DNA of 55,477 nucleotides from Actinomycetota bacterium (GCA_039933515.1 JBDTNY010000117.1:1-55477); one strand, 5' to 3'; numbered from the stretch's first letter, positions 1 to 55,477 are shown. A program made the numbers and translations. Notes: generated from the sequence alone by a model not told the origin.

Positions 1-48
1 AAGGGCAAGGGCGACATGAACACCTATATCCTCGTCTCCAGGGGATGA
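1..48 (+). CDS. 3' end of a class III adenylate/guanylate cyclase-domain protein (partial, runs off window start)
   Basis: Frame 1 reads KGKGDMNTYILVSRG then TGA (46-48). KGKG-x-M-x-TY-x-L is the typical C-terminal strand of class III cyclase catalytic domains. Only 15 codons are visible. Confidence 0.45.
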   Translation, partial: KGKGDMNTYILVSRG

Positions 49-62
49 GCTGCGCCCAGCGA

Positions 63-254
63 GGGATCGACTCGGAGCGGCCGCCTGACTGTCTCCACCT
101 CCGGCACCACGCGGCAAGAAGCCAGGCTGCTTCAGGAGCATCCCGCAAGCCGAGATGGCGTTACCGAGCCGGGACCCACCTCCACTCGCTACACTTCAAC
201 GCGCTGCTGATGACCTCGGTGGCGATCTCTGCCAGGTTTTCTACCGGCCCGGGC
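63..254 (+). repeat. Direct repeat copy A (~190 bp), homologous to 4591-4780
   Basis: Hand alignment: 164-254 vs 4690-4780 is ungapped with 8 mismatches in 91 nt. 63-163 is homologous (gggatc..agcggccgcctgact..) but carries indels. Similarity ends at gggc (254), the point where copy B meets tRNA-Phe. Confidence 0.85.
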
Positions 255-403
255 AAGTCGGGGCGGTAGAAATCCCCAACCCAGCAGGTCAGCATGTTGC
301 CCGTGACACCGTGGTAACGGATTCGGCCAGTCTGGTAACGGCTTAGCCTCGGAGCGGGCTCCCGACACCGTGCCGCCACGGAACGCCAAAGAGCGCCACA
401 CAT

Positions 404-825
404 CTAGACATCGGCTCCCTTCCTTCCCGCCGTGGCCGCCTCGGCCCACGCGGCGTCCACGGCGATACTTGCGGCCTCGTCGAGCGCCGCCACCAGGTCC
501 CTGAACCCGGCCGTCAACGTGAAGCCGCGTCCGCGAGCAAGGGGGCCGAGGGCTGCCGGTCGCCATCGACCAGAACCATCGACCCGGAGCCGTCCCGGCA
601 TCGACCGTCAGCGCATCTCGAACGGGCGTGCCTTGGTCGTCGATACAAGGGCATCCGACTTGTCCGGATGCACTCGGACAAGCAGGCCGCCCTGCCCGCT
701 CGCGGCGATGGCCATGTTGCCGCCTATCAGGAAGGCCAGCCCGCCGAACATCTTCTTCTCCGTCAGCTTGGGTTCGCGGGCGATCAGCCTCGTACTCGAT
801 CCGGGAGATCTTCGTCGTACGCCAT
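404..825 (-). pseudogene. TfoX N-terminal-domain family gene, apparently disrupted (one frameshift, one in-frame TGA)
   Basis: ATG at 825 opens MAYDEDLPDRVRG then stops at 784-786. Shifting one frame continues LIAREPKLTEKKMFGGLAFLIGGNMAIAASGQGGLLVRVHPDKSDALVSTTKARPFEMR, then TGA at 608-610, then in the same frame RSMPGRLRVDGSG... to stop at 404. MAYDE-L-RVR and KKMFGG-AF---G-M motifs are typical of TfoX_N proteins. Confidence 0.55.
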
Positions 826-828
826 ACC

Positions 829-945
829 TCAGTCCTCGTCGTCGTCCGGCTTCTCGTCTGGCGGTTGAGCCTCCTCCTCACGCTCCTCGACCGTCTCCTC
901 CTCGATCGGGTCCTCCGTGTTCTCGAGTGGGATGGGGCGCCGCAT
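829..945 (-). CDS. Small highly acidic protein (38 aa), hypothetical
   Basis: AAGGAGG lies 5 nt upstream of ATG(945). The ORF reads MRRPIPLENTEDPIEEETVEEREEEAQPPDEKPDDDED. Its stop is 3 nt before the TfoX-like ATG. No recognisable family. Confidence 0.35.
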   Translation of the reverse strand: MRRPIPLENTEDPIEEETVEEREEEAQPPDEKPDDDED

Positions 946-1057
946 GGGGACCTCCTTGATCGGTGGGCCCTCCGAGAGGGCGCTCGTCGCAGCCCGGGCG
1001 CAACTCGGATGCTCGTCGAGGTGACGTGATCCCTCGGAGTCCACCCCGAACCGTGGC

Positions 1058-1063
1058 TATGAT
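1058..1063 (+). promoter_or_regulatory. -10 box TATGAT positioned for a leaderless transcript of the cyclase-STAND gene
   Basis: TATGAT (TANNNT) is followed by 5 nt (gcccc) and ATG at 1069. No Shine-Dalgarno is present. No clear -35. Confidence 0.4.
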
Positions 1064-1068
1064 GCCCC

Positions 1069-4000
1069 ATGGCCTGCCGTCGTTGCGGCTCCGAGGTTCC
1101 CGAGGGCGCGCGGTTCTGCCCAACCTGTGGTGCTGAGCAGGCCGATTCCGTCCCGCAAGAGGAGCGGAAGGTCGTCTCAATCCTGTTCGTGGACATCGTG
1201 GGGTCGACCGCGCACGCCGACGGGGCCGATCCCGAGGACGTCCGCGAGCGGAACCAGGTCTACTACCACGAGATGCGCGAGCGCATCGAGCGCTACGGCG
1301 GCGGCGTGGAAAAGTACATCGGAGACGCCGTCATGGCGGTCTTCGGCGCTCCGCTCGCACGCAGCGACGACGCCGAGCGTTCCGTGCGGGCTGCCCTCAG
1401 CGCGCTCCAGGGCGTCCGCGAGCTGAACGAGCGCCACATCGGGCTCGACCTCGAGATCCGCGCGGCCGTCTGCAGTGGCGAAGCCATGGTCGCGATCAAC
1501 GCCGCTCCCGGGGACGCGCTCGCGACCGGGGACGTCGTGAACACCGCCTCTCGCCTTCAGTCCGCCGCGCCGATCGGCCGGGTGGTCGTCGGCGAGGACA
1601 CCTACCAGCTCACCAAGCACGCGTTCACCTTCGAGAAGCTCGCTCCGGTCGTCGCCAAGGGCAAGCGCGACACCGTCGCCGCCTGGCTCGTGGGGGAGCC
1701 CCTCGTCTCATCCGCCAACCGGCCGACCTCGCGTACGCCGCTCGTGGGGCGGGATCGCGAGGTCTCGATCGTCCGCACGGTGTGGGAGCGCGCGATGAAC
1801 GCGAGCCGGCCCCACCTCGTCACCGCGCTGGGGCCGGCCGGCATCGGGAAGACGCGCCTCGCCCTCGAGGTCGCCGCCGAGATCGAGGCGCAGGGCGGCC
1901 GGGCCCTCTGGGGACGCAGCCTCCCGTACGAGGAGCAGTCACCGTATCGGGCCGCCGGCCAGATACTGCGCTTGGCCGCCGGCATCTACGAGAACGACTC
2001 GGCGGACACGGCACGCGAGAAGCTCGCAATCCTCGTGCGCTCGCTCTGCCCGGACCCCGAGGCTCCCGAGACCACGCGCTACCTCTCCCTGCTACTCGGC
2101 CTCGGGCTCGACGAGCCTGCCAGCGAGGTGGTCCACCTCCAGTTCGCCATGCGGCGGTTCGTCGAGGTCCTCTCGCAGCGCGAGCCGCTGCTGCTGGTGT
2201 TCGAGGACATCCACTGGGCCGACGACGCGATGCTCGACCTGATCGATTACCTCGTCACGCACGTGCACGACCATCGGATCCTGTTCCTCGCGCTCGCGCG
2301 GCCGGAGTTTCTGGAGGCGCGGCCGAACTGGGGCGCCGGGATGGCCGGCACGATGATGCTTCCGCTGGAGCCGCTGACGCGAATCGAGGCCTCGGAGGTG
2401 ATCGGCTCGCTGCTCTCCGCGGCGAACGCGATCACGGTGGAACGCGTCGTCGCCACCGCGGGCGGCAACCCTCTGTTCATCGAGGAGCTCGCGGCCTCGC
2501 TGGCCGACGACCCTGCGTCGCAGGAGCTGCCCGGCACGGTGCGCGCCGCGATCTCGGCGCGGATCGACGCGCTGCCGACGGAGAGCCGAAGCACGCTGCT
2601 GAGCGCCAGCGTGATCGGGCAGACGTTCTGGCGCGGCGTGCTGGCCGACGTCGGCGAGACGCCCGACGTGGACGGCGCCCTCGAGGCGCTGGAGGCACGC
2701 GGCCTTGTGCAGCGCCGGTCGACGAGCCAGGTCGAGGGCGACGTCGAGTTCGGGTTCAAACACGTGCTGATCCGCGACACGGCATACGGGACGCTGCCTC
2801 GCGCGGCGCGGCGCAAGATGCACGCCGCGATCGCCGCCCACCTCGAGCGATCGGTGTCGGACTCGACCGAGATCGGCTGGATCCTGGCGCACCACTGGCG
2901 CGAGGCCGGCGAGCCGGTGAAGGCGATCGTCTACCTGCTGCGGGCCGCGGAGCGCACGGCCGACGCGCTCGCCGTGGAGGAGACGTGGGACCTCTATACG
3001 CGCGCGCTCGACCTCGCGGGCCCCGACGACGAGCGGCGCGCGATCCGGCTGAAGCGCGGTCTCGCGATGGCCAAGCTCGAGAACTTCTCGCGCGCGAAGG
3101 GCGAGCTGGAGGAGCTCGTTGCCGACCTCGACGGCTCGGAGCTGATCGAGGCGTTGATCGCCGAGGGGCACAGCACGCTCTGGACCGAGGACAGCGAGAA
3201 GACGATGGAGATCGCGACACGCGCGGTGGAGCTCGCGGAGAGCGCGAACGACGCGGAGCTCCTGCCGCCCGCGCAGTCGCTGCTGAGCAGTGCCTACGGC
3301 ATGCGGGGCGATGCCGGCGATCTGGAGCGGGCGGACGAGCTGGGCGTGCGGGCGTTCGCGGCGTGGGTGCCGGGCACGCGTCGGGAGTGGCTGGCCGAGC
3401 ACCACCACATGCAGGCGAACCACCGGTATTGGATGGGCCGCTACGATGGGGCTCTCGAGCAATCCCAGCTCGCGAAGGAGTCCGCGGGCGGCGAGCCGCA
3501 CAGCGCGGAGTTCCTGCTTCGGGGCGCGGGCATGCAGGGGCTGGCGTTCGCGGGGCTCGGTCGCTACGAGGAGGCGATCAGCGCGGTGGAGACGGCGATC
3601 TCGATCGCGAGGTCGATCGGCCGTCCGATCGCAGTCGTCACGAACTACTCGACGATGCCGCTGCGAGACATCTTCGCCGCCGAGGAGGCGCACACGCGCA
3701 GCTCGGCGATCGCCGACAGCCTCGGGCCGTCGGACTTCAACATGCCGTGGATCAACGCGCGCGCCGACGTGATCGCCGCGGACATGATGCTCGGCGAGCT
3801 CGGCCGCGTGGAGGCGACGTTCCCCCAGGCGTGGGAGGACGCAGTGAACAGCCTCGCATGGGAGCGCTGGCTCGTGAGCGGGCGCCTCGCGTCGGTCCGC
3901 GCGGAGCTGGCACTCGCGATGAAACAGCCCGAGGACGCGATCACGTGGGCGCGCCGGGCCCAGGAGATGGCGCGCGGCGTCGGCCGGAAGAAGTACGAGG

Positions 4001-4299
4001 TGATTTCGACGATGACCCTCGGCGCGGCGCTGACGTTGTCGGGCCTCGCCGAGGACGCGCGGACCGAGCTGCGGACCGCAGTCGCGCAGGCGGAGGCGCT
4101 GGGTTCGCCGCTCTACCGCTGGCAGACGCTGGCGGCGCTCGCCGAGGCCGTCCGGAAGATCGAGGGCGTCGACGCCGCGGACGCGCTCCTTGCCGAGGCC
4201 GCCGCGATCATCCGAGAGGTCATCGCCGGCCTCTCGCAACAACACGGCGTCGGATACATCGCGGCGCCCCAGGTGGCCGCGGTCCTCGCCGCCGTCTGA
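1069..4299 (+). CDS. Zinc-ribbon / class III adenylate-guanylate cyclase / STAND (AAA) NTPase / TPR-like repeat protein, 1076 aa
   Basis: N-terminal CxxC-x10-CxxC (MACRRCGSEVPEGARFCPTCG). Cyclase motifs FVDIVGST, EKYIGDAVMAVFG and GDVVNTASRL are present. Walker A is GPAGIGKT and Walker B is LLLVFEDIHWAD. About 600 aa of C-terminal helical repeats follow, with no C-terminal LuxR-type HTH. Confidence 0.9.
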   Translation: MACRRCGSEVPEGARFCPTCGAEQADSVPQEERKVVSILFVDIVGSTAHADGADPEDVRERNQVYYHEMRERIERYGGGVEKYIGDAVMAVFGAPLARSDDAERSVRAALSALQGVRELNERHIGLDLEIRAAVCSGEAMVAINAAPGDALATGDVVNTASRLQSAAPIGRVVVGEDTYQLTKHAFTFEKLAPVVAKGKRDTVAAWLVGEPLVSSANRPTSRTPLVGRDREVSIVRTVWERAMNASRPHLVTALGPAGIGKTRLALEVAAEIEAQGGRALWGRSLPYEEQSPYRAAGQILRLAAGIYENDSADTAREKLAILVRSLCPDPEAPETTRYLSLLLGLGLDEPASEVVHLQFAMRRFVEVLSQREPLLLVFEDIHWADDAMLDLIDYLVTHVHDHRILFLALARPEFLEARPNWGAGMAGTMMLPLEPLTRIEASEVIGSLLSAANAITVERVVATAGGNPLFIEELAASLADDPASQELPGTVRAAISARIDALPTESRSTLLSASVIGQTFWRGVLADVGETPDVDGALEALEARGLVQRRSTSQVEGDVEFGFKHVLIRDTAYGTLPRAARRKMHAAIAAHLERSVSDSTEIGWILAHHWREAGEPVKAIVYLLRAAERTADALAVEETWDLYTRALDLAGPDDERRAIRLKRGLAMAKLENFSRAKGELEELVADLDGSELIEALIAEGHSTLWTEDSEKTMEIATRAVELAESANDAELLPPAQSLLSSAYGMRGDAGDLERADELGVRAFAAWVPGTRREWLAEHHHMQANHRYWMGRYDGALEQSQLAKESAGGEPHSAEFLLRGAGMQGLAFAGLGRYEEAISAVETAISIARSIGRPIAVVTNYSTMPLRDIFAAEEAHTRSSAIADSLGPSDFNMPWINARADVIAADMMLGELGRVEATFPQAWEDAVNSLAWERWLVSGRLASVRAELALAMKQPEDAITWARRAQEMARGVGRKKYEVISTMTLGAALTLSGLAEDARTELRTAVAQAEALGSPLYRWQTLAALAEAVRKIEGVDAADALLAEAAAIIREVIAGLSQQHGVGYIAAPQVAAVLAAV

Positions 4300-4613
4300 T
4301 GGGCATCCCCGAGATCCGATACGCGCGCAGCGGCGAGGTGAGCATCGCCTACCAGGTGTTCGGCGAGGGCCGCGCCGACGTCGTCTTCGTCCGCGGGTTC
4401 ACCGGCGACCTGCTCTCGAGCTGGGAGCAGCCGCTGCTGGTCCGCCACATGCTGGGGCTCAACCGCGCCCTCGAGGACACTCTGTTCCTCGGCCGCGCTC
4501 ACAGCCTCGGATGGCGCCGTCTGCGAGTCGAGATGCTCGGCCGGGCGCTGATGGTGAACGCCATGACGATGGCCCGCCACAGAGCCGCCGGGGATCTCGA
4601 AGCGGCCGCCTGA
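4299..4613 (+). pseudogene. Truncated alpha/beta-hydrolase-like ORF (LipJ-type N-terminus only, 104 aa)
   Basis: ATG overlaps the cyclase stop (TGATG). The first ~50 aa (IRYARSGEVSIAYQVFGEGRADVVFVRGFTGDLLSSWEQPLL) look like the N-terminus of alpha/beta hydrolases fused to cyclases. The ORF ends after 104 aa with no GxSxG elbow, and its last ~10 codons lie inside repeat copy B. Confidence 0.5.
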
Positions 4614-4780
4614 CTCGCTCCACCCTCGGCACCACCCCGGCAAGGATCAGGGCTGCCTCAAACACACCCCCGGGGCCAAGATGGCGTTACCGAGGCCAGA
4701 CCCACCTCCACTCGCTACACTTCAACGCGCTGGTGGTGACCTCGGTAGCGATTTCTGCCAGGTTCTCTACCGGCCCGGGC
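4591..4780 (+). repeat. Direct repeat copy B (~190 bp), homologous to 63-254, abutting tRNA-Phe
   Basis: See copy A. The 3' end overlaps the first 3 nt of tRNA-Phe. Confidence 0.85.
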
Positions 4781-4850
4781 CAGGTAGCTCAGTTGGCAGA
4801 GCACGCGGCTGAAAACCGCGGTGTCGGCAGTTCGATTCTGCCCCTGGCCA
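4778..4850 (+). tRNA. tRNA-Phe (anticodon GAA)
   Basis: Cloverleaf folded by hand: acceptor GGCCAGG/CCTGGCC, D arm GCTC-AGTTGGCA-GAGC, anticodon arm CGCGG-CTGAAAA-CCGCG, variable loop GTGTC, T arm GGCAG-TTCGATT-CTGCC, discriminator A. 73 nt; CCA is not fully encoded (ACCG). Confidence 0.95.
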
Positions 4851-4856
4851 CCGGAT

Positions 4857-4898
4857 ACGAACGACGGAGCCGTCCCCGCGCGGGCGGCTCTCGTTCGT
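4857..4898. terminator. Bidirectional hairpin between tRNA-Phe and the convergent 277-aa gene
   Basis: ACGAACGA-c-GGAGCCG ... CGGCTC-TCGTTCGT gives 8+6 bp stems around a 12-nt loop. Confidence 0.5.
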
Positions 4899-4907
4899 GC
4901 GTTGGGG

Positions 4908-5741
4908 CTAGTTCATCGCCTCGCGGCTGCGGATCTCGGCCCAATGGGTCAGGACGCCCTGGTAGATGTCGGCGCTGTGCACGTACTCCTCGCGCTCCAG
5001 CGCCTCGAGGGCCTCATGGATCTCGCGCGCGCTGTGGTCGTCGTCCAGGTCGTCCCAGCGCATGACGTCGCACAAGCTGCCGTAGTCGAGCTCCAGGATC
5101 GACGACCGGTCGAAGGCCGCCATCCACTGGTGCAGGTCAACGATGAGGTCGCTGATCGGCCCCAGCTCCGAGCGCCGCAGGGGCCCGACCGCCTGCTCGG
5201 CGCGCCGCATCGCGCGCCGCGTGCTGGTTCGGTAGCGCATGCGGGTCCGTCCCAGCTCGTCCTCGCCGAGCCAGCGCTCCTCGTCACGGAAGAGCACGAA
5301 CCAGCGGATCGGCACGTGCCAGGGGCTCTGGTGGCAGAACGCCACCGAGTGCGGATCGCGCCGGCGAAGCTTCGCGAGGTCCTTCGCGGCTCGCTTGCCG
5401 TCGGCCTTGGGCACGAAGTGATCCCACAGCTCCATCGGCTCGGCGTCACGGAACGAGAGCATCGCCGCGAGCACCCGCATCCGCACCCGCCAGGGGCTCA
5501 CATACATGCGCCCGTCGATCATGCGCACTTCGGCGTGCTCCCCGTCGGCGGGCGCGAGCACCCCGAGCTTGCCTACGGTGTGGTGATCGGCGTACCGGTG
5601 CCGGCGGGAGCCCGCGCGCGCTCCGTCGACGAGGTAGCGCTCCCAATGGAGCCGCTCGTCGCGCTCAAACGCGTCGAGGGGCTGGAACACGCGGAGATAG
5701 GCGCTCGGGATCACGCTGTCGAGTCTAGCTGGCGCCGCCAT
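4908..5741 (-). CDS. Conserved hypothetical protein (277 aa)
   Basis: Long ORF with protein-like composition (SAYLRVFQPLDAFERDERLHWERYL...). Divergent from the dehydrogenase operon. I do not recognise the family. Confidence 0.7.
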   Translation of the reverse strand: MAAPARLDSVIPSAYLRVFQPLDAFERDERLHWERYLVDGARAGSRRHRYADHHTVGKLGVLAPADGEHAEVRMIDGRMYVSPWRVRMRVLAAMLSFRDAEPMELWDHFVPKADGKRAAKDLAKLRRRDPHSVAFCHQSPWHVPIRWFVLFRDEERWLGEDELGRTRMRYRTSTRRAMRRAEQAVGPLRRSELGPISDLIVDLHQWMAAFDRSSILELDYGSLCDVMRWDDLDDDHSAREIHEALEALEREEYVHSADIYQGVLTHWAEIRSREAMN

Positions 5742-5746
5742 CCCCT

Positions 5747-6847
5747 ATGCTCTCGGCGTTCGCACGAGGGGGTTTGAGGGCCGTGCAGTCACCCGAGCAT
5801 TGGGGCGGGACCGAGCCGTTCCGCATCCTGTCGGCCGACGGCACGCCTGTGGGTGACCCGCAGGTAGGTCTCGGCGCCGACGCCCTCCGCGACGCCCTTC
5901 GCCGCATGATCGTGGCGCGCAGGCTGGACCGCGAGTGCATCGCGCTCCAACGCCAGGGCGAGCTCACCGTCTACCCCGGGTTCGAAGGGCAAGAGGCCGC
6001 CCAGATCGGGAGCGCGATCGCCCTCGGATCCGAGGACTTCGTCTTCCCAACGTTCCGCGAGCTCGCCGTCGCGATGGCCCGGGGGGTCGATGCCGTCCAG
6101 TATCTCCAGTACCACCGGGGCACCTGGCACGGTGGCCCGTACGACCCGCGCGCCACCCGGTTCGGGCCGATCTGCATCCCGATCGCCACGCAGATCGCCC
6201 ACGCCGTGGGCCACGCGCTCGGAACCAAGCTCGACGGCGGGAGCGGCGTCACGGTGGCGTACTTCGGCGACGGCAGCACGAGCGAGGGCGACTTCCATGA
6301 GGCCGCGAACCTCGCGGGTGTCTGGCAGGTGCCCGCGGTGCTCTTCTGTCAGAACAACGGCTTCGCGATCAGCGTGCCCACCGCGCAGCAGACCGCCGGG
6401 GAGATCTGGAGGCGCGCCGAGGGCTACGGGTTCCCCGGCGTGCGCGTCGACGGGAACGACCTGCTGGCGGTCTACGCGGTCACGCGCGACGCCGTAGCGC
6501 GGGCGCGAGCTGGCGAGGGCCCCACACTGATCGAGGCGCTCACGTACCGGATCGGCGCCCACTCGACCGCGGACGACCCGGGCCGCTACCGCGGCGACGA
6601 CGAGGTCGAGGCCGCGCGCTCGTTCGACCCCATCCCCAGGCTCGAGACCTGGCTGCGCGCCGAGGGGCACGTCGACGACGCGTTCGTGACCGCCTGCGCG
6701 GAGGAGGCCGACGCCTTCGCGCTCGCGACCCGGGAAGGCGTGGTCGCCACGCCGGCTCCACCCGCGGAATGGATGTTCGACTGGACGTACGCCGAGCCGC
6801 CGGGCGGCGCGTGGGCACGGCAGCGGGAGGAGGCCCTGGGTGGCTGA
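5747..6847 (+). CDS. bkdA: Branched-chain 2-oxoacid (or pyruvate) dehydrogenase E1 alpha subunit, TPP-dependent
   Basis: YFGDGSTSEGDFHEAANLAGVW and LFCQNNGFAIS TPP-binding motifs. The start is uncertain; an alternative GTG at 5783 is preceded by gaggg. Confidence 0.85.
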   Translation: MLSAFARGGLRAVQSPEHWGGTEPFRILSADGTPVGDPQVGLGADALRDALRRMIVARRLDRECIALQRQGELTVYPGFEGQEAAQIGSAIALGSEDFVFPTFRELAVAMARGVDAVQYLQYHRGTWHGGPYDPRATRFGPICIPIATQIAHAVGHALGTKLDGGSGVTVAYFGDGSTSEGDFHEAANLAGVWQVPAVLFCQNNGFAISVPTAQQTAGEIWRRAEGYGFPGVRVDGNDLLAVYAVTRDAVARARAGEGPTLIEALTYRIGAHSTADDPGRYRGDDEVEAARSFDPIPRLETWLRAEGHVDDAFVTACAEEADAFALATREGVVATPAPPAEWMFDWTYAEPPGGAWARQREEALGG

Positions 6848-7817
6848 GTCCTGGACGCTCTCGGGCGCGTTGAACCGCGCTTTGCTCGACGCGCTCGACG
6901 ACGACCCGCGGCTGCTCGTCTTCGGGCAAGACGTCGGGCGCAGCGGCGGGGTGTTCCGCGTGACCGACGGCTTGCAGGCGAAGTTCGGCGCCGAGCGCGT
7001 GTTCGACACGCCGATCAGCGAGGCGGGTATCGCCGGGGCCGCCGTCGGGCTCGCGTTCGCCGGGTGGCGATCGGTGATCGAGATGCAGTTCGACGCCTTC
7101 TCGTATCCGGCGCTCGAGCAGGTGATCGATCACGTGGCGAAGATGCGAGAGCGCACGCGCGGTCGCGTCGACATGCCGATCACGATCCGGATCCCCTCGT
7201 TCGGCGGGATCAAGGGCAAGGAACATCACGGCGAGAGCCCCGAGACGTACTACGTGCACACCGCCGGCCTGAAGGTCGTCGTCCCGTCGTCGCCGCTCGA
7301 TGGGTACCGGTTGCTGCGCCTCGCGATCGCCGACCCCGACCCGGTGGTGGTGCTCGAACCGAAGGCGCGCTACTGGGGCAAGGAAGAAGGCGAACTCACC
7401 GCGGACGGGCCCGGTATCGGCGAGGGCCGCATGCTGCGCGAGGGTGACTCCTGCGCGATCGTGAGCTACGGCTCGATCATGGCTCGCGTGCTGCAGGCCG
7501 CCGACGCGCTCGCCGCCGAGGGCATCGCGGCGCGGGTGATCGACCTGCGATCGCTCTCGCCCCTCGACGACGAGATGCTCGCGACCGCCGCGCGCGACAC
7601 CGGACGGATCGTGGTGGTCCACGAGGCGCCGCGCACCCTGGGGATGGGCGCCGAGGTCGCCGCCCGCGTGATGGAGCTCGCGTTCGACTTCCTTGAAGCT
7701 CCGGTGGAGCGCGTCACCGGCTGGGACGTGCCGTACCCCCCTGCCTCGCTCGAGGAGCGCTACCTGCCCAGCATCGAGCGGATATCGGCGGCGGTGCGCA
7801 AGGTGGTGGCGTACTGA
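6840..7817 (+). CDS. bkdB: 2-oxoacid dehydrogenase E1 beta subunit
   Basis: Transketolase-like pyrimidine-binding motifs (FDTPISEAGIAGAAVGLA, HGESPETYY). Overlaps the E1 alpha stop by 8 nt. Confidence 0.9.
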   Translation: MAESWTLSGALNRALLDALDDDPRLLVFGQDVGRSGGVFRVTDGLQAKFGAERVFDTPISEAGIAGAAVGLAFAGWRSVIEMQFDAFSYPALEQVIDHVAKMRERTRGRVDMPITIRIPSFGGIKGKEHHGESPETYYVHTAGLKVVVPSSPLDGYRLLRLAIADPDPVVVLEPKARYWGKEEGELTADGPGIGEGRMLREGDSCAIVSYGSIMARVLQAADALAAEGIAARVIDLRSLSPLDDEMLATAARDTGRIVVVHEAPRTLGMGAEVAARVMELAFDFLEAPVERVTGWDVPYPPASLEERYLPSIERISAAVRKVVAY

Positions 7818-8974
7818 TGGCCGAGCGGACATTCGCGATGCCGGACCTGGGGGAAGGACTGGAGGAAGGCGAGATCGTCGCGTGGTTGGTCGCCGCCGGA
7901 GACACGGTCGAGCTCAACCAGCCCCTCGTCGAGGTCGAGACGGCGAAAGCGACGGTCGAGATCCCCTCACCGTTCGCGGGGGTCGTGACGGCCGTCTTCG
8001 GCGAACTTGGCGAGACCGTGCCTGTCGGAGGCGTTCTGGTGACGTTCGAGGTTGCGTCTGCGTCCGCGTCGGTTCCGTCGGCATCGGCGTCGGCATCGGC
8101 GACCCAAGCCCATCCGAGCCCGGGCGGCGTCCACGCCGAGGGCGGTGCCTCCGTCGCAGCGACGCCCGCCGTGCGCAAGCTCGCGAAGACGCTCGGGGTC
8201 GACCTGGGCGACCTCACGGGGTCGGGTCCCGGCGGACGGGTGACCGCCGAGGACGTGCGCACAGCTTCAACCGGTGGCTCGGCACTTCCAGCCGCCGCTC
8301 GCGACTTCGACGTGCAGCGGATCTCGATCGCGCGGCGGACGATCGCCGAGCGGTTGACGGCGGTGGTCAGGGAGGTGCCGCACGTCACGACGTTCAGGAC
8401 GGTGGACTGCTCTGCGCTGCTGGAGGTGCGGGAGACGCTTGGGGTGTCGCCACTGCCGTTGTTCGTGAAGGCGGTCGCCGAGACCTGCCGGGCACACGCA
8501 GTGCTGCACTCGAGCTGGCACGGTGAGTCCGGGGAGATCCACGTGCCGCGGGCCTGCCACGTCGGGATCGCGGCGGACACCGACAAGGGACTCACCGTGC
8601 CGGTGGTGCACGGGGTCTGGGAGCTTGCGGTACCGGAGTTGCACGCGGAGATCCGGCGGCTCGCCGAGGCGGCACGGGCTGGATCGCTCACCCCCGAGGA
8701 GCTCACGGGAGGCACGATCAGCGTGTCGAACACCGGCTCGTACGGGTCGGAGGCGGGCACACCGATCATCAACCCGGGGCAGGGGGTCGTGATCGCGCTC
8801 GGGGTGATCGCACCTCGAGCCCTGGTCGTCGACGGTGAACTCGCCGCCCGCCCCGCGTGCACGCTCTCGCTGTCGTTCGATCACCGGTTGATGGACGGCG
8901 CGACCGCGGGGCGGGCGCTCACCGACCTCGTCGCGCTGCTGCAGGACCCGGAGCGCCTTGGGAGCTTCGCGTGA
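7817..8974 (+). CDS. bkdC: Dihydrolipoamide acyltransferase E2 component
   Basis: Lipoyl domain (VEVETAKATVEIPSP), Ala/Ser linker, subunit-binding domain (ATPAVRKLAKTLGVDL) and catalytic DHRLMDG. Starts 1 nt into the E1 beta stop. Confidence 0.9.
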   Translation: MAERTFAMPDLGEGLEEGEIVAWLVAAGDTVELNQPLVEVETAKATVEIPSPFAGVVTAVFGELGETVPVGGVLVTFEVASASASVPSASASASATQAHPSPGGVHAEGGASVAATPAVRKLAKTLGVDLGDLTGSGPGGRVTAEDVRTASTGGSALPAAARDFDVQRISIARRTIAERLTAVVREVPHVTTFRTVDCSALLEVRETLGVSPLPLFVKAVAETCRAHAVLHSSWHGESGEIHVPRACHVGIAADTDKGLTVPVVHGVWELAVPELHAEIRRLAEAARAGSLTPEELTGGTISVSNTGSYGSEAGTPIINPGQGVVIALGVIAPRALVVDGELAARPACTLSLSFDHRLMDGATAGRALTDLVALLQDPERLGSFA

Positions 8975-9888
8975 AGATCGTCTCGTTGCTGCCCTCGGCC
9001 ACCGAGATCGTGTACGCGCTGGGATTGGCCGACGACCTGATCGGCGTGACGGACGAATGCGACTTCCCGCCCGGGGCCATCACGAAGCCGGTCGTGTCTC
9101 GGAGTGCGCTCCCCCAGGGCCGGCCACTCAGTTCGGGCGACATCGATCGTGCGGTGCGTGAGCGCATGGATACGCAGCTCCCGCTCTACCGGCTCGACAC
9201 CGACCTGCTGCGCCGCGAACAGCCCGACGTGATCCTCACGCAGGATCTGTGCCGCGTCTGTGCGGTGCCGGCCGGCCACGTGAAGGAGGCGCTGCAACAG
9301 CTCGGGGTGGATGGCGACACGCAGGTCATCTCGCTCGACCCACACACCCTCGACGACGTGATCGCGCAGCTCGAGATCGTGGGGAAGGCGCTCGACCGCG
9401 AGGAACACGGGACCGAGCTTGCAGAGGAACTTCGCGCACGGGTCGCCACGGCCAGGGCCACGGCTGCCCGGCTCCCGACGATCGGTGTGTGCTGTCTCGA
9501 GTGGTGGGAGCCTCCCTACGTCGCCGGCCATTGGGTGCCCGAGATGGTCGAGGCCGTCGGCGCTTCCGACCTGTTGCACGAGAAAGGTGAGCCGTCGCGC
9601 GTCGTGACCCACCGCGAGATCCGGGACGCGAACCCCGAGATGCTCGTCTTCATGCCGTGCGGCTACTACTTGGAAGAGGCCGAGGAGGAGGGCGGGCAAC
9701 TGCTCGCGCACCCCGAGATCGCCGATACGCCCGCCGCGCGCAACGGCAACGTGTTCGCCGTCGACGCCACGTCGTTCTTCTCGCGGCCGGGGCCCCGGAT
9801 CGTCGACGGCCTCGAGATCTTGGCCTGGGCCGTCCATCCGGAGGCGTACCCCGCACCACCCCCCGGCTCGATCGTCCGGCTCGGATGA
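8971..9888 (+). CDS. Periplasmic-binding-protein fold, BtuF/Fe-siderophore-binding-like protein without visible signal peptide
   Basis: GTG overlaps the E2 stop (GTGA). VKIVSLLPSATEIVYALGLADDLIGVTDECDFP is the typical PBP type-2 (cobalamin/siderophore) N-terminus. Confidence 0.7.
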   Translation: MKIVSLLPSATEIVYALGLADDLIGVTDECDFPPGAITKPVVSRSALPQGRPLSSGDIDRAVRERMDTQLPLYRLDTDLLRREQPDVILTQDLCRVCAVPAGHVKEALQQLGVDGDTQVISLDPHTLDDVIAQLEIVGKALDREEHGTELAEELRARVATARATAARLPTIGVCCLEWWEPPYVAGHWVPEMVEAVGASDLLHEKGEPSRVVTHREIRDANPEMLVFMPCGYYLEEAEEEGGQLLAHPEIADTPAARNGNVFAVDATSFFSRPGPRIVDGLEILAWAVHPEAYPAPPPGSIVRLG

Positions 9889-9934
9889 ACGAGGGCGACG
9901 CCCCGCCGATCATGCGACCCGAGGAGACCGCCCG

Positions 9935-10738
9935 ATGACCGACGTGACGCCTCCGATCCTCGGGTTCGACCCCGATCCCGTCGCCGTGATCGAGCCGGGC
10001 GAGGTGATCGACCCGATCGACATCGCGCCCCATGCCGTCCTCTGCTTCTTCCAGGACGTGATCGCCAAGGTCGTCGCGGAACACGCTGGGAAGGTGATCG
10101 ATCACGTCGTCTCGGAGATGGGGCGCAACCCCGTCTACGAGCTGGACTACGGCGGACGGCGGCTCACGCTGCTCCACCCCGGCGTCTGTGCGCCGCTCGC
10201 CGCAGGGTTCCTCGAAGAGCTCATCGCGCGGGGGTGCCGGTCGTTCGTCGCCTGCGGCGGCGCGGGCGTGCTGGTGCCCGGCGTGGCGCTCGGTCACGTG
10301 GTAGTTCCGACGTCCGCGATCCGCGACGAAGGCACGTCGTACCACTACCTGCCCCCCGGGGAGCCCGCGCGTCCGTCGGATCTGGCCGTCGAGGCGATCA
10401 TCGCCACGCTCGAGGCGCATCACGTCCCGTACGTCACCGGCGCGACGTGGACGACCGACGCGATCTACCGCGAGACCCGGGGGAAGGTGAACCAACGCGT
10501 CGCCGAGGGCTGCCTCACCGTCGAGATGGAGGCCGCCGGGTTCTTCGCGGTGTCGGCGTTCCGCGGCGTGACGTTCGGGCAGCTCCTGTACGCCGGCGAC
10601 GATCTCTCGGGCGACGTCTGGGACCAACGGGGCTGGGACGATCACGCGAGCGGCCGCGAGCTCCTGTTCAGGCTCGCGGCCGAGGCGGTCCTGCGTCTGC
10701 CGCCCGGTGAGGTTGGCGCTGCCCTCGCCCCGCGCTGA
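9935..10738 (+). CDS. Nucleoside phosphorylase family protein (PNP/UDP-1 superfamily)
   Basis: GGAGVL...VVVPTSAIRDEGTSYHY...TVEMEAAGFFAV motifs. GAGGAG SD upstream. Confidence 0.75.
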   Translation: MTDVTPPILGFDPDPVAVIEPGEVIDPIDIAPHAVLCFFQDVIAKVVAEHAGKVIDHVVSEMGRNPVYELDYGGRRLTLLHPGVCAPLAAGFLEELIARGCRSFVACGGAGVLVPGVALGHVVVPTSAIRDEGTSYHYLPPGEPARPSDLAVEAIIATLEAHHVPYVTGATWTTDAIYRETRGKVNQRVAEGCLTVEMEAAGFFAVSAFRGVTFGQLLYAGDDLSGDVWDQRGWDDHASGRELLFRLAAEAVLRLPPGEVGAALAPR

Positions 10739-10768
10739 GGCGCCGTGCCGTTCGGTATCCTCCCGCGC

Positions 10769-11527
10769 ATGGCGTATGACGTGATCCTCGACGACCGCCC
10801 GTACCGGATCCGGCACCCCGCCGGGGTGGCGGCGCTCGGGCTCGCCACGCTCGGGCTGTACTCCCTCTACTGGTACTACCGCGCGAACGACGACGCGCGC
10901 ATGTACCTGCGCGACTACTCGATCAGACCGCTGATCGCCACCCTCGCGGTGCTCTCCGCCATGTTGCTGGCGCCGGTGGCGATCGCCGCCGTGATCTGGG
11001 CGCGGGCCCCGCTGCGTGTGACCGCGGTGCTCGCGTTCTTGCTTGCGCTCGCCGTGATGTGGAGGTCGTTCCTGCACACCGCCCGGCGGATCCGCCGGGT
11101 GCAAGAGCGCGCGGGCGTCGCGACACGCGCCTCGGTGACGACGGGATTCGCCTTGCTCGCGCTGATGCCGATCGTGGGGTACGCCTATGCGCAGGCCGCG
11201 CTGAACGCCGCGTGGACCTCCCCCACCGCCGACCACACCCCGCAGCCCGCGGGCCCCGCGTCCACCGCCGCTCCCTCGGCGCACGCGGAGCCGCGCCCCG
11301 TCGGCCACAACCGCGTCACCCCGGCCGACCTGGGCCAGCGCGTGACCTTCCAGTTCGAGTTGCCGAACGGGTTCACGACCGAGGCCGTGGGCGTCTTCGA
11401 GCGTTGGGACGCGGCCGCCCAGACCTTCTTCGTCCGCAAGAAGGACGGCACCGAGGTACGTGTGCCCGCCCGTGGTGTGCGCCACGGCAAGGTGATCCCG
11501 CCTCGGCCGGCCGCCCCCGTCCAGTAG
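10769..11527 (+). CDS. DUF4234-type membrane protein with C-terminal soluble beta-rich domain
   Basis: GLYSLYWYYRANDD motif plus further TM helices. The track ORF starts at GTG 10745; ATG 10769 (MAYDVIL) is preferred. Confidence 0.6.
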   Translation: MAYDVILDDRPYRIRHPAGVAALGLATLGLYSLYWYYRANDDARMYLRDYSIRPLIATLAVLSAMLLAPVAIAAVIWARAPLRVTAVLAFLLALAVMWRSFLHTARRIRRVQERAGVATRASVTTGFALLALMPIVGYAYAQAALNAAWTSPTADHTPQPAGPASTAAPSAHAEPRPVGHNRVTPADLGQRVTFQFELPNGFTTEAVGVFERWDAAAQTFFVRKKDGTEVRVPARGVRHGKVIPPRPAAPVQ

Positions 11528-11558
11528 CGTCCGCCCGACCCGACCCAGGAGGTCACCG

Positions 11559-11972
11559 ATGTCAGAGGGCCACGAGCTTCCCACCGCGTTGATCCGTCTC
11601 CGCCTGGGCCAGGAAGACGCGCATTACGGCGGGAACCTCGTCGCCGGCGCCACCCAGCTCAAGATCGTCGGCGACCTGATCACGGAGCTCGCGATGCGCT
11701 ACGACGGTGACGAGGGCCTGTTCCGCGCCTACGAGTCGGTCGAGTTCCTCGCGCCGCTCTATGCGGGCGATTGGATCGAGGCGCGCGGGAAGATCGTGCG
11801 CGTCGGGACGACCTCCCGGCGGTGCGAGTTCGAGATCTTCAAGATCGGCGCCGCCCTGCCCGAGATCAGTGACAGTGCGGCCGAGTTCCTGGACGAGCCC
11901 GTGCTGACGTTGAAGGCGGCGGGCACCACGGTCGTGCCCGCGGGCCACCAGCGGTTCTCACACGACGGGTAG
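11559..11972 (+). CDS. Hotdog-fold protein, 3-aminobutyryl-CoA ammonia-lyase-like
   Basis: 137 aa. LRLGQEDAHYGGNLVAGA...YESVEFLAPLYAGDWIEARGKIVRVGTTSR resembles this hotdog subfamily. Confidence 0.6.
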   Translation: MSEGHELPTALIRLRLGQEDAHYGGNLVAGATQLKIVGDLITELAMRYDGDEGLFRAYESVEFLAPLYAGDWIEARGKIVRVGTTSRRCEFEIFKIGAALPEISDSAAEFLDEPVLTLKAAGTTVVPAGHQRFSHDG

Positions 11973-11984
11973 TCCCCCGGTGGC

Positions 11985-12893
11985 CTACGTCCCGAACGCG
12001 GCGCGCAGCTGGGCGTCGAGGAGGGCCACCGACGCGTTCGTACCGCCTGCCAGGTGCACGTCGAGGAATGACAACAATGCGGCGCGGGCTTGGAACACCG
12101 CTCGGTGGTAGGTGCCCTCGTTCGCGGGGCCGTCGTAGGCCATGAGCACCTCGCGCACGAACGAGGGGCCCAGCCAGATCACGAGGCCAGCGAGGTCCAC
12201 GGCGGGGTCGCAGAGCCGGGCGTCGGCCCAGTCGATGATCGCGGTGAGCCGGGTGCTGTCCTCGCTCACGAAGAGATGCTCGCCCTTCAGGTCGCCGTGG
12301 CACAGGACCGTGGCGGCTTTCGCGCGAGCCTCGGGCGGCAGCGGATCGATCAGGAACGCGTCGACGGCGTCGCCGGCCACCCGCGTCGCCCAGTCGAGCG
12401 CGCCCTGACTCACGTCGAAGCCCGGGTCGAGCTCGAACTTGACCTTGGGGACACCGGCCCGCCGGGCGGCGGCGGCCGACGTCGCGTGCAGCGCTGACAG
12501 CGCCGCGCCCGTCGCCTTCGCGAGACCCTTGCGCGCCCATGGCTTCGGGCTGAGCATCGGACCGTCGGGTTGCTGTCCCTGGCGGCCCCTGGCGCGGGCG
12601 TAGACGCCGATCGAGAGCGGGAACTCCTCGGTGGGGGAACCGAGCGCGGTCATCGACGGGACGAGGGCGCCGAGCCGCTCAGACACCAGGTCGAGCACCG
12701 AGCGCTCGCGTTCGAGTCGATCGGCGTCTTCCTGCGAGCGGGGGAACTTCACGACATGCGTGCCGGCGGTCCACGTCACGTATTCCTCGCCTGCGTTCAT
12801 GAGCTTGGGAGCCTTCACCGAGAGATCGGGGAACGCGGCGGCGAGCGCGCGGCGAACGACGGGAGCCGACGTGGTGTCGGGCAGGGGCTTCAC
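11985..12893 (-). CDS. Aminoglycoside/choline-kinase-type phosphotransferase (APH family)
   Basis: HGDLKGEHLFV catalytic loop and IDWADARLCDP motif. Confidence 0.8.
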   Translation of the reverse strand: MKPLPDTTSAPVVRRALAAAFPDLSVKAPKLMNAGEEYVTWTAGTHVVKFPRSQEDADRLERERSVLDLVSERLGALVPSMTALGSPTEEFPLSIGVYARARGRQGQQPDGPMLSPKPWARKGLAKATGAALSALHATSAAAARRAGVPKVKFELDPGFDVSQGALDWATRVAGDAVDAFLIDPLPPEARAKAATVLCHGDLKGEHLFVSEDSTRLTAIIDWADARLCDPAVDLAGLVIWLGPSFVREVLMAYDGPANEGTYHRAVFQARAALLSFLDVHLAGGTNASVALLDAQLRAAFGT

Positions 12894-12931
12894 GACGGAA
12901 CGGTAACAGGGTGGGGCGCTCGCGGGCCGGA

Positions 12932-13321
12932 CTAGCTGGCGCGTTCGAGGCCCTGCAACACGCCGATCAGGTCCTCGACGTTGAAGGGCTTCGGCACATA
13001 GGCGTCGGCGCCGAGCTCCGCGGCCTTCGCTCGGTCCCGCAGGCTCGAGAGCGCGGAGACGATCACAACGCGTGGTCGCTCCTCCCTCGGAAGCTTCATC
13101 AGCTCCTCGAGCACGGCCCAGCCGTCCATCGTGGGCATCATGATGTCGAGGACCATCAGTCGCGGGTGGTGCGCCGCGATCTCGCTCAGGGCTTCGAGCC
13201 CGTTCTTAGCCGCGAACGTCGTGAAGCCCTCGGCCTCGAGGCTGAACTGGAGCACCCAGACCACCTGGGGCTCGTCGTCGACGACCAGCACGCTCGTCCC
13301 TGCTTCGATCGGTTCGTTCAT
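12932..13321 (-). CDS. Single-domain response regulator (CheY-like receiver)
   Basis: VLVVDDE, MVLDIMMPTMDG and YVPKPF receiver motifs. 129 aa with no output domain. Confidence 0.9.
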   Translation of the reverse strand: MNEPIEAGTSVLVVDDEPQVVWVLQFSLEAEGFTTFAAKNGLEALSEIAAHHPRLMVLDIMMPTMDGWAVLEELMKLPREERPRVVIVSALSSLRDRAKAAELGADAYVPKPFNVEDLIGVLQGLERAS

Positions 13322-13490
13322 CGTGGGTAGGAGGTTACGGCCAAGGGGTCGCTCGCCGCATCGGTCGCGCGGGCGGTTTTCCTTCTAGACCGATCGCTCG
13401 GTCGCCCGCCGAAGGTCCGTGGGGGCGGGTGACGCGGACCTAGTCAACCCTGGGGACCGGTCGCCACGCGGCGCCGTCCACATCGACGTC

Positions 13491-14489
13491 TCAGACGATG
13501 CGGACGCCGGCACCCTCGACGACGTCGCCGACGCGGAACGCCGCATGGTCGCTCCGCTCGATCACTTCCTCGACATCGGCCGGGTCGACCACGAGCACCA
13601 TGCCCAGGCCCATGTTGAAGGTGGAGAACATCTCCTCGTCCGAGGCGTCGGTCTGCGACTGCAGCAGGTCGAACACCGCGTGCTCGGGCCAGGAGTCGCG
13701 CTCGATCTCGGCCCCGAGGCCCGAAGGGAGCGCTCGCGGGATGTTCTCGTGGAACCCGCCGCCGGTGATGTGCGCCGCCGCCCGCAGGAGCCCCTCGCGG
13801 GACAGGGCCAACAGGTCGAGGGCGTAGATCGCGCACGGCTCGAGCAGCTCGTCGGCCAACGGACGTTCGAGATCGCCGGGCATCGCGTCGAGGTCGTAGC
13901 GGCCCAGGAGCGACGAACGCACGAGCGAGAAGCCGTTCGCATGCAGACCGCTTGAGGCGAGCCCGACGAGCACGTCGCCCTCCCGCACCCGGGCGGGCCC
14001 CAGGAGATCGGCCTCGTCGACGATCCCCACGCAGAATCCGGCGAGGTCGAACTGATCGTCGGGCATCACCCCGGGATGCTCCGCGGTCTCGCCGCCCAAC
14101 AGCGCACAGCCGGCGCGCCGGCACCCCTCGGCTACCCCCTCCACGATCGAGGCCACCCGCTCGGGCACGACGCGCCCGACGGCGAGATAGTCCAGGAAGA
14201 AGAGCGGCTCGGCCCCGCTGCACGCGACGTCGTCGGCGCACATCGCCACCAGATCGATGCCGACGGTATCGACACGCCCGGTGGCGCGCGCGATCTCGAG
14301 CTTGGTGCCCACCCCGTCGCTGGCGGCCGCGAGGAACTGCTCATCGCCGATCCTGAATAGACCCGCGAACCCGCCGACGCCTTCGGTCACCTCCGGCCTG
14401 GTGGCGCGTGCCGCGAGGTCGCCGATCAGCGCGACCGCTTTCGCACCCGCCTCGATGTCGACCCCCGCCCCCCGGTAGACGTCACTCAT
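13491..14489 (-). CDS. purM: Phosphoribosylformylglycinamidine cyclo-ligase (AIR synthetase)
   Basis: YRGAGVDIEAG..., DGVGTK and GGETAEHPG motifs. Pur cluster context. Confidence 0.95.
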   Translation of the reverse strand: MSDVYRGAGVDIEAGAKAVALIGDLAARATRPEVTEGVGGFAGLFRIGDEQFLAAASDGVGTKLEIARATGRVDTVGIDLVAMCADDVACSGAEPLFFLDYLAVGRVVPERVASIVEGVAEGCRRAGCALLGGETAEHPGVMPDDQFDLAGFCVGIVDEADLLGPARVREGDVLVGLASSGLHANGFSLVRSSLLGRYDLDAMPGDLERPLADELLEPCAIYALDLLALSREGLLRAAAHITGGGFHENIPRALPSGLGAEIERDSWPEHAVFDLLQSQTDASDEEMFSTFNMGLGMVLVVDPADVEEVIERSDHAAFRVGDVVEGAGVRIV

Positions 14490-15901
14490 CAGGTCGGCAA
14501 CCTGAGCTGGTCCTCGAGCACGAACTTACCGGCGTGCTCGGGGATCGGGATCGGATACTCGCCGTCGAAGCACGCGGCGCAGAACTCCGAGGCCGGACGT
14601 CCGGTGGCCTCGATCATGCCGTCTTGCGAGAGGTAGCCGAGCGAGTCGGCGCCGACGTAGGCGCGGATCTCCTCGACCGAGAGATCTGCGCCAATCAGCT
14701 CCTGGCGCGTGGGCATGTCGATCCCGTAGAAGCACGGCCATTTCAACGGAGGGCACGTGATGCGAAGGTGCACCTCGGTCGCGCCGGCCTCGCGGAGCGC
14801 CGCCACGATCTGTTTCGTGGTCGTCCCGCGGACGATCGAGTCGTCGACCACCACCAGCCGCTTGCCCCGGATCGAGTCCGGAAGCGGATTGAGCTTCAGC
14901 TTCACGCCGCGGTCGCGCAGGGTCTGCGACGGCTGGATGAAGGTGCGACCGACGTACTGGTTCTTGTAGAGGCCGTCGCCGTATGGGATGCCGGTGACCT
15001 CGCTGTAGCCCTGGGCCGCGCTATGGCCCGTGGTGGGGACCGCGATCACCATGTCGGCCTCCACCGGAGTCTCCCGCGCCATGATCTTTCCCATCTCGCG
15101 ACGCGCTTCGTGCACCGACCGGTCACGCAAGCGAGAGTCGGGTCGGGCGAGGTAGACGTACTCGAACACGCAGAGCGCCTTCCTCGGCGACTCGGCGAAC
15201 CGCACCGAGTGGAGCCCTCGGTCGTCGAACCGGATCAGCTCGCCCGGTTCGACGTCACGCATGAACACGGCCCCGACGATGTCGAGGGCGCACGTCTCGG
15301 AGGCCACCACGAATCCGTTGGGGAGCCGTCCGATACTCAACGGCCGCACCCCGTGAGGATCGCGAGCCGCGTAGACGCTGCGCTCGTCCATCATCACGAA
15401 ACAGAAGGCTCCCTCGAGCTCGGGCAGCACCCGCATCGCAGCCGCTTCGAGCCCCCCCGTGACCGCCATCTCGGTCGCGAGCATCGTCGTCACGAGATCC
15501 GAGTCGGTCGTGGCGTCGCCGCTGGTTCCCACCCGGCGCGCGAGCTCGTGGGTGTTCACGAGATTGCCGTTGTGGCCCAGGGCGAGCGAGTGCGCACCGT
15601 CGGTCTTGAACACCGGCTGCGCGTTGTCCCAGGTGGTGGAGCCGGTGGTCGAGTAGCGGGTGTGGCCGATCGCGAGATCGCCGTGAAGGGTGGTGAGCGT
15701 GGACTCGTTGAACACCTGGCTCACGAGCCCGAGATCCTTATAGACGAGGATGTTGTGCGCGTCGCTGACCGCGATCCCGGCGGACTCCTGGCCGCGGTGC
15801 TGCTGGGCGAAGAGCCCGAAGTAGGTCAGGCGCGCGACGTCGTCGCCGGGCGCCCACACCCCGAAGAGCCCGCATTCCTCTTTCGGCGATTCGGCTCCCA
15901 C
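14489..15901 (-). CDS. purF: Amidophosphoribosyltransferase
   Basis: N-terminal propeptide then CGLFGV (Ntn Cys). PRTase motif VVVDDSIVRGTT. Confidence 0.95.
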   Translation of the reverse strand: MGAESPKEECGLFGVWAPGDDVARLTYFGLFAQQHRGQESAGIAVSDAHNILVYKDLGLVSQVFNESTLTTLHGDLAIGHTRYSTTGSTTWDNAQPVFKTDGAHSLALGHNGNLVNTHELARRVGTSGDATTDSDLVTTMLATEMAVTGGLEAAAMRVLPELEGAFCFVMMDERSVYAARDPHGVRPLSIGRLPNGFVVASETCALDIVGAVFMRDVEPGELIRFDDRGLHSVRFAESPRKALCVFEYVYLARPDSRLRDRSVHEARREMGKIMARETPVEADMVIAVPTTGHSAAQGYSEVTGIPYGDGLYKNQYVGRTFIQPSQTLRDRGVKLKLNPLPDSIRGKRLVVVDDSIVRGTTTKQIVAALREAGATEVHLRITCPPLKWPCFYGIDMPTRQELIGADLSVEEIRAYVGADSLGYLSQDGMIEATGRPASEFCAACFDGEYPIPIPEHAGKFVLEDQLRLPT

Positions 15902-15967
15902 GAGGCCTAGAGGGTAGCACCCGACTCGAGGGCGTTCGCGTCGGGCCGAGCTGCGGCCCAGGACCCC

Positions 15968-16585
15968 TCAGTCCGAAAGCACGCCTTCGAGCCGGAGGAG
16001 CTGCTCCTTTCGACCGAGGCCGCCGGCGTATCCGCCGAGCGCGCCACCGGTCCGCAGCACGCGGTGGCACGGCACGACGATCGGGATCGGGTTCGAGCCG
16101 AGGGCGTTGCCGACCGCCCGCGCGGCCTTCGGATGACCGATCCTCCCTGCCAGCTCGCCGTAGGTCGTGGTGCGGCCGAACGGGACTCGGGCGGTCGCCG
16201 CGAGCACCTCGCGGGCGATCCCGTGTATCAGCCGCCGATCCAGCTGCAGCTGGAACCGCGTGCGCTCGCCCGCGAAATACTCGTCGAGCTCGCGGCGAAC
16301 CTCGTCGACGGCGGCCGGGTGCTCGAGGATCCTCGGGGAGACCTCGCGGGCCAGGCGTGCCACGACCTCGTCGCGGTCCTCGTCCTCGAACGCCACGCAG
16401 GCCAGGCCGCGGGGCGTGACGGCGACGAACAGCTCGCCGATCGGTGAGTCGACAGGCGCGACCGCGACGTCGAGGAGGTGGCGGTCGGCAGCCGCGGCAG
16501 CCAAGCGGTCCGCGGCCTCGAGCGCGCGCCGGTCGGCCTCGGCCGCTGAGGTCAGGCGCTTCAGGTTCGGGTCGGTCGGGGTCAT
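15968..16585 (-). CDS. ogt: Methylated-DNA-protein-cysteine methyltransferase with extended N-terminus
   Basis: Active site IVVPCHRVL and C-terminal DNA-binding domain. A ~45-aa Ala/Arg-rich N-terminal extension is present. The ATG overlaps the sigma-factor stop (ATGA). Confidence 0.85.
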   Translation of the reverse strand: MTPTDPNLKRLTSAAEADRRALEAADRLAAAAADRHLLDVAVAPVDSPIGELFVAVTPRGLACVAFEDEDRDEVVARLAREVSPRILEHPAAVDEVRRELDEYFAGERTRFQLQLDRRLIHGIAREVLAATARVPFGRTTTYGELAGRIGHPKAARAVGNALGSNPIPIVVPCHRVLRTGGALGGYAGGLGRKEQLLRLEGVLSD

Positions 16586-17091
16586 GCGATCAGCTCCCGG
16601 AGTCGTTTCGTCCCTTGATAGACGTTGGCGCGGGCGGCCGCCTCGCTGCAGCCCATCAGCTCGGCGATCTCGTCGTAGGCGCGGTCCAGCACGTGTCGGT
16701 GAACGACGGCCACCCGTTGCCGCGGCGGCAGCGACCGCACCGCCGTCCAGAGCGGATCCCGCGTATCAGCCGGTTCCGGCGGCGCGGCGCCTGCGCGGTC
16801 CAGCGGCTCGGGCACCTCGTTGACCGGAAGCGCGTGCCGTCCGCGTGCCCGGTGATGGTCGATCGCCTTCCGAGAGGCGATCGTGAGCACCCAGCGGTCC
16901 AGCTTCGACCCATCCGTGAGTCGCGGGTACGCCCGCAGCGCCGACAGGAACGTTTCCTGGAAGCAGTCATCCGCGTCGCCCGGCCCGACCGCTACGGTCA
17001 GGAATCGGTAGACCGTGGCGCGGTTCGCCTCGAGGAAGACGCCGAACGGCGGCACAGCCGTTCGGCCCACACGCGGCCGCGCGGCCCTCAT
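16582..17091 (-). CDS. ECF-type RNA polymerase sigma factor
   Basis: Region 2 (DADDCFQETFLSALRAY, RWVLTIASRKAIDHHR) and region 4 (LPPRQRVAVVHRHVLDRAYDEIAELMGCSEAAARANVYQGTKRLRE). Start placed at the internal ATG (MRAARP) because the longer ORF would run into purL. Confidence 0.8.
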   Translation of the reverse strand: MRAARPRVGRTAVPPFGVFLEANRATVYRFLTVAVGPGDADDCFQETFLSALRAYPRLTDGSKLDRWVLTIASRKAIDHHRARGRHALPVNEVPEPLDRAGAAPPEPADTRDPLWTAVRSLPPRQRVAVVHRHVLDRAYDEIAELMGCSEAAARANVYQGTKRLRELIA

Positions 17092-17179
17092 CGACCCTCT
17101 CCGCTCATCCACCGATGCAATCACACCCGAACAACGACCGAGCCACCAAATGCGTGAAACCCCCGTCCGCGATCGGCCC

Positions 17180-19396
17180 TCAGACGGGCTCGCCGAGGAG
17201 GCGCGGGATCGCGGTTTCGTACGCCTCGCGCAGCTCGTCGACGGTGGTGTCGAACAACCCGTCGAAGAGCACGCGAGGACCGCCGGTCTCACCGATCCTC
17301 GACAGCGGCACGCCGTGGTCCGAGGCGAGCGACATGAGCCGTTCCTCGTGCTCGGGCGCCACGCTCACGATCGCCCGCGAGGCGGATTCGCTGAAGAGCG
17401 CGACGTGCGCCGGCAGGTCGCCGGGCACCGTGACCGCGAACCCGTGCGCCCCTTCGATGGCCGACTCGGCCAGCGCGATCCCGATCCCTCCGTCGCCGCA
17501 ATCGTGCCCGCTCGCGAGCAAGGTCTCGGCGGCGGCCGCCTGCAGGAAGCGGAGCAGCGCGGCCTCCGCCTCGAGGTCCAGACGCGGCGGGTGGCCAGCC
17601 ACGACCCCCAGCACGGCCGCGGCGAATTCCGAGCCGCCGAGCTCGGCGAACGTCTCCCCCAGGAGGTAGACGGCGAGTCCCGGGCGAGGGAACCCGGTCG
17701 GCACTCGCAGCCGGTGGTCGTTCAGCAGCCCGATCATCCCGATCACCGGCGTGGGCCAGATCGCCGACCCCGACGACTCGTTGTAGAAGCTGACGTTGCC
17801 CCCGGTGACCGGTGTCTCGAACGCGAGACAGGCGTCGCGCATCCCTCGGATCGACTCGGAGAACTGCCACATCACGAGCGGCCGCTCGGGGTTGCCGAAG
17901 TTGAGGCAGTTCGTGATCGCAAGCGGGGTGGCGCCGGTCACCGCGACGTTGCGGGCGGCCTCGGCCACTGCGTGCGCCGCCCCCAGATAGGGATCGAGCG
18001 CCCCGTAGCGGCCCTTCCCGTCGCTCGAGATGGCGATCCCCTTCAGCGAGTCGGGCACGCGGACGAGGGCGGCGTCGCTCCCGGCGCCGGCGACCGTCTG
18101 GCCCTGGACGATCGAGTCGTACTGCTCGAAGACCCAGCGTTTGCTCGCGACGTTCGGCGAGGTCAGCACCGAGAAGAAGGCCTCCCGGACGTCCTTGTCG
18201 AAGGACAGGAGCGCGGGGTCGTTCGAGGCGCTGCTCATCGCCGTGGCGTCGGGTGGGGCCATCGGCCGGTCGTACTCAGGCCCCTCATCGACGAGCGACC
18301 GGGCCGGCACCTCCGCAACCGTTTCGCCGCCGAGAGTGACGCTCAGTCCGCCGCCCTCGACGAGCTCGGCGATCACCGCGGTCGTCAGGCCCCAGCGCGC
18401 GCATACCTTCTCCACGTCGGAAAGTCGCGAGGGATGCACGATCGCGAGCATGCGTTCCTGGGATTCACTCGTGAGGATCTCGAAGGCCGCCATGCCGGCC
18501 TCGCGGAGCGGCACCGCGTCAAGGTCCAGGCGGGCGCCCATCCCGGCGCGCGCCGCCGACTCGCTCACGGCACAGGTGATCCCGGCGCCGCCCAGGTCCT
18601 GCAGGCCCTCCAATAACCCTCGGTCGATCAACTCGAGCGAGGCTTCGATCAGGAGCTTCTCGGCGAACGGGTCCCCGATCTGCACCGCGGGGCGGGACTC
18701 CTCAGACGACGCGTCGAGTGTGGCGCTCGCGAGCACGCTCACACCCCCGATACCGTCTCGTCCCGTCGCCGCGCCGTACAGCACCATCAGGGAGCCCGAG
18801 TTCGCGGTGAGCGACTGTGAGGTCGCGAGCTTGTCGGCGCGCGCGATCCCCACACACATCACGTCGACGGTCGGGTTCTGGCTGTGGGGCTCGGCGAAGT
18901 GGATCTCGCCGCCCACGGTCGGCACGCCGATGCAGTTGCCGTAGCCGCCGATGCCCGCGACCACGCCCTCGAAGAGCCATCGGTTCCGTTCATCGGTGAG
19001 GGGTCCGAACATCAGCGGGTCCAGGAGCGCCACCGGCCGGGCGCCCATCGAGATGATGTCCCGCACGATGCCACCCACGCCGGTCGCGGCACCCTGGTAG
19101 GGCTCGATCGCGCTGGGGTGCGAGTGCGATTCCATCTTGAAGACCGCGGCCATGCCGTCCCCGATGTCGACGGCGCCGGCGTCTTGTCCCGGGCCCACGA
19201 GCACGGCCGGGCCATCGGTCGGCAGGGTCTTCAGGTGGATCTTCGAGGACTTGTAGGAGCAATGCTCGGACCACATCGCGCCGTACATCGCGAGCTCGGC
19301 CGGACGAGGGTCGCGTCCCAGCGTGTCGACGATGCGGTCGTACTCGTCGTCCTGCAGGCCGAGCCGCCGGTACAGGGGTTGCTCGGAAACCGTCAT
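17180..19396 (-). CDS. purL: Phosphoribosylformylglycinamidine synthase II
   Basis: 738 aa. AMWSEHCSYKSS and the duplicated AIRS-like domains. Confidence 0.95.
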   Translation of the reverse strand: MTVSEQPLYRRLGLQDDEYDRIVDTLGRDPRPAELAMYGAMWSEHCSYKSSKIHLKTLPTDGPAVLVGPGQDAGAVDIGDGMAAVFKMESHSHPSAIEPYQGAATGVGGIVRDIISMGARPVALLDPLMFGPLTDERNRWLFEGVVAGIGGYGNCIGVPTVGGEIHFAEPHSQNPTVDVMCVGIARADKLATSQSLTANSGSLMVLYGAATGRDGIGGVSVLASATLDASSEESRPAVQIGDPFAEKLLIEASLELIDRGLLEGLQDLGGAGITCAVSESAARAGMGARLDLDAVPLREAGMAAFEILTSESQERMLAIVHPSRLSDVEKVCARWGLTTAVIAELVEGGGLSVTLGGETVAEVPARSLVDEGPEYDRPMAPPDATAMSSASNDPALLSFDKDVREAFFSVLTSPNVASKRWVFEQYDSIVQGQTVAGAGSDAALVRVPDSLKGIAISSDGKGRYGALDPYLGAAHAVAEAARNVAVTGATPLAITNCLNFGNPERPLVMWQFSESIRGMRDACLAFETPVTGGNVSFYNESSGSAIWPTPVIGMIGLLNDHRLRVPTGFPRPGLAVYLLGETFAELGGSEFAAAVLGVVAGHPPRLDLEAEAALLRFLQAAAAETLLASGHDCGDGGIGIALAESAIEGAHGFAVTVPGDLPAHVALFSESASRAIVSVAPEHEERLMSLASDHGVPLSRIGETGGPRVLFDGLFDTTVDELREAYETAIPRLLGEPV

Positions 19397-20115
19397 GCAC
19401 CCGCCCCCGCCATCGCGGCGGCCAGGAGCGAGGCGAACAATGGCTGCCCGCCGGTGGGACCCACGTCGGGATCGACGGCGTGCTCGGGATGCGGCATCAG
19501 CCCCACCACGTTCCCGCGGGCGTTGCGGATGCCCGCGATGTGGTCGATCGATCCGTTCGGGTTCTCCGCGTCATCGGTCACGCCGTCGCCCGATGCGTAC
19601 CGGAACACCACGAGCCCCTCGTCATCGATCCGGCGAAGCTCGTCTTCGCGCGCCACGAACTGCCCCTCGCCGTGCTTGACGGGGATCTCGACCGTCTCAC
19701 CGGTCATGAGCTCGGAGGTGACCACGCTCTGCGACGTCTCGACCCGCAGGAACACGTCGCGACAGATGAAGCGCAACGACCGGTTCCGGATCAGCGCCCC
19801 GGGCAGGAGCCCCGACTCGCAGAGGATCTGGAAGCCGTTGCAGATGCCGAGCACGGGGCCGCCGCGCTCGGCGAAAGCCCGCACCTCGTCCATCACCGCG
19901 GCGAACCGGGCGATCGCGCCGCACCGCAGGTAGTCGCCATAGCTGAACCCCCCGGGAAGCACCACCGCGTCCACGCCGCGCAGGTCGTGGTCGGCGTGCC
20001 AGAGCGCAACGGCGACCCCGCCCATATAGGTCACCGCGCGCTGAGCGTCGCGGTCGTCGAGGGAACCGGGGAACGTGATCACACCGATCCGGGGGGCGCC
20101 GTCGCTCACGCTCAC
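19393..20115 (-). CDS. purQ: Phosphoribosylformylglycinamidine synthase I (glutaminase)
   Basis: IGVITFPGSLDDRD and LGICNGFQIL (catalytic Cys). GTG start overlaps the purS stop (GTGA). An alternative GTG lies at 20109. Confidence 0.9.
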   Translation of the reverse strand: MSVSDGAPRIGVITFPGSLDDRDAQRAVTYMGGVAVALWHADHDLRGVDAVVLPGGFSYGDYLRCGAIARFAAVMDEVRAFAERGGPVLGICNGFQILCESGLLPGALIRNRSLRFICRDVFLRVETSQSVVTSELMTGETVEIPVKHGEGQFVAREDELRRIDDEGLVVFRYASGDGVTDDAENPNGSIDHIAGIRNARGNVVGLMPHPEHAVDPDVGPTGGQPLFASLLAAAMAGAGA

Positions 20116-20366
20116 GCCTCCTCCGCCTCGAGGATCCGGTACTCCTCGATCACGGGATTCGACAGGAGCCGGCCGGCCATCTCCTCGACCTGGGCGCGCG
20201 CTGTGGCCTCGTCGGCGGCCTCCACGTCGAGCGCGATGTGTTTGCCGACACGGAGCCCCGACACGTTCGTCCACCCGAGGGTGGGCAGCGCCGAGGCGAC
20301 CGCCTTGCCCTGCGGGTCCGAAAGTCCCGGCTTCAGCGACACCAGGACTTCGAAGCTGAACCTCAT
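20112..20366 (-). CDS. purS: Phosphoribosylformylglycinamidine synthase subunit PurS
   Basis: 84 aa. VLVSLKPGLSDPQGKAV motif. Sits between purC and purQ. Confidence 0.9.
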   Translation of the reverse strand: MRFSFEVLVSLKPGLSDPQGKAVASALPTLGWTNVSGLRVGKHIALDVEAADEATARAQVEEMAGRLLSNPVIEEYRILEAEEA

Positions 20367-21316
20367 CCGTGCTCCTTCCGCAGGCGATCCAGGTTGATCG
20401 CACAGGTCTCCCAGTCCTTCTCATCGAGCGCGCCCATACGCTGCAGGTACCAGTCCCACTGCTCGCCGGTGACGCGCTCGTACGCCTCGCGGTACTTCAG
20501 CGCGGTGCGCGCGATCACCTCGGCGGGCAACTCAGGTGGCGGTGGCTCGTGGTCCCAGCCGGTCATGTCGAGCCAGTCCCGCACGAACTGCTTGTCGAAG
20601 CTCGCCTGCGCACCGCCAGGCGCGTACGCATCTGCGGGCCAGAACCGACTCGAGTCGGGCGTCCCCACCTCGTCGATCAAGATCAGCTCGCCGTCGCAGA
20701 ACCCGAACTCGAACTTCGTGTCGGCGACGATCACGCCCTGTTCCAGCGCGACCGACGCGATCCGCTCGTAGATCGAGAGCGTGAGCTCCTTCAGCTTCTC
20801 GGCGAGCCCGCGCCCGATCAGGTCGGCGGTCTCGTCCAGCGTGACCGGCGTGTCGTGGCCCTCAGCGGCCTTCGTCGTGGGCGTGAAGATCGGCTCGGGC
20901 AGCCGGCTCGACTCCACGAGCCCCGCGGGGAGCCCGACCCCGCAGACCGAGCCGCGCTCCTGGTATTCCCGCCAGCCGGAGCCACTTAGGTACCCGCGCG
21001 CCACGCATTCGATCGGCACGACCTCGGCGCGCTTGACCAGCGTGGCCCGCCCCGACAGGAAGGTCTCCTCCCCGAACGGCGAGGGGAACTCCCAGCGGTT
21101 CGCGGTAAGCAGGTGGTTGGCGACCAAGTCCTTGGTCCGCTCGAACCAGAAGAGCGAGAAGGCCGTGAGGACGCGGCCCTTATCGGGGATCGGGTCCGGC
21201 AGGATCACGTCGAAGGCGCTCAGGCGGTCGGACGCCACCAGCAGCAGGGCGTCAGGCCCTGCCTCGTAGATGTCACGGACCTTGCCCTGGGCGTGCAATC
21301 CGCCGGTGGCGCTCAC
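20363..21316 (-). CDS. purC: SAICAR synthetase
   Basis: GKVRDIYE...LLVASDRLSAFDV motifs. GTG start chosen 2 nt downstream of the purB stop. Confidence 0.9.
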   Translation of the reverse strand: MSATGGLHAQGKVRDIYEAGPDALLLVASDRLSAFDVILPDPIPDKGRVLTAFSLFWFERTKDLVANHLLTANRWEFPSPFGEETFLSGRATLVKRAEVVPIECVARGYLSGSGWREYQERGSVCGVGLPAGLVESSRLPEPIFTPTTKAAEGHDTPVTLDETADLIGRGLAEKLKELTLSIYERIASVALEQGVIVADTKFEFGFCDGELILIDEVGTPDSSRFWPADAYAPGGAQASFDKQFVRDWLDMTGWDHEPPPPELPAEVIARTALKYREAYERVTGEQWDWYLQRMGALDEKDWETCAINLDRLRKEHG

Positions 21317-21320
21317 GCAG

Positions 21321-22631
21321 TCAGGCCCCCTCGACGGGGAGTTTCTCGAGCTTGTCGAACACGCCCCCGAGGTTCCGCAGGAACCGGCGCGGGTCGAACA
21401 GCTCCGCCAGCGTGGCGTCGTCGATGCCCGCTCGCACCTCGGGGTCGGCCTCGATCGTCTCCCGGAAGCTCGCGTCCTCGTCCCAGGCCGCCGCCGCGGC
21501 GCGCTGCACGATCCGGTACGCGTCGTCGCGCGGCATCCCGGTGTCGACGAGCGCGAGCAGGACCGACTGGCTGAACGCGATCCCCCCGCGCGACCAGACG
21601 TGGGCCTCCATCTGCTGGGTGAACACGACGAGCCCATCGAGCACCCAGGTAACGTCGCCCAGCATGAAGGCGAGCAGTCCCGTGGCGTCTGGGAAGATCA
21701 TCCGCTCGGCCGAGGAATGCGAGATGTCGCGCTCGTGCCACAGCGCCACGTTCTCGAACGCCGCCTGCGCGTTGCCGCGGATCACTCTGGCGAGTCCGCT
21801 CACGCGCTCGCACACGATCGGGTTCCGCTTGTGAGGCATGGCGCTCGAGCCCTTCTGACCCGGAGCGAAGGGCTCCTGGACCTCGCGGACCTCGGTCCGT
21901 GCGAGATGCCTGACCTCGGTGGCGATCTTGTCGAGCGTGGAACCGACGATGGCGAGCGTCGCCATGTACTCGGCATGCCGGTCACGCTGGATCACCTGAG
22001 TGCTCGCCTCGGCGGGCCGCAGTCCGAGCCGCGTGCACACGAGCTCCTCCACCCGCGGATCGAGCTGGGCGTACGTGCCCACCACGCCGCTGATCGCGCC
22101 GACGCTGACGGTCTCTCGCGCGCGCCGCATGCGCTCCCGGTCGCGGTCGAGCTCGAACGCCCACACCGCAAGCTTGTGTCCGAAGGAGATCGGTTCCGCG
22201 TGGATCCCGTGCGAGCGGCCCATCATCACCGTGTCGCGGTGTGCGAGCGCCCGGCGCTTCACGACCGCGAGGAGCGACTCGAGCCGGGCGAGCAGGAGGT
22301 CGGCCGCCGCGCGCAGCTGCAGCGCGAACGCGGTGTCGAGCACGTCGCTCGAGGTCATCCCGAAGTGGATCCATCGGCCTTCGGGACCGATCGAAGCCGC
22401 CACGACGTCGACGAACGCCGCGATGTCATGGCGCGTGACCTGCTCGCGCTCGAGCACCGCCTCGACGGTGAACGACGCCCGTTCGCGGCACGCCGCGGCG
22501 TCGGCGGGCGGGATCTTCCCGAGCTCGGCCCAGGCCTCGACCGCGAGCAGCTCGATCTCGAGCCAGTGCCCCAGCCGCTCCTCTTCGGACCAGACGGCCG
22601 AGAGCTCGGGTACGTCGTACCGCGGGATCAC
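21321..22631 (-). CDS. purB: Adenylosuccinate lyase
   Basis: 436 aa. GSSAMPHKRNP signature. Confidence 0.95.
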   Translation of the reverse strand: MIPRYDVPELSAVWSEEERLGHWLEIELLAVEAWAELGKIPPADAAACRERASFTVEAVLEREQVTRHDIAAFVDVVAASIGPEGRWIHFGMTSSDVLDTAFALQLRAAADLLLARLESLLAVVKRRALAHRDTVMMGRSHGIHAEPISFGHKLAVWAFELDRDRERMRRARETVSVGAISGVVGTYAQLDPRVEELVCTRLGLRPAEASTQVIQRDRHAEYMATLAIVGSTLDKIATEVRHLARTEVREVQEPFAPGQKGSSAMPHKRNPIVCERVSGLARVIRGNAQAAFENVALWHERDISHSSAERMIFPDATGLLAFMLGDVTWVLDGLVVFTQQMEAHVWSRGGIAFSQSVLLALVDTGMPRDDAYRIVQRAAAAAWDEDASFRETIEADPEVRAGIDDATLAELFDPRRFLRNLGGVFDKLEKLPVEGA

Positions 22632-23104
22632 AGTTTGAGGCCCTCCGCCAGGTCGTCTTTGAACTTCCAGAGCGCCTGCTGCACCTCGGGGTCGCCCACG
22701 CCCACGATCTGGGCCGCGAGCACCGCCGCGTTGACGGCGGCGTCGACGCCGACGGTGGCCACCGGCACGCCCGTCGGCATCTGCGCGGTGATCGCGAGGG
22801 CCTCGTTCCCGGCCATCTGTGGGGAGCTCGCGATCGGCACACCGATCACCGGGATGATCGTGCGCGCCGCGACGGCGGCCGCGAGGTGCCCCGAGATCCC
22901 GGTCGAGCAGATGATGGCCTTCAGGCCGCGCTCGAAGGCGGTGCGTGCGTACTCGTCGACGAGGTCGGGATTCCGTGACGACGACATGATCCGGATCTCG
23001 TGGCCGATGCCGAACTTCTCGATGATCAGGCCTGCCTGGCGCATGATCCCCAGCTCCGACGGCGAGGCGGCGAGTACCCCCACCCGTGGCGTCTCCTCAG
23101 TCAT
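22628..23104 (-). CDS. purE: N5-carboxyaminoimidazole ribonucleotide mutase
   Basis: 158 aa. SSSRNPDL and GISGHLAAAVAA..PVIGVPI motifs. No purK is visible in the window. Confidence 0.9.
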   Translation of the reverse strand: MTEETPRVGVLAASPSELGIMRQAGLIIEKFGIGHEIRIMSSSRNPDLVDEYARTAFERGLKAIICSTGISGHLAAAVAARTIIPVIGVPIASSPQMAGNEALAITAQMPTGVPVATVGVDAAVNAAVLAAQIVGVGDPEVQQALWKFKDDLAEGLKL

Positions 23105-24376
23105 CTACACCCCCTCCGCGGCACGGGCCGCGATATCGGTCCGATGGGTCGCGCCCTCGAAGCGGATCTGCGATACCGCATCGTAGGCGTGCGCCCGCGC
23201 CTCGCCGATCGTGGCGCCGATCCCCGTGACGCTGAGCACCCGGCCGCCGGACGTGACCACTCTACCGTCCGCCTCCGAGGTGCCCGCGTGGAACACGACC
23301 GCGCCGTCGACCTCGTCCGCGGCATCGAGGCCGTCGACCGGCACGCCGGTCTCGTAGGGCCCCGGGTAGCCGCCCGATGCGAGGATCACGGTCACGGCGG
23401 CGTCGGGCGTCCAGTCGACCTTCGCGTCGGCGAGCCCGCCGGTGGAGGCCGCGAGTAGCAGCTCGGCGAGATCGGAGCGGAGCCGGGGGATCACGACCTC
23501 GGTTTCGGGGTCGCCGAACCGGCAGTTGTACTCGAGGACCTTCGGGCCCTCGGCGGTGAGCATCAGCCCGGTATAGAGGAGCCCCCGGTACGCCACGCCG
23601 TCGGCGGCCATCGTCTCCACGGTGCGACGGCAGAGGTGCCAGATCTCCCGCTCAGTGGCCTCGTCGACCCACGGGAGGGGCGAGTAGGCGCCCATCCCGC
23701 CGGTGTTCGGTCCCACATCCCCGTCGCCGATGCGCTTGAAGTCCTGCCCGAGCACGAGCGGCACGACGGTCTCGCCGTCGGAGAGCGCGAAGGCGCTGAC
23801 CTCCGGGCCCTCGAGGACCTCCTCGACCACGACGGTCGCGCCGGCCGCGCCGAAGGCGCCTCCCTGGAGGCAGTCGCGGAGCGCCGCCACCGCCGTCTCT
23901 CGGTCGGTCGCCACCGTCACGCCCTTGCCCGCGGCGAGCCCGTCGGCCTTCACGACGGCCCTGCCGCCGAGGGAGTCGACGAACGCGATCGCCTCGTCGA
24001 GGTTCGCGAACGTTCCGCTCGCGGCCGTGGGGATCCCCCCACGCGCCATCACCTCCTTGGCGAACGCCTTGGAGCCCTCGAGGCGGGCGGCGGCGGCGTC
24101 GGGGCCGAAGGCCGCGACGCCGCGGTCACGCAGGGCGTCGGCCAGGCCCGCCACGAGGGGTGCCTCGGGGCCGATCACGACGAGATCGGGCGCGAGGTGG
24201 TCGGTGAGCGCAACGAGGCCGGCGATGTCGTCTGGCTTGACGCCGTGACAGGTGGCGAGCCGCGCGATCCCGGCGTTGCCGGGGGCGGCGTGCAACTCGG
24301 TGACGCCGGGGCTCCGGGCGAGGCCCCAGGCGAGGGCGTGCTCGCGGCCTCCGCCCCCGACGACGAGCGCTCTCAT
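23105..24376 (-). CDS. purD: Phosphoribosylamine-glycine ligase
   Basis: MRALVVGGGGREHALAWGL start and ATP-grasp body. The internal ATG is preferred over the longer track ORF. Confidence 0.9.
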   Translation of the reverse strand: MRALVVGGGGREHALAWGLARSPGVTELHAAPGNAGIARLATCHGVKPDDIAGLVALTDHLAPDLVVIGPEAPLVAGLADALRDRGVAAFGPDAAAARLEGSKAFAKEVMARGGIPTAASGTFANLDEAIAFVDSLGGRAVVKADGLAAGKGVTVATDRETAVAALRDCLQGGAFGAAGATVVVEEVLEGPEVSAFALSDGETVVPLVLGQDFKRIGDGDVGPNTGGMGAYSPLPWVDEATEREIWHLCRRTVETMAADGVAYRGLLYTGLMLTAEGPKVLEYNCRFGDPETEVVIPRLRSDLAELLLAASTGGLADAKVDWTPDAAVTVILASGGYPGPYETGVPVDGLDAADEVDGAVVFHAGTSEADGRVVTSGGRVLSVTGIGATIGEARAHAYDAVSQIRFEGATHRTDIAARAAEGV

Positions 24377-24435
24377 CGGGTGGTCCCGACGAGAGCGCGG
24401 CCGTCCTTCACGGGCGAAGTGTATCGGGCAGCGAT

Positions 24436-24462
24436 GGGGCCCCGGCCGCAGGCCGGGGCCCC
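24436..24462. terminator. GC hairpin downstream of the M43 peptidase gene
   Basis: GGGGCCCCGGCC-gca-GGCCGGGGCCCC, perfect 12-nt arms. Confidence 0.5.
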
Positions 24463-24493
24463 CAGGTGTCACGCTCGCGACGCTCCGGTCAAC

Positions 24494-25411
24494 TCAGGCC
24501 CGGTACGCCGTCCAGGCCTGCTGCATGCGCGTGGCCTGGTCGGCCGTGAACTCGAACATGCAGCTGTCCTGGGTGTAGTCCATGAAGTTGGTGATCGGGT
24601 CGAGCCCGGCCGACGTACACGTATCGCGACCCTGGGGGCAGTAGAAGGCCGCGGACGCCTCGGGCGCCGTGTCGGCGATGAAGTCGCCGTCGCCGTTACA
24701 ACCGCCGTCGAACGTGTGATACAGGTCGAACCAGTGGCCCACCTCGTGGGTCGCGGTGTCGCCCTCGCTGTAGATGTCGAAGTTCCCGCCGGGCAATGAC
24801 TCGTAGTGGATCACCACGCCGTCGAGCGCCCCGACCTTGGCCGCGTCCTGGGCGAGGTAGGAGTACCCGAGCAGGTTCTGCCCCAGGGCGGCCGAGTAGA
24901 TGTTCAGCGTGTCGAGACCCCCGACCTTCAGCGCGGTCTTCATCTTCTTATCCTTGCCGGCCCCGGTGAGGTTGAACCAGCTGTTGTTCGTGGTGCGGGT
25001 GATCCCCTGGAGGTCGAACCGGAAGCCGGTGTTCGCCCCGCCGGTGAGGCCGCCGTAGGCATCGTTGAGGACCTGGATCTGCGCGAGGACCCACGACCGC
25101 GGGACGTTGCCGCCGGCGACCGTCAGGTCTTCGCGGATCACGTGGAACCAGACCGGCACCGTCACGGCGCGGGCCGGGCGGGCGGCACGATCGGCGGCGC
25201 TCGGATGACGCCGGACCCAGCGAGCGAGCGGGTCGCGATGAGGCGCGGTCACCAGGTCGCGCACCCGGGCGCTGCGGCCCTCGATCGCGGACACCGGGTG
25301 CTTCACGCACTGCTGCCCGGCTCCCATCGGCACGGCGCCCGCCGGTACGAGCCCGGCCAGCATGGCGGTCATGACCGCCAGCACCATCACCATCGAACGC
25401 GTTCGCCTCAT
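24494..25411 (-). CDS. Secreted zinc metallopeptidase, M43 (pappalysin/ulilysin-like) family
   Basis: Signal peptide MRRTRSMVMVLAVMTAMLAGLVPAGA. HEVGHWFDLYH zinc site. Several Cys in the C-terminal half. Confidence 0.8.
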   Translation of the reverse strand: MRRTRSMVMVLAVMTAMLAGLVPAGAVPMGAGQQCVKHPVSAIEGRSARVRDLVTAPHRDPLARWVRRHPSAADRAARPARAVTVPVWFHVIREDLTVAGGNVPRSWVLAQIQVLNDAYGGLTGGANTGFRFDLQGITRTTNNSWFNLTGAGKDKKMKTALKVGGLDTLNIYSAALGQNLLGYSYLAQDAAKVGALDGVVIHYESLPGGNFDIYSEGDTATHEVGHWFDLYHTFDGGCNGDGDFIADTAPEASAAFYCPQGRDTCTSAGLDPITNFMDYTQDSCMFEFTADQATRMQQAWTAYRA

Positions 25412-25487
25412 GCGGGGATCCTCCCTCTCGATCTGTAGGTCCTGCAGTCTACGGAACGAGCGTGCTGCCGCGGGAGGGACGAACGAC

Positions 25488-26762
25488 CTATTCGACGAGC
25501 AAGCTCTGATCGCGCGCAGGACCCACGCTCACGACGCTGACCGGTACGCCGACCAGCTCCTCGATCCGACGGACGTAGGTCTGCGCCTGCTTGGGCAGGT
25601 CGCCGAACCTGCGGCACTCATCGATCTCCTCGTGCCAGCCCTCGAGCTCCTCGTAGATCGGACTCGCGTCGTGGAACACCGACTGATGCGGGGGCATGTC
25701 GTCGAACGTCTGCCCGTAGGCGCGGTACCCGGTGCAGATCTTCAGGGTATCGAGGCCCGAGAGCACGTCGATCTTAGTGATCAGCAGCTCGGTGAGACCG
25801 TTCAGGCGAGCCGCATAGCGTCCGAGGCACGCGTCGTACCAGCCGCAACGGCGCGGGCGGCCGGTGACGGTGCCGAACTCTTTGCCGCGCGTGCTCAGGC
25901 GCTCTCCCACGTCGTCGAGCAGCTCCGTCGGGAAGGGGCCGGCACCCACCCGGGTCAGGTAGGCCTTCATGATGCCGACCACGCGGTCGACCCAGTGGGG
26001 GCCGATCCCCGCGCTCGCGAGCGCGCTCCCCGCTACCGGGTTCGACGAGGTCACGAACGGATAGGTGCCGTGATCGAGATCGAGGAGCACCCCCTGCGCG
26101 CCCTCGAACATCACGTGCTTGCCGTCCTTCAGCGCCTGATACAGCAGCGCACCGGTGTCCGTGACGTGCGGCTGGATCCGCTCCGCCAGTGCCATGTACT
26201 CCTCGACGATCCGCTCGGCGTCGAGGGGCAACCGGTTGTAGATCTTCGAAAGGATCAGGTTCTTCTCGCGGAGCACGACCTCGAGCTTCTCGCGGAAGAT
26301 CTTCTCGTCGAACAGATCCTGGATCCGCAGACCGATGCGCGCCGCCTTGTCGCCGTAGGCCGGGCCGATGCCGCGCTTGGTCGTGCCGAGCGCATTCTTG
26401 CCCAGGAACCGCTCGGTGACCTTCTCGAGCTCGAGGTGGTACGGCATGATCATGTGCGCGTTCCCGCTGACCACCAGGCGCGAGACGTCGACGCCGGTCT
26501 CGCGGACCGAATCCATCTCCTTCATCAGGTGGCGGGGGTCGACGACCACGCCGTCGGCGATCACCGAGGTGATGTGCGGATAGAGGATGCCCGAGGGGAT
26601 CAGTTGGAGCTTCAGCAGGCGGCCCTCGGCGATCACGGTGTGTCCCGCGTTGTTCCCGCCCTGGTACCGGACCACGTAGTCCATCCGGTCCGCGAGGTAA
26701 TCGACCGCCTTGCCTTTGCCCTCGTCGCCCCACTGGGTCCCGAGCACGATAGAGGCAGGCAT
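25488..26762 (-). CDS. purA: Adenylosuccinate synthetase
   Basis: GTQWGDEGKGK P-loop and GGNNAGHT motif. 424 aa. Confidence 0.95.
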   Translation of the reverse strand: MPASIVLGTQWGDEGKGKAVDYLADRMDYVVRYQGGNNAGHTVIAEGRLLKLQLIPSGILYPHITSVIADGVVVDPRHLMKEMDSVRETGVDVSRLVVSGNAHMIMPYHLELEKVTERFLGKNALGTTKRGIGPAYGDKAARIGLRIQDLFDEKIFREKLEVVLREKNLILSKIYNRLPLDAERIVEEYMALAERIQPHVTDTGALLYQALKDGKHVMFEGAQGVLLDLDHGTYPFVTSSNPVAGSALASAGIGPHWVDRVVGIMKAYLTRVGAGPFPTELLDDVGERLSTRGKEFGTVTGRPRRCGWYDACLGRYAARLNGLTELLITKIDVLSGLDTLKICTGYRAYGQTFDDMPPHQSVFHDASPIYEELEGWHEEIDECRRFGDLPKQAQTYVRRIEELVGVPVSVVSVGPARDQSLLVE

Positions 26763-26794
26763 CAGGCGGCCAGTCTACCGGGCACGGACCGCAG

Positions 26795-26826
26795 GGCCGG
26801 CGGACGTCACGCGACGTCCGCCGGCC
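26795..26826. terminator. Perfect 14-bp hairpin downstream of the first DUF1996 gene
   Basis: GGCCGGCGGACGTC-acgc-GACGTCCGCCGGCC. Confidence 0.55.
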
Positions 26827-26859
26827 GTTCCGGTCCGGTGCTCCGGTCCGAGCGGGTGG

Positions 26860-27519
26860 TCAGTCCTTGATGCGGCCACACGTCTTCCGCGCGTTCAGGC
26901 AGTCGCGCACGAGCCGTTCGAGCTCGGTTCCCGCGAACGCGGGGAACATGTCGCCGTGCGGGCCCTGACCCATCATCTCCGACGTCACGGTGGCACCCAC
27001 CAAGGAATGCACGCCGTACTTGAAGTCCATGTGGACCTCCGGGTACCGGTCAGAGAAGAACCGCACGTTGAACTGCGCGGTGCCGTTGCCGCAGTCACGC
27101 GGCAGCGGCGTCGAGGACCCACCACAGGAGTAGCGGACGTCGAAGCTCTTCACCTTGTACCCGTGCGGGAACGCCACCCGATCGACGCCCCCCCGGATGT
27201 AATAGGCGTTCACCCTGGTCGGCTGGAGATGCACGCCGTTCTTGATGAACGTCGGGACCCAGTACGCGGAATGATCCTTCGAGAAGGAGCAGTTCGTGGG
27301 CTGGGTCAGCAGCTGGTCATACGTGCTCTCCATCCGCACGCCCACATTGCCGGCGAACGTGTGCTCGTGCGACATCTCGTTCAGCAGCGGGTCGAACTCG
27401 CCGAACGTCGCGAACGAGCACGTGATCAGGAACGACCCGCCGGCGAACGCGCTGGCAGGCTGTGGCGCCGCCATCAACAGCATGGCGAGCGTCATCGATG
27501 CGACAAATAGCTTCTTCAA
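26860..27519 (-). CDS. Secreted DUF1996-domain protein (paralog 1)
   Basis: Signal peptide ending ASAFA. FDPLLNEMSHEHTFAGN (DP-x-HxH-F-G) motif. Paralogous along its whole length to 27572-28270. Confidence 0.75.
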   Translation of the reverse strand: MKKLFVASMTLAMLLMAAPQPASAFAGGSFLITCSFATFGEFDPLLNEMSHEHTFAGNVGVRMESTYDQLLTQPTNCSFSKDHSAYWVPTFIKNGVHLQPTRVNAYYIRGGVDRVAFPHGYKVKSFDVRYSCGGSSTPLPRDCGNGTAQFNVRFFSDRYPEVHMDFKYGVHSLVGATVTSEMMGQGPHGDMFPAFAGTELERLVRDCLNARKTCGRIKD

Positions 27520-27571
27520 CGGTTTCCCCCTCGGGATCGATCTCTTCCCCGGAACCTTCGGATCGGCTGCG

Positions 27572-28270
27572 TTAGGTGCGGCGGCCGATCTTTCCGCAGG
27601 TCCTGCCCTGGTTCAGGCAGGTTCTGATCAGGTCGCCGAGCTTGCCGTTGGCCCACGCGGGGAAGAAGTCCCCGTGCGCGCCCCTGATGCGACCCGATGA
27701 GAGCCGGGCTCCGACGAGCGAGTGCACGTTGTACTTGTAGTGGACGTGCACGTCGGGGTACTTCCGGTGGAAGAAGCGCACGTTGATCTGCGCCTTCCCG
27801 CCGCCGCAGTCTCGCGGCATGTCGCTGGTGTTGCCGCCACAGGAGAAGCGCGCGTCCATCGTGCGCTCCATGAACCCCTGGGGGAACGGCCGTCGATCGC
27901 GGCCCGCGGCGACGTAATAGACACTCACCTGATACGGCGTGAGCCGATGCCCGTTCCTGTAGACGACCGGGGCCCAGTACGCGCTCCGGTCGCTCGACGT
28001 CGAACAAGTGGTCGTGCCGCGAACCAGCGACGTGTAGGTGCTGTTCTTCGAGATCCCTTTGTTCCCGAAGAACATGTGCAGGTGCTCCGTCGGTGCGACG
28101 CCCGGATCCATGATCGGGTCGATGCGCTGGAACTTGACGAAGTCACAGATGACGAGGAACGAGCCGCCCGAAAATGCGTGAGCAGGCGTCGCCTGGATGA
28201 ACGTCGTCATCATGACGCTCAAAGCGATGGTGCCGATGATTCCTCTACGTAAGGTGGTGCTCGAGAGCAT
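27572..28270 (-). CDS. Secreted DUF1996-domain protein (paralog 2)
   Basis: Signal peptide ending AHAFS. RIDPIMDPGVAPTEHLHMFFGN motif. Shares SAYW-P, F(S)CGG..S..PRDCG.G.AQ.NVRFF..YP and HGD-FPA blocks with paralog 1. Confidence 0.75.
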   Translation of the reverse strand: MLSSTTLRRGIIGTIALSVMMTTFIQATPAHAFSGGSFLVICDFVKFQRIDPIMDPGVAPTEHLHMFFGNKGISKNSTYTSLVRGTTTCSTSSDRSAYWAPVVYRNGHRLTPYQVSVYYVAAGRDRRPFPQGFMERTMDARFSCGGNTSDMPRDCGGGKAQINVRFFHRKYPDVHVHYKYNVHSLVGARLSSGRIRGAHGDFFPAWANGKLGDLIRTCLNQGRTCGKIGRRT

Positions 28271-28520
28271 TACGCCCCCCTCGTGAGCCCGTGGCCGGTC
28301 GGAGGTTCCCGTGGCGCCCCGGTTCGGCGCCCAAGGACCGGCTCGATGGTCATCCGGGTAGGTCTTTGCTGGTTACCACCCCCTCCTCCATACGACCGCG
28401 GTCCTGGACCCTCGGAGGGGGCCAGGACCGTTGACCCCCCTATGGTCCCGGGCGAACGGCGCCGTGTCAAACCTCCCGGTCACGAAGGCCGATCGAGGTC
28501 GCCTCAGGGTATCGGCCGGT

Positions 28521-28550
28521 TTGACCGTTCACCTGAGCGGTTCCTAGAGT
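28521..28550 (+). promoter_or_regulatory. Candidate promoter (TTGACC-18 nt-TAGAGT) for a leaderless transcript of the Ig/LamG gene
   Basis: -35 TTGACC at 28521-28526 and -10 TAGAGT at 28545-28550, then 5 nt before ATG 28556. No SD. Confidence 0.4.
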
Positions 28551-28555
28551 GAGGC

Positions 28556-29986
28556 ATGGGACGTCGGACCCACCCCCCCCGCTCGAGCGCGCTCCTCGCG
28601 GCGGCAGTGCTCTGCGCCTCGGGGCTCGGTTCGACGTCGGCATCGGCCGGGGTGGGGGTACCCCCGATCGTGACCAAGACGACCAGCCCGCCGTCGCCCG
28701 ACGGGTCCAACGGCTGGTACAAGAGCGGCACGATCGACGTCTCGTTCGTGGTGGACCTCCAGGGCGGCTCGCTGATTTCGAAGGACCCGGAGTGCGACAT
28801 CACCACGCGCGTCGACAGCGACACGGTCGGCGACGTCGTCACGTGCGCGGTCGTCACGGACGGTGGCCAGGACTCCGCGACCGACACCGTCAAGCGCGAC
28901 GCGACCGCCCCCACCCTCGCGCCCACGTTCACACCGGGCACGCTCGTCCTCAACGGATCCGGCGATGCGGCGCCCGGCGCCGACGACGCCACCTCGGGCG
29001 TCGACACGAAGGGCTGCGACCCCGTGGACACGAGCACGGCCGGCGCCCACAGCCTCCAGTGCCAGGCCACCGACTTCGCCGGGAACTCTGCGACGAAGAC
29101 CGTGGACTACACGGTCGAGCCGCACGGCCCGGCCGCCGCCATCGCACCGACGAGGGGCGACGCGCAGATCGCCTACGTCACGACGCAGTTCGCCTCGGCG
29201 CTGGTGGTGACCGTCACCGACGCGGAGGGCAACCCGGTGCCGGACGAGACCGTCACGTTCCACGCGCCGTTCTCGGGAGCCTCGGCCGACCTCTCTCGTC
29301 CGTCCGACATCACGAACGCGAGCGGGGTCGCGTCGATCCGGGCGTTCGCGAACGACAAGGTCGGGAGCTACGCGGTTCGAGGCAAGCTCGCCGGCGTGGG
29401 TGCCGCGCGCTTCGACCTGCGCAACGCGCCCGCCCCCTACTTCTCCGACGGATTCTCCAACGGCCTGCGCAAGTGGAATCGGACGGGCGACGTCTCGATC
29501 GCGAGCGGTTCCGGCAGGCCCGCGCCCAGTGCTCTCCTGCGGGCGGGCGACTCCAAAACGTTTGCGACGCATCGGTTCAACGACACCTACGTGACCGCCT
29601 GCGCGAGTGCATCGGTCCGGTTGAACTCGCTCGGCACCCAGGCGGTCGCGCTCCTGCGGTTCCGAGGCCCGGGCGACAGCGGGATCTCCCGGGTGAGTGT
29701 GGCGTCCGACCGCGAGCTCTTCATCCGCAACGACCGCTTGGGCGGGGTCAAGCTCTCCGGGCAGCGGCTGCCGATCGGCGAATGGCACGCGATGGAGCTC
29801 TGCACCCATGTCGGCGCACACGGATCGATCTCCCTGTACCTGGACGGCACCAAGATCGTGGGCTGGCGTCAGGGGCTTGGCGACCGCCGGATCGCCGCGC
29901 TCCATCTGATCGAGAACGATGCGAAGACCTTCTCGCTGAACGTCGACGGCGTGTTGGTCGACGCCAGGCCGGGGGTTCCGGTATGA
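28556..29986 (+). CDS. Secreted multi-domain protein: Ig-like (Big_1/HYR-like) repeats plus C-terminal concanavalin/LamG-like domain
   Basis: Signal peptide (LLAAAVLCASGLGSTSASA). The segment FASALVVTVTDAEGNPVPDETVTFHA...ASGVASIRAFANDKVGSYAV is Big_1-like. The C-terminal ~180 aa is a beta-sandwich lectin-like sequence. Confidence 0.7.
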   Translation: MGRRTHPPRSSALLAAAVLCASGLGSTSASAGVGVPPIVTKTTSPPSPDGSNGWYKSGTIDVSFVVDLQGGSLISKDPECDITTRVDSDTVGDVVTCAVVTDGGQDSATDTVKRDATAPTLAPTFTPGTLVLNGSGDAAPGADDATSGVDTKGCDPVDTSTAGAHSLQCQATDFAGNSATKTVDYTVEPHGPAAAIAPTRGDAQIAYVTTQFASALVVTVTDAEGNPVPDETVTFHAPFSGASADLSRPSDITNASGVASIRAFANDKVGSYAVRGKLAGVGAARFDLRNAPAPYFSDGFSNGLRKWNRTGDVSIASGSGRPAPSALLRAGDSKTFATHRFNDTYVTACASASVRLNSLGTQAVALLRFRGPGDSGISRVSVASDRELFIRNDRLGGVKLSGQRLPIGEWHAMELCTHVGAHGSISLYLDGTKIVGWRQGLGDRRIAALHLIENDAKTFSLNVDGVLVDARPGVPV

Positions 29987-30378
29987 CTCAGCGGAGCCTG
30001 CTGATGATCATGGCTCGCGACTTCGCCTCGCGCCTGGCGACGGCGGTGTTCCTGGTCGACCCCGATGGGGCGCTTGTGTACTTCAACGAAGCCGCGGAGC
30101 GGGTGTTGGGCGAAGCGTTCGTGGAGGGTCGCTCGGTCCCTGCGCGGGAGTGGTCCACGGCCTTCACGCCCGAGGACGAGCACGGCGAACCGGTCCCGCT
30201 GGCGTCGCTGCCGCTCGGTATCGCCCTCACGGAGCGCACTCCGTCGCACGGCGCGATCCGGATCGTCGGCGGCGACGGGGTGAGACGGAGCATCGAGGTG
30301 ACCGCGTTCCCACTCTTCGCGCACGCCGACGAATTCGTCGGGGCGGTCGCGATCTTCTGGGAGCACACGGGGAGCTAG
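29983..30378 (+). CDS. Stand-alone PAS-domain protein (131 aa)
   Basis: ATG overlaps the upstream stop (ATGA). VFLVDPDGALVYFNEAAERVLG...IEVTAFPL...GAVAIFW is a PAS core. Confidence 0.75.
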   Translation: MTQRSLLMIMARDFASRLATAVFLVDPDGALVYFNEAAERVLGEAFVEGRSVPAREWSTAFTPEDEHGEPVPLASLPLGIALTERTPSHGAIRIVGGDGVRRSIEVTAFPLFAHADEFVGAVAIFWEHTGS

Positions 30379-31220
30379 TGCGGGTCCGCGTCTGGGGCGC
30401 CCGCGGTTCCATCGCCACGCCGGGTGCCGACACGGCTCGCTACGGCGGAAATACGTCGTGCGTCGAGCTGCGGGCGGCCGACGGTTCCGTCGTGATCCTG
30501 GACGCCGGCACCGGGATCCGGCCATTGGGGGTGCGACTGCGTGGCGAGGGGCACGGACCGCTGCACATCTTGCTCACGCACCTGCACGTCGACCACCTCG
30601 AAGGGTTGGGGATCTTCGCCCCGATCTGGTCGGCCGAGACCGAGCTCCACCTGTGGGGCCCATCGTCGCCCGTGAGCTCGCTGGAAGAACGGATCACCCG
30701 CTACTTCTCGCCGCCACTGTTCCCCGTGCATCTATCCGAGGTGCCGTCGAGCGTCACGCTGCACGATGCGCCGGAGGGCTCATGGGAGATCGGCGAGCTC
30801 ACGGTCACGTCGGCCCCGATCCTGCACGCCGGCCCCACGGTCGGCTATCGGATCCAGGAAGGAGACCGCTCGATGGCCTACGTCACCGACCACGAGCCCG
30901 CGCTCGGCGCGGATCTGGCGACTGCGGCCGATGAGTGGATCTCGGGGCACGCGCTCGCGTTCGGCGTCGACCTGTTGATCCACGACACGCAGTACACCGA
31001 TGAGGAGTACCCGGATCACATCGGTTGGGGACATTCGAGCGCCTCGCACGTGGCGACGTTCGCGGAGCGAGCGAAGGTCGATCGCCTCTGGCTCTTCCAT
31101 CACGATCCGACGCACACCGACGCCGACGTCGACCGCATGGCGCGGCGCGTGCGCACGCGGTGGGGCGTCGACGAAGACCGCTGCGTGGCGGCCGCGGAGG
31201 GCCTCGAGATCGAGGTGTGA
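30378..31220 (+). CDS. MBL-fold metallo-hydrolase
   Basis: GTG overlaps the PAS stop (TAGTG). VRVWGARGSIATPG..YGGNTSCVEL, ILDAGTG and the HLHVDHLEG (HxHxDH) motif. Confidence 0.8.
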   Translation: MRVRVWGARGSIATPGADTARYGGNTSCVELRAADGSVVILDAGTGIRPLGVRLRGEGHGPLHILLTHLHVDHLEGLGIFAPIWSAETELHLWGPSSPVSSLEERITRYFSPPLFPVHLSEVPSSVTLHDAPEGSWEIGELTVTSAPILHAGPTVGYRIQEGDRSMAYVTDHEPALGADLATAADEWISGHALAFGVDLLIHDTQYTDEEYPDHIGWGHSSASHVATFAERAKVDRLWLFHHDPTHTDADVDRMARRVRTRWGVDEDRCVAAAEGLEIEV

Positions 31221-31236
31221 ACCCGACCGCCAGGGC

Positions 31237-31908
31237 TCAGCCCAGGTCGAGCGGACCGAACGCGGGCGTGCCGCCGGGCACGAGCTCCGCGAGCCGCAGC
31301 CGCACGAGCAGCCAGAACGAGATCTCCACGGAGGGCCCCACCAGCAGTGCGAGCGCGAGGGTCCCGACGCCGGCGACCCCGCCGAGGACGAGCCCGGCCA
31401 GGAGCACGGTGATCTCGATCGCCCCGCGGACGAGCCCGATCCGCCTGCCGGTCCGCCGCGATAGCGTCATCATCAACGAGTCGCGCGGGCCGGCGCCCAG
31501 GCCCGCGCCGATGTAGAGCGCCGAGCCGATCCCGAACAGCGCGATCCCCGCCGCAACGAGCCCCGCTCGCCCGGCGAAGGGGAGCGTCGACCACGCGTCG
31601 ACCTCGGGGATCGCGAGCAGGCGGTCGATCGCCAACCCGATCACCACTGCGTTCGCGATCGTGCCGACACCAGGGGGCGTCCCCGACGCCCAAGCGACCA
31701 CGACGATCGCGAGGCCGACCACGATGCTCGCGGTCCCCAGGCTGAGCGGCGTGTGCTCGGCGATCCCCAGGTGGAAGACGTCCCACGGCGGCAGGCCCAG
31801 GTCGGACTCGAGCATGCAGACGATCGCGAGAGCGATCAACACGAGCCCGGCGAGCAAGGCTACGGCGCGCGGCGCGAGCGGGCCTCGCAGGAGCGGCGCA
31901 TCCTTCAC
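31237..31908 (-). CDS. YczE-like integral membrane protein
   Basis: Six predicted TM helices. LGLPPWDVFHLGI motif typical of the YczE/YitT-like family. Confidence 0.65.
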   Translation of the reverse strand: MKDAPLLRGPLAPRAVALLAGLVLIALAIVCMLESDLGLPPWDVFHLGIAEHTPLSLGTASIVVGLAIVVVAWASGTPPGVGTIANAVVIGLAIDRLLAIPEVDAWSTLPFAGRAGLVAAGIALFGIGSALYIGAGLGAGPRDSLMMTLSRRTGRRIGLVRGAIEITVLLAGLVLGGVAGVGTLALALLVGPSVEISFWLLVRLRLAELVPGGTPAFGPLDLG

Positions 31909-31917
31909 GGGCCGAGG

Positions 31918-33039
31918 CTATCCCCGAGGCTCAAGCACCGGGGACTCGAGGGCTTCGAGCGTGTAGTCGTCGGCATCGGGATCCCACTCCAGGCGGACAA
32001 ACCCGAGCGTCTCCGCCGCCTTGCAGAACTGCAGGAACCCGCGGAATCCGAACTGCTTCTCGCTGAACCCCGACTGCGCCTTCCGCACGCCGTTCTTCAG
32101 CCCCGATAGGTGGGGAGGGGCGCCGCGCTGCTCGAGGTCGGCCACGACCGAGCGCAGCAGTTCGAACGCCTCGGCCTCGCCACCGTGCGTGGGCAGGGTC
32201 ACCTCGGGGTCACCCTTCGCGGACCCTTCGCCGAGCTCCACGACATTGCGCTCGGCCAGGTGACGCATCAGCTCCCCGAATGCCCGGAATCCGTAGTCGG
32301 CCTCACTGAAGGTCGGGTCTTTGCGGAGCAGCGCGCGTTTGATCGAGGAGGCGAGCACCGGGCCGCTCGAGGTTCCCTCGAGGCCGGCGACCGTCTGGGC
32401 CACCCAGCTCGAGAGCTGGTCCACGTCGCGCGGCGCCGCCTCTGCCGCCGGCTCGTCTTCGTCGATCGGAGCGACGTCGACCGGCGCGACCTCGGCGCGA
32501 TCGCCCCCGCCCGTGCCGCCCGAGCCACGGCGGCGGCCGCGCCGGCCACCCGGGGGGCCCGCCTCCACGCCTTCCAGAGCGTCGTAGAACAGGAATTCGT
32601 CGCAGGCCGGTGGGAGCAAGGCCGACGTCGAGTCCTTGACGCCCACGCCGATCACCCGCTTGTTCAACTCGCGGAGCTTGTGCACGAGCGGGGTGAGATC
32701 GCTGTCGCCCGTGCAGATCACGAACGTGGTGACGTAGTCGCGCTCGAACGCCATCTCGAGCGCGTCGACGGCGAGCTTGATGTCGGCCGCGTTCTTGCGG
32801 GACGTGCGCATCCGCTGCGGGATCTCGATCAGCTCGACCTGGCTCCGGGTGAGCATCCGCCGGTCCTCGTCGAAGTACGACCAGTCTGCGTAGGCCTTGC
32901 GCGCGATCACCCGGCCCCGTTCGGCGAGGGCGTCGAGCACCGGACGCAGATCGAACTGCGCGCCGATGTTGTCGCGAGCGCCGATCGCCAGGTTTTCGTA
33001 ATCCAGGAAGAGCGCGATTCGTTCTTCGTCGGTATCCAC
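31918..33039 (-). CDS. NYN (LabA-like) nuclease-fold domain protein with two C-terminal OST-HTH/LOTUS domains
   Basis: ALFLDYENL...VICTGDSDLTPLVHKLRE NYN motifs, then a Gly/Arg-rich linker. Two repeats follow of the L..A..K..P.F....GF..F..L type (...TFSEADYGFRAFGELMRHL... and ...GFSEKQFGFRGFLQFCKAA...). Confidence 0.8.
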   Translation of the reverse strand: MDTDEERIALFLDYENLAIGARDNIGAQFDLRPVLDALAERGRVIARKAYADWSYFDEDRRMLTRSQVELIEIPQRMRTSRKNAADIKLAVDALEMAFERDYVTTFVICTGDSDLTPLVHKLRELNKRVIGVGVKDSTSALLPPACDEFLFYDALEGVEAGPPGGRRGRRRGSGGTGGGDRAEVAPVDVAPIDEDEPAAEAAPRDVDQLSSWVAQTVAGLEGTSSGPVLASSIKRALLRKDPTFSEADYGFRAFGELMRHLAERNVVELGEGSAKGDPEVTLPTHGGEAEAFELLRSVVADLEQRGAPPHLSGLKNGVRKAQSGFSEKQFGFRGFLQFCKAAETLGFVRLEWDPDADDYTLEALESPVLEPRG

Positions 33040-33231
33040 CCGGCCAGCCTACCGTGCGGCCCTGGCCGCGCGGGCCGTTCGTCCCGCCGGTAGCCACCGT
33101 GGGGGTCTAAGGACCCCCTCACGCCCGGGCAAAGTCCCTCACGCGTGGTCCCCTTCGTCCAACCACGGGAGGCCCCCAAGGGCGAAGCTATACGTGTCAT
33201 GAACGAACTCACCGAACGAAAGGGGTACGTC

Positions 33232-33822
33232 ATGAACAGGAAGGCATGGGACCAGATGGTCAGCGCTGCCGCCCTGGTGATCGCCGTCGTGCTCGTCCTC
33301 ATGGGCGTCGCAGCGATCTACGGCGGCAACTTCGGCCGCAGCAACGTCACCGACCGCCTCGCGCCCGAGAAGGTGCAGTTCCCGCCCTTCGACGCGATGA
33401 CGCCGGAAGAGCAGGTCGAGGTCGGCAGCTTCGCCGGCCAGCTGGTCACGACCGGCCCGCAGGCCGAGGCGTTCGCCCGGTACATCGGGGGACACCTCCA
33501 GTTCATCAACGACGGCAAGACCTACTCGGAGACCAGCGCCGCCGCCCGCGTCGAGGGTCTCGACCCCGACGTTGCCGCCGAGCTACAGGGCAAGGCCGAC
33601 ACGCTATTCAAGGGTGAGACGCTCCGCGCGATCTTGCTGAACGGCTACGGCTGGTGGACCGTTGCCACGATCGCCCTGTTCGCCGGGTGGTTCATGGTGG
33701 CCGCGGGCATCGTGCTGCTGATCCTGGCGGTCTTCGGATTCCGTCACGCGAAGAGGACCGAGGCCGACCGGGTGGCCAACGAGCCCCTGAAGACCAAGGA
33801 GTTCGCATCGACGAACGCCTGA
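33232..33822 (+). CDS. Hypothetical membrane protein (N-terminal TM, extracytoplasmic domain, C-terminal TM pair)
   Basis: AAGGGG SD lies 7 nt before ATG 33232. TM segments VSAAALVIAVVLVLMGVAAI and WWTVATIALFAGWFMVAAGIVLLILAVFGF. Alternative starts at 33199 and 33145. Confidence 0.6.
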   Translation: MNRKAWDQMVSAAALVIAVVLVLMGVAAIYGGNFGRSNVTDRLAPEKVQFPPFDAMTPEEQVEVGSFAGQLVTTGPQAEAFARYIGGHLQFINDGKTYSETSAAARVEGLDPDVAAELQGKADTLFKGETLRAILLNGYGWWTVATIALFAGWFMVAAGIVLLILAVFGFRHAKRTEADRVANEPLKTKEFASTNA

Positions 33823-33851
33823 CCAGCACGACGCATCACGCACCGCACGAC

Positions 33852-33875
33852 CGGCCGCCCCGAAGGGGGCGGCCG
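33852..33875. terminator. Bidirectional GC hairpin between convergent genes
   Basis: CGGCCGCCCC-gaag-GGGGCGGCCG, 10-bp perfect stem. Confidence 0.55.
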
Positions 33876-33903
33876 TCGCGTTGCGAGTGCCGCGCCGGAC
33901 CGC

Positions 33904-34308
33904 TCAGACCCGCTCGAGCACCACGACGGGGATCAGCCGGGGGTTGTCGGCCTGATACTCCGCGAACTGGGGGTAGTCGGCCGATTGACGCGTGTAGATG
34001 TCGTCACGTTCTTGGCCGGTCACCTCCGTGGCCACGGCCTCGAACGTCTCGTCGCCGACCTCCAGCGTCACCTTCGGGTTGGCCTTCACGTTATGGAACC
34101 AGTCGGGGTGGGACGGAGCGCCTCCCTTCGAGGCGAAGATCGCCAGGCGGTCGCCTTCGGCCCGATACATCAGGGGATTCACGCGGGCGGCGCCCGACCT
34201 CGCACCGGTGGTGGTCAGCAACAGGAGGGGCTTGCCCTCGAACGCGCCCCCCACCTTGCCGTGGTTGGCTCGGAATTCCTCGATCACCTGCGTGTTCCAT
34301 CCGGACAT
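33904..34308 (-). CDS. Deazaflavin (F420)-dependent nitroreductase family protein (DUF385-type)
   Basis: WNTQVIEEFRANHGKVGG.F.G.PLLLLTTTGARSG..R.NPLMY...GAPSHPDWFHN motifs. Internal ATG chosen to avoid overlap with the ligase gene. Confidence 0.8.
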   Translation of the reverse strand: MSGWNTQVIEEFRANHGKVGGAFEGKPLLLLTTTGARSGAARVNPLMYRAEGDRLAIFASKGGAPSHPDWFHNVKANPKVTLEVGDETFEAVATEVTGQERDDIYTRQSADYPQFAEYQADNPRLIPVVVLERV

Positions 34309-34378
34309 GTGCGCCTCCCCCTTCGGATCGTCCTTCGTGCAACCACCGTCGGTGACGGTTCCTTCCCGTAGGCGGGGC

Positions 34379-36337
34379 TCAGTCGCCGGCGGCCAGGCGG
34401 CGGATCTCGTCGATCGCCGCAGGATCCTCGAGGCTCGACACATCGCCGGGGTCTTCACTGGTCAGCGCTGCCTTGACCGCGCGCCGGACGATCTTCGCGC
34501 TTCGCGTCTTGGGCAGCGCCGAGGAGAAGATCACGCGTGACGGTGTGAAGGACGCGCCGAGGTGGGCGCGGACGGTCTGTCGGAGCTCGGCGGAGAGCGC
34601 GGCGTTCGCCTTGACGCCCGGCCGCACCACCACGACGCACCAGATCGTCTCTCCCTTGATCGCGTGCGGCACCCCCACCGCCGCTGACTCGACGACCGCC
34701 GGGTGTGTGGCGATCGCCGATTCGACCTCGGCCGGGCCGATGCGCTTGCCCGCCACGCTGAGAGTGTCGTCGCTGCGCCCGTGCAGGAACCACGCGTCGT
34801 CTTCGTCGCGGCTCGCCCAGTCGCCGTGCACCCACACGCGGGGGAACCGCCGCCAGTAGCTGTCGAGGTAGCGCTCGGGGTCGCCCCAGATCCCTCTGGT
34901 CATCGAGGGCCACGGTTGACGGCAGACGAGCTCCCCGACCTCCCCCGCGGCGAGCGGTGAACCCGTCGCGTCCACGACATCGACGTCCATCCCGAGGGCG
35001 GGCCCGCCGAGCGAGTCGACCTTGATCGGCACGACAGGGTGCGGCGAGAGGAAGCACGCACCCACCTCGGTCCCGCCCGACAGGTTCACGATCGGGAGCC
35101 GGCCACCGCCCACCTCCCGATGCAGCCAGAGGTAGGCATCGGGGTTCCAGGGCTCTCCGGTGGAGGCGAGGATCCTGAGCGAAGAGAGGTTGTGCGCCTG
35201 GACGTGATCGGTCCCCGAGGAGCGCAAGGCCCTGATGAGCGTGGGCGAGACGCCTAGGGTCGTGACCGCGTGCCGTTCGACCTGGGCCCAAAGACGCCCC
35301 GCGTTCGGGTGGAGCGGCGAGCCCTCGGTGAGCAGGACGGTCGCCCCGAGCGCGAGCGCCCCGACGATCTCCCAGGGGCCCATGATCCAGCCGAGGTCGG
35401 TGACCCAATGGAGCCGTTCGCCCTGCTGGAGATCGACCTGATAGGCCACCTCCTCGGCGATCTTGACCAGGAACCCTCCGTGCACGTGCACCGCTCCCTT
35501 GGGCGTTCCCGTGGTGCCGCTCGTGTAGCCGATGAAGAGCGGGTGCTCGCTCTCGAGGGCGGCCGCCGGAAGGCTCGGTCCGGCAAGAGCCACCTCGTCC
35601 TCCCACCGACGGTCCCGGCCCGGGGTCATCGGCGTGACCATGTCGGGGAGCCTGGTCCACACGAGCACGTGCCGTACGGTGTCGGTCGCGGCGACCGCGG
35701 CATCCGCGATCGGCTTCATCGGGATCGGCACGCCGCGGCGGAGCGAACCGTTCGCGCACACTAGGATCTCGCACCCCGCGTCGGCGATCCGCGCCGCGGC
35801 GGCGTCGGCCGCGAAGCCGCTGACGATCGGCACGAACACCGCGCCCAGCTTCGCGCACGCCATCACGGTCGCGACCGTCTCGATCGACATCGGCATGAAG
35901 ATGGCGACGCGGGTGCCACGTTCCGCGCCGAGTCTCGCGAGCGTGATCCCCAGGGCGTCGGTGAGCGTTCGGAGCTCGCCGTAGGTCGCCGTCCGGACAT
36001 CCCCTTCCTCGCCCTCCCAGATCACGGCGGTCGCCTGCGGGGTGCGCTCGGCCCATCGGTCGATGCACTGGCGGGCGACGTTCGTGCGTCCGCCGACGAA
36101 CCAGGTCGCCCACTCGGGACCGCGAGACAGATCGACGACCTGCTCGTAGGGGGTCGAGAACTCGAGGTCGAGATCGCGCACTACCGCGTCCCAGAACCAC
36201 GAGATGTCGGCCACCGAGCGCCTCGTGAGCTCCACCAGGTCGTCGACGCCGTGGGCGCGCATCAGCCGGGTGACGTTCGCGCGCTCGATGTCCTCTGCGC
36301 CGGGACGCCAGACGAAGGCGTCGGGGCTCCCCGTCAT
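34379..36337 (-). CDS. AMP-forming acyl-CoA synthetase (acetyl-/acetoacetyl-CoA synthetase family)
   Basis: YTSGTTGTPKG AMP-binding motif, a GWIMGPW-like block and a C-terminal SAKIVRR lysine motif. The start at MTGSPDAF overlaps the ivd stop by 4 nt. Confidence 0.8.
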   Translation of the reverse strand: MTGSPDAFVWRPGAEDIERANVTRLMRAHGVDDLVELTRRSVADISWFWDAVVRDLDLEFSTPYEQVVDLSRGPEWATWFVGGRTNVARQCIDRWAERTPQATAVIWEGEEGDVRTATYGELRTLTDALGITLARLGAERGTRVAIFMPMSIETVATVMACAKLGAVFVPIVSGFAADAAAARIADAGCEILVCANGSLRRGVPIPMKPIADAAVAATDTVRHVLVWTRLPDMVTPMTPGRDRRWEDEVALAGPSLPAAALESEHPLFIGYTSGTTGTPKGAVHVHGGFLVKIAEEVAYQVDLQQGERLHWVTDLGWIMGPWEIVGALALGATVLLTEGSPLHPNAGRLWAQVERHAVTTLGVSPTLIRALRSSGTDHVQAHNLSSLRILASTGEPWNPDAYLWLHREVGGGRLPIVNLSGGTEVGACFLSPHPVVPIKVDSLGGPALGMDVDVVDATGSPLAAGEVGELVCRQPWPSMTRGIWGDPERYLDSYWRRFPRVWVHGDWASRDEDDAWFLHGRSDDTLSVAGKRIGPAEVESAIATHPAVVESAAVGVPHAIKGETIWCVVVVRPGVKANAALSAELRQTVRAHLGASFTPSRVIFSSALPKTRSAKIVRRAVKAALTSEDPGDVSSLEDPAAIDEIRRLAAGD

Positions 36338-37500
36338 CCGGTGAGCTTCCCGGTCAGGGCCCGCCCGATCAGCATGCGGCGGATCTCGTTCGTGCCCGCG
36401 CCGATCGTGTAGAGCTTCGCGTCCCGCAGCAGCCGCCCCGCCGGGCTCTCGGTGACGTAGCCAGCCCCGCCGAGAGCCTGGATCGCCTCCAGGGCGACCT
36501 CGACCGCGCGTTCCGAGGCGAACAACAGGCATCCCGCTGACGAGGCAGCTGAACGGTGCCGGTCATCCGGATCGAATCCGTCGGCGACCCGGTACGCGAA
36601 CGCGCGGGTGGCCTCGAGCGCCACGAACATGTCGGCGAGTTTGGCCTGCATCAGCTGGAAGGAACCGATCGGCTGGCCGAACTGCCGTCGATCCCGCACG
36701 TATGGCAGCACGAGGTCGAGGGCGGCTTGCATGATCCCGATCGGCCCCCCCGACAGGACGAGCCGCTCCGAGTCCAGCCCGCGCATCAGGATCCCGACGC
36801 CCTCGTCGGGCGCCCCGAGGACGTGATCGTCGGGGATCAGGCAGTCGGCGAAGACGAGCTCGCAGGTGCCCGAGCCTCGCATACCGAGCTTCTCGATCTT
36901 GGGCGAGGTCGTGAATCCTGCCATGCCCCGCTCGACGACGAACGCCGTCACGCCGGGGGTTCGGCCGCCGTCCGCCGGCTCCGAGGTACGCAGGTACACG
37001 AGCACGACGTCGGCGTCGGGACCGTTGGTGATCCACATCTTGGTCCCGTTCGCGAGCCACCCGCCGTCGACCCGCTCGGCGCGGCAACGCATCGACCCCA
37101 GCACGTCGGACCCGGCGTCGGCTTCGCTCATCGCGAGCGCCCCGACGTGATCGCCGGACAGCAGCCGGGGGAGCCATCTCGCCCGCTGGGCGTCGTCCGC
37201 GTGCAACCACAGGTTGTGAACGCACAGGTTGGAGTGCGCGGCATAGGACATCCCGATCGACGCGGAGCCCCGGGAGATCTCCTCGACGCACACGAGGTGC
37301 TCCAAGGTCCCCATCCCCGCCCCGCCGGCGGACTCGGCCACGGTCGGCCCGAGGATCCCGAGCTCGCCGAGCATCGGCCACAGCCGGCGCGGGAACATGT
37401 CATCGCGGTCGATCTCGTCCGCGAGGGGGGCGATCTCGCGGTCGACGAACCCGCGGACCGTTCGCCTGAGCTCCTCGATCGGGATGCGTTCGGTGTCCAC
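36334..37500 (-). CDS. ivd: Isovaleryl-CoA dehydrogenase (acyl-CoA dehydrogenase family)
   Basis: 388 aa ACAD with [13 protein letters not shown] and [12 protein letters not shown] motifs. Divergent from the carboxylase genes. Confidence 0.8.
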
Positions 37501-37624
37501 CCGTCCCCTTCCTCGACGACGGCTCCATACCTACCACGACCAGGGGCCGCGTACGCGCGGGCCTGACGGTAAGGTGAGGTCCATCCCGAGGAAGACCGAA
37601 GCCTCGCAGCCGGAACGGAGCGAC

Positions 37625-39190
37625 GTGCCCAGACTTCGAACCCACGTGGATCGCAGCTCGGAGGAGTTCGTGCGCAACGCCGAGTCGATGCGCGGGCTCG
37701 TCGAGGACCTCGAGCGGCGGCTGGAAACCGTGCGCCGGGGCGGTGACGAGTCGGCACGCCGTCGGCACGAAGAGCGCGGCAAGCTCCTCGTCCGCGAGCG
37801 GATCGAGGCCCTCTTGGATCCCGGCGCCGCGTTCCTCGAGTGCTCCCCGCTCGCCGCCACCGGTCTGTACGACGACCAGTCCCCGGCCGCCGGCATCGTC
37901 ACCGGGATCGGCCCGATCCACGGGCACCCCTGCGTGATCGTCGCGAACGACGCGACGGTCAAAGGCGGCACGTACTTCCCGATCACCGTGAAGAAGCATC
38001 TGCGCGCGCAGGAGATCGCGATGGAGAACCGGCTCCCGTGCGTCTACCTCGTGGATTCGGGAGGCGCCTACCTGCCGCTCCAGGGCGAGGTGTTCCCCGA
38101 CCGCGATCACTTCGGAAAGATCTTCTTCAACCAGGCGAGGATGTCGGCCGCCGGGATCCCGCAGATCGCGGCCGTGATGGGGTCCTGCACGGCCGGTGGC
38201 GCCTACGTTCCGGCGATGTCCGACGAGACCGTGATCGTGCGGGGCACCGGCACGATCTTCCTGGGGGGTCCGCCGCTCGTGAAGGCGGCCACCGGCGAGG
38301 ACGTGACCGCCGAGGAGCTGGGCGGCGCCGACGTGCACGCGCGCCGCAGCGGCGTGGCCGACCACGAGGCGGCCGACGACGCCCACGCGCTCAGGATCGT
38401 GCGCGAGATCGTCGCGAACCTGAACCTCCCGTCGGCTCGCGCGTGGCCGATCGAGGCCCCGGTCGACCCCGCGATGCCGGTCGACGACCTCTACGGGGCG
38501 GTCTCGCACGACACGTCGATGACGTACGACGTGCATGAGGTGATCGGGCGGATCGTCGACGGCTCGGTGCTGCACTCCTTCAAGCCGCTCTACGGCGACA
38601 CGCTCGTCTGCGGCTTCGCTCGGATCCACGGGCACCCGGTCGCGATCCTGGCGAACCGGGGGATCCTGTTCTCGGAGTCCGCGCAGAAAGGGGCACATTT
38701 CATCGAGCTCGCGTGCGCGCGGGGGGTTCCGCTCGTCTTCCTCCAGAACATCACCGGCTTCATGGTGGGGCGCGAGTACGAGGCGGGCGGCATCGCGAAG
38801 GACGGCGCCAAGCTCGTCATGGCGGTCGCGTGCGCGAACGTGCCCAAGTTCACCGTGATCATCGGCGGTTCCTTCGGCGCCGGGAACTACGCGATGTGCG
38901 GACGGGCGTACGGCCCCCGCCAGCTCTGGATGTGGCCCAATGCACGGATCTCGGTCATGGGCGGACGTCAGGCCGCGGCGGTGCTCACCACGGTGGGAGG
39001 TGACCCCGCGGACGAGGCGGCGACGATCGAGCGCTACGAGGCCGAGGGCAGTCCCTACCATTCGACCGCACGCCTGTGGGACGACGGCGTGATCGACCCG
39101 CTCGAGACGCGCAAGGTGCTCGCCCTGGGGCTCGACGCGGCCTCGCGCGCGCCGATCGAACCCACCACCTTCGGGGTCTTCAGGATGTGA
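37625..39190 (+). CDS. mccB: Methylcrotonyl-CoA carboxylase beta (carboxyltransferase) subunit
   Basis: Carboxyltransferase domains ([48 protein letters not shown]). GTG 37625 is chosen as start, but this is uncertain. Confidence 0.85.
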
Positions 39191-39966
39191 GCGGCGTCGC
39201 CATCACCCGCGAGGGGTCCGTGACGACCCTGACGCTCGATCGCCCCGGCCGCCGCAACGCGTTCTCCCCCGCCACGATGACCGGGCTCACGGCCGCCGTT
39301 CGGGAGGCCGACGCCGACCCGCTCGTCCGCGTGGTCGTGCTCGCCGGCGACGGCCCGACCTTCTGCGCGGGCGCCGACATCGAGTGGATGCGAGCCGGGC
39401 GCGATGCTGACGGCACCCGCAACCTGGAGGAGGCCGAGGCGCTGCGAGACGGGTTCGAGGCGCTCGACACGTGCGGGAAGGCCGTGATCGCGCGCGTGCA
39501 TGGCGCGGCGATCGGCGGAGGAGCCGGGCTCGTGGCGTGCGCCGACGTCGCGGTGGCAGCCGACGACACGCGGTTCGCGTTCGCGGAGGTCCGGCTCGGC
39601 TTGGTCCCCGCCACGATCGCCCCGTATGTGGTCCGAGCGATCGGCCCGGGTGCCGCACGCTCGCTGTTCACGAGCGGCCGGGCCTTCGACGCCGACGAGG
39701 CCCTCCGGCTGGGTCTCGTGCATCACGTCGTGCCGCCGGCCTCCCTGGACACCGCGGTGCGAGAGGTCGTCGACCTGTTCCTGCAGGCTGGTCCGGAGGC
39801 GATCGCCTCGTGCAAACGGATGATCCGCGACGCCACCTCGTCGCTCCAGCTTCCCGATCTTCCTCAGCGCATCACCGAAGCCCGCATCTCGGACGAAGGC
39901 CGTGAGGGCCTCGACGCGTTCCTGGAGAAGCGATCGCCATCATGGGCGCAATCCACCGACTCCTGA
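39187..39966 (+). CDS. Enoyl-CoA hydratase family (methylglutaconyl-CoA hydratase candidate)
   Basis: Crotonase motifs ([27 protein letters not shown]). GTG overlaps the mccB stop. Confidence 0.8.
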
Positions 39967-41669
39967 TCGCGAACCGTGGCGAGATCGCGGTGCGGATCAT
40001 GCGAACCTGCCGCGAGGCGGGGATCGCCGTCGTCGCCGTCGTCGGCCCAGAGGACGCGCACGCCACGCATGCAGCGCTCGCCGACGAGGTGTGCGCCGTG
40101 CCGTCGTACCTCGATGCGGGAGCCTTCGTATCGGCGGCACTCGATGCCGGCGCCGACGCGATCCACCCCGGCTACGGCTTCCTCTCGGAACGAGCCGAGT
40201 TCGCGGAGGCCGTGATCGGGGCCGGGATCACCTGGGTCGGTCCCCCTCCGGCCGCGATGCGCGCGCTCGGCGACAAGGTTGGCGCTCGGGCGATCGCCGA
40301 GTCCCTGGGCATCCCCGTCGTGCCCGGTTACGCGGGCCTCGACCTGACCGAGGACGTGTTGCTACGCGAGGCCGCCAGGCTCGGCAGCCCCTTGCTGGTG
40401 AAGGCCGCGGGTGGAGGCGGCGGGCGCGGGATGCGCGCCGTCGAGGACCTCGCCCAGCTGTCCGATGCCCTCGCGAGCGCACGCCGGGAAGCGGGGGCGG
40501 CGTTCGGCGACGACCGCGTGTTCCTCGAACGCCGGATGGTCGGCGTGCGGCACGTCGAGGTCCAGGTGCTCGTCGACACGCATGGGCACGGCCTGCATCT
40601 GGGCGAACGCGATTGCTCGCTCCAGCGCCGTCACCAGAAGATCGTCGAGGAGTCCCCCGCGCCCGGGGTCGGCGCGGAGCTGCGTGCGGCGCTCGCCCAG
40701 GCGGCCCTCGCGATCGCGCGTGAGGCCGGCTACGAAGGCGTGGGCACCGCCGAGTTCCTGCTGAGCGCCGACGGCACGTGGTGCTTCCTCGAGATGAACG
40801 CAAGGCTGCAGGTCGAGCACCCCGTGACCGAGGCCGTGACGGGTATCGATCTCGTGCGAGCACAACTGCGCGTCGCGGCCGGCGAACCCCTTCCGTGGAC
40901 CCAAGACGATGTTCGCCCGGCGGGTCATGCGATCGAGGCACGCGTGTACGCCGAGGACCCGGCGACGGGCTTTCTGCCGGCGACGGGCCGCGTCGACCTG
41001 CTCGAGCTCCCCCACTGGCCCGGCGTGCGCATCGACGCGGCGCTGCGGGTCGGCGACGTCGTCGACCTAGGATTCGACCCCTTGCTGGCCAAGGTGATCG
41101 CCGTCGCGTGGGACCGAGAAGCCTGTCTGGATCGGCTGCGCGCGGCACTCGTGGAGCTGCAGATCGTGGGTGTCCGGACGAACCTCGGGTTCCTGCTGGA
41201 CGCGCTCGGACACTCCGACGTGCGGGCGGGAACGGCCGGCACCGACTGGGTGACCGACACGTGGGCTCCCGTCGTCCCCGAGCTGCCATCGGGCGTACAC
41301 CCGGCGGGCGATCCGGCGGATCCATGGCGCTCGTTCGGCGGCGGGGTGGCGCCGCAGGGGGTCGCCGTCGCCGGGCACCACGCGCTCTACCGAGGATGGG
41401 CCTACGACCTGGCGCCCGACGAGCTGGAACCCGTGACGATCGCGCCACCGGGCGGCTCGCTCACCGCGCCGATGCCGGCCTCGGTCGCCCGAGTGGCCGT
41501 CGCCGTAGGCGATGCGGTCGAGGCGGGCCAACTCGCCGTGGTGCTCGAGGCGATGAAGATGCAGCTGCGGATCGACGTACCGGTCGCGGGCGTGGTGCGG
41601 GCCGTCCACGTGACTGAGGGAGACGTGGTCGCCGCCGACCAAACCCTGGTTGAGGTGGAGGATCGATGA
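39942..41669 (+). CDS. mccA: Methylcrotonyl-CoA carboxylase alpha subunit (biotin carboxylase + BCCP)
   Basis: [16 protein letters not shown]-grasp body and C-terminal biotinylation motif EAMKMQ. 575 aa. Confidence 0.85.
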   Translation: MGAIHRLLIANRGEIAVRIMRTCREAGIAVVAVVGPEDAHATHAALADEVCAVPSYLDAGAFVSAALDAGADAIHPGYGFLSERAEFAEAVIGAGITWVGPPPAAMRALGDKVGARAIAESLGIPVVPGYAGLDLTEDVLLREAARLGSPLLVKAAGGGGGRGMRAVEDLAQLSDALASARREAGAAFGDDRVFLERRMVGVRHVEVQVLVDTHGHGLHLGERDCSLQRRHQKIVEESPAPGVGAELRAALAQAALAIAREAGYEGVGTAEFLLSADGTWCFLEMNARLQVEHPVTEAVTGIDLVRAQLRVAAGEPLPWTQDDVRPAGHAIEARVYAEDPATGFLPATGRVDLLELPHWPGVRIDAALRVGDVVDLGFDPLLAKVIAVAWDREACLDRLRAALVELQIVGVRTNLGFLLDALGHSDVRAGTAGTDWVTDTWAPVVPELPSGVHPAGDPADPWRSFGGGVAPQGVAVAGHHALYRGWAYDLAPDELEPVTIAPPGGSLTAPMPASVARVAVAVGDAVEAGQLAVVLEAMKMQLRIDVPVAGVVRAVHVTEGDVVAADQTLVEVEDR

Positions 41670-42529
41670 CGATGCCCGGGTCCGTGACGATCGTGGAGGT
41701 CGGTCCTCGCGACGGCTTGCAGAACGAGTCGGCGTTGGTGAGCACCGACGCCAAAGTTGCGTTCATCGAGGCGCTCGCCGATGCGGGCCTTCCCGTCGTC
41801 GAAGCCACGTCGTTCGTGTCGCCCTCGGCGGTGCCGCAGCTCGCCGATGCCGACGTGCTCGTGCCGCGGATCCGGCGGCGGGATGGGGTGCGCTACCCCG
41901 TGCTCGTGCCCAACATGCGGGGCATGGAACGGGCCGAGGCCGCCGGGGCGGACGCGGTGGCGGTCTTCACGGCGGCGTCAGAGACCTTCACCCAGCGCAA
42001 CATCGGGATGTCGATCGCCGGCTCGCTCGAGGCGTTCGAGCCCGTGCTCGCCCGGGCGGCGGCGCTCGGCTGGTGGCGCCGCGGCTACGTCTCGACCGCG
42101 TTCGGCTGCCCGTACGAGGGCGACGTCGCCCCCGCTGCCGTGGTGCGGATCACCGAGGCGTTGCTGGACCTCGGATGCAACGAGGTGTCCATCGGCGACA
42201 CGATCGGGATCGCCCGTCCCCGCGACGTCCGCGATCGATGCGCCGCACTGCTGGCACGAGTGTCCGCCGAGCGGATCGCGCTGCACCTGCACGACACCCG
42301 TGGTCGAGCGCTCGACAACGTCGAGGCCGGACTCGAGATGGGGATCGCGTCCTACGATGCATCGGCGGGTGGCACCGGCGGATGCCCGTTCGCGCCGGGC
42401 GCTCCCGGCAACCTCGCCACCGAGTCCCTGTGCGGGCTCCTCGATCGCCTCGGGATCGAGCATGGGGTCGACGTGGGCGCTGTCGAGGCCGCCGGCCTCG
42501 CGATGCGCGCGCACCTCACCGGCCCCTAG
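41666..42529 (+). CDS. hmgL: Hydroxymethylglutaryl-CoA lyase
   Basis: VEVGPRDGLQNE, IGDTIG and HLHDTRG motifs. ATG overlaps the mccA stop (ATGA). Confidence 0.9.
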   Translation: MTMPGSVTIVEVGPRDGLQNESALVSTDAKVAFIEALADAGLPVVEATSFVSPSAVPQLADADVLVPRIRRRDGVRYPVLVPNMRGMERAEAAGADAVAVFTAASETFTQRNIGMSIAGSLEAFEPVLARAAALGWWRRGYVSTAFGCPYEGDVAPAAVVRITEALLDLGCNEVSIGDTIGIARPRDVRDRCAALLARVSAERIALHLHDTRGRALDNVEAGLEMGIASYDASAGGTGGCPFAPGAPGNLATESLCGLLDRLGIEHGVDVGAVEAAGLAMRAHLTGP

Positions 42530-43080
42530 GCGGGATCCTGCGCGTCGGCGCGCGCGAGCTCGTAACGCACGCCCTGCCATGTCTCGCCCTCGTAGGTGCG
42601 CTCGAACCGTTCGATCAAGGCCATCCCTGCCTTCTCGGCGACGCGGAGCGACGGGGCATTCTCGGCGCTCGCATACGCGCGCACCACCTCGGCCTCCAAG
42701 ACGTCGAACGCGTAGTGGATCAACGCCCGCACCGCCTCGGTCGCGTACCCACGCCCCTGGGCCTGCGGAGCGATCGTGTAGCCGATCTTGATGACGCCGT
42801 GCTCGTCGTCGGCGGGACTGAGCCCCACGTCCCCCACGAGCCGGCCGGTCTCGAGCACCTCGACCGAGAACTGGACCCAGCCGGGCTCTCCTGGGCGCCG
42901 CGCGGCCATGTCGGCGATCTCCTCTCGCACCCCGTCGGGATCGGTGCGCTCCCACCCCTGGTACCGGTGGACCACGGGGTCGCTGCGATACGCCGAGATC
43001 GCCTCCGCGTCGGTAGGAACCGAGCGGCGCAGGCGGAGCCGTTCGGTGACCATCGGTCCGGAGTCGTCGTCGAAGCGCAT
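42526..43080 (-). CDS. GNAT N-acetyltransferase (RimJ/RimL-like)
   Basis: LRLRRSVPTDAEA..., QGRGYATEAVRALIHYAF acetyl-CoA binding motif. Its stop codon overlaps the convergent hmgL stop (CTAG). Confidence 0.8.
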   Translation of the reverse strand: MRFDDDSGPMVTERLRLRRSVPTDAEAISAYRSDPVVHRYQGWERTDPDGVREEIADMAARRPGEPGWVQFSVEVLETGRLVGDVGLSPADDEHGVIKIGYTIAPQAQGRGYATEAVRALIHYAFDVLEAEVVRAYASAENAPSLRVAEKAGMALIERFERTYEGETWQGVRYELARADAQDPA

Positions 43081-43201
43081 CGGGCGAGAAGCCTACCGGG
43101 CGCGCCGCGTCGCCGACGGGCATTCGATTCGAACCGCCGAGAAGGGGTATCCGCCCTGCGAACGCCGGCGCGAGACCGGCGACTTGGCGGAAGGAGCAGC
43201 C

Positions 43202-43303
43202 ATGCACGAGGAGATGCCTGCGCCCGAGGTGCCCGGCCGGGAGACGGGAGGCATGCCCGATCCCGGCGGCGCGCCCACCCCGGGGGAGGTGGGCGGGGGC
43301 TAG
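43202..43303 (+). CDS. Candidate small Gly/Pro-rich acidic peptide (33 aa)
   Basis: GGAAGGAG lies 5 nt upstream of the ATG. The ORF reads MHEEMPAPEVPGRETGGMPDPGGAPTPGEVGGG. GC3 is high, as in neighbouring genes. It ends 9 nt before a perfect hairpin. Confidence 0.3.
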   Translation: MHEEMPAPEVPGRETGGMPDPGGAPTPGEVGGG

Positions 43304-43312
43304 CCCCTGCAC

Positions 43313-43356
43313 GACACCATCCCGCGGCCGCGATCACCGCGCCGCGGGATGGTGTC
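43313..43356. terminator. Perfect 16-bp-stem hairpin between two convergent mini-ORFs
   Basis: GACACCATCCCGCGGC-cgcgatcaccgc-GCCGCGGGATGGTGTC. Confidence 0.65.
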
Positions 43357-43371
43357 CGACGTGTTTGGACC

Positions 43372-43464
43372 CTAGGTGCGGCGGAGCAGGTACATCGCGA
43401 CCGCGATGACCAGCACCACCACGATGATGGTGCCGAGGATCCCCATATTCAGTGCGGCAAGCAT
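43372..43464 (-). CDS. Candidate small hydrophobic membrane peptide (30 aa)
   Basis: GGGAGGG lies 4 nt upstream of the ATG. The ORF reads MLAALNMGILGTIIVVVLVIAVAMYLLRRT (one TM helix plus a basic tail). It sits 61 nt downstream of the oxidoreductase stop on the same strand. Confidence 0.45.
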   Translation of the reverse strand: MLAALNMGILGTIIVVVLVIAVAMYLLRRT

Positions 43465-43525
43465 GTGCCCTCCCTTCGGGTCGTCGCGAGAACTATCTCC
43501 ACCCGGGGCACAGCCGAAACCATGC

Positions 43526-45340
43526 TCAGCCGGCGAGCTCCCCGACCGCGCGGTGCGCCTGGTCGATCGCCACGTGAGCGAACGGCGACCAGGCGGCGTC
43601 CGCGCTCGCGAAGGCTACGTTGCCCGCCCTCGATCTGGCCTCGAGGTAGGACCGAGGATCCTCGGCGCCCGGACCGAGCAGCGGGTCGCCACCGTACGAG
43701 TAACCGTGACCCCACCGATTCACGGTGATGCCCGCGATGTCCCGGTCAGCGTCGAACCCGCCCGGTCCGAGCATGCGGGTCAGCTCGTCGCGGATCCGCG
43801 ATTCGAAATCGTCGAAGGTCATGTCGAAGAGCTGACGGCGGCCCGCACGGAAGCGTTGTCGGGCCGTGCCGCCGCCGGGCTGCGCAGGCACGTGAACCAG
43901 GTGCAGCATCATCGGTTCGTCGGGCGTGCGCGGGCACCGGTACGAGCCCAGGCTCACGGGGTAATCGAGCTTGAGCCGCGAGAAGAACCCCATCGGATTC
44001 GTGATCTCGTGGACGCCGAGCCGGACCCAAGGGTGCCAGTCACGAACGGCCACCTTCACGTAGACGAGCGGCGCCTTCGTGTTCTTCGACAGGGCCTGCA
44101 GCTGGCGCTTCGGCAGCTCGGGCATGATCGAGGGGATCATCATGTGGTAGCCGGCGAGCACGGCACGCGCGGCGCGTACCACCGACAGCTCGCCGTTCCG
44201 CACGTACCCGACGTCGACACCGCCGTCGCGGTTGCGAACGTGGACGGCCGTGCTCTCGAGTCGCAGCCGTGTGGATGAGCCGATGTCGTCGAGCCTGCCG
44301 TAGTCGAACGGCGCGGTCACGATGTCTTCCATCGTCGTGCCCGGCGCTGCGTCCGGGATCATCGAGCGCACCATCAGGCGAGCCAGCGACGCGTTCCCGT
44401 CGGGGAAGTGGTAGATGTAAGGTTCGTCCATCTCGGCCGCCACGGCCGGATCCACCGGGAGCCCGAGTCCTGCGAACCCCGGGTAGCCCGTCTCGTACGC
44501 GTCGTAGGCCGTGATGCGGTCGATGCCCAGCGCGAAGAAGTCGTGCGAGCGACCCTGGAACGTATCGGCCGCTCGGTCGTCGAGTCCCCAGGAGCGTTGG
44601 ATGAAATCGCGGTAGCTCGTGGTCTGCAGCAGCACGACCGCCTCGTCCCGGGAGAGCTCGCCTAACGGGTTGCGGGACGACGTGAAGAGGTCGACGAGCG
44701 TTGCCTTCGCGGAGGCCGACAGCGGGAAGTCCGCGATGAACGCCGCGGCCGGACGCTCGTTCATCCGGTCGCGCGCGATGTCGTCGGCGACCATCCGCAT
44801 CGGGTCGCCGGAGACCAGGACGTCGCGACCGAACGCCTCCCGGGAAAAGAAGACCGCGCGCGACAGCCCGAGCCCCGGGTACAGCTCGCGATCGAACGCC
44901 GTTCGGAACCGGCCGACATCGACCCCGAGCGAGGCGAGTAGCCCCTTCGCGACGTCGCTGTAGAGCCCCTCGGGAGACTGGAGGGCCTCGCTGCCGCCGT
45001 AGCCGATCAACAGGCGGTCGCCTACCCAGAGCTCGTTCCGCTTCGCGTGCCCACCGAAATCATCGTGATTGTCCAAGAGCAGGATCGTCGCGTCGGGCTC
45101 GCGTTGCCGCCAGAACCACGCCGCGGCGAGTCCGCTGATCCCCGCTCCCACCACCACGAGATCGACCTGTTCTCCGATCGGCACACCGGCGATATCGAAC
45201 GTCTGCCCGTCGCGTATCGCGTGCGCGACGTCGAACGACCCGGGGTGGCTCCCGCGCATCCCGTGCCGTGCCGGCGGATACGTCGAGCCGTCCCGGTACT
45301 CCAGCCGCGTCACACCGTCCTTCACCGCATCTCCTTCCAT
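43526..45340 (-). CDS. NAD(P)/FAD-dependent oxidoreductase, spermidine-dehydrogenase/amine-oxidase-like
   Basis: Rossmann motif DLVVVGAGISGLAAAWF. About 600 aa. Start set at MEGDAVKDG; the longer track ORF has an Arg-rich, non-protein-like N-terminus. Confidence 0.7.
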   Translation of the reverse strand: MEGDAVKDGVTRLEYRDGSTYPPARHGMRGSHPGSFDVAHAIRDGQTFDIAGVPIGEQVDLVVVGAGISGLAAAWFWRQREPDATILLLDNHDDFGGHAKRNELWVGDRLLIGYGGSEALQSPEGLYSDVAKGLLASLGVDVGRFRTAFDRELYPGLGLSRAVFFSREAFGRDVLVSGDPMRMVADDIARDRMNERPAAAFIADFPLSASAKATLVDLFTSSRNPLGELSRDEAVVLLQTTSYRDFIQRSWGLDDRAADTFQGRSHDFFALGIDRITAYDAYETGYPGFAGLGLPVDPAVAAEMDEPYIYHFPDGNASLARLMVRSMIPDAAPGTTMEDIVTAPFDYGRLDDIGSSTRLRLESTAVHVRNRDGGVDVGYVRNGELSVVRAARAVLAGYHMMIPSIMPELPKRQLQALSKNTKAPLVYVKVAVRDWHPWVRLGVHEITNPMGFFSRLKLDYPVSLGSYRCPRTPDEPMMLHLVHVPAQPGGGTARQRFRAGRRQLFDMTFDDFESRIRDELTRMLGPGGFDADRDIAGITVNRWGHGYSYGGDPLLGPGAEDPRSYLEARSRAGNVAFASADAAWSPFAHVAIDQAHRAVGELAG

Positions 45341-45399
45341 CGAGCTCCCGTCGGCGCCGCTTGTCGTCGACACGGCGGACGGCGGGCGGCGTACGTGGC

Positions 45400-47070
45400 A
45401 TGCTGCGCGCCATGCGCGACGGCGGCAAGTTGCGAACCTCGATCGGCGCGCTCGCCGAGGCGTTCCGATCACCGGATCTTCGCCGTGTCGAGATCGCCTG
45501 GGCGCTCTCGGTAACGGCGGACTGGATCGCGATCATCGTGCTCGCCGTCTTCGCGTTCGACGCGGGCGGCCCGCTCGCGGTCGGCCTCCTCGGCCTGATC
45601 CGGATGGTGCCCGCAGCGCTCGCCGCGCCCTTCTTCGCGATGCCCGCCGACCGCTACCCGCGGCAACGGGTGATGGCGGTCGTCGAGGGAGCCCGCGCGC
45701 TCCTGATCGTCTCGGCGGGCGTCGCGGCCTGGCTCAGCCTTCCCGTGGCCGTCATCTACGCGCTCGTCATGGTGGCGGCCGTCGTCTCGAGCGCCCTGCG
45801 CTCCACCCAGTACGCGCTCCTGCCCTCGCTCGCCCGCTCGCCGCACGAGCTCGTCGCCGCCAACGTCGGGCTGGCGACAATCGAGGGCCTCGGCATGCTG
45901 GCCGGACCGGTGCTCGCCGGGCTCTTCCTGGCTCTCGCGGGAACCGGCACGCTCCTGGTCGCCGCGGGCGCCGCGTTCGGGGTGGCGGCACTCGTGCTGC
46001 TCGGGGTCGAAAGCGCAGGTTTCGCACTCCCCCAGCCGACGGGCCGCCGTCGGCCCATCGAGGAGGCGCTCGCTGGATTCCGCACGCTGGCGACGATGCC
46101 GAAGCCGCGCCTAGTGGTCGAGCTGTTCAGCGCGCAGACGATCGTGCGGGGCCTGCTCGGGGTGCTGCTGGTGATCGCGTCGTTCGATCTGCTCGGGATG
46201 GGCGAGTCGGGACTCGGGTATCTCTCTGCCGCGATCGGAGCGGGAGGGATGATCGGCGTGTTCGTGACGCTGTCGCTCGTGGGGCGCCCGCACATGGCGG
46301 TGCCCTTCGGTCTCGCGCTGCTGGCATGGGGCGTACCGATCGCCCTGATCCCCGTGTTGCCGTTCCCGCTCATGGCCCTCGTGCTGATGGCGGTCGTCGG
46401 CGTCGGCAACAGCGTCGGCGACGTCGCCGGCATGACCACCCTGCAGCGGATCGTGCCCGATGTGGTGCTCGCCCGGGTGCTTGGGGTGCTCGACGGGCTG
46501 GTGCTGGGCGCCGTCGGGCTCGGCGGCATCCTCGCTCCCGGGCTCGTCGCCTGGCTCGGCCCTCGTGGAGCCTTCTACGCGACGGGGGCGCTGCTCCCCG
46601 CCCTGGTGGCGGTCACGTGGCCGGCGCTCCGCAAGCTCGATCGGGACACCGTGGTCCCCGAGCGCGAGCTGGCGCTCCTGCGATCGATCGCGATATTCGC
46701 CCCGCTCGACATCCCCACGGTCGACCACTTGGCCCAACAGCTGCACCCCCGCATGGTGGCGGCAGGGGCCACGATTATGACGCAGGGCGATGTCGGCGAC
46801 CGCTTCTACATCATCGATCGAGGCGCGGTGGAGGTCTCGGCCGACGGCCGGCACGTCGCCGACCTCGGCCCGGGCGATTTCTTCGGCGAGATCGCGCTGC
46901 TCCGCGACGTGCCGCGCACCGCGACCGTCACCGCGACCCAGGAGACCCGCCTCCTCAGCCTCGAGCGCGACCAGTTCCTGACGGCCGTCACGGGGTTCGC
47001 GTACAGCCACCTCGAGGTCGACCGGATCACGGTGCAGCGGCTGAACGACCTCGAGCGAGGGAACGGGTAG
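45400..47070 (+). CDS. MFS transporter fused to a C-terminal cyclic-nucleotide-binding domain
   Basis: About 12 TM segments, followed by FAPLD...GDRFYIIDRGAVEV...GDFFGEIALLRDVPRTATVTA (canonical cNMP-binding phosphate-binding cassette). The start (45400 or 45412) is uncertain. Confidence 0.8.
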   Translation: MLRAMRDGGKLRTSIGALAEAFRSPDLRRVEIAWALSVTADWIAIIVLAVFAFDAGGPLAVGLLGLIRMVPAALAAPFFAMPADRYPRQRVMAVVEGARALLIVSAGVAAWLSLPVAVIYALVMVAAVVSSALRSTQYALLPSLARSPHELVAANVGLATIEGLGMLAGPVLAGLFLALAGTGTLLVAAGAAFGVAALVLLGVESAGFALPQPTGRRRPIEEALAGFRTLATMPKPRLVVELFSAQTIVRGLLGVLLVIASFDLLGMGESGLGYLSAAIGAGGMIGVFVTLSLVGRPHMAVPFGLALLAWGVPIALIPVLPFPLMALVLMAVVGVGNSVGDVAGMTTLQRIVPDVVLARVLGVLDGLVLGAVGLGGILAPGLVAWLGPRGAFYATGALLPALVAVTWPALRKLDRDTVVPERELALLRSIAIFAPLDIPTVDHLAQQLHPRMVAAGATIMTQGDVGDRFYIIDRGAVEVSADGRHVADLGPGDFFGEIALLRDVPRTATVTATQETRLLSLERDQFLTAVTGFAYSHLEVDRITVQRLNDLERGNG

Positions 47071-47140
47071 GACGACCGGATGTGCGCCACGCCCGAAGGG
47101 CTCGCCGTCGCGCTCAGACCGAGCGCGCGTTCCTCGCACC

Positions 47141-47590
47141 TCAACCGGGTTGGAACGCCGGGAGCCCATCGAGCGGCGAGGAGATCTCGGTCGGGTCCAC
47201 GCCCAATGACCGGGCGAGCGTCGCCGCCACTCGGTTGAACCCCTCGCGGTCCCACGCCCCGACGACGTCGATCACCCTGCCCTCGTGGATCAGGTACAGC
47301 GTGGGCACCGACACGATGTCGTAGGCGACGGAGGCCGCGTAGGGAGGAGCGTCCTCGACCGTGCAGATCCCGACACCGTATTTCCGGGCGAAGCGCTCGA
47401 GCGCCGGTAGGGGATCTTGGCCCACGCCGATCGTCCGCCCCGGGGCGATGCGCTCGAAGATCGCCATCTTCGGGGCGGCGAGCTGGCACGTCGGGCAGGT
47501 CACCTTGTAGAAGAACAACGCCTGAGGACCTTCGCGGGCCCGCACTCCCTCGATGTCGGGGGCTCGATCGCCGATGGCCAGGGGGCTCAT
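47141..47590 (-). CDS. Thioredoxin-fold protein (TlpA/redoxin-like), CPTC motif
   Basis: MSPLAIGDRAPDIEG...ALFFYKVTCPTCQ. 149 aa. Internal ATG chosen. Confidence 0.7.
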   Translation of the reverse strand: MSPLAIGDRAPDIEGVRAREGPQALFFYKVTCPTCQLAAPKMAIFERIAPGRTIGVGQDPLPALERFARKYGVGICTVEDAPPYAASVAYDIVSVPTLYLIHEGRVIDVVGAWDREGFNRVAATLARSLGVDPTEISSPLDGLPAFQPG

Positions 47591-47631
47591 GGCCCCAGCG
47601 TACGCGCGGCGGCCGTCCCGCGACGTATGGT

Positions 47632-48831
47632 TCAGCCGGCTGGGGCAGTCTCCGGAGGGTCTGCCGGGATCGCGACGGCGTCGGACGCAGTGGTCGCCCC
47701 CACGAGTTCCGACGGGGCCGAGTCGCCGGCCGCATTGGTCGCGACCACCCGGTAGCTGTAGGCGGTGCCCGAGAGCAACCCGGTGTCGTTGAAGGCCGTC
47801 ACGTCCTGCGCCGTGGTCGCGAGCTCGATCCACATCGAGCCGTCGACCGAACGTTCGACCCGGTAGCCCGACTCGGTGCCGACATCGCTCCAACTCAGGT
47901 CGATCTCCGACGACGACACAGCCACCGCCACGACGGTCGGCGTGTCCGCCACGGCGATCCAGGTGGTCGCTGAGGCGACGTCGGAGATCGCGCCGTCACC
48001 ACCACGGGTGATCGTGATCACGCGATAGAAGTAATTCGTGTCGGCCGTGAGGCCGGTGTCGAACGCAGACGTGAGGTTCTGCTCCACCGGCGTCACGGTC
48101 GTCCAGCCGGCGTCGCCATCGACGGAGCGTTCCAGGCGGTAGGCCTTCTCGCCCGCCACGTCCTCCCATCTCACCTCGACGACCGATGACGATACGCCGG
48201 CAGCCGTGACGGTCGTGGCCGGGGGCGCGACGACGCCGGGGTCGACGATCGTCGACTCGCCGGCACCCGCGGGTGGACCGGAGGAAGGCGACGAGTGCTC
48301 GGTCCCGCCTCGAGCACCACTCGAGGGCGACGCGATCTCCCGAACCGATGCGTTGGCGGGCTGGGCGGCGGCGGCAAGCGCGCTCACGTCGGGGGCGCGC
48401 TCGTCGCCGGGTTGCTCGGCATCCAGACCCAACCCTTGCGTCACGGTGGTGAGCACGGATGCCACGACCTCGCGGGCTCGCGGGCTGGCCGACGCCGTCC
48501 CGACGAAGGCGAGCGCCGCCACCAGCGTGACCCCGACGAGACGGTGGCCCGACGTGGCGCGGGGCGGAGCCGTCGTCGCGCGGGAAGCGATCGCCGTCCG
48601 CACGCTCCGAGCACCTCCCGCCGAAACGGTGGGCCGGCGCGGCGCCATCTGCCAAAGCGTCTCGAGCTCACGGATGTCGCGGCGTCGGCGTCGGCGATCG
48701 AGTACGGCCACCATCGCCGCCCCGCCGAGGAGGGCGACGTTCAGGGCCAGGACGCCCGCGATGACGATCAGGAATACCTTCGTCACGATCCTGTAAGGGT
48801 ACGGCAGCCGGGCACGGCTCGCTCGGCGCAT
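47632..48831 (-). CDS. Membrane-anchored protein with two fibronectin type III domains
   Basis: N-terminal TM (VFLIVIAGVLALNVALLGGAAMVAV), a Ser/Ala/Pro-rich linker, then two FN3 repeats (VEVRWEDVAGEKAYRLERSVDG...YFYRV and IDLSWSDVGTESGYRVERSVDG...YSYRV). The start is uncertain. Confidence 0.7.
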   Translation of the reverse strand: MRRASRARLPYPYRIVTKVFLIVIAGVLALNVALLGGAAMVAVLDRRRRRRDIRELETLWQMAPRRPTVSAGGARSVRTAIASRATTAPPRATSGHRLVGVTLVAALAFVGTASASPRAREVVASVLTTVTQGLGLDAEQPGDERAPDVSALAAAAQPANASVREIASPSSGARGGTEHSSPSSGPPAGAGESTIVDPGVVAPPATTVTAAGVSSSVVEVRWEDVAGEKAYRLERSVDGDAGWTTVTPVEQNLTSAFDTGLTADTNYFYRVITITRGGDGAISDVASATTWIAVADTPTVVAVAVSSSEIDLSWSDVGTESGYRVERSVDGSMWIELATTAQDVTAFNDTGLLSGTAYSYRVVATNAAGDSAPSELVGATTASDAVAIPADPPETAPAG

Positions 48832-49117
48832 TACCGAACCGTCGCAGAACCTTGCGCCGCGGCGATCGAGGCCATGTCGCGTGAGGCTCAGGATCGGTTG
48901 GCGTGCAATCCGTTCAGCCGAAGTCGGGGGGTCAGCGGCCGGAAGAGGTCCCGTGGCGACCGGATGCGACCCGATGGACCTTGAAGCCGAGGGGCGCGAG
49001 CTCCCGCTGGGGCGGGCAGCGCGTCCCACGATGGCGTCGCGAACCATCCGAGAGCGGAAGGCGCCGTGACACGCTGACCGACGACCTCGACGTCCTTCGC
49101 TCTTCGCGCGAGCGGGA

Positions 49118-49513
49118 TCAGGCCAGGGTCGCTATGGCTCGGTCCAGCTTGTCCGCCACCTGGCCTGCGATCGGCGTGAGGGCCTCGTTCCCGGAGACGG
49201 TCACGAGCATGCGTGGGTCGATCGCCTCGACGATCGTGCCACCGTCGCCCGCCCGCACGACCACGTTGCACGGGAGCAGGAGGCCCAGAGAGGGCTCGGC
49301 TTCGAGCGCCGCATGCGCGAGCGGAGGGTTGCACGCGCCCAGGATCACCTGCTGCTGCACTGTGACCCCCAGCTTGGCTTCCAGCGTGGCGCGCACGTCG
49401 ATCTCGGTGAGCACACCGAATCCCTCGGCGGCCAGAGCCTCTCGAACCGCGGCGACGGTCTCGTCGAACGGCCGGGCGAGCCACATGGTGCTGCCGTACC
49501 GCGATGGGGTCAC
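49118..49513 (-). CDS. DUF302-domain protein
   Basis: ILGACNPPLAHAAL...GLLLPCNVVV motifs. Overlaps the thioredoxin stop by 4 nt. Confidence 0.8.
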   Translation of the reverse strand: MTPSRYGSTMWLARPFDETVAAVREALAAEGFGVLTEIDVRATLEAKLGVTVQQQVILGACNPPLAHAALEAEPSLGLLLPCNVVVRAGDGGTIVEAIDPRMLVTVSGNEALTPIAGQVADKLDRAIATLA

Positions 49514-49887
49514 GAGCGGTCCCCGGCCATGTCGGCCTGCTCGAGCTTGCGGCGCACGTCGTCCATGTCGAGGTCGCGGACCGCCTCGATCAGCTGGGCG
49601 AGCGCGGGCTCCGGGAGGGCGCCCGGCTGCGAGAAGACGATGATCCCGTCACGGAAGGCCATCAGCGTGGGGATCGATCGGATGCCGAAGCCCGACGCGA
49701 GCTGTTGCTCTGCCTCCGTGTCCACTTTGGCGAACACGATGTCGTCATGGGCCTGCGACACCCGCTCGAAAGTCGGGGCGAACGTCTGGCACGGGCCACA
49801 CCATGCCGCCCAGAAATCCACGAGCACGATGCCGTCGGCGTCGACGGTCTGATCGAAGGTGTCGGCCGTGAGGTCGATCGTTGTCAT
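49510..49887 (-). CDS. Thioredoxin
   Basis: DFWAAWCGPCQ active site. 125 aa. GAGGAGG SD. Confidence 0.9.
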   Translation of the reverse strand: MTTIDLTADTFDQTVDADGIVLVDFWAAWCGPCQTFAPTFERVSQAHDDIVFAKVDTEAEQQLASGFGIRSIPTLMAFRDGIIVFSQPGALPEPALAQLIEAVRDLDMDDVRRKLEQADMAGDRS

Positions 49888-49921
49888 GTGTCCTCCTCGT
49901 CGGGTGGGGGGGGCTCGAAGG

Positions 49922-49937
49922 ATACCCCCGGGGGTAT
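49922..49937. promoter_or_regulatory. Perfect 16-bp palindrome ATACCCCCGGGGGTAT upstream of the thioredoxin-DUF302 operon (candidate operator)
   Basis: Lies 35-50 nt upstream of the trx ATG (49887, minus strand). A G8/C8 homopolymer (49906-49913) sits between it and the SD. Confidence 0.5.
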
Positions 49938-49998
49938 AGAACGGAGGCGGCGATCAGATTATTCCGGCGTTCCCGACCGGCTGGCCGAGAACGCGGTG

Positions 49999-50766
49999 TC
50001 AGCCCGCGACGCCGCCACCGTCGACCGGCAGCGCTACACCGGTCACGAAGCTCGACTCGTCGCTCGCGAGATACAGAGCCGCTCGCGCGATCTCGTCGGG
50101 CTCCCCCATCCGCGCGATCGGGCGCCCGTCGTTCGCGAACGCGAGGTACTCGTCCCAGGTCATGCCCTGGTTCCGAGCGTCCTCGTGCTCCATCGGGGTC
50201 TCGGTGTCGCCCGGGCAGACGGCGTTCACGCGGATCCCTTGCGGCCCATGGTCGATCGCCATCGACTTCGTCAGAAGCACCAGCCCGCCTTTGGCGGCGG
50301 AGTAGGCGGCGCCCTTCGCGGCGCCGACGAGCCCCCACCCGGAGCTGCAGTGGATGATCGACCCTGCCCCCTGCGCGATCATGTGCGGGAGCGCCGCCCG
50401 GGACATCAGGTAGGCCCCTTTCAAGCTGGTTTCGACCTGCAGATCCCACTCGTCTTCGTCACACCCGAGCACGTCGTTCGCGATGTAGACACCGGCGTTG
50501 TTGAACAAGACGTCGAGTCGCCCGAACATCTCGATCGTCCGGGCGACCGATCGCTCGCAGTCGTCGCGGATGCGCACATCGGCTCGAACGAAGATCCCTT
50601 CGCGGCCGGCCGCCTCGATCTCCCCGACCACCTCGGCGCCCCGGGTCTCGTCGCGGCCGGTGATGGCCACGTTCGCCCCCTCGTGGGCGAAGCGCACCGC
50701 TGTCGCCCGACCGATCCCCGACGTCCCCCCCGTGATGAGCGCTGCCTTGCCTGCGAGTCGATCCAT
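49999..50766 (-). CDS. Short-chain dehydrogenase/reductase (SDR)
   Basis: TGGTSGIGRA cofactor motif, NNAG and a YSAAK catalytic motif. Start at MDRLAGKAALITGG. Confidence 0.85.
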   Translation of the reverse strand: MDRLAGKAALITGGTSGIGRATAVRFAHEGANVAITGRDETRGAEVVGEIEAAGREGIFVRADVRIRDDCERSVARTIEMFGRLDVLFNNAGVYIANDVLGCDEDEWDLQVETSLKGAYLMSRAALPHMIAQGAGSIIHCSSGWGLVGAAKGAAYSAAKGGLVLLTKSMAIDHGPQGIRVNAVCPGDTETPMEHEDARNQGMTWDEYLAFANDGRPIARMGEPDEIARAALYLASDESSFVTGVALPVDGGGVAG

Positions 50767-50776
50767 GTGGCCGATG

Positions 50777-51955
50777 CTACGCGAGAGAGGCAGCCGGACG
50801 CTCTTTGCGCGGGTCGACGAACGGGATCGCTGCGGTGACGCCCTGGATGTGTTCTCCTGATTCAGTCTCGACGTCGAGGCGATGCCCCGGCTCGGCGAGG
50901 TCGATCGGGACCCACACGTACCCGATATTCTTCTCGAGGCCGGGCGACCAGACCGCGTCGGTGAGGTGCCCAACCTTCGTCCCGTCGACGAAGGCGTCCC
51001 AGTACTGGGACATCTCGGCGCGCAGCTCATCGCCCGTGAGCTCGATGCCCACCAGCTTTCGATCGACGCCGCGCTCACGGAGCGATTCGAGGGCGCGCTT
51101 GCCGAGGTAGTCCTGCGGCTGCTCCTCGACGAGCCGCTCGAGGCCCATCACGTGGAACGGAGTGTCGGTCAGGCGGATGTCTGAACCGTAGTTGAAGATC
51201 CCCGCCTCGATCCGACGCGCCTCGGACGGGGCGATCGGGCGGATGTCGAATTCCTCGCCGGCGGCGGCGATCGCGTTCCACAGGTCGTCGCCGCGCGAGC
51301 CATCGAGCAGGTTCACCTCGAAGCCCGGGATCGCGGTCCACCCGGTACGGCTGATCAGGACAGGGATCCCGTCGATCTCGAACCGCTCGGTCCAGTAGTA
51401 CTTGATGTCGTAGATCTGGGTGCCGACGAGTTTCTCGAGCGTCTTGCCCGACATCGGTCCCTGCACCTGCATCGGGTGCACGTCGGGGAGGGTGACCTCG
51501 GCATCGAGGCCGCTCGCGGCCGCCACGCCGAGGGCGTAGAGGCCGGCGTCGGAGTCGGCGAGCTGCATCCACCAGACGCCCTCGTCGACATGCAGCAGCA
51601 CGGGGTCGTTCACGATCCCACCGTCGGGCCCGATGACGAGCATGTACTTGCCCTGCTTGACCGCACACTTCGTGAGATCGCGGCAGGTGATCATGTCGAT
51701 CAAACGGTCGGCGTCGGGGCCGCTGACCTGCACGGTCCGCTCCACGCCGACATCCCACATCGTGACGCCCTCGTTCAGCGCGCGGTACTCCACATCGGGG
51801 TCGTCGTAGTACGCGGGCAAGTACATGTGGTTGTAGATGTCGTACGACGTGCACCCGGCCCGGCGCGTGGCCTCGAAGTACGGCGACCGCCGATACCAGG
51901 GCCCGAAGTATAGGGTCGCGCTGTTCTCGAGCATCTCGACGCGTTCGTTGGCCAC
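50777..51955 (-). CDS. Aminomethyltransferase (GcvT/DmdA-like) family protein
   Basis: LYFGPWYRRSPYFEAT...YNHMYLPAYYDDP...WDVGVERTVQVSGPDA resemble the GcvT-like folate-dependent family. The start is ambiguous: GTG 51955 with a GGGAGG SD, ATG 51934, or GTG 51991. Confidence 0.75.
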   Translation of the reverse strand: MANERVEMLENSATLYFGPWYRRSPYFEATRRAGCTSYDIYNHMYLPAYYDDPDVEYRALNEGVTMWDVGVERTVQVSGPDADRLIDMITCRDLTKCAVKQGKYMLVIGPDGGIVNDPVLLHVDEGVWWMQLADSDAGLYALGVAAASGLDAEVTLPDVHPMQVQGPMSGKTLEKLVGTQIYDIKYYWTERFEIDGIPVLISRTGWTAIPGFEVNLLDGSRGDDLWNAIAAAGEEFDIRPIAPSEARRIEAGIFNYGSDIRLTDTPFHVMGLERLVEEQPQDYLGKRALESLRERGVDRKLVGIELTGDELRAEMSQYWDAFVDGTKVGHLTDAVWSPGLEKNIGYVWVPIDLAEPGHRLDVETESGEHIQGVTAAIPFVDPRKERPAASLA

Positions 51956-52051
51956 CTCGGAGCCTCCCTGTTCGGCGAGCGAAGGGTTCACCCTAGGACG
52001 TCGTGGCCGAGTGGAGGTAATCGGGACCGGGATCGCGGAAGGATCGCGACC

Positions 52052-53050
52052 TCAGGCGGCCGTGCCGTTGCCAACGTGCGCGACGTTGTGGCTGCGGCGA
52101 CCGTCGTGGCCGGTCCGGTCGGTGCGGCGCCCCGGGTTATGGGGCTTCGTGCCGTCGTGCTCGGTCGCGCGACGATCGTGGCGACCCCTGTCCCTCGGCG
52201 CCGCGGCATCGCTCGCGTCGAGACCCGCGTAGATGTCGCCGATCGAGAGCCCGCCGGTGCCGGTCAGCCCTGCTGGGGGAAGGCAGGTCTCGATGTAGTA
52301 GTTGCAGGCCGGTTCGCTCCCGCCACGGGTTGGTGAGCGGCCGGCGCCCAGCCAGCCGCCCGGCACGGTCCCGCTCCCGTCGCCGGCGGGTGGGATCGGA
52401 GAGATCGACGGGCGGCCGATGCCGGGGCTGCTGGGCTCGGCGGCCGCTCCACCGACGATGTCGACCGGGATCCGCGAACCACCGAGCGTGAGGGCGAGGA
52501 CCAAGGCACCCGCGGCGGCCGCACCGCTCAGAGCGATCGTGCCGAGCCGCCGGTTGAGCGCCGAGGCCGGATCGGAGACCGGCGCGGTGGCGGCCGTGAA
52601 CGCTGCCTCTCCGGGACGGTGCAGCTGCGCCGCCTCGCCGCGGGCAAGGACCTCGCGAAGCGTGGCGGCGTCGCGCGCGCCCACGACGCCTCCGGCGAGC
52701 GACGTCGCGCATACGACCCCGGTGAGCGCCTCGATCGCGAGCCCGAGCTCTCGGAGGACATCGGGGGGTTCGACCCGCGCGTCGCCGCCGATCGGCATCA
52801 CGGCGCCAGGCCACACCAAGACCACCTTCGTGGCCGGTGAAAGCTGGCGAACCATGCCTACCGAGATGGCCCCGATCCCATCGTCCATCACGACGACGTC
52901 GGGCAACTGCAGGGCGACCGAGCGAGCGAGCTCGGCGGGCGTGGCCGCCTCGCCCACCACGTCATACCCCTCGCCATCGAGGACGAACCGGAGGAAACCC
53001 TTGCGAGCCACGGTTCCCTCGGCGACGACGATCCGGACGATGTCGCTCAT
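52052..53050 (-). CDS. Membrane protein with degenerate N-terminal receiver-like domain and low-complexity extracytoplasmic tail
   Basis: N-terminal ~120 aa has receiver-like topology (IVRIVVAEG..., PDVVVMDDGIG, KVVLVWPG). One TM helix (IALSGAAAAGALVLALTLGG) follows, then a Gly/Pro/Arg-rich tail. Confidence 0.55.
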   Translation of the reverse strand: MSDIVRIVVAEGTVARKGFLRFVLDGEGYDVVGEAATPAELARSVALQLPDVVVMDDGIGAISVGMVRQLSPATKVVLVWPGAVMPIGGDARVEPPDVLRELGLAIEALTGVVCATSLAGGVVGARDAATLREVLARGEAAQLHRPGEAAFTAATAPVSDPASALNRRLGTIALSGAAAAGALVLALTLGGSRIPVDIVGGAAAEPSSPGIGRPSISPIPPAGDGSGTVPGGWLGAGRSPTRGGSEPACNYYIETCLPPAGLTGTGGLSIGDIYAGLDASDAAAPRDRGRHDRRATEHDGTKPHNPGRRTDRTGHDGRRSHNVAHVGNGTAA

Positions 53051-53266
53051 GCGAGCGCTGTCCCCCGTTCGACCTTCAGCATGCGAGGACCCTATCCCGC
53101 CGGAACGACATGGGGTGTGAGCCTAGCGGACTTCTTGCGCGGCCACCTCCGTCATGATCCACCTCCGGCGCTTCGGCCCCTGCGGGCCGGGCCCCCTGGA
53201 CGGAACGGGGGTCCCGCGGTCGGCCGTAGCGTCGAAGGCGTAGACCTCGAGAGAAGGGACGACGCC

Positions 53267-54319
53267 ATGGCCTCCACGACACACAGGGCCGGCACCGGCT
53301 GGGCCACAAGGATCCCGGCCGTGATCGTGATGCTCGTCGGCGTGGTGCTGATCGGCACGACGTTCACGAACCACCTGTTCAAGGTGGGGCCGGCATTCGA
53401 GAACCTGACCGACGGCTTCCGGCCGGTGCTCACCGCCCCGGCGATCGAGGCCGCGCGTGCAGATGTCGCGGCCCTCGGCGCAGCGGGCACCGAGTTCCAG
53501 ACCGCAGTCGCACCCGCGATGGCCGACAGGCTCGGCATGAAACCCGAGGCGTTCCAGACGTTCGTGGGCGAGCAGTTCCCCGGCGTCGCCGACGGGATGG
53601 CGGCGCTACCGCAGATCGTGCCGACGTTCTCAGGGTTGATCGACACGCTCGACGCGCAGCGCGGCGTGTTCGCGTCCGCCGACGCGATCCCGACGTCGAG
53701 CATCCCGGCCACCACGATCCCGTGGGCGCTCCTGATCGCCGGCATCCTCGCGGTCGCGCTCGGCCTCTTCATGTGGTTCGTACCACGCGCCGGTGGGATC
53801 GTCGCGATCGCCCTCGGCGCCGCCCTGGTCGCCGTGCCGTTCGCGCTGTCGCTGCCGAGCAAGGCATCCGATGCCGACCAGATGAATGCCAACCTGCAGC
53901 CCGTCTACACGCAGGCGCTCATCACGCAGGCGGGAGGGGCCGTCACGACCGTCGGGACGATGGGCACCGAGATGTCCGACACGATGCTGCCCTCGCTCGC
54001 CGACACGCTCGGCATGACGGGTCCCGAGCTGCAGACGTTCCTAGGGGACAACTTCCCCGCGACCGCTACCGCGCTCCAGACCATGCCCGCGTCGATGCAA
54101 CGGTTCCAGGGGCTGGTGGGGACGTTCGACGCGAACCTGGCGAACTACGACACCCTGAAGCCCGTGTCGTTCGCACCGATCATCTGGACCGTCATCGCAG
54201 GCGGCGCCGTCATGTTCGTGATGGGCGTCTGGGCGTTCGCGCCCGGCCGCCGTCCCGAGATCGTGATGGTCGAAGAACGGATGCCGATCCGCCGCAGCGT
54301 GGGCGCAGGCACCCACTGA
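53267..54319 (+). CDS. Integral membrane protein with internal two-fold repeat
   Basis: TM helices at aa ~15-32, ~150-172, ~175-195 and ~303-325. Two homologous helical ectodomains are present (LGMKPEAFQTFVGEQFPGVADGMAALPQIVPTFSGLIDTLDA vs LGMTGPELQTFLGDNFPATATALQTMPASMQRFQGLVGTFDA). Confidence 0.65.
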   Translation: MASTTHRAGTGWATRIPAVIVMLVGVVLIGTTFTNHLFKVGPAFENLTDGFRPVLTAPAIEAARADVAALGAAGTEFQTAVAPAMADRLGMKPEAFQTFVGEQFPGVADGMAALPQIVPTFSGLIDTLDAQRGVFASADAIPTSSIPATTIPWALLIAGILAVALGLFMWFVPRAGGIVAIALGAALVAVPFALSLPSKASDADQMNANLQPVYTQALITQAGGAVTTVGTMGTEMSDTMLPSLADTLGMTGPELQTFLGDNFPATATALQTMPASMQRFQGLVGTFDANLANYDTLKPVSFAPIIWTVIAGGAVMFVMGVWAFAPGRRPEIVMVEERMPIRRSVGAGTH

Positions 54320-54440
54320 TCACGCCGGCGAGCCGAGGCCCCGTCGACCCCGAGCGGTCGGCGAGGCCTCGGTGCGTGGGGCGCGCCGACTTCCGGTTCA
54401 TGAGGGAGCCGCGGCCACGATCGGCCGTACCCTAGAGGGG

Positions 54441-54725
54441 ATGGACGACTATCCCGAGTGCCCGTGCCGCGGCTATCGGGAGTGCCCCATGTGCCACGAC
54501 CTCCGGCCGTGCGGGCACTTCGGCAAGAGCCGGTTCTGCCCGCCGTGCCAGCGCCTGCGCAAGCAGGGCATGCGTCCCGGGCCTAGGCGAACCGGCCCGA
54601 TGCCCGCCGGCCGCACGTGCGCCGGCGAGGGGTGCGACACGCGGCTGAGCGTGTACAACCGTGGTGAGCTCTGCTCGACATGCCTGCAGGGCGCGACTCG
54701 AGCCCCCGCGCTCCCGAAGGGCTAG
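54441..54725 (+). CDS. Cys-rich small protein (94 aa, 11 Cys; putative zinc ribbons)
   Basis: MDDYPECPCRGYRECPMCHDLRPCGHFGKSRFCPPCQ...CAGEGCDTRLSVYNRGELCSTC. The start is uncertain (alternative GTG 54372). Confidence 0.5.
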   Translation: MDDYPECPCRGYRECPMCHDLRPCGHFGKSRFCPPCQRLRKQGMRPGPRRTGPMPAGRTCAGEGCDTRLSVYNRGELCSTCLQGATRAPALPKG

Positions 54726-55477
54726 ACGGAGGCCTTGGGCGAGCCGTCCGTCCCGCGCTTCAGGGCGGTCTTCGCCGCGTACATCCGTTCGTCGGCCAGG
54801 CTGAGGAGATCGTCGATCGAGCCGACGGCGTTATGGAGCTGGATCACCCCGACGCTGAAGCCCACGCCCATCGACCGCGGGTCGGCGGCCAGCGCGTTGA
54901 GGACCCGGTCCAGGGCGAGCTCAGCCGCATCGCAGTCGGTGTGCGGGAGCAGCACGGCGAACTCGTCGCCACCTAGGCGCGCGACCAAGTCGGTGGGACG
55001 CAGGCTGTCGCGCAGGGTGTCGGCGACGACCCGCAGCACGGCGTCGCCCGCGGTATGACCGTGCTCGTCGTTGACCGCCTTGAAGCGGTCGAGGTCGATA
55101 TAGGCGAGTGACAGTGGTCCACCGTAGCGACGGGACGAGTACATCTCGCGCTGCGCCTCTTCCCCGAACCAGCGGTAGTTCGCGACGCCGGTGAGCGGGT
55201 CCGTGCGAGCGAGGTCGCGCTCTCGCCGGTGGGCATCCCGGAGCCGGGCGAGCACCAAGACGACGACGAAGAAGACTCCCAGCCGCATCATGCCGTTCCA
55301 CACGGGAAGGAACCCGTTATCGTCGTGCGAGATGTCGCCGATCATGCCGACCACGCTGCATACCCCGGCGGTGATGAAGCCGTAGGTGCGTCCGCCGTAC
55401 GAGGTCACGAACCCGACCGGGGCCAGGTAGAAGAGCGCGAACGAGAGGTACACGCCGCTCAGGAAGTCGACCCATCC
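54722..55477 (-). CDS. Membrane-anchored GGDEF diguanylate cyclase (5' end runs off window)
   Basis: GGDEFAVLL active site and a DLDRFKAVNDEHGH motif. N-terminal TM helices. The reading frame stays open to the window edge. Confidence 0.85.
   Translation of the reverse strand, partial: GWVDFLSGVYLSFALFYLAPVGFVTSYGGRTYGFITAGVCSVVGMIGDISHDDNGFLPVWNGMMRLGVFFVVVLVLARLRDAHRRERDLARTDPLTGVANYRWFGEEAQREMYSSRRYGGPLSLAYIDLDRFKAVNDEHGHTAGDAVLRVVADTLRDSLRPTDLVARLGGDEFAVLLPHTDCDAAELALDRVLNALAADPRSMGVGFSVGVIQLHNAVGSIDDLLSLADERMYAAKTALKRGTDGSPKASV

Follow-up and report, generated by a model that had tools for sequence, protein, structure and literature searches.

A cyclase–STAND–TPR protein carried by a repeat-bounded cassette beside tRNA-Phe, and its predicted role as a ligand-gated signal transducer

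The cassette beside tRNA-Phe

Near one end of the stretch of DNA analysed here, 55,477 nucleotides from an Actinomycetota bacterium (GCA_039933515.1 JBDTNY010000117.1:1-55477; below, the window), there is an intact, undecayed gene at 1069-4299 on the + strand. Its product begins with a C4 zinc ribbon, followed by a class III cyclase and then by a STAND NTPase of MalT-like type (AAA_16), and ends in a TPR-like solenoid. The gene is the cargo of one cassette in a variable array, which is bounded by a highly conserved 187-nt element lying upstream, on the 5′ side, of tRNA-Phe. The features of the cassette, with what identified them, are as follows.

71..257, +: R1, the left copy of the 187-nt element, about 84-85% identical to 4596-4783
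258..386, +: 'class 2' junction after R1, with the hairpin GGGG-CGGTAGAAAT-CCCC and two GGTAACG repeats (contig comparison)
404..825, −: TfoX_N-family pseudogene, frameshifted (six-frame translation)
829..945, −: small acidic ORF, 38 aa, preceding the TfoX pseudogene (six-frame translation)
1058..1063, +: TATGAT, possibly a −10 box, with 5 nt between it and the ATG (direct reading of the sequence)
1069..4299, +: full ORF of the cyclase gene, 1076 aa, ATG start (ORF listing and translation)
4299..4451, +: N-terminal remnant of an alpha/beta-hydrolase(-cyclase) gene (tblastn with the hydrolase-cyclase of contig L001)
4457..4613, +: 3′ portion of 'X', a small native ORF, ending ...MTMARHRAAGDLEAAA and stop (BLASTN and translation of L095)
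4596..4783, +: R2, the right copy, directly abutting tRNA-Phe (direct repeat and related contigs)
4778..4852, +: tRNA-Phe (GAA) (ARAGORN; Rfam RF00005, 69 bits)

An earlier note, made from the sequence alone, had described a repeat-flanked and decaying segment next to a tRNA, and each part of that description was borne out: R1 and R2 form a direct repeat and are the only two copies within the window, ARAGORN calls the tRNA, and the gene stands between a pseudogene and a gene remnant. The conceptual TfoX_N protein, once corrected for the frameshift, matches PF04993 with 36.5 bits (E 5e-9; cut-off 30.1), while neither the 38-aa acidic ORF nor the 104-aa ORF of the hydrolase remnant has a Pfam match. 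In tblastn (E 3e-9) the remnant matches the hydrolase-cyclase of L001 across residues 3-52 at 46% identity, its ATG overlaps the stop codon of the cyclase gene (TGATG), and it is fused in frame with 'X', which in related contigs precedes the repeat element. Neither this cassette nor the four others examined yielded an integrase or transposase.

Comparison with related contigs shows sites that are empty or differently filled. The repeat with its 'class 2' junction is also present in L091, L093, L094 and L099, the last three of which are recovered by BLASTN, and in L091 and L093 the junction is immediately 3′ of a PD40 / ECF sigma gene pair. At the other end, the junction of the repeat with tRNA-Phe recurs in L095-L098, L100 and L101 and, as read from the alignment, in L092, where ARAGORN does not call the tRNA because the contig ends inside it; BLASTN aligns 4457-4851 of the window to L095, L097 and L099, and 4501-4851 to L101. 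Three contigs carrying the same element at tRNA-Phe (L091, L095 and L098) are without the cyclase gene. Beyond the hydrolase remnant and the tRNA, the neighbours in the window are a 277-aa ORF, the E1/E2 genes of a 2-oxoacid dehydrogenase complex and purine-biosynthesis genes.

How might translation of the gene begin? The earlier proposal of a leaderless promoter can draw on TATGAT and on the lack of a Shine-Dalgarno sequence before the ATG; a consensus promoter scan gave no full sigma70-type promoter upstream; from the sequence, a leaderless start is possible.

The protein and its family

The order of domains that had been read by eye is the order given by a Pfam profile search, in which Guanylate_cyc, AAA_16 and TPR families all matched, and the motifs quoted at that time (FVDIVGST, EKYIGDAVM, VNTASR, the Walker A GPAGIGKT and the Walker B VFEDIHWAD) were all located in the translation. 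All five segments are on the + strand.

1075..1137, +: C4 zinc ribbon, residues 3-23 (C3, C6, C17, C20) (Pfam Zn_Ribbon_1, E 8e-7, above cut-off)
1156..1689, +: class III nucleotide cyclase, residues 30-207 (Pfam PF00211, E 3e-18)
1738..2283, +: STAND nucleotide-binding domain (AAA_16), residues 224-405 (Pfam PF13191, E 6e-20)
2284..2928, +: STAND helical, winged-helix and arm region, residues 406-620 (conserved columns)
2929..4296, +: TPR-like alpha-solenoid sensor, residues 621-1076, without a DNA-binding domain (AF2, Foldseek, Pfam)

The four Cys of the zinc ribbon are kept in 59-60 of 63 aligned homologues, the remaining sequences being without the N-terminus. For the cyclase the profile match is full-length (positions 3-181 of 183; 66.4 bits against a cut-off of 21.9) and, as had been supposed, the catalytic set looks complete: the metal Asp residues D42 and D86, the substrate Lys K82, the transition-state residues N158 and R162 and the phosphate-binding K199 are all present and, like K261 and E379-D380 of the NTPase, invariant in the 63 homologues. 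D42, D86, N158 and R162 align with catalytic residues of solved cyclases, and PDB sequence matches of the domain are to Cya2, CyaB and Rv1625c-type cyclases (1e-13 to 1e-19). An AF2 model of residues 1-229 (pLDDT 82.5) has CyaB 3R5G, Cya2 2W01 and CyaC 1WC1 as its best Foldseek matches, with TM 0.75-0.87 to CyaB, Cya2, CyaC and RhGC, so that the predicted fold resembles the active homodimeric cyclases CyaB, Cya2 and CyaC. Fold and residues together assign the domain to the class III nucleotide cyclases (PF00211).

What it would make is a finer matter. In alignment K82 falls opposite the Lys that CyaB and Rv1625c-type cyclases have, and opposite the Glu of the guanylate cyclase Cya2. As this Lys is the adenine-specifying residue, cAMP is the likeliest product, and it is probably the actual one. 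However, the second purine-specifying position, occupied by Thr in CyaB and by Asp in the Rv1625c type, is here the non-canonical L151; with Leu replacing Asp/Thr, nucleotide specificity is uncertain and cAMP is not assured. Across the wider family this position is L, M, T or I, and L, M or I in most, with Thr, giving the K/T adenylate cyclase pair of CyaB, in 15 of 80 sequences.

The nucleotide-binding domain reaches 72.9 bits where the PF13191 cut-off is 32.6, and the residues of its two Walker motifs, GPAGIGKT (A; K261) and VFED (B; E379, D380), do not vary in the homologue alignment. Further along, G466, N467, P468, L469 and F470 (GNPLF, 466-470) and H565 (in FKH) are also invariant columns; we take GNPLF to be the GxP motif and H565 the winged-helix His of STAND proteins. 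The solenoid is roughly 480 aa long, AF2 models it as helices and nothing else between about residues 590 and 1075 at pLDDT >90, and weak matches to TPR_12, TPR_1 and TPR_2 fall at about residues 777-849. For the body formed by NTPase, arm and TPR region the best Foldseek match is the MalT-like STAND/TPR protein PH0952 (6MFV; E 1e-10, 738 aligned columns), and further matches of the C-terminal part are TPR superhelices. Residues 480-576 (the winged-helix region, at low pLDDT) and, in the full-length model, the cyclase domain are poorly modelled, so that an autoinhibited conformation is not visible. In its Walker motifs, module layout and repeat sensor the protein nonetheless resembles solved STANDs, which places it by sequence and model among the MalT-like, AAA_16 STANDs, and the logic that the earlier note saw in it, of N-terminal enzyme, STAND switch and repeat sensor, fits.

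That note also implied some novelty, and here the reading has to be reduced. About 7,900 homologues were found, the best 120 of which have the same length and domain order at 59-79% identity, and JGI already names such proteins 'class 3 adenylate cyclase/TPR repeat protein'; the architecture is abundant, annotated and hence not new. The family, with several paralogues per genome, extends over Acidimicrobiales, Gaiellales, Solirubrobacterales, Dormibacterota and others, more distant copies being on megaplasmids of rhizobia and Cupriavidus, and the gene of the window is one paralogue of this large family, which is expanded in soil Actinomycetota. In the 63-homologue alignment sensor identity is 56-61%, against 67-73% for the remaining protein; the entire protein, sensor included, is under purifying selection. 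The sensor family itself is small (647 representatives at E<=1e-3). At their C-terminus two other proteins, P0153 and P0164, have a sensor of this family, 33-36% identical over 450 aa, and at their N-terminus a SARP module (Trans_reg_C + BTAD); P0153 contains a cyclase, and P0164 is without a Guanylate_cyc match at E<=1e-4.

Known systems with shared parts

Among solved proteins the MalT-like STANDs (Pyrococcus PH0952, PDB 6MFV; E. coli MalT) have Walker A/B, an AAA_16-type NOD and a TPR sensor in common with the protein of the window. They multimerise when both inducer and ATP are present. Their output is a DNA-binding domain, whereas here it would be an N-terminal cyclase, and identity is only about 14%. 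Close, too, are the SARP-STAND-TPR regulators of AfsR type and the SARP-cyclase-AAA_16-TPR group of P0153 and P0164, of which the latter two share the AAA_16 core; these proteins have N-terminal DNA-binding/activator domains (Trans_reg_C + BTAD) where the protein of the window has its zinc ribbon.

The class IIIc proteins Rv0386, Rv1358 and Rv2488c of M. tuberculosis, set against it by description, likewise have an N-terminal class III cyclase, a P-loop ATPase of MalT/AAA_16 type and helical repeats, and Rv0386, at 1085 aa, is of similar length; bioRxiv 10.1101/2024.03.06.583649 gives Rv0386 as an active adenylate cyclase. The differences are the lack of a C-terminal LuxR/GerE HTH, the extra N-terminal C4 zinc ribbon, and a substrate pair of K/L versus Q/N. 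Membership in the Rv0386-type LuxR (LAL-like) regulators was rejected, there being no GerE/HTH match and the C-terminus being modelled as a TPR solenoid.

The best NCBIfam match is to the TOMM system kinase/cyclase fusion (TIGR03903, E 4e-64), residues 26-744 against model positions 279-1027, which spans cyclase, ATPase and part of the repeats. This assignment too was rejected: the match scores 217 bits against a cut-off of 705.75 and starts after the kinase, the protein has no Ser/Thr kinase, and there are no TOMM biosynthetic genes near the cyclase gene.

Avs and other NLR-like proteins, in which a STAND switch links an N-terminal effector to a repeat sensor at the C-terminus and which oligomerise on activation (PMC13581612), have the same tripartite logic. 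Where their effectors are nucleases, proteases or NADases, the one here would synthesise a second messenger; the NTPase belongs to the AAA_16/MalT type, and there is no defence-island context. With no PADLOC STAND defence model matching at E<=1, membership was rejected. Pycsar has a class III-type cyclase domain in common (PycC HMM, E 2e-13, the only PADLOC match of the protein and one covering the cyclase domain only). It is, though, a system of two genes with an adjacent effector, its PycC is without a STAND/TPR fusion, and K82 is a purine-type residue; membership was rejected, the locus being without an adjacent cNMP-binding effector, TM or TIR.

Proposed ligand-gated signalling and its alternatives

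The reading that we favour, as probably though by no means securely correct, is a cytoplasmic signal transducer of the MalT-like STAND type, contained in a single polypeptide, whose cyclase output is gated by ligand-driven oligomerisation. The active sites of class III cyclases form only across a dimer interface, and for this reason the cyclase of a monomer would be inactive. At rest the NTPase would hold ADP, the arm and TPR region keeping the protein monomeric and the cyclase off. A ligand, small molecule or protein, would bind the conserved C-terminal solenoid and open the switch, permitting ADP/ATP exchange and oligomerisation; the N-terminal cyclase domains, thereby joined, would yield a cyclic nucleotide, most probably cAMP, with the cell's cNMP-binding proteins, of CRP type or other, as its targets in trans. 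No cognate receptor is genetically linked to the cyclase gene. The earlier note had cNMP-responsive proteins, in the plural, elsewhere in the window; there is one, a cNMP-binding MFS fusion at 45268-47070, but it is 41 kb from the cyclase gene, and no second was found.

Could the protein instead be something other than a ligand-gated source of cAMP? It might make cGMP or a pyrimidine cNMP, as L151 in place of the purine-contacting Asp/Thr, and L, M or I there in most relatives, would allow, or it might be a heterodimerising partner or regulatory subunit, the STAND/TPR part being a scaffold. Rv0386, according to bioRxiv 10.1101/2024.03.06.583649, has a residue pair that is likewise non-canonical and acts as a guanylate cyclase on the side. 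Candidates for heterodimerisation would be the cyclases that recur nearby, alpha/beta-hydrolase-cyclases among them: of the Pfam families found in neighbours of homologues, Guanylate_cyc is the most frequent (5 of 143), hydrolase-cyclase genes adjoin homologues in L001, L004, L010 (with a 4-bp overlap), L022, L062 and L086, and it is a hydrolase-cyclase remnant that overlaps the stop codon of the gene in the window. The domains of these hydrolase-cyclases look degenerate and regulatory because the Lys and the Asn are missing. However, the association holds for only about 8 of about 90 loci, K82 is adenine-type and opposite a Glu in Cya2, and every residue for a symmetric, fully active homodimer is present. 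This alternative is therefore unlikely, if worth keeping in view.

Lower still we would put an antiviral sensor of NLR/Avs type, in which the TPR region would see a phage protein, the STAND oligomerise and a cNMP alarm activate a remote effector, amounting to Pycsar-like signalling with a fused sensor. The shared tripartite logic and the PycC match speak for it, as does the occurrence of cNMP cyclases as effector domains of predicted conflict systems in multicellular bacteria (PMC7159879; PMC8195603). So do the variable cassette beside a tRNA, from which the gene is missing in some contigs, the several paralogues per genome, and the occasional HNH, RVT, integrase, RES toxin-domain or other STAND genes near some homologues; a variable cassette by a tRNA, paralogue clustering and sporadic HNH, RES, integrase or STAND neighbours are also typical of accessory or conflict genes. 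Against it, no Avs, AVAST, bNACHT or other STAND defence model of PADLOC matches at E<=1, and the PycC match is weaker than the generic Pfam one. The window has no adjacent cNMP-binding, TIR or TM effector, and among the 143 proteins encoded up to 5 kb from 20 homologues, a small sample that weak enrichment could escape, no defence or cNMP-effector gene recurs, nor is cNMP_binding a recurrent Pfam family. PADLOC matches in that sample are sparse and scattered (mad2 in 4 proteins, PycC in 3, type I REase and HerA in 1 each), mostly generic or neighbouring cyclases, the three to PycC being consistent with cyclases next door. The neighbourhoods of relatives are variable, unconserved and mostly metabolic by Pfam; they are neither the defence islands that the Avs-like reading called for nor a uniform housekeeping setting. 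In 50,697 phage records the complete architecture does not occur, bare cyclase domains being all that they hold; codon usage is native (GC3 0.93, as in the window's other genuine genes); the sensor shows good conservation rather than hypervariability or diversification, and is the same sensor that elsewhere is fused to SARP transcription-factor domains. An antiviral role is thus unsupported and, to our mind, improbable.

Least credible, and hardly so at all, is a transcription regulator of LAL/AfsR type with the zinc ribbon or last helices binding DNA and the cyclase accessory, for although relatives have LuxR (M. tuberculosis) or SARP DNA-binding domains and the N-terminal C4 ribbon is conserved, that 21-residue Zn_Ribbon_1 ribbon is a generic module, Pfam gives no HTH, GerE or Trans_reg_C match at E<=1 for the whole protein or at E<=10 for the last 176 aa, where only TPR families are returned, and the C-terminus, in which a cryptic DNA-binding domain had been envisaged as a possibility, is a confidently modelled, continuous TPR-like solenoid to which Foldseek gives only TPR proteins.

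The ligand-gated transducer with a cyclic nucleotide output, which we prefer, belongs with what the relatives do. The sensor is found behind SARP modules in P0153 and P0164, and the M. tuberculosis relatives end in LuxR HTHs (bioRxiv 10.1101/2024.03.06.583649); the clade is therefore one used for regulation.

R-bounded cassettes upstream of tRNA-Phe

The repeat-flanked segment near the start of the window, as described in the earlier note, is confirmed and is of more interest than a plain duplication. A 187-nt non-coding direct repeat, here termed R and also present in loci L091-L102, occurs at 71-257 and at 4596-4783 with ~84-85% identity between copies, the right copy abutting tRNA-Phe (4778-4852). 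Its invariant 31-mer was found in 12 metagenome contigs, in most of which R is directly upstream of tRNA-Phe, and the 3′ 100 nt of R are nearly invariant in 11 copies with flanking genes being just ~72-75% identical. In other contigs, as with the left copy in the window, another conserved junction comes after R, with a hairpin and two GGTAACG repeats. After the ‘orphan’ R of the window this junction is at 258-386, and it is conserved in L091, L093, L094 and L099, the first two of which have it just 3′ of a PD40-repeat gene. The hairpin stem is GGGG/CCCC, extended by compensatory changes, its loop is YGGYRGARAT, and the two GGTAACG sequences are direct repeats.

What is present beside R varies. 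In contig L098 the cyclase gene of the window’s left edge, R and tRNA-Phe are in succession with nothing between and no cassette, and L095, whose synteny with the window extends from 4457 over tRNA-Phe and the dehydrogenase operon, is without the STAND cyclase (the zinc ribbon/class III cyclase/STAND NTPase/TPR protein of the window) and without a cassette, has a histidine-kinase gene upstream of R, and no second R copy was seen in it. Two R copies in L091 enclose an ECF sigma factor and a PD40 protein, a cargo also found in L093, and in L092 and L099 a 402-aa cyclase gene is bounded by R copies, with or without a gene for an F420H2-dependent reductase-like protein. On comparing these sequences, our reading is that 258-4595 is one cassette of a variable R-bounded tandem array upstream of tRNA-Phe.

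Contents of the putative cassette
within 404-945, minus strand: 38-aa highly acidic ORF (MRRPIPLENTEDPIEEETVEEREEEAQPPDEKPDDDED) preceding the pseudogene on the next line
within 404-945, minus strand: frameshifted TfoX_N-family pseudogene
1069-4299, plus strand: intact STAND cyclase
4299-4613: 50-codon hydrolase-cyclase remnant, then a native small ORF (3′ end only)

The description of the STAND cyclase as sole functional cargo was essentially right. At the very edge of the window (1-47) is the 3′ end of another cyclase gene, its final 15 codons (KGKGDMNTYILVSRG*); the same gene end in L092 and L099 (94-97% nucleotide identity) is that of the 402-aa protein, whose adenylate cyclase domain is of the canonical K/D type (Pfam E 2e-58).

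No recombinase, integrase or transposase was found in any R-bounded cassette examined. For R itself, RNAalifold gave no covariation in favour of a structured RNA, no Rfam family matched, whether at the gathering threshold or at E<=5, no sigma70-like site that would make it a promoter was found, and no ORF is shared consistently by copies with the two kinds of junction. The 335-aa ORF at 189-1196 on the minus strand is an off-frame artefact, rich in Arg and without a Pfam match. The loci of other STAND cyclase homologues are without R, whose association with the STAND cyclase is therefore local to this lineage. In this stretch the R-bounded cassette array is more unusual than the STAND cyclase itself.

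The protein and its active site

The gene at 1069-4299 on the plus strand is one unbroken ORF of 1076 codons with an ATG start. Its GC3 is 0.93, in line with that of other real genes in the window, whose GC is 70%, and with GC and GC3 both native-like there is no signal in composition of recent horizontal transfer. Every motif quoted in the earlier note is in the protein, and Pfam gives the domains in the order envisaged there.

Domains of the STAND cyclase (plus strand, residue numbers)
3-23: C4 zinc ribbon (Pfam)
30-207: full-length class III cyclase domain (Pfam E 3e-18)
224-405: AAA_16 P-loop NTPase (Pfam E 6e-20)
C-terminal to AAA_16: TPR (weak Pfam matches)

The NTPase module has the Walker A motif GPAGIGKT and the Walker B motif VFED, as well as, from homologue comparison, a conserved GNPLF and an invariant His565, which by analogy would be the GxP and winged-helix His of the STAND class. 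The full-length AlphaFold model has a mean pLDDT of 75.7, and in it residues 590-1076 are a single confident all-helical solenoid (pLDDT >90) whose top PDB match by Foldseek is 6MFV, the Pyrococcus MalT-like STAND with a TPR sensor (E 1e-10), the rest of the matches being TPR superhelices. Is the cyclase domain, with its pLDDT of 26-50 in the full-length run, degenerate? Residues 1-229 modelled alone have a pLDDT of 82.5 and superpose cleanly on CyaB, Cya2, CyaC and other class III cyclases (TM 0.75-0.87); degeneracy is thereby ruled out, and the low full-length value is a modelling artefact.

Comparison with the sequences of solved cyclases permitted assignment of the catalytic residues. D42 and D86 are the predicted ligands of the two metals, N158 and R162 the predicted transition-state pair, and K199, within a KGK hairpin, is predicted to bind phosphate. 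K82 is at the substrate-specifying lysine position, where the aligned residue is Lys in adenylate cyclases (CyaB, the Rv1625c type) and Glu in the guanylate cyclase Cya2. All six residues are invariant in 63 homologues at 59-79% identity. Leu151 is non-canonical, as adenylate cyclases have Asp or Thr there. In 80 wider relatives the equivalent residue is L in 31, M in 20, T in 15 and I in 7, and the presence of T means that the family includes canonical K/T members; the subfamily of the STAND cyclase has drifted to a hydrophobic residue. On these alignments cAMP is the likeliest product, though it is not assured.

Relatives and neighbourhoods

Few multidomain cyclases are as abundant in soil bacteria as the cyclase-STAND-TPR proteins. 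A search for homologues, over 5.8 billion proteins, gave 7,933 matches at E<=1e-10, and the best 120 of these are all ~1076 aa with identical domain order, are from Actinomycetota metagenome-assembled genomes, and carry the JGI label ‘class 3 adenylate cyclase/tetratricopeptide (TPR) repeat protein’. The architecture is thus already known and annotated and would not surprise a specialist; the STAND cyclase is a typical, well-conserved member that adds nothing unexpected to its family. Among species-representative genomes, relatives are in Acidimicrobiales, Gaiellaceae, Solirubrobacterales and Thermoleophilia, among others, and also in Dormibacterota, Chloroflexi and one planctomycete. A short subfamily of about 685-760 aa (loci L035, L040, L049, L052, L080, L081, L090 and others, from Solirubrobacterales, Gaiellaceae and Dormibacterota) retains the zinc ribbon together with the cyclase and the STAND NTPase and stops after the arm, without the TPR sensor. 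Distant copies on Sinorhizobium, Rhizobium and Cupriavidus megaplasmids align over 76-83% of the protein at ~28% identity and are annotated as adenylate/guanylate cyclase domain-containing protein, and phage genomes have only bare cyclase domains and not the full architecture.

The C-terminal sensor constitutes a small family, with 647 representatives at E<=1e-3 of 1.84 billion searched, and it is also found in proteins whose AAA_16-TPR core is preceded by Trans_reg_C and BTAD (SARP) domains. Two such proteins of ~1300 aa, P0153 and P0164, have SARP DNA-binding, BTAD and AAA_16 domains and the same sensor family; a class III cyclase domain is also detectable in P0153, which amounts to an AfsR-like regulator into which a cyclase is inserted, and none was detected in P0164 at E<=1e-4. 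Proteins of ~800 aa sharing the sensor were considered as effector-swapped variants, but five of six begin in the middle of the AAA_16 profile and are therefore truncated gene calls. The sharing of the sensor with SARP proteins, together with M. tuberculosis relatives that end in a LuxR HTH (bioRxiv 10.1101/2024.03.06.583649), places the clade among regulatory STANDs.

The window after the STAND cyclase is ordinary chromosome: tRNA-Phe, an ORF without an assigned family, a 2-oxoacid dehydrogenase E1-alpha/E1-beta/E2 operon and, further downstream, purM, purF and purL. The ORF immediately downstream of tRNA-Phe (4908-5741, minus strand, 277 aa) has good coding statistics (GC3 0.92) and no Pfam match, and DNA-level conservation of its region extends to L091, L095 and L096. 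As for the cNMP-responsive proteins that the earlier note placed elsewhere in the window, one was found, an MFS transporter with a C-terminal cNMP_binding domain (E 7e-21) at 45268-47070 on the plus strand, 41 kb from the STAND cyclase, and possibly a cNMP-regulated transporter.

Around eight homologues on annotated contigs, gene content varies and is mainly metabolic. Loci L004 and L005 have a second copy of the same architecture nearby, and L007 and L010 have other STAND genes; an integrase with HNH/RVT is near the homologue in L005 and a RES domain near that in L007. BLASTN of the window against L001, the locus of the closest homologue, aligns the gene body only (81%) and nothing of the flanks. 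In a larger sample, with 20 further homologues and 143 neighbouring proteins up to 5 kb away, Guanylate_cyc is the commonest Pfam family among the neighbours (five proteins), followed by methyltransferases and dehydrogenases. Neither conserved housekeeping surroundings nor defence islands characterise the family, which behaves like a scattered, paralogue-rich signalling family.

A proposed path from ligand to cyclic nucleotide

The catalytic sites of class III cyclases are formed across a dimer interface, and MalT-type STANDs multimerise once an inducer on the sensor permits ATP binding. As the dimer-dependent enzyme and the inducer-multimerised switch are here fused in one protein, we infer, beyond the identity of the domains, a model that we consider rather probable: a ligand would bind the TPR solenoid, nucleotide exchange and then oligomerisation would follow, the N-terminal cyclase domains would be brought to pair, and the cyclic nucleotide made would act on cNMP-binding proteins encoded elsewhere. 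We know of no cyclase-STAND-TPR member without a DNA-binding domain that has a known ligand, product or role.

That the cyclase domain instead works as part of a heterodimer, as a scaffold or with an alternative product is unlikely, though it derives some appeal from alpha/beta-hydrolase-cyclase (LipJ-like) genes that adjoin STAND cyclases at L001 (398-1732), L004 (4007-5344) and L010 (6637-8004). The L010 pair overlaps by 4 bp, the remnant in the window (4299-4613) overlaps the STAND cyclase stop codon (TGATG), and the cyclase domains of the hydrolase-cyclases are without the substrate Lys and catalytic Asn. Adjacency, overlap and the missing residues raise the idea that the two might heterodimerise, but with adjacency in only ~8 of ~90 loci the hydrolase-cyclase is not a conserved operon partner. 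A 153-aa neighbour in L001 was also discarded as a conserved partner, tblastn matches to it being only in L001 and L002; L004 has an unannotated ORF of the same size between the hydrolase-cyclase and STAND genes.

A defence version of the same ligand, oligomerisation and cyclase mechanism is quite improbable. The logic does resemble that of NLR/Avs proteins, as the earlier note pointed out, but neither feature by which membership could be judged was found: by PADLOC the STAND cyclase has no match to an antiviral STAND model, and neither on the protein itself nor among the 143 neighbours of 20 homologues, where its few matches were mainly generic or adjacent cyclases, were there recurrent defence genes. 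A survey of homologues of the kind that the note proposed, here of a small sample of 20 loci, gave no sign of a defence island as the recurrent setting. It is a long shot that the protein is an NLR-like immune or conflict sensor with a diffusible cNMP output in place of a toxic domain, a sensor and Pycsar-type cyclase signalling to unlinked effectors, and gained as a cassette in an undescribed R-bounded recombination hotspot upstream of tRNA-Phe. A cryptic DNA-binding regulator is close to negligible: permissive Pfam scans at E<=10 (last 176 aa; residues 478-644), the AlphaFold model and Foldseek gave only TPR-like matches in the C-terminus, bearing out the earlier statement that there is no HTH.

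The Rv0386 group of M. tuberculosis, the nearest characterised relatives, has the cyclase-ATPase-repeat core in common with the STAND cyclase but also the LuxR HTH that was sought and is absent here. The nearest structure is that of PH0952 (6MFV)/MalT, and among NCBIfam models the TOMM kinase/cyclase fusion matches best, though the score is far under cut-off and there is no kinase domain. If the proposed gating of a dimerisation-dependent cyclase by STAND oligomerisation is true, it links two well-studied signalling principles and would account for some of the cAMP signalling for which Actinomycetota have so large a repertoire.
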